A DNA stretch of 8,093 nt, taken from IMG/VR virus record IMGVR_UViG_2630968500_000006; one strand, written 5' to 3'. The stretch comes from a virus (lineage: Duplodnaviria > Heunggongvirae > Uroviricota > Caudoviricetes). Both the position numbers and the translations under genes were made by a program. The notes below the pieces were generated by a model that saw nothing but the letters and a program-made list of their open reading frames with translations, made no database searches and had not been told where the DNA came from. The number at the start of each line of letters is the position of its first letter. Within the stretch, counting starts at the first letter, position 1. This document shows, piece by piece, positions 1-8,093 of this stretch.

Positions 1-37
1 AGCTTGGGAAGAAATGACCTGCTTATTCGCACCTTCC
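1..37 (+). mobile_element. IS5-family insertion sequence, terminal inverted-repeat end only (element body lies outside the window to the left)
   Basis: Positions 22-37 read CTTATTCGCACCTTCC, the reverse complement of GGAAGGTGCGAATAAG, which I recall as the IS5 terminal inverted repeat (16/16). It is followed at 38-41 by CTAG, the preferred IS5 target tetranucleotide. The 20 bp inside the repeat differ from my recollection of IS5 itself, so this is a family-level call. Only 37 bp are visible. Confidence 0.55.
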
Positions 38-491
38 CTAGGGACTTTTCCGGGTTGTCCGGGCTAGGAATGGGAACTTTAAATCCTTCCAGCATGGGTT
101 TTCTTATCGAAATGGCGGTAGCACCCACACTTTTTGTCAAGATGTACTGCTTAAAGCTAGATGACATGAAGTAATACAAAAACTTCGTGTCTACGGCATT
201 AGTTGTGATACGAATTCTATACGCCCTTTGATGTAGAGCATATTTCCCCTCAACATAGTGAAATATGTCGCCAATTCCACCTTCACCAGGAATGACTATT
301 GCTACCTCATCAAATTCAAAGGTATCTGACTTCAAGATATTCTTTGAGCGAACATAGAATGGATAAATTCCATTTTCGCTTTCATCCTGACGATTTGAGC
401 TTCCAGTACCGATATCTGCCATAGAACCCAATGTTACCCACTCAACCTCAACCCCATCCAACAGTTTTTCCAGATAGCTCAGCTCGCTCAT
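38..491 (-). pseudogene. hsdS: Type I restriction-modification specificity subunit HsdS, N-terminal target-recognition domain fragment; reading frame runs into the IS5-like end after the motif PIPSPDNPEKSL
   Basis: Hand translation of the minus strand from ATG at 491-489 gives [151 protein letters not shown], then continues into IS-derived sequence (GKVRISRSF...). The start overlaps the hsdM stop in an ATGA arrangement (488-491). The N-terminus (MSE.SYLEKLLDGVEVEW) and the P.PDNPEKSL motif match my recollection of EcoR124-type HsdS. The ORF track omits it because there is no in-window stop. If the IS call is wrong, this is simply a partial hsdS CDS running off the window edge. Confidence 0.7.
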
Positions 492-2050
492 GCCTGTACC
501 TCTCTGCCTTCAATTCTAGCCACGATCGCATCAATGTCTTGGCGTAACTGGTCGATTTTGCTGACCGTGGTTTTCAGCTCTGCATTCAACTCAGCGATAT
601 CGATAATTTCGCGAGTATCTTTCGCTTCCACATAGCTGCTCACCGACAGGTTATAGTCATTCGCTACAACGGCTTCAAACGCGACAGATTTCGCCAGATG
701 AGCAACATCTTCCTTGCTGGCAAATACCTGCATAATCTGTTCGATATGGGCGTCGGTCAGGATATTGTTGTTAGTCTCTTTTTTGAACAGTTCGCTGGCG
801 TCAATAAACTGAACTTTGGTATCCGTTTTATGCTTAGACAGCACCAGAATGTTTACTGCAATGGTGGTGCCAAAGAACAGGTTCGGTGCCAGTGAAATTA
901 CGGTTTCGACATAGTTATTATCGACCAGATACTGACGGATTTTCTGCTCTGCGCCGCCACGGTAAAAAATACCCGGGAAGCAGACAATCGCAGCACGACC
1001 TTTGGCCGAAAGATAGTTCAGCGCATGTAGTACAAACGCAAAGTCAGCTTTGGATTTGGGGGCCAGAACGCCAGCCGGGGCAAAACGCTCATCGTTAATC
1101 AGCGTCGGGTCATCGCTGCCAATCCATTTCACCGAATACGGTGGGTTAGATACGATGGCGTCAAACGGTTTTTCATCTCTGAAGTGCGGCTCAGTCAGTG
1201 TATTACCCAGCTTGATATCAAACTTGTCGTAGTTGATATTGTGCAAAAACATGTTCATACGCGCCAGGTTATAGGTCGTATGGTTGATTTCCTGACCGAA
1301 AAAGCCTTCTTCGATGATGTGGTTATCAAACTGTTTTTTCGCCTGCAACAACAGTGAGCCGGAACCCGCTGCCGGGTCGTAGATTTTGTTAACGCTGGTC
1401 TGCCCGTGCATAGCCAGTTGTGCAATCAGCTTGGAGACGTGCTGCGGTGTAAAGAACTCGCCGCCTGACTTACCGGCATTTGCCGCATAGTTAGAAATCA
1501 GGAACTCATAGGCATCACCGAACAGGTCAATCTGATGTTCGTTGAAGTCACCAAGTTTTAACCCTTCAACCCCTTTCAGAACCGCAGCCAGGCGGGCATT
1601 TTTATCTTTAACGGTGTTACCCAGGCGGTTACTGGTGGTATCGAAATCAGCAAACAAACCTTTGATGTCAGCTTCTGAAGGATAACCGTAAGCAGAACTT
1701 TCGATAGCAACGAAGATGCTGTTTAAATCTGCATTCAGTCTGTCATTAGTATTTGCTTTCGCCGCTACGTTGCAGAAAAGCTGACTGGGGTAGATGAAGT
1801 AGCCTTTAGTTTTGATGGCATCGTCTTTAATGTCATCAGTAATTACGCTGTCATCCAGTTTCGCATAACAGATACTGTCATCACCGGCTTCAATATAGCT
1901 GGAAAAATTTTCGCTGATAAAACGGTAGAAAAGTGCGCCCAGAACGTATTGCTTAAAATCCCATCCATCGACCGAACCCCTGACATCGTTAGCAATTTGC
2001 CAGATTTGACGATGAAGCTCTGCACGTTGTTGAATACTTGTCATTTTCAT
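488..2050 (-). CDS. hsdM: Type I restriction-modification N6-adenine DNA methyltransferase subunit HsdM (EcoR124-like, type IC), 520 aa, apparently intact
   Basis: 520-aa ORF from the track. It carries the SAM-binding motif [10 protein letters not shown] and the catalytic motif NPPY typical of N6-adenine methyltransferases. Length and N-terminus ([25 protein letters not shown]) fit my recollection of EcoR124-family HsdM. Translationally coupled to hsdS downstream. Confidence 0.93.
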
Positions 2051-2185
2051 CCACTTATTTCAGGCTTATGTAATTGGCGGTGATTCTACAGCAACTTGGA
2101 TGCTTTAGCAGTTCGGACATTAGGCTACGAATGATCTGCCTAGAGGTTTGTTAAGCCGCAAAGTGCTGGTGCTTTATGCCTGTGA

Positions 2186-2226
2186 AGTTTATAATTGTGT
2201 ACACATAACGAGTACATGAGGTATTT
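2186..2226 (+). promoter_or_regulatory. phd-doc promoter/operator: -10 TATAAT (2190-2195), perfect 10-bp palindrome TGTGTACACA (2196-2205), second GTACA-containing site (about 2210-2218), ribosome-binding site GAGGT (2217-2221)
   Basis: The palindrome and hexamers are read directly from the sequence. The P1 phd-doc operon is known to be autoregulated by Phd/Doc binding palindromic operator sites that overlap its promoter. I did not find a convincing -35, so the promoter boundaries are approximate. Confidence 0.5.
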
Positions 2227-2448
2227 ATGCAATCCATTAACTTCCGTACCGCGCGCGGCAACCTTTCTGAAGTGCTCAACAATGTTGAGGCCGGGGAAGA
2301 GGTTGAAATCACCCGCAGAGGCCGTGAGCCAGCAGTAATTGTCAGCAAGGCTACTTTCGAAGCCTACAAAAAAGCGGCGCTGGATGCTGAATTTGCATCC
2401 CTGTTTGACACCCTGGACTCCACCAACAAGGAACTGGTTAACCGATAA
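2227..2448 (+). CDS. phd: Phd antitoxin (prevent-host-death), 73 aa
   Basis: The ORF product [73 protein letters not shown] matches my recollection of bacteriophage P1 Phd in sequence and length. Ribosome-binding site upstream. The stop TAA (2446-2448) overlaps the doc ATG (2448-2450). Confidence 0.95.
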
Positions 2449-2828
2449 TGAGGCATATATCACCGGAAGAACTTATTGCGCTTCATGATGCGAATATAAG
2501 CCGCTACGGCGGCCTGTCGGGAATGTCAGATCCGGGTAGGGCAGAGGCCATTATCGGGAGAGTTCAGGCCAGAGTTGCCTACGAAGAGATCACCGACCTT
2601 TTCGAAGTCTCCGCCACCTACCTGGTGGCTACGGCGAGAGGGCATATATTCAATGATGCCAATAAGCGTACCGCGCTAAACAGTGCGCTGCTATTTCTAC
2701 GCCGTAACGGGGTGCAGGTATTTGATTCACCTGAACTGGCAGACCTTACTGTAGGCGCTGCGACTGGCGAGATATCTGTATCTTCTGTCGCCGCCACGTT
2801 ACGTAGATTGTATGGTTCTGCGGAGTAG
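2448..2828 (+). CDS. doc: Doc toxin (death-on-curing), Fic-fold kinase, 126 aa
   Basis: 126-aa product with the Doc-type Fic motif HIFNDANKR (HxFx[D/N][A/G]NKR). Translationally coupled to phd. Size and sequence are as recalled for P1 Doc. Confidence 0.95.
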
Positions 2829-2832
2829 ATTA

Positions 2833-3012
2833 ATGGCACGCAAATACAACAAATTGTCCCGTGAAGCGTTAAAGATGCTTCTTGATGGCGTGAGTCGCCG
2901 CAAGGTAAAGCAATACCTGGTTAGTAAGCAAATTGGTGCCAGGACCGCTATTGCTGTGTTATGCCGTCAGGAAATGGTTGTGCTTAAACAGAGAATGCCG
3001 GGCAGCAGATAA
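2833..3012 (+). CDS. Hypothetical small basic protein (59 aa from ATG 2833; the track ORF starts at 2812 inside doc); positionally equivalent to a P1 post-doc gene (pdcA?), assigned by synteny only
   Basis: ORF in the track (2812..3012). The ATG at 2833 lies 5 nt after the doc stop and is preceded by GGAG (2822-2825), whereas the ATG at 2812 is inside doc with no Shine-Dalgarno. Product MARKYNKLSREALKMLLDGVSRRKVKQYLVSKQIGARTAIAVLCRQEMVVLKQRMPGSR is lysine/arginine-rich. No recognisable motif. Confidence 0.45.
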   Translation: MARKYNKLSREALKMLLDGVSRRKVKQYLVSKQIGARTAIAVLCRQEMVVLKQRMPGSR

Positions 3013-3039
3013 AGCCCAATCAGTGATGAAAGGTGTGAT

Positions 3040-4083
3040 GTGAAAGCCATTATTACTCCCTTTGTACAAAAAGAGCTTGGCGTCGCCACATTCAAAGTGG
3101 ATCAGGAAGTCAGAAAGCTGGTGGAGGCTGGCCGTAAATTTATTATGGAGCCGGTGCCGCGTGAGTTAATCGAGCACATGGACGACGGCCTCGTTGTTTC
3201 CGAGCAAACTATGGCAACAAATGAGGCGTTGCAGCCGTTTTTTAACAGCGATGAACTGTTTCGCCGTATTGGTGGAATTGACTCGCTGGTGGCGTGGTTG
3301 CGCAGGAAAGAGGGGCAATGCCAGGCCGCAGATCGTAGTTGGTGTGACAACCATATTGTCCACGCTGAACGAGACAATAGCGCGGTGTTGTTGTGCTGGC
3401 ATCACGATAACCATTACCGGATGCGTGGTTTTAATGAGCTGAAAGAAACGCTGCACAATAATCGCGTTAACTGGATACTGGATGTCGCCCGTCAGGAAAT
3501 GGGGCTTTCAGATGGCCATGATTTAAGTATTCAGGAACTGTGCTGGTGGGCTTTCATGTGCAACATGATGCACCTGATGCCGGAAGAAGTTTGCCGTATA
3601 TCAATAAATAAGATGAAAGCCGCAACGCAGGATAGCGGACCTCTGAAAGAGGCGGATATTCGCCCGTATGACGATCGCGCTACAGCATATGTTCAGATGA
3701 TGGAAGAACGCGCCGCGCCGATGCGTGCAAAAGTATGCCCTGTGGATGTTGACTCCGACCCTGGCATGGCGCATTTCAAAATACCAAAACTGCAATCGCT
3801 AAAATTACCTGAGTACATGGACTTTGTTGCTTCCCGTCCATGCTGTGGGTGCGGAGCGGCGGGAGCTGGCGCTCACATTACGCCTTATATCGTTCGTCAT
3901 AGTCGATTATGCGCGCATGACATTTACGCAATTCCTCTGTGCCAGTCATGCCAGCGTGATATTGAGCGTGACCGCGATAATTGGGAGAAGACGCACGGTA
4001 GGCTGGCGATGCATCAACGATTGTTCTTTGATTACGCGCTTGGAGTCGGCGTTATCACAAGTCATTCGTCGAGTGTTAGATAA
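3040..4083 (+). CDS. Hypothetical Cys/His-rich protein, 347 aa, GTG start; two HNH-like or zinc-ribbon-like motifs; positionally equivalent to a P1 post-doc gene (pdcB?), assigned by synteny only
   Basis: Long ORF with a GTG start preceded by AAAGGTG (3028-3034). It has 13 Cys and 16 His in 347 aa, clustered as [25 protein letters not shown] and PCCGCG...H...RH..LCAHD...PLCQSCQ. No overlapping ORF of comparable length on either strand. Confidence 0.75.
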
Positions 4084-4084
4084 A

Positions 4085-4126
4085 ATTGCTCTAATGTATT
4101 GCTATTTCTTTAGTTGAGGGTATTAT
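4085..4126 (+). promoter_or_regulatory. C1-repressor operator-like 17-mer (4085-4101, ATTGCTCTAATGTATTG) overlapping a sigma70-like promoter (-35 TTGCTA 4099-4104, 16-bp spacer, -10 TATTAT 4121-4126) upstream of lpa
   Basis: 14/17 match to the P1 C1 operator consensus ATTGCTCTAATAAATTT as I recall it. The operator overlaps the -35 of a well-spaced promoter. P1 lpa (gene 10) is known to be C1-controlled. Confidence 0.55.
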
Positions 4127-4171
4127 ATTCCACGTTGATTAGTTGACATGGGCTAATCAGTAGGTGACAGG

Positions 4172-4624
4172 ATGTTACTTAACTGGCAGGGACGCCACTT
4201 CATGGAAATAAATCACTCACGAATAACATCGTACGAGATTGCGGATTACATGATCCGCACTAAATCTCTTCTATCAGCGAAAGAACTCGCAGCAATTCTT
4301 GAAAAGGAATACCCGCATCTGGATGTCGATAAGCGCGATGTTTATCTGCGCTTAAAGGCTATCGCTGTGTCTAAGTATTCGTCTGTTTTGATTGATGACA
4401 GTACACGCCCACGTAGATTTCAGATCCACTCTCTGAATCCTGAATTCTTTCGCCGCAGCCGCGCTCCGCGCCGGTTTGATGAAAAACTCCAGAACGAACT
4501 CTATATGACGCAGGACGAAAAGGAACGCCGGGAGCACCAGCCTTGGGTAATGGCGCGTCAACTTTTCAATAAGGTGGTCCGTCAGCACCGTCATTACGGT
4601 AATGCCACATCCGCACGTATCTGA
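4172..4624 (+). CDS. lpa: Late promoter activator Lpa (P1 gene 10 product), 150 aa
   Basis: 150-aa ORF directly upstream of pacA and downstream of a C1-operator-controlled promoter, with a ribosome-binding site AGGTGA (4162-4167). The call rests on synteny with P1 (phd-doc ... lpa-pacA-pacB) and expected size. I do not reliably recall the Lpa sequence itself. The start could instead be ATG 4202 (MEINHSR...), though that has no Shine-Dalgarno. Confidence 0.7.
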   Translation: MLLNWQGRHFMEINHSRITSYEIADYMIRTKSLLSAKELAAILEKEYPHLDVDKRDVYLRLKAIAVSKYSSVLIDDSTRPRRFQIHSLNPEFFRRSRAPRRFDEKLQNELYMTQDEKERREHQPWVMARQLFNKVVRQHRHYGNATSARI

Positions 4625-4634
4625 TTGATTGCTT

Positions 4635-4652
4635 GCCCGTTCCGGGCCTTTT
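4635..4652 (+). terminator. Candidate intrinsic terminator after lpa: GCCCG-TTC-CGGGC hairpin followed by CTTTT
   Basis: 5-bp GC stem (4635-4639 / 4643-4647) with a 3-nt loop, followed by a T4 run (4649-4652), 11 nt after the lpa stop. Short stem and short T-tract, so it would be weak. Confidence 0.35.
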
Positions 4653-4710
4653 GACATGTGACTTTCGTTACCCTCGCGTCAAAAAGAGTTTTATACGAAA
4701 GGAAGCATAA

Positions 4711-5904
4711 GTGACCTGGGACGATCACAAGAAGAATTTTGCTCGCCTGGCGCGAGATGGTGGTTACACCATCGCACAATATGCCGCCGAGTTTAATCTC
4801 AACCCAAACACCGCACGTCGTTATCTCCGTGCATTCAAAGAAGACACCGGAACAGCGGATAGCCGTAAGCCAAATAAGCCTGTCAGGAAACCACTAAAAA
4901 GCATGATCATTGATCACGCTAATGATCAACGTGCAGGTGATCACATTGTGGCTGAAACGGCTGAAAAACAAAGAGTTAATGCTGTTGTCAGTGCCGCAGT
5001 CGAGAACGCTAAGCGCCAAAATAAGCGCATAAATGATCGTTCTGATGATCATGACGTGATCACCCGCGCCCACCGTACCTTACGTGATCGCCTGGAACGC
5101 GACACCCTGGATGATGATGGTGAACGCTTTGAATTCGAAGCTGGCGATTACCTGATAGATAACGTTGAAGCGTGGAAGGCCGCGCGCGCTATGTTGCGTC
5201 GTTCCGGAGCTGATGTTCTGGAAACCACTCTTCTGGAAAAGTCTCTTTCTCATCTCCTTATGCTGGAGAACGCCCGGGATACGTGTATTCGCCTGGTGCA
5301 GGAAATGCGCGATCAGCAAAAAGACGATGATGAAGGTACTCCGCCTGAATACCGTATCGCGAGCATGCTAAACAGCTGTTCCGCGCAGATAAGCAGCCTG
5401 ATCAACACCATTTACAGCATCCGGAATAACTATCGAAAAGAAAGCCGGGAGGCGGAAAAGCACGCTTTGTCTATGGGGCAAGCTGGCATTGTTAAGCTGG
5501 CATACGAACGAAAGCGTGAAAATAACTGGTCAGTGCTGGAAGCAGCTGAATTCATCGAGGCGCATGGCGGGAAAGTGCCGCCCCTGATGCTGGAGCAAAT
5601 CAAAGCCGATCTGCGTGCTCCTAAGACCAATACCGATGATGAGGAAAGGCAAACAGCCGTCGGTGGCCCTTCTCTTGAAGATCTGGACAAAGTTGCGCGA
5701 GAACGGGCCGCCAACCGCCGCGCCGATGCCGCATTGTGGATTGAGCAGCGTAGGGAAGAAATCGCCGATATCGTTGATACAGGCGGTTATGGGGATGTTG
5801 ATACTGAAGGTGTATCAAACGACCCATGGCTGGAACAAGACCTGGACGAAGACGAGGAGGAAGACGAAGAAGTCACCCGCAAGCTATACGGGGATGATGA
5901 TTAA
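4711..5904 (+). CDS. pacA: PacA, terminase small subunit (pac-recognition subunit), 397 aa, GTG start
   Basis: 397-aa ORF with ribosome-binding site AGGAAG (4700-4705). Contains the hexamer array characteristic of the P1 pac site in its 5' region. N-terminal helix-turn-helix-like segment and acidic C-terminal tail. The stop TAA (5902-5904) overlaps the pacB ATG. Confidence 0.93.
4904..5062 (+). other. pac packaging (cleavage) site: seven TGATC(A/G) hexamers, four left and three right of a central region, each containing a Dam GATC
   Basis: Hexamers read directly from the sequence: TGATCA at 4904-4909, 4911-4916, 4923-4928, 4938-4943; TGATCG at 5034-5039; TGATCA at 5046-5051 and 5057-5062. 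The 4 + 3 arrangement over about 160 bp inside pacA is the known architecture of the P1 pac site. Confidence 0.85.
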
Positions 5905-7418
5905 TGGCCAGAAGTTGCGTAACGGATCCACGTTGGCGCGAGCTGGTGGCGCTATATCGTTATGACTGGATTGCGGCCGCTGATGTTTTGTTCGGCAAAA
6001 CACCTACCTGGCAGCAGGATCTGATTATTGAGTCTGTGCAGGAACAGGGTAGCAAGACATCTGTTTCGTCTGGTCACGGTACCGGGAAATCAGACATGAC
6101 TTCTATCATGATCATGTTGTTCATAATCATGTATCCCGGTGCCCGCGCCATTATCGTTGCGAACAAAATTCAGCAGGTAATGACCGGTATATTCAAGTAC
6201 ATCAAGATAAACTGGGCTACTGCCACCAGCCGTTTTCCATGGCTTGCTGATTATTTTGTTCTGACAGAAACCGCTTTCTATGAGGTTACTGGTAAAGGTG
6301 TATGGACTGTAGTACCGAAGGGCTTTCGTCTGGGAAGTGAAGAAGCTCTCGCCGGTGAACACGCAGATCATCTTCTGTATATTATCGATGAAGCCTCCGG
6401 TGTCAGTGATAGAGCTTTCGGTATCATCACCGGTGCTCTTACCGGACAGGATAACCGCATCTTATTACTGTCACAGCCTACACGCCCAAGCGGCTATTTC
6501 TACGATACTCACCATAAACTGGCCAAGCGTCCTGGTAACCCAGATGGCGTTTATACGGCGATCACGCTTAACAGTGAGGAATCACCGCTGGTAACGCCAG
6601 AATTTATCAAAATGAAGCTGGCGGAGTACGGCGGGCGTGATAACCCTATGTACATGATTAAGGTGCGCGGCCTATTCCCTAAATCACAGGACGGCTTCCT
6701 TCTTGGACGTGATGAGGTTGAACGTGCAACGCGGCGGAAAGTTAAGATTGCCAAAGGATGGGGCTGGCTTGCATGTGTGGACGTTGCTGGTGGTACGGGA
6801 CGGGATAAGTCAGTTATCAATATCATGATGGTGTCCGGCCAGCGAAATAAACGCCGTGTAATCAACTATCGAATGCTGGAATACACAGACGTTACAGAAA
6901 CGCAGCTTGCCGCCAAAATTTTCGCAGAATGTAATCCTGAGCGATTCCCCAATATCACCATAGCGATAGATGGAGATGGCCTGGGTAAAGCAACAGCGGA
7001 TCTGATGTACGAGTATTATGGTATTACCGTACAGCGTATACGCTGGGGTAAAAAGATGCATAGCCGTGAAGATAAGAGCCTGTACTTTGATAAACGTGCT
7101 TATGCCAACGTTCAAGCCGCAGAGGCCGTAAAATCTGGTCGTATGAGACTGGATAAGGGTAATGAAACTATTGAGGAAGCGTCGAAAATCCCTGTAGGGA
7201 TTAACTCCGCAGGTCAATGGAAGGTGATGAGTAAGGAGGATATGAAGAAAAAACTCAACCTGCACTCACCAGACCATTGGGATACATATTGTTTCGCTAT
7301 GCTGGCGGATTATGTTCCCCAGGATGAAGTGCTTAGCGTCGAAGACGAAGCGCAGGTTGATGAGGCTCTGGCATGGCTTAATGAATTAATATTTGCTCTA
7401 ATAAATTGTGTTTTTTAA
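5904..7418 (+). CDS. pacB: PacB, terminase large subunit (ATPase/nuclease), 504 aa
   Basis: 504-aa ORF translationally coupled to pacA. P-loop/Walker A-like SGHGTGKS and Walker B-like [10 protein letters not shown]. Position and size as in P1. Confidence 0.93.
7392..7408. promoter_or_regulatory. C1-repressor operator-like 17-mer TTTGCTCTAATAAATTG overlapping the last codons of pacB
   Basis: 15/17 match to ATTGCTCTAATAAATTT. It shares the 10-mer TTGCTCTAAT with the lpa operator at 4085-4101. Two occurrences of such a 10-mer in 8 kb are very unlikely by chance. Confidence 0.45.
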
Positions 7419-7533
7419 CTACCGATGTTACATTGAGCCTGACCTCTTGCGCCTTGAGGCATTTTCGGTTTATGCTTATCAGGCACCTCATTAAAACGGG
7501 TGCCGGGATTGGCCTCCCGCTTAAGTCTAAGGC

Positions 7534-7567
7534 GATACAGACGCCGCTCGCGTCTTTTTTTTGTATC
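7534..7567 (+). terminator. Candidate rho-independent terminator downstream of pacB: GACGC-CGCTC-GCGTC hairpin followed by T8, nested within an outer GATACA/TGTATC inverted repeat
   Basis: Inner stem 7540-7544 / 7550-7554, then eight T (7555-7562). Outer arms GATACA 7534-7539 and TGTATC 7562-7567. On the minus strand the run is A-rich before the hairpin, so it is oriented for plus-strand termination. Confidence 0.5.
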
Positions 7568-7727
7568 GGCGTACACGCACACCTCTACAATGGTGGGCTG
7601 TATGGGGCTACCTTCGGGTAGGCTGGTTACCTTGGACGCCAGTAAGGCCAACTCCGTACAGTCCACCGCCAGCAAGATTGGTCTCTTCTGCGGTGGTTAC
7701 ATACCAACGTCTAAGGAGGCTGCCAAT

Positions 7728-7949
7728 ATGGCTACTATCCCTACCCCAACTCATCCTGAATTTATCTGGCGCTTTTACTCCTGCCAAAAACGTCACTATC
7801 ACTTCGTTATTGCACCAACAGAAGATGAGGCCCGCTCTCAGCTTCCTGACGCCCCATGTATTTTCTCTGCCCGTTTTTCCACTGATTCACGCAATTCTCT
7901 CAGTTACTGGTGCCTCCCTGTTAACGCTTCTGCTCAGGAGGGACTATGA
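7728..7949 (+). CDS. Hypothetical small protein, 73 aa
   Basis: ATG at 7728 preceded by a consensus Shine-Dalgarno AAGGAGG (7713-7719) with 8-nt spacing. It is the 3' part of the 149-aa track ORF 7500..7949, whose upstream portion spans the terminator and lacks a ribosome-binding site. Product MATIPTPTHPEFIWRFYSCQKRHYHFVIAPTEDEARSQLPDAPCIFSARF... has no motif I recognise. Confidence 0.4.
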   Translation: MATIPTPTHPEFIWRFYSCQKRHYHFVIAPTEDEARSQLPDAPCIFSARFSTDSRNSLSYWCLPVNASAQEGL

Positions 7950-8056
7950 GAACGTCATTAGTCACCCGTGAAGAGATGATCGAGGCAATTGAACAGCACA
8001 CTGCCTGTATCAGTACCAGGGATATACCAGGCGTTATTGCCAACTACTTCATGTGA
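7946..8056 (+). CDS. Hypothetical very small protein, 36 aa, translationally coupled to the preceding ORF
   Basis: ATG 7946-7948 overlaps the upstream stop (ATGA) and is preceded by GGAGGG (7938-7943). Product MRTSLVTREEMIEAIEQHTACISTRDIPGVIANYFM. All three plus-strand frames close between 8054 and 8093. Not in the ORF track, presumably because it falls below the length cutoff. Confidence 0.25.
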   Translation: MRTSLVTREEMIEAIEQHTACISTRDIPGVIANYFM

Positions 8057-8093
8057 CCTGCCCCCACGATTAGATACAACACTCAGTTAGTAA

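Follow-up and report, generated by a model that had tools for sequence, protein, structure and literature searches.

The closest described relatives of the restriction-modification cassette considered here are EcoR124I and EcoR124II of the R124 plasmid, which share its hsdM-hsdS-hsdR gene order, the full length of its HsdM and the conserved regions of its HsdS. In HsdS the central helix (D1) and the C-terminal helix (D2) form an antiparallel coiled coil that spaces and inverts the two target-recognition domains and so positions two HsdM subunits, and in EcoR124I HsdS two TAEL repeats are present (PMC3874165). Palindromic specificity has been described for truncated Type IC specificity subunits: in EcoR124I HsdS(delta-50) about 160 residues are missing from the C-terminus, most of the second recognition domain among them, EcoDXXI::Tn5 has a Tn5 insertion within that second domain, and the natural NgoAV is described as being of similar size and composition (PMC3874165). 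Since these truncations lie in or after the second recognition domain, the active forms retain D1, which pairs with itself in a homodimer. The insertion sequence (IS) ISKpn26, a common element related to IS5, inserts at CTAG with a 4-bp duplication (PMC8023600), and its copy in acrR of Klebsiella pneumoniae is a simple, gene-splitting insertion with the same CTAG target, the same 4-bp duplication and a DDE transposase. The locus described here differs from the known ISKpn26 and IS5 disruptions only in the target gene, which in this case is hsdS on an Escherichia coli P1-like plasmid.

The stretch of DNA analysed (the window, 8093 bases) is an exact substring, at 100% identity, of the reverse complement of NZ_CP060066.1, the 148,192-bp plasmid unnamed1 of E. 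coli strain G5 (assembly GCF_014295295.1); a literature search on plasmid CP060066 found no paper. In RefSeq the order of genes in this record is hsdM, a subunit-S pseudogene, the ISKpn26 transposase, a second subunit-S pseudogene and a split hsdR, the first pseudogene lacking its C-terminus and the second its N-terminus according to PGAP. The disruption as such is therefore already known, with hsdS recorded as a split pseudogene flanking the ISKpn26 transposase.

Beyond the cassette, the window consists of P1-like phage-plasmid backbone: phd (2227..2448), doc (2448..2828), a DUF968/PdcB gene (3040..4083), lpa (4172..4624), pacA (4711..5904), pacB (5904..7418), icd and a truncated ant. Rfam matches above the gathering score were obtained for isrK (7483..7560, plus strand; 60.8 bits) and the C4 antisense RNA (7586..7673, plus strand; 75.9 bits). 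Both precede icd and ant, a position at which the P1 immunity region would be expected to have its C4 RNA. Punavirus records, for instance vB_EcoM-673R5 and RCS47, share this backbone at 96-98% identity. The Escherichia phages vB_EcoM-673R5 and phi456 have the same backbone genes (phd, doc, pdcA/B, lpa, pacA/B, c4 and icd) and, in the same place, a related Type IC hsdM-hsdS-hsdR cassette divergent from phd, whereas phage P1 carries humD where the cassette sits (the 2044-2227 region of the window). The first recognition domain of both phages is different from that of the window, the match ending at about window position 438, and no IS is annotated in the hsdS of vB_EcoM-673R5. P1-like elements seem to have a variable defence locus at the cassette site, with shuffling of recognition domains.

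Two genes of the cassette are seen in the window, both on the minus strand. The gene hsdM (488..2044) is intact and encodes 518 amino acids, of which residues 1-517 align to 3-519 of the 520-residue EcoR124II HsdM with 1139.6 bits; the product also covers the TIGR00497 hsdM model (651 bits) and has PF02384 and PF12161 matches. The absence of decay in hsdM, which the sequence-only reading had pointed out, is thus borne out over the full length of the protein. The hsdM stop codon overlaps the start codon of hsdS (ATG at 491..489, within ATGA at 491..488). What follows is only a 5' fragment of hsdS (39..491), consisting of the N-terminal conserved segment and target-recognition domain 1 in 151 native codons, with one partial match to the Pfam family Methylase_S (PF01420, E = 2.2e-14). 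The native codons end in ...VPIPSPDNPEKSL (...KVPIPSPDNPEKSL), the last codon being CTA at 41..39 within the CTAG at 41..38. The reading frame then runs 15 codons into foreign sequence (GKVRISRSFLPKLTR) and meets a stop just beyond the window, so that a product of 166 amino acids would result.

The foreign sequence is the end of an ISKpn26 element. The terminal 37 nt of the element occupy 1..37 (annotated on the plus strand), immediately next to one copy of the CTAG target (38..41), the second copy being located beyond the far IS end, outside the window. Read on the minus strand, bases 37..1 are GGAAGGTGCGAATAAGCAGGTCATTTCTTCCCAAGCT. The 16-mer GGAAGGTGCGAATAAG occurs a single time in the window (22..37, minus strand) and was found in none of 200 dinucleotide-preserving shuffles, even when 2 mismatches were allowed, which argues that these features are not a chance match. 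In the source plasmid the complete element measures 1196 bp (positions 9564..10759 of the extracted NZ_CP060066.1 locus, L001) and has CTAG immediately at both ends. Its terminal repeats are of the IS5 type, beginning GGAAGGTGCGAA (GGAAGGTGCGAA[T/C]AAG), and the two ends agree at 15 of their first 16 bases. Compared with IS5A of K-12, the mean column identity is 95%, with no difference in the first 17 bases at the window end, the divergence being located mostly in the approximately 150 nt that adjoin the end visible in the window. The single open reading frame of 326 amino acids matches PF01609 (DDE_Tnp_1, E = 1.6e-35) and the IS5-family transposase model NF033581, an NCBIfam equivalog, with 367 bits against a cutoff of 140; it is intact and is named by PGAP 'IS5-like element ISKpn26 family transposase'. 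As the transposase gene runs toward the window, the 37 nt correspond to the right (3') inverted-repeat end, downstream of that gene. All the IS5-family features tested, namely the terminal repeats, a 4-bp YTAR/CTAG duplication and a single DDE transposase, were present. The name ISKpn26 would follow from the PGAP annotation, the length of 1196 bp and an identity of 97.8-99.7% to copies annotated as ISKpn26.

The sequence-only reading had recognised an IS5-family end directly at the point where hsdS breaks, and this was accurate to the base, bases 37..1 being an end of ISKpn26, which as a whole is approximately 95% identical to IS5 of K-12. The CTAG that it took for the target is indeed duplicated at both ends of the element, the IS5-family element does continue beyond position 1, and the residues GKVRISRSF... 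that prolong the frame are encoded by the IS and are not genuine HsdS sequence. The far side of the element also held what had been expected there, a second CTAG and the rest of hsdS.

The relation of the break to the architecture of HsdS was established by in-silico excision of the IS together with one CTAG. This operation yields an uninterrupted HsdS of 402 residues, which over 1-402 aligns to residues 1-404 of EcoR124II HsdS (PDB 7BST, chain 7bst_A) with E = 2e-71, and the distal half of the gene beyond the IS is in frame and free of any further lesion. In its N-terminal segment and C-terminal region the restored protein is nearly identical to EcoR124II HsdS, while both target-recognition domains differ, so the ancestral specificity would have been unlike that of EcoR124. 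The central region contains two TAEL repeats, differs from the EcoR124II region at one residue (T/K) and begins directly after the break. In EcoR124II HsdS the sequence IPIPCPDNPEKSL, with the motif PDNPEKSL, directly precedes the central conserved region AIQSEIV..., as the sequence-only reading had stated for EcoR124-type subunits. Because IPIPCPDNPEKSL abuts AIQSEIV..., the IS sits precisely where target-recognition domain 1 gives way to the central helix, and the insertion parts that domain from everything downstream, in agreement with the earlier claim that all sequence past the first target-recognition domain is cut off. The Type IC features tested were likewise all found, HsdS having the two-domain layout with TAEL repeats, and HsdM and HsdR being close to those of EcoR124.

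The junction was searched with a 600-nt query by megablast against the complete genomes of E. coli (20,395 records) and, in a second search, against PLSDB (72,556 plasmids). Among these approximately 93,000 records it was spanned only by NZ_CP060066.1. Another 34 E. coli records covering at least 80% of the query carry hsdS alleles, and among the E. coli matches listed the alignments of hsdS alleles end at window base 38 or 40, that is, at the CTAG. In PLSDB the best intact hsdS alleles show 100% identity as far as base 38, where the alignment stops. Since the intact alleles align to base 38 only, the homology of the hsdS family ends at the CTAG/GGAAGG boundary; on the far side of the IS the intact alleles resume matching at CTAG. 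The two flanks, over 123 and 114 nt, are 100% identical to intact alleles.

These observations are, with very high confidence, accounted for by an apparently recent insertion of ISKpn26 into a CTAG of a Type IC hsdS, with predicted inactivation of the system. A single copy would have transposed into a CTAG within the hsdS of a Type IC cassette carried by a P1-like phage-plasmid, and the insertion point falls between two codons, where target-recognition domain 1 passes into the central conserved coiled-coil helix. Neither the central helix nor target-recognition domain 2 nor the C-terminal helix would be present in the predicted product of 166 amino acids (151 native and 15 encoded by the IS). 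A protein of this kind could not build the coiled-coil scaffold by which the two recognition domains are spaced and the two HsdM subunits held; because of this, the methyltransferase would be left without DNA specificity and the system would almost certainly be inactive.

A second insertion affects the same cassette. Outside the window, hsdR of the source plasmid (L001 11640-15822) is split by IS903B (1057 bp), whose transposase RefSeq lists as 'IS5-like element IS903B family transposase' and which is flanked by a perfect 9-bp duplication, TAGAAAAAT; its excision in silico restores an open reading frame of 1038 amino acids. The HsdR fragment has matches to PF12008 (EcoR124_C), HSDR_N and SWI2_SNF2, and its distal part is named 'EcoR124 family' by PGAP. 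Hence, the cassette has received two independent clean IS insertions, IS903B in hsdR besides ISKpn26 in hsdS, and departs from EcoR124 in these two interruptions as well as in its recognition domains. As hsdR is interrupted in the source plasmid, restriction would be lost whatever the state of HsdS. We infer the loss of both the methyltransferase and the restriction activity, and the most likely present state would be an intact HsdM deprived of specificity, with no functional HsdS and no HsdR in the source plasmid.

The event looks recent. The two halves of hsdS, hsdM and the transposase are free of secondary lesions, the CTAG duplication is perfect, the flanks match intact alleles and the junction is present in one record, all of which supports the recent date that the sequence-only reading had proposed from the state of hsdM; the term is relative and carries no absolute date.

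Whether a piece of the split gene could still act as a specificity subunit has to be weighed for each half. For the downstream half, translation from an internal ATG would give a half HsdS of 226 amino acids containing a segment like the N-terminal conserved one, recognition domain 2 and the C-terminal helix. The segment at this ATG mirrors the natural N-terminus of HsdS, the fragment has no other lesion, and an engineered N-terminal deletion of EcoDXXI HsdS is active with the palindromic specificity of the C-terminal domain (PMC3874165). If this reading were true, the phage-plasmid would acquire a new methylation specificity from the fragment together with HsdM, a palindromic one that repeats in nature the engineered EcoDXXI deletion. 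Its expression, however, needs transcription through or out of a 1.2-kb IS that is oriented antisense to hsdS. A consensus scan for promoters and terminators, covering the surroundings of the IS and the distal hsdS fragment, detected nothing promoter-like close to the distal junction; in total it counted 3 promoter-like sites, against a shuffle mean of 4.0. Moreover, in-frame stops within the IS precede the downstream fragment, and only a weak GAG is found upstream of the internal ATG. We therefore regard a functional downstream half as speculation with a very small probability.

For the upstream half, the 166-residue fragment would itself be a functional half HsdS, two copies of which, with HsdM, would methylate a palindrome made of two first half-sites. 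The Type IC truncations cited at the outset provide the precedent, and the fragment is coupled in translation to an intact hsdM. The precedent does not extend to the point of truncation, however. In HsdS(delta-50) and EcoDXXI::Tn5 the truncation falls inside the C-terminal recognition domain or beyond it, so that D1, which 'zippers with itself', is kept (PMC3874165), and delta-50 keeps about 244 of 404 residues, against the 151 native ones retained here. The present fragment breaks directly before D1, ending in ...PEKSL followed by 15 unrelated IS residues with no TAEL helix. Thus, while delta-50, EcoDXXI::Tn5 and NgoAV keep D1 for homodimerisation, the fragment has lost it; the combination that defines an active half HsdS, a recognition domain with D1 kept, was looked for in the 166-residue product and is absent from it. 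EcoDXXI::Tn5 nevertheless resembles this case in being a Type IC truncation caused by a mobile element in hsdS. As the native sequence ends one residue before D1, a dimerising truncated subunit is very unlikely, slightly more so than an active downstream half, and this alternative, which the sequence-only reading had offered as the less likely one, is weaker than was stated there because the published active truncations keep D1 and the fragment does not.

That the junction is an assembly artefact is scarcely credible: the plasmid does carry several ISKpn26 copies of 97.8-99.3% identity and many other IS, and such plasmids misassemble easily, but a misplaced copy would not yield a perfect 4-bp CTAG duplication with hsdS halves that are exactly contiguous after removal of the IS and one CTAG, and the copy in hsdS differs from the other ISKpn26 copies of the plasmid.

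ISKpn26 has reached hsdS in a related plasmid too. In NZ_CP050041.1 (plasmid pCD63-2-1) a copy 99.7% identical and in the same orientation, with a CTAG duplication, is located at a different CTAG of hsdS, at codon 20/21 (L007 3875-5070). This plasmid has the same phd/doc-hsdM arrangement, and the first recognition domain encoded by its hsdS allele is a different one. The records NZ_CP092453.1 and NZ_CP092450.1 gave the same two-piece match to the distal junction. In the window CTAG is found at 5 positions (38, 64, 157, 516 and 2140), against approximately 31 expected from the base composition, a strong depletion, and all except the last fall within 38..516, where the 5' fragment of hsdS adjoins the end of hsdM. 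With the CTAG sites concentrated in this way, hsdS would be the main IS5-type target of the region. Since hsdS holds most of the CTAG sites of the window and the hsdS of pCD63-2-1 was also struck, insertion of ISKpn26 into hsdS of related plasmids suggests a recurrent route of inactivation.

Inactivation of restriction-modification genes by insertion sequences is commonplace, and the case adds one further example of IS-mediated inactivation of a defence system on IS-rich plasmids, with little import beyond annotation. With hsdS struck by ISKpn26 and, in the source record, hsdR by IS903B, a P1-like phage-plasmid would have lost its Type IC restriction-modification barrier. The host could become more permissive to foreign DNA as a result, and the plasmid's own DNA could be left without the Type IC methylation mark.

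The P1-type phage records that the G5 plasmid matches are mostly 89-115 kb long, and it exceeds them by about 50 kb. Its cargo, of a chromosomal type and distributed among many IS copies, includes a lac operon (lacI-lacZ-lacY), ompC and the gene of a very large protein with Ig-like domains, adjoining transport genes of the TolC and HlyD families (L006, NZ_CP060066.1 1-50000). Several of its phage genes are pseudogenes, and as a phage the plasmid may have ceased to be viable.

At its right edge, too, the window ends in an IS, the IS3-like ISSen4, which begins TGTGACCTGCCCCCACG... at about 8054 (8054-8093) and truncates the P1 antirepressor gene ant, of which a pseudogene remains at 7946..8053. 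The window is thus bounded on both sides by IS ends of about 40 nt each. At the left edge, a partial 'EAL domain-containing protein' pseudogene annotated by PGAP extends on the plus strand from within the IS end to window position 42, and in the program-made list an open reading frame of 56 amino acids (4..174, plus strand) crosses the IS/hsdS junction; both look like annotation noise produced by the junction.

Follow-up and report, generated by a model that had tools for sequence, protein, structure and literature searches.

Organisation of the locus

The question raised by this locus is why a type I hsdM-hsdS pair is found beside the phd-doc addiction genes of a P1-like element, with an insertion sequence at one end and no hsdR next to hsdM. 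The window, by which we mean the whole analysed stretch of 8,093 nucleotides, is 100% identical to positions 88996-97088 of NZ_CP060066.1, a 148,192-bp plasmid of the Escherichia coli strain G5 from human faeces. For the parts outside the window, the coordinates of L001 were used, a 48-kb stretch that surrounds it. A sequence-only reading had described an EcoR124-like hsdM-hsdS pair back to back with phd across a 176-bp spacer, and all of these features were recovered in their places; the arrangement is real and no product of chance. The hsdM-hsdS genes are on the minus strand, phd-doc is on the plus strand and the spacer extends from 2051 to 2226. We conclude, with a probability of about 93%, that the locus is a type IC (EcoR124-family) hsdM-hsdS-hsdR operon in a known slot of P1-type plasmids, which was later disabled by two IS insertions. 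Positions 1-2226 would then be the promoter-proximal part of this operon, transcribed away from phd-doc.

HsdM is a type IC subunit

The hsdM gene (488-2050, minus strand) is intact and encodes 520 amino acid residues, as seen from its open reading frame and the Pfam domains HsdM_N and N6_Mtase. When EcoR124II HsdM (PDB 7bst_D) was aligned with the HsdM of the window, 7 mismatches were found in 519 aligned residues (about 98.7% identity, 1144 bits). The window protein has the motifs DPAAGSG (SAM binding) and NPPY (catalysis), and the hsdM stop codon overlaps the hsdS start codon in an ATGA at 491. Type I families are described in a passage of PMC3874165 as delimited by sequence, complementation and antibody cross-reaction. 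In similarity, domains and motifs, HsdM belongs to the type IC or EcoR124 family.

ISKpn26 splits hsdS

The window begins with the terminal end of ISKpn26, a member of the IS5 family (1-37, plus strand), with its inverted repeat CTTATTCGCACCTTCC at 22-37. The element is 1196 bp long and its bulk is located to the left of the window (L001 18842-20037). It is flanked by a CTAG target-site duplication, one copy of which is at 38-41 and the other at L001 18838-18841. The hsdS 5' fragment (38-491, minus strand) retains 151 native codons for the N-terminal conserved stretch and TRD1, contains a Methylase_S domain and matches the type I specificity models of PADLOC. It is cut directly before the central conserved TAEL-repeat helix, and its frame runs 15 codons into the IS. 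The remainder of hsdS was found past ISKpn26 at L001 18083-18841. There, the distal open frame (L001 18083-18856) has 257 codons when counted from a TTG in the IS end and 226 codons from the RefSeq start.

When ISKpn26 and one copy of CTAG were removed in silico, an uninterrupted HsdS of 402 residues was obtained. The conserved blocks at its N terminus, centre (TAELTAEL) and C terminus are identical to those of the EcoR124 HsdS. Both TRDs differ from EcoR124, which indicates that the specificity of the window HsdS is different. Like the N6-spacer form of EcoR124, the rebuilt protein has two TAEL repeats, whereas three are given for the EcoDXXI HsdS in reviews. HsdS can be assigned to type IC only after the in silico removal of ISKpn26; the replicon itself carries a split gene. 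TRD1 of the rebuilt protein matches the Escherichia albertii plasmid p2014C-4015-2 and TRD2 matches pD72-mcr1, a pattern that, judged by these matches, is classic hsdS domain shuffling.

A probe for the ISKpn26::hsdS junction detected the source plasmid only in PLSDB. The insertion is therefore private to this plasmid and presumably recent. Positions 1-37 of the window alone match thousands of plasmids, as is expected of an IS end.

hsdR is found beyond hsdS and is split by IS903B

The sequence-only reading had supposed that any hsdR would lie beyond the IS. This is where it was found, outside the window and past both ISKpn26 and the hsdS remainder, but itself split by an IS903B of 1057 bp. 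The two hsdR pieces have 820 codons (L001 15499-17961) and 215 codons (L001 13779-14426). The insertion is at about codon 820 of hsdR and is flanked by a 9-bp target duplication, ATTTTTCTA. The domains HSDR_N, SWI2_SNF2, T1R_D3-like and EcoR124_C were detected across the two pieces. After the in silico removal of IS903B and one copy of the duplication, an uninterrupted HsdR of 1038 residues was obtained, to which the HsdR proteins of intact relatives are 98.3-98.7% identical (98.7% for pD72-mcr1). The HsdR of pD72-mcr1, in turn, aligns with the EcoR124I HsdR (PDB 2w00) over its full length of 1038 residues with 2284 bits. The rejoined pieces therefore make up an HsdR of the EcoR124 type, including EcoR124_C.

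A tblastn search of the whole 148-kb replicon found hsdM once, together with a single hsdS and a single hsdR, both split; no second hsdR was found elsewhere in it. The 4-bp duplication of the IS5-family element and the 9-bp duplication of IS903B, together with the terminal inverted repeats, identify both events as simple insertions. Both look recent and private to the G5 plasmid.

The operon is unbroken in relatives

Three IS-free carriers were compared: the P1-like plasmids p2014C-4015-2 from E. albertii and pD72-mcr1 from E. coli, and the conjugative IncF plasmid NZ_CP020496.1. In these relatives hsdM-hsdS-hsdR is unbroken and divergent from phd, with hsdR starting 121 bp after hsdS, and the intergenic sequence is common to all three plasmids and the window. 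The deposited Punavirus genome vB_EcoM-673R5 also has the cassette in M-S-R order and divergent from phd. This order, with a spacer before hsdR, is that of a type IC operon. The hsdR gene presumably has a promoter of its own. Since M-S-R is the order in the relatives, the lack of an hsdR on the hsdM side is the normal layout and no sign of a loss. The sequence-only reading was right that no hsdR is present between hsdM and phd, but not in taking this as an anomaly.

The two P1-like relatives agree with the window in the cassette, the junctions and the neighbouring genes, at 95.6-97.8% identity. In pD72-mcr1 and p2014C-4015-2, hsdS and hsdR are uninterrupted and the P1 backbone is complete, whereas in the G5 plasmid both genes are split and about half of the backbone is present. 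The prototypes EcoR124I and EcoR124II of R124 and R124/3 share with the window lineage a near-identical HsdR, the ATGA overlap and the M-S-R order, and have P1-derived DNA downstream of hsdR, the same 84 bp that are found in the IncF example. In the G5 plasmid, unlike in the prototypes, hsdS and hsdR have each taken up an IS.

The distribution of the arrangement was tested with a 501-bp probe for the hsdM-phd junction, which was counted in PLSDB when at least 80% of it was covered. It was found in 671 PLSDB plasmids, compared with 478 for an equivalent probe of the P1 humD-phd junction, so that the hsdM-phd junction is commoner in PLSDB than that of the reference P1. Among the complete E. coli genomes, 655 of 5426 carry it (about 12%). 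The carriers include non-mobilisable P1-like plasmids as well as conjugative IncF plasmids.

The cassette occupies a variable slot of P1-type plasmids

P1 and P7 share both flanks with the window lineage, which are pmgS and pap to the left of the slot and phd, doc, pdcA, pdcB, lpa, pacA and pacB to its right. Between these flanks, the homology to P1 (NC_005856) ends at 84482 and resumes at 87970, which is the humD stop codon and corresponds to position 2151 of the window. P1 84482 is in the pap-pmgT spacer, where a small open reading frame without annotation ends. The hsd cassette of 6.15 kb thus occupies a slot that in P1 holds 3.5 kb with pmgT, pmgU, pmgV, upfM-O, hot, lxr and humD, and in the IS-free relatives the uninterrupted operon is found between the identical P1 junctions at 84482 and 87970. 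P7 shares the left boundary but has a third cargo in the slot, a set of 8 kb plus IS903 and humD, where the window lineage has hsdR-S-M. In both P1 and P7, humD directly precedes phd, and the P1 genes hot and lxr are further upstream. As the sequence-only reading had proposed, the arrangement differs from that of the reference P1, and it differs from that of P7 as well. In a survey of P1-like phage-plasmids (PMC9603915), pmgT-humD is listed as variable region 8 of eight that are highly variable, which agrees with the proposal of an accessory patch.

The sequence-only reading had named two findings that would speak against it. One was that the arrangement is the standard layout of P1, which it is not. 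The other was an intact operon with an undisrupted hsdS, which turned out to be the norm in the relatives but is not present in the replicon itself.

The connection of such operons with P1 is already known. According to the misc_feature entries of the P1 RefSeq record, 84263-84482 matches the DNA that follows the EcoDXXI hsd locus with 96% identity, 84399-84482 shares 98% identity with R124/3 DNA downstream of hsdR, and 87969-88647, covering phd-doc, is 98% identical to the DNA upstream of the EcoDXXI hsd locus. EcoDXXI of pDXX1 therefore resembles the locus studied here in having phd-doc DNA ahead of hsdM and, past hsdR, the P1 spacer between pap and pmgT. A paper by Tyndall et al. from 1997 (Mol Microbiol 23:729), cited in PMC12707154 and PMC2853133, reportedly deals, by its title, with the P1 homology around type IC hsd genes. 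Since the link between type IC hsd and the P1 phd-doc region was published in 1997 and is noted in the P1 annotation, the arrangement matters little as a discovery.

In the IncF plasmid NZ_CP020496.1, exactly 84 bp of the left P1 remnant (84399-84482) are kept, adjoining an IS1. Presumably, the cassette is exchanged between P1-type and IncF plasmids through homologous recombination within their common P1-derived flanks. The exchange may have gone either way, with the cassette taking the place of pmgT-humD or pmgT-humD that of the cassette. A search for repeats in 1-2400 detected short chance pairs only, and the cassette edge has no flanking repeats. The GC content is 45.2% in the cassette part and 49.0% in the P1 backbone part of the window, with a similar GC3; this small gap has nothing to say on the origin of the cassette.

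The phd-doc genes and the divergent intergenic region

The phd gene (2227-2448, plus strand) encodes an antitoxin of 73 residues with the PhdYeFM_antitox domain that is 100% identical to P1 Phd. It overlaps doc (2448-2828, plus strand), which encodes a toxin of 126 residues with the Fic/Doc fold (Pfam Fic) and differs from P1 Doc by two substitutions (98.4% identity).

The spacer between hsdM and phd consists of two parts. The cassette-specific part (2051-2150) is conserved in the relatives, and the P1-homologous part (2151-2226, plus strand) follows P1 and P7 from the humD stop codon onwards. The annotated Pphd promoter, with its -35 element at 2167-2172 and its -10 element TATAAT at 2190-2195, falls entirely within this P1-homologous part, which also holds the palindromic GTGTACAC / GAGTACA(C/T) sites. 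The phd promoter region departs from that of P1 at two bases, both close to the ribosome-binding site. With overlapping genes, P1-like proteins and the Pphd promoter and operator of P1, the two genes are predicted to form a Phd-Doc module, which is intact and should function in addiction.

The promoter of hsdM-hsdS is presumably within 2051-2150. A strict scan of 1950-2300 for promoter and terminator consensus sequences detected nothing, and a relaxed scan gave one weak hsdM promoter candidate on the minus strand, with CTGCTA at 2111-2106 as -35 and TAGAAT at 2088-2083 as -10 element. A convincing sigma-70 promoter for hsdM was found in neither scan.

The P1 backbone of the G5 plasmid

Downstream of doc, the genes pdcA, pdcB (DUF968), lpa, pacA and pacB (2833-7418, plus strand) are P1 backbone and follow the gene order of P1 and P7, with a DNA identity of about 92%. 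Both phages align with 2151-7386 of the window in a single collinear piece at about 92% identity, as is expected of a P1-like element. Of the P1-like reference pD72-mcr1, however, only 49% has a counterpart in the G5 plasmid, which lacks tail and baseplate genes over about 29 kb and another 16 kb or so. The complete virion and lytic gene set of a Punavirus is therefore not present in the G5 plasmid. It is a P1-derived plasmid that has probably lost its phage capacity, and is better described by this term than as a phage-plasmid. The plasmid also carries many IS copies as well as lac, fec, ompC, dcu and other chromosomal-type genes.

State of the system and alternative explanations

The bipartite target of an enzyme of the EcoR124I family is set by the two recognition domains of HsdS, and cleavage is ATP-driven and directed against unmodified DNA. 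For EcoR124I, HsdM2-HsdS is described in PMC3874165 as a methyltransferase that acts on a bipartite target and becomes a translocating endonuclease once HsdR is added. In the G5 plasmid, ISKpn26 has hit hsdS at the boundary of TRD1 and the central helix, and IS903B has hit hsdR. Native HsdS can no longer be made and HsdR is truncated in its C-terminal EcoR124_C domain, so that restriction and native modification should be gone. As far as can be predicted from the genes, restriction is most likely abolished in this replicon and modification is probably lost too. According to the part of PMC3874165 that deals with truncated type IC HsdS proteins, these use the central helix to dimerise. The proximal HsdS fragment ends before this helix and is therefore unlikely to be active. 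With about half of the P1 backbone lost from an IS-riddled plasmid, the inactivation of hsd fits a general decay. The locus is a clean example of such decay, in which two private IS hits disable a defence system and the neighbouring addiction module stays intact.

The sequence-only reading had suggested that the module was acquired or remodelled by the IS. An IS would then have brought hsdM-hsdS beside phd or have severed hsdR, and the arrangement would be an IS-made novelty of this replicon. The IS end does adjoin the hsdS fragment in the window, and the G5 plasmid has many IS copies and foreign cargo. However, the hsdM-phd junction is identical base for base in IS-free plasmids and recurs in hundreds of records, as counted above. 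In addition, the target duplications are intact and both genes are restored when the elements are removed, which rules out an IS-mediated deletion and a delivery by a composite transposon at both sites. These are simple insertions into a widespread operon, and a role of the IS in building the arrangement is extremely improbable. It is almost certainly not the case either that the locus encodes an orphan HsdM-HsdS methyltransferase without HsdR, for epigenetic marking or for the self-protection of the phage-plasmid against restriction. Such an enzyme would agree with the intact hsdM and with a window that has no visible hsdR, but in the source plasmid and its relatives hsdR follows 121 bp after hsdS, and the interruption of hsdS means that an M2S enzyme of the native specificity cannot form.

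A variant of this idea is that the distal hsdS fragment, which has the central helix, TRD2 and the C-terminal helix, is expressed and forms a homodimeric specificity subunit, which with HsdM acts as an orphan methyltransferase on a palindromic target. Type IC halves that work as homodimers, among them an engineered EcoDXXI form with an N-terminal deletion, are described in a section of PMC3874165. The distal open frame, whether of 257 or 226 codons, and the intact HsdM would be compatible with such an enzyme. On the other hand, neither a promoter nor a good ribosome-binding site is evident for the fragment, which is located behind 1.2 kb of IS that is transcribed in the opposite sense, and the proximal fragment is without any dimerisation helix. 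Restriction would be absent in any case, since hsdR is broken. We consider an active half-HsdS very unlikely. The type IC operon disabled by two insertions accounts for the layout of the locus, and an annotation that reads hsdM without hsdR beside an IS should be checked for the type IC M-S-R order first.

The left edge of the cassette

OpmgT/PpmgT of P1 are an operator of the C1 repressor and its promoter. Both are kept at the far end of the cassette, to the left of the window, and in all hsd-carrying relatives PpmgT points into the 3' end of hsdR. If PpmgT fired upon prophage induction, antisense transcription would cut HsdR synthesis during lytic growth and couple restriction to the lysogenic or lytic state. 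This coupling is suggested by the conservation and orientation of the sequence, but is unlikely. The type III res-mod genes of P1 are apparently absent from pD72-mcr1. The interval from PpmgT to the 3' end of hsdR shows no terminator on the plus strand and contains a conserved small open reading frame of 28 codons that encodes a hydrophobic peptide.

The hsdS allele and the hsdR edge of the cassette

The hsdS allele of the source plasmid NZ_CP060066.1 was compared with the loci L002 and L003 (pD72-mcr1), using positions 18083-20491 of L001, the 48-kb piece of the plasmid that surrounds the window. The allele was found to be a mosaic, in which the first target recognition domain, TRD1, matches that of the E. 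albertii plasmid p2014C-4015-2 and TRD2 matches that of pD72-mcr1. The central region contains two TAEL repeats and, from this repeat number in HsdS, a target with an N6 spacer is predicted.

The stretch L001 13511-13703, which lies outside the window at the distal margin of the cassette and corresponds to P1 84293-84482, has kept OpmgT/PpmgT, a C1-bound operator and its promoter in P1, and these are now directed into hsdR from its 3' end. A conserved hydrophobic ORF of 28 codons, MNTAFKIIMAAIYFWLFSITFGGIVAHG, lies between OpmgT/PpmgT and the hsdR end; it has an AGGAG ribosome-binding site and is unannotated in P1. The homology to P1 ends exactly at the stop codon of this ORF.

The hsd-carrying P1-like plasmid pD72-mcr1 was also inspected for the type III res-mod pair of P1. 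In the interval from ref/mat to darB (L003/L012, 80563-89480 in record coordinates) the pair is apparently absent. This result, obtained with one plasmid, suggests that each element has a single restriction system and that the systems occupy different slots.

Sequence changes at phd and pacB

Directly upstream of phd, two bases in the window, at 2217 and 2224, differ from P1, P7 and all hsd-carrying relatives. The sequence reads GAGTACATGAGGTATTT in the window, whereas it is GAGTACACGAGGTGTTT in the others, and the changed bases fall into the second palindromic site and the Shine-Dalgarno region. At the 3' end of pacB (window 7386-7418), the stop codon TAA of P1 and the relatives is TTA in the window, which extends the ORF by 10 codons to 504 amino acids, compared to 494.

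The pacB-c1 interval and the content of the plasmid

Between pacB and c1, the window contains an immI-like module (7483-8053) that P1 lacks at the same place. It is made up of an isrK RNA (7483-7560, 60.8 bits), a C4 antisense RNA (7586-7673, 75.9 bits) and icd (7728-7949), together with the beginning of an antirepressor gene, which is interrupted by ISSen4 at about 8053. In relatives the icd-ant pair is unbroken at this place, and some of them have a second icd-ant copy at another location.

The whole replicon (L006, L007, L001 and L008) is P1-derived and about half of the P1 backbone is gone. Among its cargo are lacIZY, the fec operon, ompC, dcuB/dcuR, agp and wrbA; the replicon also encodes a large protein with Ig-like domains along with a secretion system, and contains copies of at least 10 IS types.

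Follow-up and report, generated by a model that had tools for sequence, protein, structure and literature searches.

The 8,093-nt stretch of DNA analysed here (the window) contains, at positions 7392-7408 of its plus strand, a 17-nucleotide sequence that closely resembles the operators of the phage P1 repressor C1, and that lies within the last codons of the open reading frame of the packaging gene pacB. The initial annotation had offered two suggestions for its role, a promoter under repressor control immediately after the packaging operon or a roadblock site, and the question raised by the locus is consequently what an operator in this position might control. The results presented below indicate that the 17-mer is very probably a functional operator for a P1-type C1, paralogous to Oc4 (Op51) and standing at the head of a second immI-like cassette which replaces the pacB-c1 spacer of P1.

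The operator-like site and the resident repressor

The window is an exact substring (88996-97088) of NZ_CP060066.1, a 148-kb plasmid of E. coli G5, and represents a segment of a P1-like phage-plasmid carrying hsdM, phd-doc, pdcA/B, lpa, pacA and pacB. Direct comparison of the 17-mer at 7392-7408, TTTGCTCTAATAAATTG, with the asymmetric C1 consensus ATTGCTCTAATAAATTT, as quoted in PMC8546580, gave 15 identities in 17 positions, exactly as the initial annotation had claimed. Only two sites with no more than three mismatches to the consensus were present in the entire window, compared with a mean of 0.03 in shuffled sequences, none of which (0 of 200) contained two or more. Both of the deviations from the consensus are known from P1 operators, T at position 1 occurring in OrepL and G at position 17 in Oref and Olpa, and the near-invariant core at positions 3-11, TGCTCTAAT, was unaltered.

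It had also been proposed that the site be scored on both strands with a position weight matrix built from known P1 operators. When a matrix derived from the 20 C1 operators annotated in the P1 genome (AF234172) was deployed for this purpose, the site ranked first on either strand of the window with 22.0 bits, as against a maximum of 17.1 bits in first-order Markov simulations of the same window (n = 300). The runner-up, at 19.5 bits, corresponded to the only other C1 operator of the window, and the third-ranked site scored 5.8 bits:

4085-4101, plus strand: Olpa (Op94), upstream of lpa and identical to P1 Olpa.

Leave-one-out scoring placed 11 of the 20 annotated P1 operators at or below 22 bits; the score of the site is mid-range among genuine P1 operators. 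In the course of this scoring, P1 Omat proved to be operator-like only on the strand opposite to that annotated. A search of the window for an inverted second operator, such as would form a bivalent site, returned none, the best neighbouring score being 1.6 bits, and the predicted operator at 7392-7408 is monovalent.

The plasmid itself encodes a corresponding repressor: c1 is located at 99317-100168, some 2.2 kb beyond the window, and its product is identical to P1 C1.100 at 281 of 283 residues. A scan of the whole plasmid with the same matrix yielded 14 sites of at least 18.9 bits, all placed in P1-derived segments and with the 7392-7408 site seventh in rank; the remaining sites scored no more than 16.2 bits, and the two of them placed in cargo DNA gave 13.2 and 14.4 bits.

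The end of pacB and the inserted cassette

The initial annotation had positioned the site inside pacB, 10 bp before its stop codon. The open reading frame concerned is as follows:

5904-7418, plus strand: pacB ORF, 504 aa, the last 10 codons (7389-7418) being read-through into an inserted cassette.

The stop codon of this frame is TAA at 7416-7418, which leaves 7 nt between operator and stop, or 10 nt when counted through the last base of the stop; as a description of the open reading frame the earlier statement thus stands. What it does not describe is the origin of the site, which is no part of pacB and instead forms the first element of an inserted c4-icd-ant cassette. At 7386-7388, the position at which pacB usually stops, the window reads TTA. 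P1 pacB ends AAT GAA TAA, and in 673R5, RCS47 and JL22 the corresponding sequence is AAT GAA TGA ATA followed by the operator, while the window has AAT GAA TTA ATA; the operator therefore lies in coding sequence because of a TGA-to-TTA substitution that removed the stop codon from this copy. Among 61 related copies adjacent to pacB, the pacB stop is 6-9 nt upstream of the operator in 58, two carry a short deletion such that pacB stops at a TAA within the operator, and just one shares the TGA-to-TTA arrangement of the window. Since the extended pacB is so rare among relatives, its overlap with the operator is incidental and uninformative on function, and for annotation purposes the pacB "extension" represents the loss of a stop codon and no conserved feature. 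Pfam offered no family for either PacB or Icd.

Nucleotide comparisons located the boundary of the insertion. P1, P7, SJ46 and phiW39 are homologous to the window as far as 7386, a position in the pacB stop codon (P1 93204), and RCS47, JL22 and vB_EcoM-673R5 as far as 8053. In P1, 24 bp separate pacB from the convergent c1; in the window and in RCS47-type elements the interval is about 1.9 kb, and the junctions of the cassette are the two stop codons, that on the right being the stop codon of c1. The operator comes first, followed by two promoters, the isrK-type leader, the C4 antisense RNA gene, icd and finally ant; besides the operator and the promoters, the window shows the following features of the insertion:

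7387-8053, plus strand: left part of the immI-like (c4-icd-ant) cassette, in place of the 24-bp pacB-c1 spacer of P1.
7483-7560, plus strand: isrK-type leader RNA (Rfam RF01394, 60.8 bits).
7509-7515 and 7525-7532, plus strand: c4 target sites a1 and b1, in the leader and complementary to c4 loops.
7586-7673, plus strand: C4 antisense RNA gene (Rfam RF01695, 75.9 bits, full-length match).
7678-7684 and 7708-7716, plus strand: c4 target sites a2 and b2, upstream of icd, b2 overlapping the icd Shine-Dalgarno sequence.
7728-7949, plus strand: icd, 73 aa, homologue of the cell-division inhibitor, 74% identical to P1 Icd and Icd-like in the annotation of NZ_CP060066.1.
7946-8056, plus strand: 5' stub of ant, 36 codons, overlapping icd and cut by ISSen4.
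8054-8093, no strand assigned: end of ISSen4 (IS3 family, inserted in ant) by the annotation of NZ_CP060066.1, the homology of relatives stopping at 8053.

According to a terminator scan, the 3' end of the leader is formed by a terminator-like hairpin (7539-7555) followed by a T run. Two unpaired segments of c4, CCUUGGAC(G) and AGGCCAA, could form duplexes of 7-9 bp with a1/b1 and with a2/b2, and the layout of a2 and b2 is that annotated for P1 immI. A PGAP "ash family" pseudo-CDS reported for the cassette region overlaps the C4 RNA gene. Where relatives have an intact ant, its product is a 372-aa protein with a KilAC domain, 56% identical to P1 Ant1 overall and near-identical to it over the C-terminal ~140 residues.

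The attributes of an immI-type unit present in the window are accordingly a C4 RNA gene, complementarity between c4 loops and targets, and an intact icd, with ant interrupted; taken together, these features identify the cassette as a putative immI-like unit with its own c4 specificity. Whereas the canonical locus of P1 and P7 is flanked by sim and kilA, this unit lies between pacB and c1, and it is therefore a paralogous cassette rather than the canonical immI locus. An insertion in precisely this place has been described before: Venturini et al. (2019, PMC6906374) reported "two short hypothetical orfs" plus an antirepressor gene (ant) inserted between pacB and c1 in pTZ20_1P and RCS47. It is the same insertion as that in the window, and the published account mentions no operator, the word being absent from its text; nor was the site annotated in any of the GenBank/RefSeq records that were examined. 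A match covering at least 80% of positions 7300-8093 was present in 258 of 5426 complete E. coli genomes (~5%).

Promoters, proposed control and alternative readings

The initial annotation had been unable to place a convincing -35/-10 pair around the site by eye. Hexamer-for-hexamer alignment with the P2c4 promoter of P1 supplied such a pair, TTGTGT and TGtTACATT at a spacing of 17 bp, together with a second promoter free of any operator:

7406-7411, plus strand: -35 hexamer TTGTGT, of which the first half (TTG) is shared with the 3' end of the operator; aligned with TTGTAT, the -35 of P1 P2c4.
7426-7434, plus strand: extended -10 TGtTACATT (hexamer 7429-7434), 17 bp from the -35; aligns with P1 P2c4 TGcTATCTT.
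7447-7452 and 7471-7476, plus strand: second promoter TTGCGC-18-TATGCT, operator-free, homologue of P1 P1c4 (P51b).

The predicted start of the operator-linked promoter is at about 7441, and that of the second promoter at about 7483, where the match to the isrK model begins. The operator-linked hexamers are weak, with 3/6 and 4/6 matches to consensus plus the TG motif, and the annotated P2c4 of P1 is no better by the same count. A generic sigma-70 scan of 7300-7800 made no promoter call near the operator, its sole prediction being on the minus strand at 7787-7759; the operator-linked promoter was placed by its homology to P2c4, which the same scan would likewise miss. For the second promoter, an alternative reading as TTGAGG (7454-7459)-17-TATCAG (7477-7482) was considered and set aside, since that -10 lacks the final T and alignments with both P1 and D6 favour TTGCGC-18-TATGCT. 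At the level of sequence, therefore, the operator overlaps a promoter that it could occlude. The first suggestion of the initial annotation, a repressed promoter following the packaging operon, thereby receives comparative support, the site being, to judge from its position and sequence, the homologue of P1 Oc4/Op51.

In P1, C1 represses transcription of the c4-icd-ant operon, with an additional requirement for C4 RNA (PMC8198154). By extension, a C1 monomer encoded by the downstream c1 gene would bind 7392-7408 and occlude the -35 hexamer TTGTGT, thus denying RNA polymerase access to the sigma-70 promoter homologous to P2c4/P51a; such a block is predicted because the terminal TTG of the operator constitutes the first half of that -35. 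The promoter so controlled would read rightward through the isrK-type leader, c4, icd and ant. The operator-free promoter some 40 bp downstream, the homologue of P1c4/P51b, would meanwhile keep a lysogen supplied with C4 RNA, and this RNA, by pairing with a2/b2 at the ribosome-binding site of icd, would prevent the synthesis of Icd and Ant. Inactivation of C1 would then add transcription from the upstream promoter, in favour of Icd and Ant. Assignment of C1 sensitivity to the upstream promoter follows in part from the position of the operator in the GenBank annotation of P1, and in part from work of the Schuster laboratory, in which upstream P2c4 (P51a) is reportedly the C1-sensitive one of the two c4 promoters of P1. 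In the plasmid under study, ant is broken by ISSen4, such that the controlled output would comprise c4, icd and the 36-codon ant stub.

Comparison with related cassettes extended these observations. When IMG/VR was searched with an Icd alignment, 79 loci were obtained; in 76 of them a plus-strand site scoring 15.7 bits or more precedes icd by 335-363 bp, or by 567 bp in the single case of L083. The three exceptions comprised two loci that lack upstream sequence and one with a deletion from mid-pacB to the icd ribosome-binding site. Seven upstream contexts were distinguished, namely pacB-c1, the canonical sim-kilA, downstream of mat in place of res-mod, beside isaA, in place of ref, downstream of dbn, and one that was not placed, with no more than three cassettes on any one contig. 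From one context to another, similarity sets in no more than a few bases from the operator, and the positions of the -35 and -10 are kept even where the spacer sequence is unrelated. One natural operator variant, TTTCCTCTAAT, with G4 changed to C, was noted at locus L020. Variation was counted among 32 distinct pacB-adjacent sequences, as follows:

pacB end and junction: 57 variant cells in 25 columns.
Operator: 16 variant cells in 17 columns, at positions 1, 4 and 12 only.
Promoter spacer: 29 variant cells in 14 columns.
Extended -10: 1 variant cell in 9 columns.
Hexamers of the second promoter: 0 variant cells in 12 columns.

The core of the operator and the promoter hexamers are thus nearly invariant among the 32 sequences, and it is the end of pacB and the spacer that vary.

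These comparisons bear directly on the other role originally suggested for the site, that C1 bound at 7392-7408 serves mainly as a roadblock which stops read-through from pacA-pacB entering c4-icd-ant, no local promoter being repressed. The location of the operator, 3 nt past the normal pacB stop and on the strand transcribed with pacAB, would suit such a function, as would the absence of any terminator-like site between pacB and operator in the terminator scan and the presence of a predicted sigma-70 promoter, PpacB, inside P1 pacA. However, the operator, its orientation and its spacing to c4 and icd are all unchanged in cassettes by the sim, mat, isaA, ref and dbn regions; since the operator remains constant despite such different upstream neighbours, its position must be set by the cassette and not by pacB. 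It also overlaps a -35/-10 pair that is itself positionally conserved. Furthermore, the late promoter LPpac needs Lpa, which, from the P1 annotation and by deduction, is itself repressed by C1 via Olpa, so that little read-through would be expected while C1 is active. The suggestion accordingly found no specific support, and a principal role as a roadblock is improbable, although some obstruction of read-through could arise as a side effect of the operator.

Repression of the cassette promoter being the preferred reading, there is the further matter of whether it still has any consequence in NZ_CP060066.1, or whether an intact-looking operator has there become a vestige. Such an outcome would be in keeping with the truncation of ant after codon 36 by ISSen4, and with the state of the 148-kb plasmid, which on its PGAP annotation is a decayed P1 derivative in which IS elements and cargo genes (lac, fec, dcu) abound and most P1 morphogenetic genes appear to be missing; a canonical immI was sought in this plasmid, where none is annotated and no further operator-plus-icd pair was present. 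By way of contrast, none of c1, the operator, the two promoters, c4 and icd has been disrupted, and many intact relatives share an identical operator. Icd is described in a passage of PMC11897509 as a cell-division inhibitor, and control of the transcription unit that encodes it should therefore still matter. While regulation in this particular copy may be vestigial, a complete lack of regulatory consequence is highly improbable, and that reading would in any event apply to this copy only, the identity of the site not being in dispute. Lastly, a chance resemblance of an AT-rich 17-mer near a gene end to the consensus, for which the AT-rich surroundings and the two deviations might be invoked, can be dismissed with near certainty on grounds of both statistics (no shuffle with two matches; a score well clear of the simulated maximum) and conservation (76 of 79 loci, at a fixed distance from icd, with homology to P1 Oc4).

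Wider reading and comparison with known systems

Op51 and the immI operon are classical, and the pacB-c1 insertion was likewise known already; what the present analysis would add is a candidate C1 operator within that insertion. A segment formerly recorded as two small ORFs plus ant may now be read as a second antirepressor cassette, wired to C1 and endowed with an antisense-RNA specificity of its own. More tentatively, the operator-capped unit (operator, two promoters, leader, c4, icd and ant) could possibly be an immunity cassette of P1-like phage-plasmids that is able to move and to be stacked, and whose left end, formed by the 17-bp operator, stays constant. Were that so, then by analogy with P1 and P7 stacked cassettes of differing c4 specificity could shield a resident prophage from heteroimmune antirepressors, and the operator might serve as a recombination joint for the exchange of cassettes. 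A second antirepressor cassette under C1 would bear on the balance between plasmid maintenance and lytic growth in P1-like phage-plasmids, which are often carriers of resistance genes, and on their mutual interference.

The closest known counterpart is the head of the P1 immI operon (c4-icd-ant1/2), where Oc4 and P2c4 occupy 48140-48183 of AF234172. Oc4 itself (the former Op51) is AATGCTCTAATAAATTT, at 48140-48156, and overlaps the -35 of P2c4 (the former P51a), which consists of TTGTAT, 17 bp and TGcTATCTT and is followed by P1c4 (the former P51b), TTGACC, 17 bp and TATAGT. Like Oc4, the operator of the window is a 17-bp asymmetric C1 site on the transcribed strand, and the two 17-mers are alike at 15 of 17 positions; in each case the 3' end of the operator overlaps a -35 that is combined with an extended -10 at a spacing of 17 bp, the overlap being 3 nt in the window and 2 in P1. 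Both cassettes have an operator-free second promoter ~40 bp downstream and c4 ~200 bp from the operator, followed by icd and ant. They differ in that the cassette of the window lies between pacB and c1 and that of P1 between sim and kilA, in the leader, which is of the isrK type (RF01394) in the window and of the c4-a1b1 type (RF03163) in P1, in the recognition loops of c4, which would confer a different specificity, and in the Ant protein, that of the cassette having an ORF6N middle domain unlike that of P1. The inclusion of the operator in an extended pacB ORF is a further distinction of the window copy from P1 Oc4.

A second P1 parallel is provided by Olpa (Op94) and Plpa: there too the operator ends in ATTG and its terminal TTG begins the -35 hexamer. 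Olpa nevertheless controls lpa, the gene for the late-promoter activator, and deviates from the consensus at other positions.

Beyond the P1 group, the isrK-C4 antirepressor/Rha modules of D6, of Stx and other lambdoid phages, and of Gifsy-1 (isrK) likewise have an isrK-type leader immediately preceded by a promoter, then a C4-type RNA and, further downstream, a regulator gene. For Gifsy-1 isrK, a passage of PMC4825925 describes transcripts that either end at the IsrK terminator or read through it. The promoter in the same place as the second promoter of the window is TTGCGC-18-TATATT in D6 and TTGACT-17-TATATT in Ss-VASD. All these modules nonetheless differ from the window in having neither a C1 operator nor an additional upstream promoter. 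Their hosts are without a P1-type C1, and no site above 9 bits was found by the matrix in the D6 and lambdoid Ss-VASD loci that were fetched. The operator and its promoter are therefore an addition specific to C1-using elements, and such a restricted distribution would be expected of a regulatory site that functions.

Cassettes at other sites and variants of the operator

Further c4-icd-ant cassettes were located at other sites of P1-like backbones in the IMG/VR loci L074–L089, L037, L047 and L066, the sites in question being after mat, where res-mod was replaced, beside isaA, after dbn, and in the place normally taken by ref. Two or three cassettes were present on some contigs, as exemplified by IMGVR_UViG_2698536372_000019 with loci L017, L083 and L088. 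In many of these non-pacB cassettes the promoter spacer contained an additional operator in inverted orientation, TTTGCTCTAATAAATCA (21 bits with the weight matrix built from P1 operators), which shared one base with the first:

L075–L077 and L086–L089, about -345 from icd: inverted second operator

The overlapping inverted pair constitutes a bivalent, near-palindromic operator, an arrangement absent from P1's own Oc4. A natural operator variant, TTTCCTCTAATAAATTG, was recorded in locus L020 (IMGVR_UViG_3300029461_000001), wherein the near-invariant G4 was replaced by C and the score was 15.7 bits; this candidate operator-down allele could be deployed as a control.

Deletions, insertions and mosaic segments

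In one IMG/VR contig (L061 2390–3001), a deletion fused pacB at codon ~196 directly to the icd ribosome-binding site, so that everything of pacB beyond that codon was lost, along with the operator, leader and c4. Features towards the two ends of the window were as follows:

488–2050, minus strand: type I restriction-modification M subunit gene, upstream of phd
8054–8093 (NZ_CP060066.1 97049 onward): end of ISSen4 (IS3-family), interrupting ant after codon 36

Homology to P1 began only at about 2145–2151, which makes the left part of the window another mosaic replacement relative to P1. The short stray matches to unrelated phage records returned by nucleotide comparison arose because the final 40 nt of the window are IS sequence.

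The c4 gene and its leader RNA

Alignment of the 673R5/window type with the RCS47/JL22 type, relatives carrying the cassette at the same site, showed that the operator and promoter region was nearly identical in both, whereas c4 and the sites that it targets (alignment columns 250–360) were markedly different, a divergence suggestive of two or more c4 specificities at the one pacB-c1 site. Relevant window features were as follows:

7483–7560: isrK-family leader
7586–7673: c4 gene
7602–7703 (NZ_CP060066.1 96597–96698): partial 'ash family protein' pseudo-CDS (PGAP annotation)

The pseudo-CDS overlapped the greater part of the C4 RNA gene, and relatives had intact 'ash family protein' CDSs annotated; the annotation is probably a protein call over an RNA gene.

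The isrK-family leader preceded c4 in the window, as it does in D6 and in Ss-VASD, a lambdoid phage, whereas the P1 leader belonged to the Rfam family c4-a1b1 (RF03163; 518–570 of L003, the P1 locus). Since the isrK-type leader contained a1 and b1, with complementarity to the loops of c4, both types of leader appear to correspond in function.

Follow-up and report, generated by a model that had tools for sequence, protein, structure and literature searches.

Phages P1 and P7 encode, in the immI region, the C4 antisense RNA, which was described in 1990 (Citron & Schuster, cited in both PMC8198154 and PMC12197685); the same two papers summarise its mechanism. To judge from the title of Hartmann 1995, as cited in PMC4919922, the P1/P7 RNA is cut from a longer precursor, and RNase P forms its 5' end. 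Part of a related arrangement has been studied in Gifsy-1, in the isrK-STnc1160(orf45)-anrP locus. There, the antirepressor gene is driven by the isrK promoter, some transcripts pass the IsrK terminator, a stable processed RNA downstream of IsrK (STnc1160) depends on the isrK promoter, and IsrK activates antirepressor translation in trans (PMC4825925). The same paper names as a structural analogue the P4 CI RNA with seqA and seqC, an RNA processed from the leader of its own operon, with complementary sites upstream and downstream (PMC4825925). Unlike C4, the P4 CI RNA causes premature transcription termination of replication genes rather than occlusion of a Shine-Dalgarno (SD) sequence before an antirepressor, and the likeness is one of description. 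The CI RNA is a substrate of RNase P. For C4, Biere, Citron and Schuster are said to have described in 1992 how translational repression of icd leads to premature termination before ant.

The window analysed here is a whole stretch of 8,093 nt from the IMG/VR virus record IMGVR_UViG_2630968500_000006 (Caudoviricetes). A stretch of plasmid NZ_CP060066.1 of E. coli G5 matches it at 100% identity, phage vB_EcoM-673R5 at 99% and RCS47 at 87%, and in all three the cassette described below lies between pacB and c1. An Rfam scan of positions 7000-8093 gave two full-length matches above the curated thresholds, one to C4 and one to isrK. The C4 antisense RNA model (RF01695) matches 7586-7673 on the plus strand with 75.9 bits (gathering score 45), and the match covers model positions 1-87 of 87 (E = 8e-15). 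An ARAGORN cloverleaf search of the window found 0 tRNA or tmRNA genes. The stretch at 7568-7727 thus very probably contains a C4-type antisense RNA gene together with the leader on which the RNA would act, in a P1 immI-like cassette in the pacB/c1 interval of a P1-derived plasmid. A preliminary description of this stretch, made from the letters alone, had offered the alternatives of a structured 5' leader or a small RNA; both apply, in that the gene of the C4 small RNA lies inside the leader of icd and the antirepressor gene. The C4 RNA at 7592-7670 adds an unremarkable example to a family that has been described; it is already known and not novel. All of the testable hallmarks of that family are present, namely the model score, a covarying fold, targets for the a' and b' recognition elements, a duplicate set of these targets in a1 and b1, and an antirepressor gene downstream. 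The features are collected in Table 1.

Table 1. Features of the immI-like cassette and its flanks, numbered from the first letter of the window.
Feature	Position	Strand	Remarks
C1-operator-like 17-mer TTTGCTCTAATAAATTG	7392-7408	+	in last pacB codons; 2 mismatches to ATTGCTCTAATAAATTT; aligns with P1 Oc4/Op51; predicted
Candidate cassette promoter	7447-7476	+	-35 TTGCGC 7447-7452, 18-nt spacer, -10 TATGCT 7471-7476; predicted start ~7483; putative
IsrK-family sRNA ("a1/b1" element)	7483-7560	+	RF01394, 60.8 bits vs gathering score 50, full length
a1 TTGGCCT	7509-7515	+	in loop of hairpin 2 of the IsrK element; 7/7 Watson-Crick with a'
b1 GTCTAAGG	7525-7532	+	single-stranded linker of the IsrK-family element; pairs with b', one G.U
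Intrinsic terminator of IsrK-family sRNA	7539-7555 + T run	+	terminator scan
TACAAT	7586-7591	+	leader just 5' of predicted mature C4 end; RNase P cut by analogy with P1
Mature C4 RNA, predicted	7592-7670	+	79 nt; G7592 to about C7670, ends by analogy with P1 annotation
C4 basal stem	7592-7607/7652-7667	+	16 bp; MFE fold and RF01695
C4 hairpin 1	7608-7612/7617-7621	+	UUCG loop
C4 hairpin 2	7622-7627/7638-7643	+	10-nt loop with b' CCUUGGAC (7630-7637)
a' AGGCCAA	7645-7651	+	single-stranded junction of C4
C4 3' tail GCC(A)	7668-7671	+	directly after basal stem
Alternative hairpin CCACCGC/GCGGTGG	7663-7669/7690-7696	+	a2 in loop
a2 TTGGTCT	7678-7684	+	7/7 with a', one G.U
b2 GTCTAAGG	7709-7716	+	8/8 with b', one G.U; overlaps icd SD TAAGGAGG 7712-7719
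icd	7728-7949	+	73-aa cell-division inhibitor; first ORF under predicted C4 control
Antirepressor gene, first 36 codons	7946-8053	+	ATG overlaps icd stop (ATGA), as in P1 icd/ant1
ISSen4 end (IS3 family)	8054-8093		inserted in antirepressor gene

Like the c4 RNA of P1 and P7, the RNA predicted here belongs to the same covariance-model family and has the same three-part fold, in which the junction carries a' and the hairpin-2 loop carries b'; sites a1 and b1 lie upstream, a2 and b2 lie downstream, and b2 falls on the SD of icd. The annotated immI of P1 (Oc4, P51a/b, a1, b1, c4, a2, b2, icd and ant1) and the window cassette are colinear, with a shared order of operator, a1b1, c4, icd and ant and the same ATGA overlap between icd and ant. 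However, the window cassette is found between pacB and c1 rather than beside sim/kilA-repL, and its stem sequences differ from those of P1, which scores only 43.9 bits on a model of the window type. The specificity of a' and b' also differs from that of P1, the element ahead of C4 is matched by isrK rather than by c4-a1b1, and the antirepressor is an ORF6N/KilAC protein rather than Ant1/Ant2.

Gifsy-1 has an identical arrangement, consisting of a terminated IsrK, a C4-family RNA about 25 nt further on, a2, b2 on an SD, and an ORF. In the Gifsy-1 locus (L099, 34131-34329, minus strand), isrK occupies 34316-34240 and is overlapped by a c4-a1b1 match, a C4 match of 69 bits occupies 34214-34131, and a2, b2, the SD and anrP follow. 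Judged by its sequence, the Gifsy-1 orf45/STnc1160 RNA is a C4 homologue, a description that PMC4825925 does not give it. Unlike the window, Gifsy-1 lacks icd, the next ORF being the antirepressor gene (or the proposed orf45), and its a' and b' alleles are of the ACGCCAA and CGGUGAU types. In Stx-converting, lambdoid and P22-like phages, isrK and C4 likewise precede Rha/Ant antirepressor genes; in LC710660.1, for example, the public record lists both RNAs. The Stx/lambdoid type is about 78-79% identical to the window over 7484-7730 and has the same basal stem. However, its hairpin 1 and both of its recognition loops differ from those of the window, with compensating changes in the targets, and the next gene is the antirepressor itself, without icd.

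Annotation of these RNAs varies between records. The records that best match the window (vB_EcoM-673R5, RCS47 and NZ_CP060066.1) give only CDSs here; RNA genes are in any case absent from the PLSDB gene table. In several other phage records, over-long CDSs are drawn across the homologous RNA region. CDSs cover both isrK and C4 in SfV (L091, 545-1381), Salmonella phage 118970_sal3 (L092, 551-1693) and an Stx1 phage (L093, 677-1699), and these antirepressor or 'regulator' CDSs are probably over-long ORF calls.

The MFE fold of 7586-7673 is the family structure of RF01695. On the plus strand this segment folds with -41.6 kcal/mol (z = -3.53), a stability reached by 0 of 200 dinucleotide shuffles, and on the minus strand z is -1.15, with 26 of 200 shuffles equally good; the entire stretch of 7568-7727 gives z = -2.38. 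Folding of both strands was one of the checks proposed in the preliminary description, and it comes out in favour of structure on the plus strand. The elements named there are all present, with coordinates off by no more than 2 bases. The UUCG-type hairpin, placed at 7608-7620, is CTACCTTCGGGTAG (CTACC-TTCG-GGTAG) at 7608-7621, and it is hairpin 1 of C4. The palindrome GGTTACC occurs at 7625-7631, but it does not form a hairpin of its own; part of it belongs to the 5' arm of hairpin 2 and part to the b' loop. The complementary segments CCACCGC and GCGGTGG, reported at 7665-7671 and 7689-7695, are found at 7663-7669 and 7690-7696, where they form a conserved alternative hairpin that displays a2. 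The stretch does end in an SD, which is TAAGGAGG and stands 8 nt ahead of the ATG at 7728.

Covariation across relatives, also proposed as a check, was positive. A covariance model was built from five gap-free aligned sequences and the MFE structure, and a search with this model found C4 in 85 of 87 loci, in one or two copies each and with 87 matches in total. The sample of 87 loci is biased to close relatives; eight distant phages (SfV, Salmonella 118970_sal3, an Stx1 phage, Hafnia yong2, phiP27, phiv142-3, Tyrion and phi296) and Gifsy-1 were added, and isrK followed by C4 lies upstream of the antirepressor gene in all eight of the phages. Among 15 distinct sequences, 100% of the cells hold standard pairs, and 12 of the 27 pairs are changed on both sides. 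With 21 distinct sequences, 99.6% of the cells are paired and the number of pairs changed on both sides rises to 15 of 27, including all five pairs of hairpin 1 (UUCG/GAAA). As a control, the 3' partners in the set of 15 were slid by 1-3 columns, which left only 33-51% pairing. Although the alignments were fitted to the model, the covariation signal appears to be real, because these slid controls and the independent Rfam matches argue that it is.

The pattern of substitution also bears on whether the stretch could be protein-coding, either as an N-terminal extension of icd (ORF 7500-7949, with a GTG start) or as ORF 7561-7971, a reading that merits next to no credence. It is true that, ahead of the ATG, the reading frame of icd runs open for 90 codons in the window and 71 in Stx phage F039, and that several phage records annotate long CDSs over the homologous region. 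However, the upstream icd frame is open for just 6-11 codons in five other types (RCS47, D6, L023, P1 and L060), and a coding capacity of the two ORFs was rejected on this ground. Moreover, the substitutions are paired compensatory changes in stems rather than third-position changes, the ATG at 7728 has a strong SD 8 nt in front of it, and the Icd of P1 is annotated as a protein of 73 aa from the equivalent ATG.

Upstream of the C4 RNA gene is the second Rfam match. The hairpin and T run that the preliminary description took for the pacB terminator are separated from the pacB stop codon (7416-7418) by about 120 nt and belong instead to an sRNA of the IsrK family, a family described as Hfq-binding. 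This element scores above the isrK threshold, has three hairpins, of which the last is the terminator, and is located directly upstream of a C4-family RNA; the tandem of isrK and C4 is also present in 14 other phages and Gifsy-1. A sub-threshold match to c4-a1b1 (RF03163, 20.5 bits) overlaps the isrK match. It may be, as a tentative proposal on which we would not insist, that the IsrK family and the a1/b1 element of P1 are one device, a terminated decoy that competes with a2/b2 for C4, and that the hairpin at 7663-7696 sets whether a transcript is processed or serves as a target. Activation of antirepressor translation by IsrK in trans, as described in Gifsy-1, is the behaviour expected of a decoy with a1 and b1.

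The region ahead of the IsrK-family element contains a candidate promoter and a C1-operator-like sequence. The Rfam isrK model begins at 7483, and in D6 a similar pair of hexamers (TTGCGC, 18 nt, TATATT) stands in the same register ahead of its isrK-family element. P51b of P1 aligns with TTGAGG/TATCAG, 6 nt downstream of the candidate promoter at 7447-7476. A consensus scan of 7350-7760 called no sigma-70-like promoters, the candidate at 7447-7476 being likewise uncalled. Two operator-like 17-mers with three or fewer mismatches occur in the window, where 0.03 are expected. The second of these, at 4085-4101, has 3 mismatches and lies between the DUF968/pdcB ORF and lpa; it probably corresponds to the C1 operator already known for the lpa promoter. 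Likeness to the pacB of P1 and P7 ends at 7386, and the last ~10 codons and the stop codon (7386-7418) come from the inserted immI-like cassette.

The terminator lies between a1/b1 and C4, and therefore synthesis of C4 would require either read-through or an unseen promoter. One version of the latter, in which TACAAT is the -10 of a dedicated promoter and the RNA is a primary transcript from ~7598, is very improbable. The hexamer matches the -10 consensus at 5 of 6 positions and lies downstream of the terminator, where a promoter of its own would free C4 synthesis from read-through. However, it lacks an acceptable -35 (the best is TTGTAT at 19-nt spacing), 0 sites are called in the scan, and the hexamer is not kept in homologues with the same RNA, being ATCAAT in RCS47, D6 and Stx phages and AATTAT in P1. 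Doubts about TACAAT as a -10 that were voiced at the outset are borne out by these observations. In addition, the basal stem of 16 bp is 100% paired in all homologues, and a start 6-8 nt beyond TACAAT would cut off its first bases; in Gifsy-1 the downstream RNA is lost when the isrK promoter is deleted (PMC4825925).

A processed C4 RNA that depends on read-through accommodates TACAAT in a different way. Aligned to the annotated P1 c4 RNA, which begins GGTGGGG, the hexamer falls immediately 5' of the mature end. Several features of the window C4 are consistent with RNase P, namely a G at +1, a U at -1 and GCCA (7668-7671) after the basal stem. Use of an RCCA motif by RNase P is mentioned in PMC12710915, and the GCCA resembles the RCCA tail of RNase P substrates, which is consistent with the processing of C4 in P1 and P7.

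We infer the transcript ends, the processing and the repression by homology, and the following model can be proposed. As in P1 and Gifsy-1, transcription would begin upstream of 7483, and some of it would end at the terminator (7539-7560) to give a short IsrK-like RNA with the decoy sites a1 and b1. Transcripts that read through would hold C4, from which a stable RNA of ~79 nt (7592-7670) would be cut, with RNase P forming its 5' end just past TACAAU. The sequence and the covariation show that C4 folds into a long basal stem with two hairpins, the hairpin-2 loop exposing b' and the junction exposing a'. The element a' is complementary to a2, and b' to b2, which overlaps the icd SD. Pairing at these sites would block translation of icd; synthesis of the antirepressor would be blocked too, because its gene is presumably coupled translationally to icd through the ATGA overlap, and the C1 repressor of the prophage would stay active.

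The energies of the predicted duplexes are comparable to those of P1. The window a'/a2 duplex has -8.6 kcal/mol (-8.4 for the validated a'/a2 of P1) and the b'/b2 duplex -13.9 kcal/mol (-11.7 for b'/b2 of P1). The a'/a1 duplex of the window type is stronger than a'/a2, at -11.3 kcal/mol. When the window a' is set against the targets of P1, RCS47 and Stx phages, a2 pairing drops to between -1.9 and -5.5 kcal/mol, and cross-pairs with these three types are much weaker at one site or more. In 21 of 21 distinct modules, a' and b' pair with their own flanking sites (13-14 of 14 for a1 plus a2, and 15-16 of 16 for b1 plus b2), while only 10 of 386 non-cognate combinations for a and 6 of 412 for b reach the full score. 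In every one of the 21 modules, b2 abuts or overlaps an SD before a start codon. Sites a2, b1 and b2 of the window each have one G.U with C4, whereas most other alleles are wholly Watson-Crick. The site a2 (TTGGTCT) is a perfect Watson-Crick match to another a' allele, the AGACCAA of Tyrion and phiv142-3. It may be that the window a2 is an evolutionary intermediate, or that it is a deliberately weaker target than the decoy a1.

About 10 a' alleles and 16 b' alleles occur in the 21 distinct modules, and the window combines a' AGGCCAA with b' CCUUGGAC. On the scaffold of RCS47 and D6, two a' alleles and two b' alleles are seen in all four combinations; the recognition elements therefore reassort, which suggests that a' and b' alleles do so independently and that the specificity of immunity evolves in a modular manner. 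The a'/b' pair would set an immunity specificity, and the window C4 is predicted to be orthogonal to, and distinct from, the alleles of P1, P7-like elements, RCS47, D6 and Stx phages. On several IMG/VR contigs, a module of the window or RCS47 type coexists with one of the P1 type, as with L020 and L062 on one 97-kb contig, and the presence of two module types on one contig fits orthogonal specificities. In L021, on one IMG/VR contig, two near-identical isrK-C4-icd modules, 98.7% and 99.4% identical to the window, are located at 1358-1445 and 2924-3011, 1566 bp apart. In L080, on another contig, a window-type module (1358-1445) is truncated in icd, and a P1-type immI follows ~0.5 kb on (2363-2448). 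From their layout, L021 and L080 are read as recombinant or duplicated immunity cassettes.

In the C4 fold, the 3' strand of the basal stem ends with the segment CCACCGC, for which the GCGGTGG downstream is an alternative partner. In RNAalifold, 13 distinct leaders give 7 pairs for the resulting hairpin, of which 4 are changed on both sides, although these leaders represent only ~3 independent scaffolds; the evidence for a conserved hairpin at 7663-7696 is modest. Because its 5' arm is a strand of the C4 stem, this hairpin would exclude the C4 fold on the same molecule, and it would therefore form only on unprocessed transcripts, in place of that fold.

Such alternatives are central to a different reading, in which the region is purely cis-acting and consists of a structured icd leader whose alternative folds set translation, without a separate small RNA. 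The candidate folds for such a switch are the C4 fold, the a2-displaying hairpin that shares a strand with it, and local pairing of the SD region, and the MFE structure of 7568-7727 also joins 7681-7688 to the SD region. In Gifsy-1, the homologous locus is explained in part by alternative cis structures, A and B (PMC4825925). However, the P1 homologue is annotated as a discrete 77-nt RNA that acts in trans (P1 GenBank annotation; PMC12197685), and in Salmonella a stable processed STnc1160 arises from the homologous region (PMC4825925). Duplicate target sets, a1/b1 and a2/b2, that covary with a' and b' are predicted by a diffusible determinant and are needless for a local switch. The discrete RNAs of P1 and Salmonella and the duplicated, covarying targets make a leader that acts in cis alone the less likely reading, and overall an improbable one.

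Beyond the predicted C4 RNA and its targets, the Icd protein shares 80% identity with its P1 counterpart across 66 aa (E = 3e-41). An Icd-like annotation is present in NZ_CP060066.1 and phage 673R5, and a Pfam search of Icd found no family. In the antirepressor gene, likeness to uninterrupted relatives ends at 8053. In NZ_CP060066.1, the ISSen4 transposase gene comes next, followed by the rest of the antirepressor gene, and Pfam identifies ANT/KilAC and ORF6N on this remainder beyond the IS. The C4-controlled antirepressor output is thus probably dead in the NZ_CP060066.1 plasmid, where icd would be the sole remaining output because the antirepressor gene is broken by ISSen4. This interruption also means that the module may be decaying in that plasmid. 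No second, canonical immI was found in the source plasmid, which has one C4 in 148 kb. NZ_CP060066.1 is a 148-kb, IS-riddled remnant of P1 that lacks the canonical immI and most structural genes and carries lacIZY, fecABCDE, dcuB/dcuR and ompC as cargo of a chromosomal type.

As a discovery, the C4 gene of the window carries little weight, given that a curated Rfam model exists and that C4 is already annotated beside isrK in some Stx-phage records; its practical value is in annotation. What is mildly new is the catalogue of a' and b' alleles, the equivalence proposed for IsrK and a1/b1, the assignment of Gifsy-1 STnc1160 to C4, and the conserved alternative hairpin. The comparison of alleles ties the experimentally studied isrK locus of Gifsy-1 to the C4 paradigm of P1, and the allele table could predict cross-immunity at the level of the antirepressor among P1-like plasmids and Stx/lambdoid prophages. 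If IsrK is indeed an a1/b1 decoy, the cassette would be a tunable pair of sponge and antisense RNA, and the orf45/STnc1160 RNA of Gifsy-1 would be a C4 RNA.

Follow-up and report, generated by a model that had tools for sequence, protein, structure and literature searches.

A homologue of icd and an ISSen4-interrupted antirepressor gene form the end of what is very probably an immI-type immunity operon in a P1-like phage-plasmid

The c4-icd-ant system was described between 1990 and 1993. The work on P1 and P7 behind the C4 mechanism is reportedly that of Citron and Schuster 1990, and Riedel et al. 1993 is said to be the primary paper on the coupling of icd to ant. In the annotated P1 record (AF234172), icd is listed as 'apparently required for expression of ant'. 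The Icd protein of P1 inhibits FtsZ, with residues 12-51 being sufficient for FtsZ-dependent inhibition of division and eight residues being predicted to contact FtsZ, and homologues of Icd are toxic when overexpressed (PMC11897509). Coupling logic like that of icd and ant has been shown for orf45 and anrP of Gifsy-1 (PMC4825925), and an immunity module situated between pacB and c1 has already been noted for RCS47 and pTZ20_1P (PMC6906374).

The DNA analysed here, a stretch of 8,093 nucleotides referred to below as the window, is 100% identical to unnamed1, a P1-like phage-plasmid of Escherichia coli strain G5 (NZ_CP060066.1; megablast of positions 7400-8093). Positions 7400-8093 were matched by 1031 plasmid records, 274 of which cover at least 80% of this part, and its first 654 bases match hundreds of P1-like phage-plasmids at 99% or more. 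The genes are arranged in the order hsdM, phd, doc, DUF968, lpa, pacA, pacB, the icd/ant' region, c1, coi-like, cra-like and cre-like. Very probably, the region between pacB and c1 of this P1-like phage-plasmid is an immunity operon of the immI type whose last gene is broken. Read along the plus strand, it opens with a C1 operator-like site and two putative promoters, which are followed by a leader of the IsrK type holding the a1 and b1 boxes and a terminator, and then by C4, the a2 and b2 boxes, icd and ant (Table 1). Judged by its sequence, the operon is a disrupted member of the P1-type immI group, in which every expected element other than an intact antirepressor gene was found. The presence of icd and ant' is in itself already known and annotated in RefSeq, which gives for NZ_CP060066.1 an Icd-like protein, an Ant pseudogene, an ISSen4 transposase, the rest of ant and then c1.

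Elsewhere in the window, a gene for the HsdM subunit of a type I restriction-modification system (488-2050, minus strand) adjoins phd. P1 itself has type III res/mod genes, annotated at a different P1 locus, and defence cargo seems to have been exchanged in the lineage of the window. The genuine toxin-antitoxin genes of the window are phd (2227-2448) and, overlapping it by a single base, doc (2448-2828).

Table 1. Features of the region downstream of pacB, with the pairing-box alleles of the window and its relatives (positions are those of the window)
Feature	Coordinates	Strand	Basis or remark
C1 operator-like site TTTGCTCTAATAAATTG	7392..7408	+	equivalent of P1 Oc4/Op51
P51a/P2c4-like promoter, putative, C1-controlled	7406..7434	+	-35 TTGTGT 7406-7411; -10 TACATT 7429-7434
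P51b/P1c4-like promoter, putative, constitutive	7447..7476	+	-35 TTGCGC 7447-7452; -10 TATGCT 7471-7476
IsrK-type leader RNA	7483..7560	+	Rfam RF01394 isrK, 60.8 bits against a gathering score of 50, full-length
a1 box TTGGCCT	7509-7515	+	in leader
b1 box GTCTAAGG	7525-7532	+	in leader
C4 antisense RNA	7586..7673	+	Rfam RF01695, 75.9 bits against a gathering score of 45, full-length
b' box CCTTGGACG	7630-7638	+	loop of C4 hairpin 2
a' box AGGCCAA	7645-7651	+	single-stranded junction of C4
a2 target box TTGGTCT	7678-7684	+	icd leader
b2 target box CGTCTAAGG	7708-7716	+	overlaps icd Shine-Dalgarno TAAGGAGG 7712-7719
ORF1 (73 codons)	ATG 7728 to TGA 7947-7949	+	73 aa
icd, by homology	7728..7949	+	P1 Icd homology, NF033153, RefSeq WP_000201261.1, dN/dS
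ORF2 (36 codons)	ATG 7946 to TGA 8054-8056	+	36 aa
ant', by homology	7946..8053	+	first 36 codons of 372-codon ant; stop 8054-8056
ISSen4 (IS3 family) end, terminal 40 bp	8054..8093	- (transposase strand)	comparison with uninterrupted relative
P1 allele			a' CTGTCAA; b' CACTAACG
P7 allele			a' CTGCTAA; b' CACAATCG
RCS47 allele			a' GTCTCAA; b' CCTTTG
D6 allele			a' GTCTCAA; b' CCTTTTG
Ss-VASD allele			a' GTAGCAA; b' CCTTGATTG
Window allele			a' AGGCCAA; b' CCTTGGACG

A preliminary description of this DNA had reported a 73-aa and a 36-aa ORF, each preceded by a Shine-Dalgarno sequence and overlapping in an ATGA, and both were recovered exactly where it had placed them. The Shine-Dalgarno of ORF1 is separated from its ATG by 8 nt, while that of ORF2, AGGAGG (7936-7941), has a short spacer of 4 nt, and the stop of ORF1 and the start of ORF2 share the ATGA at 7946-7949. 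It had also been noted that all frames are shut from the second stop to the edge of the window. This was borne out by a stop codon in every plus-strand frame between 8054 and 8090 (TGA 8054, TAG 8071 and TAG 8088), and the frames are shut there because the sequence is the end of ISSen4. A 222-nt ORF with an identical ATGA junction is also present in P1, P7, RCS47, pAR_0372 and many E. coli plasmids. Three minus-strand ORFs (7415-7675, 7608-7802 and 7921-8043) were rejected as overlapping structured RNAs or icd; such ORFs are unannotated in all records, except for the 'hypothetical' orf84 of D6, which is antisense to C4.

The C1 operator-like site that heads the operon differs from the P1 consensus by 2 mismatches, the chance expectation being 0.03 at three mismatches or fewer. 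It lines up without any offset with the operator Oc4 annotated in P1, and it overlaps the last codons of an extended pacB. The two putative promoters were placed by aligning the region with the P1 promoters annotated in AF234172, which, like Oc4, were defined by experiment; a generic consensus promoter scan of positions 7300-8093 returned no plus-strand promoter. The hexamers of the P51a-like promoter both align with the annotated hexamers of P1 P2c4, and the overlap with the operator is as in P1. For the P51b-like promoter, the -10 hexamer aligns exactly with TATAGT of P1 and the -35 hexamer lies one column off relative to TTGACC of P1, and TAT..TT of the -10 region is invariant in RCS47, D6 and Ss-VASD. 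Transcription from this promoter is predicted to start near 7483, the position at which the Rfam isrK model begins.

The extension of pacB was traced to its stop codon, the TGA of relatives being TTA in the window (7386-7418); PacB is 504 aa long in the window and 494 aa in relatives, and the additional 10 residues cross the operator-like site. A second C1 operator-like site, ATTGCTCTAATGTATTG, with 3 mismatches, lies at 4085-4101 between the DUF968 gene and lpa, where it would fit regulation of the late-promoter activator by C1, as happens in P1.

The IsrK-type leader is closed by an intrinsic terminator, formed by a stem at 7539-7555 followed by a T-run, and is overlapped by a weak match to the c4-a1b1 model at 7470-7523; the spacing of its a1 and b1 boxes is similar to that in P1. 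Alignment with P1 C4 predicts that the mature C4 RNA extends from about 7592 to 7670, and in its minimum free energy fold (-41.6 kcal/mol) both a' and b' are free of base pairs. The boxes were located by an ungapped complement search limited to the unpaired segments of C4, which replaced whole-molecule RNAduplex predictions, these having given long and uninformative forced duplexes. The a2 box pairs with a' over 7 bp, including one G-U, and occupies the same position relative to the 3' end of C4 as in P1, while b2 pairs with b' over 9 bp, again including one G-U; the annotated b2 of P1 likewise overlaps the icd ribosome-binding site. Since there is a G-U in each pairing and a2 is one base off a1, pairing at a2/b2 may be weaker than in P1.

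All six alleles compared (P1, P7, RCS47, D6, Ss-VASD and the window) have matching a1/a2 and b1/b2 boxes at equal relative positions. Because a'/b' and their targets covary across these six alleles, the pairing of the boxes appears functional rather than due to chance. The a'/b' sequences of the window seemingly represent a distinct specificity allele. That they differ from those of P1, P7, RCS47/D6 and the Stx phages would imply a separate class of immI specificity, with a bearing on immunity to superinfection among P1-like plasmids, which are very common in Enterobacteriaceae.

It could be envisaged that the C4/leader region is instead protein-coding, through an orf45-like or 'Ash family' frame of about 119 aa that runs from ATG 7590 into icd. 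Indeed, this frame is open from 7500 through C4 into icd and reads MVGCMG... from ATG 7590, PGAP has called 7602-7703 a partial pseudogene of an 'ash family protein', and 'orf45' has been reported to be translated across the equivalent RNA of Gifsy-1 (PMC4825925). However, the stretch corresponds to a full-length and high-scoring C4 RNA with the stable fold given above, and no Shine-Dalgarno precedes ATG 7590, whereas a consensus Shine-Dalgarno stands 8 nt before 7728. The start of icd homologous to 7728 is the one annotated in the P1 record, RefSeq P7, D6 and G5; RCS47 carries the 7728-type ORF unannotated, and Ss-VASD begins a different gene at that ATG. Furthermore, it is the nucleotide sequence of orf45 that is conserved and not its amino-acid sequence (PMC4825925). 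A coding role for this region is thus very unlikely, and the 7590 frame, with no Shine-Dalgarno and a very stable fold, probably stays open only as a side effect of conservation of the RNA.

Downstream of the C4 RNA, the product of ORF1 had been described as resembling nothing recognisable, as had that of ORF2. Both are nevertheless named in RefSeq, as 'host cell division inhibitor Icd-like protein' for ORF1 (WP_000201261.1) and as 'phage antirepressor Ant, incomplete' for ORF2. The BLASTP comparison that the preliminary description had proposed was run, and the product of ORF1 was found to be 80% identical to P1 Icd across 66 residues with no gaps. It also matches the NCBIfam model NF033153 (phage_ICD_like) at 49.8 bits against a cutoff of 25. 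This match covers residues 12-51, the same span as the core of P1 Icd that suffices for inhibition of division; a search of Pfam gave no match for either the 73-aa or the 36-aa product. At the residues predicted to contact FtsZ, seven of the eight are identical in ORF1 (R15, Y24, E32, A48, R49, S57 and W61), and the remaining one, T47, is replaced by S. Comparison with P1 gave a dN/dS of 0.088, with synonymous sites saturated, and comparison with RCS47 gave a dN/dS of 0.021 (12 synonymous changes and 1 non-synonymous change). The gene is under strong purifying selection in the frame of ORF1. On the strength of this homology, ORF1 is assigned as icd, the gene for a host cell-division inhibitor. 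The frames and start codons originally proposed for the two ORFs proved to be those of real coding sequence, as indicated by homology, by dN/dS in the case of icd and by the match to the N-terminus of Ant in the case of ORF2.

ORF2 itself is, by its sequence, the 5' stub of the antirepressor gene ant and not a natural gene. Over all 36 residues its product matches, without a difference, the N-terminus of the 372-aa Ant of pAR_0372 (NZ_CP027133), and its homology with the corresponding part of P1 Ant1 is clear. In uninterrupted relatives, the 372-aa protein is annotated as 'phage antirepressor KilAC domain-containing protein'. Its identity as Ant rests on BLASTP, which found 56% identity between the Ant of an intact relative and P1 Ant1, and on the ORF6N (middle part) and ANT/KilAC domains that Pfam detected in the same protein; an NCBIfam search returned no match for Ant. 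RefSeq treats 7946-8053 as a pseudogene, 'phage antirepressor Ant; incomplete; missing C-terminus'.

Alignment, base by base, with a plasmid whose ant is uninterrupted showed that homology ends at 8053 and picks up again 1221 bp further. The intervening 1221 bp have inverted termini, TGACCTGCCCCC and GGGGAGCAGGTCA, lie between two copies of (C)ATG and encode on the opposite strand an ISSen4-family IS3 transposase that is annotated with a programmed frameshift. With its inverted ends, target duplication and transposase of this kind, the insert is the IS3-family element ISSen4. The TGA that stops ORF2 is made up of the first three bases of ISSen4, and ORF2 is short because ISSen4 cut ant after codon 36. 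This junction was found in a single genome among 5,426 complete E. coli genomes, and in one of the 1,031 matching plasmids. ORF2 thus shows how the end of an insertion sequence can make a plausible small gene, the stop being supplied by the insertion sequence and the Shine-Dalgarno and ATGA by the real gene.

An ORF running in frame from the end of ISSen4 into ant codons 37-372 lies at 98211-99284 of NZ_CP060066.1, where its annotation is that of an intact antirepressor of 357 aa (WP_251000229.1); no obvious Shine-Dalgarno was found ahead of it. If expressed, this fusion would release Ant from C4/icd control, and there may be residual Ant activity through this putative ORF. From the sequence, the antirepressor output of the G5 plasmid would be expected to be either lost or uncoupled, with C4 and Icd remaining intact. 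The ant::ISSen4 insertion should disable or uncouple antirepressor-driven induction and may help to fix the element as a plasmid.

The ATGA arrangement had earlier been likened to that of a toxin-antitoxin or regulator pair, in which the 73-aa and 36-aa products would form a self-contained module and act on each other. Such pairs do typically combine an ATGA overlap with strong Shine-Dalgarno sequences, and the toxicity of overexpressed Icd homologues (PMC11897509) could be taken as a further point of agreement. However, the 36-aa ORF exists only through the ISSen4 cut of a 372-aa gene, in one of the 5,426 genomes, and a conservation test found that it is not conserved as an independent gene. 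Neither ORF matches a toxin-antitoxin family in Pfam or NCBIfam, the Icd family is controlled by the C4 antisense RNA and not by a protein partner, and the real pair of the window is phd-doc (2227-2828). To our knowledge, there is no system in which Ant neutralises Icd. The toxin-antitoxin reading, and with it that of a small-regulator pair, is extremely improbable. What stands of the proposed module is the coupling junction, which is as in P1, together with a product that is toxic and another that is a regulator by homology. As a pair the two ORFs are not conserved: the 222-nt icd with its ATGA junction recurs in P1, P7 and RCS47, and the 36-aa ORF does not. It might also be supposed that ORF1 and ORF2 are open merely by chance, in a spacer after pacB that encodes nothing. 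Short ORFs are indeed common (84 of at least 30 aa were counted across the whole window), but homology to a characterised protein, the match to a curated family, a dN/dS far below 1 and occurrence in hundreds of plasmids reduce the likelihood of this to practically nothing.

Taking the region as an immI-type operon, its mode of action can be proposed by analogy with P1/P7 and Gifsy-1. The C4 RNA would be cut from the operon's own transcript and would pair with a2/b2, and this pairing would occlude the ribosome-binding site of icd and block its translation. Ribosomes would have no independent access to ant, which would be translated by those terminating at the icd stop within the ATGA, so that blocking icd would silence ant as well. 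Were C4 to be outcompeted or titrated, Icd would be made, bind FtsZ and arrest division; in intact relatives Ant would also be made, inactivate the C1 repressor and push the element towards lytic growth. In the G5 plasmid, the coupled ribosomes would yield only the 36-residue fragment of Ant. With a leader terminator placed before c4, regulation may be closer to the IsrK logic of Gifsy-1 than to that of P1.

In the window (7483-7673), RCS47, D6, Ss-VASD and Gifsy-1 alike, an RNA of the IsrK family immediately precedes one of the C4 family. In Gifsy-1 (NC_010392; 34131-34329 of L010, minus strand), matches to isrK, c4-a1b1 and C4 are contiguous upstream of anrP. Placing +1 at position 34316 of NC_010392 reproduces all eight mutation coordinates published for this locus (PMC4825925). 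On this numbering, the compensatory pairs G28:C162 and G31:C159 reported between IsrK and orf45 (PMC4825925) map to an a1 box (+26..32, TTGGCGT) and an a' box (+158..164, ACGCCAA). The a' box sits inside the C4 match, and 'orf45'/STnc1160 (45 aa) overlaps the C4 RNA. We regard the chances as even that the activation by a small RNA described for IsrK/orf45 of Gifsy-1 and the antisense repression by C4 described for P1 are one module described twice. The P1 work on C4 goes uncited in the Gifsy-1 study (PMC4825925), and IsrK/orf45 and C4 figure as separate systems in a review from 2025. Our literature search, the scope of which lay outside most subscription journals, where the link may already be known, returned no paper connecting STnc1160 or IsrK to C4. 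If the two are indeed one module, the terminated IsrK-type leader of the window (Table 1) would be a decoy that titrates C4, and icd-ant would be governed by a switch between a small RNA and an anti-small RNA instead of by simple antisense repression. Recognising IsrK as the a1/b1 leader of the C4 module could then reconcile two separate literatures.

Two relatives showed further variation around these RNAs. Phage vB_EcoM-673R5 (L004, 3001-3251) is 99.2% identical to the window in this part, with isrK below the gathering score and a match 3 bases shorter, and its leader may carry a small deletion. In the Stx-type Shigella phage Ss-VASD, a second antirepressor gene is found downstream of the isrK-C4-Rha module, and a match to sRNA-Xcc1 (79.6 bits; L007, 2524-2607) lies just upstream of this gene.

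Among known systems, type II toxin-antitoxin pairs such as phd-doc share with this locus the overlapping ORFs, the strong ribosome-binding sites and a product that is toxic on overexpression. They differ in that the second ORF here is incomplete and that control is by an antisense RNA, with no protein antidote. Stx-type phages have the same leader, C4 and ribosome-binding site, but these drive a Rha-type antirepressor directly with no icd in between, and the mosaic joint falls a few codons into the gene.

The isrK-orf45-anrP locus of Gifsy-1 in Salmonella (Hershko-Shalev et al. 2016, PMC4825925) has in common with the window a terminated leader of the IsrK family, a C4-family RNA and an antirepressor coupled through AUGA. 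In contrast to the window, Gifsy-1 lacks icd, and the antirepressor is coupled there to 'orf45', an ORF lying across the C4 RNA; the window has a separate and conserved icd, with its own Shine-Dalgarno, between C4 and ant.

With immI of P1 and P7, the window shares the C1 operator, the two promoters, a1/b1, C4 and a2/b2 over the icd ribosome-binding site, as well as a 73-codon icd that overlaps ant in an ATGA, Icd being 80% and Ant 56% identical. The window differs from P1, however, in its IsrK-type leader, which has an intrinsic terminator between b1 and c4, whereas the P1 leader has no terminator and matches the c4-a1b1 model rather than isrK. The a'/b' boxes also differ, being AGGCCAA and CCTTGGACG in the window and CTGTCAA and CACTAACG in P1. 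Furthermore, ORF6N forms a middle domain of the window-type Ant, the operon is flanked by pacB and c1 where that of P1 adjoins sim/kilA, and ant is cut by ISSen4. RCS47 and pTZ20_1P (PMC6906374) share with the window the entire order pacB, isrK and C4, icd, ant and c1, together with a nearly identical Icd. They differ from it in having an intact ant and other a'/b' boxes, and judging from these boxes the specificity of immI presumably differs between the window and the RCS47 type.
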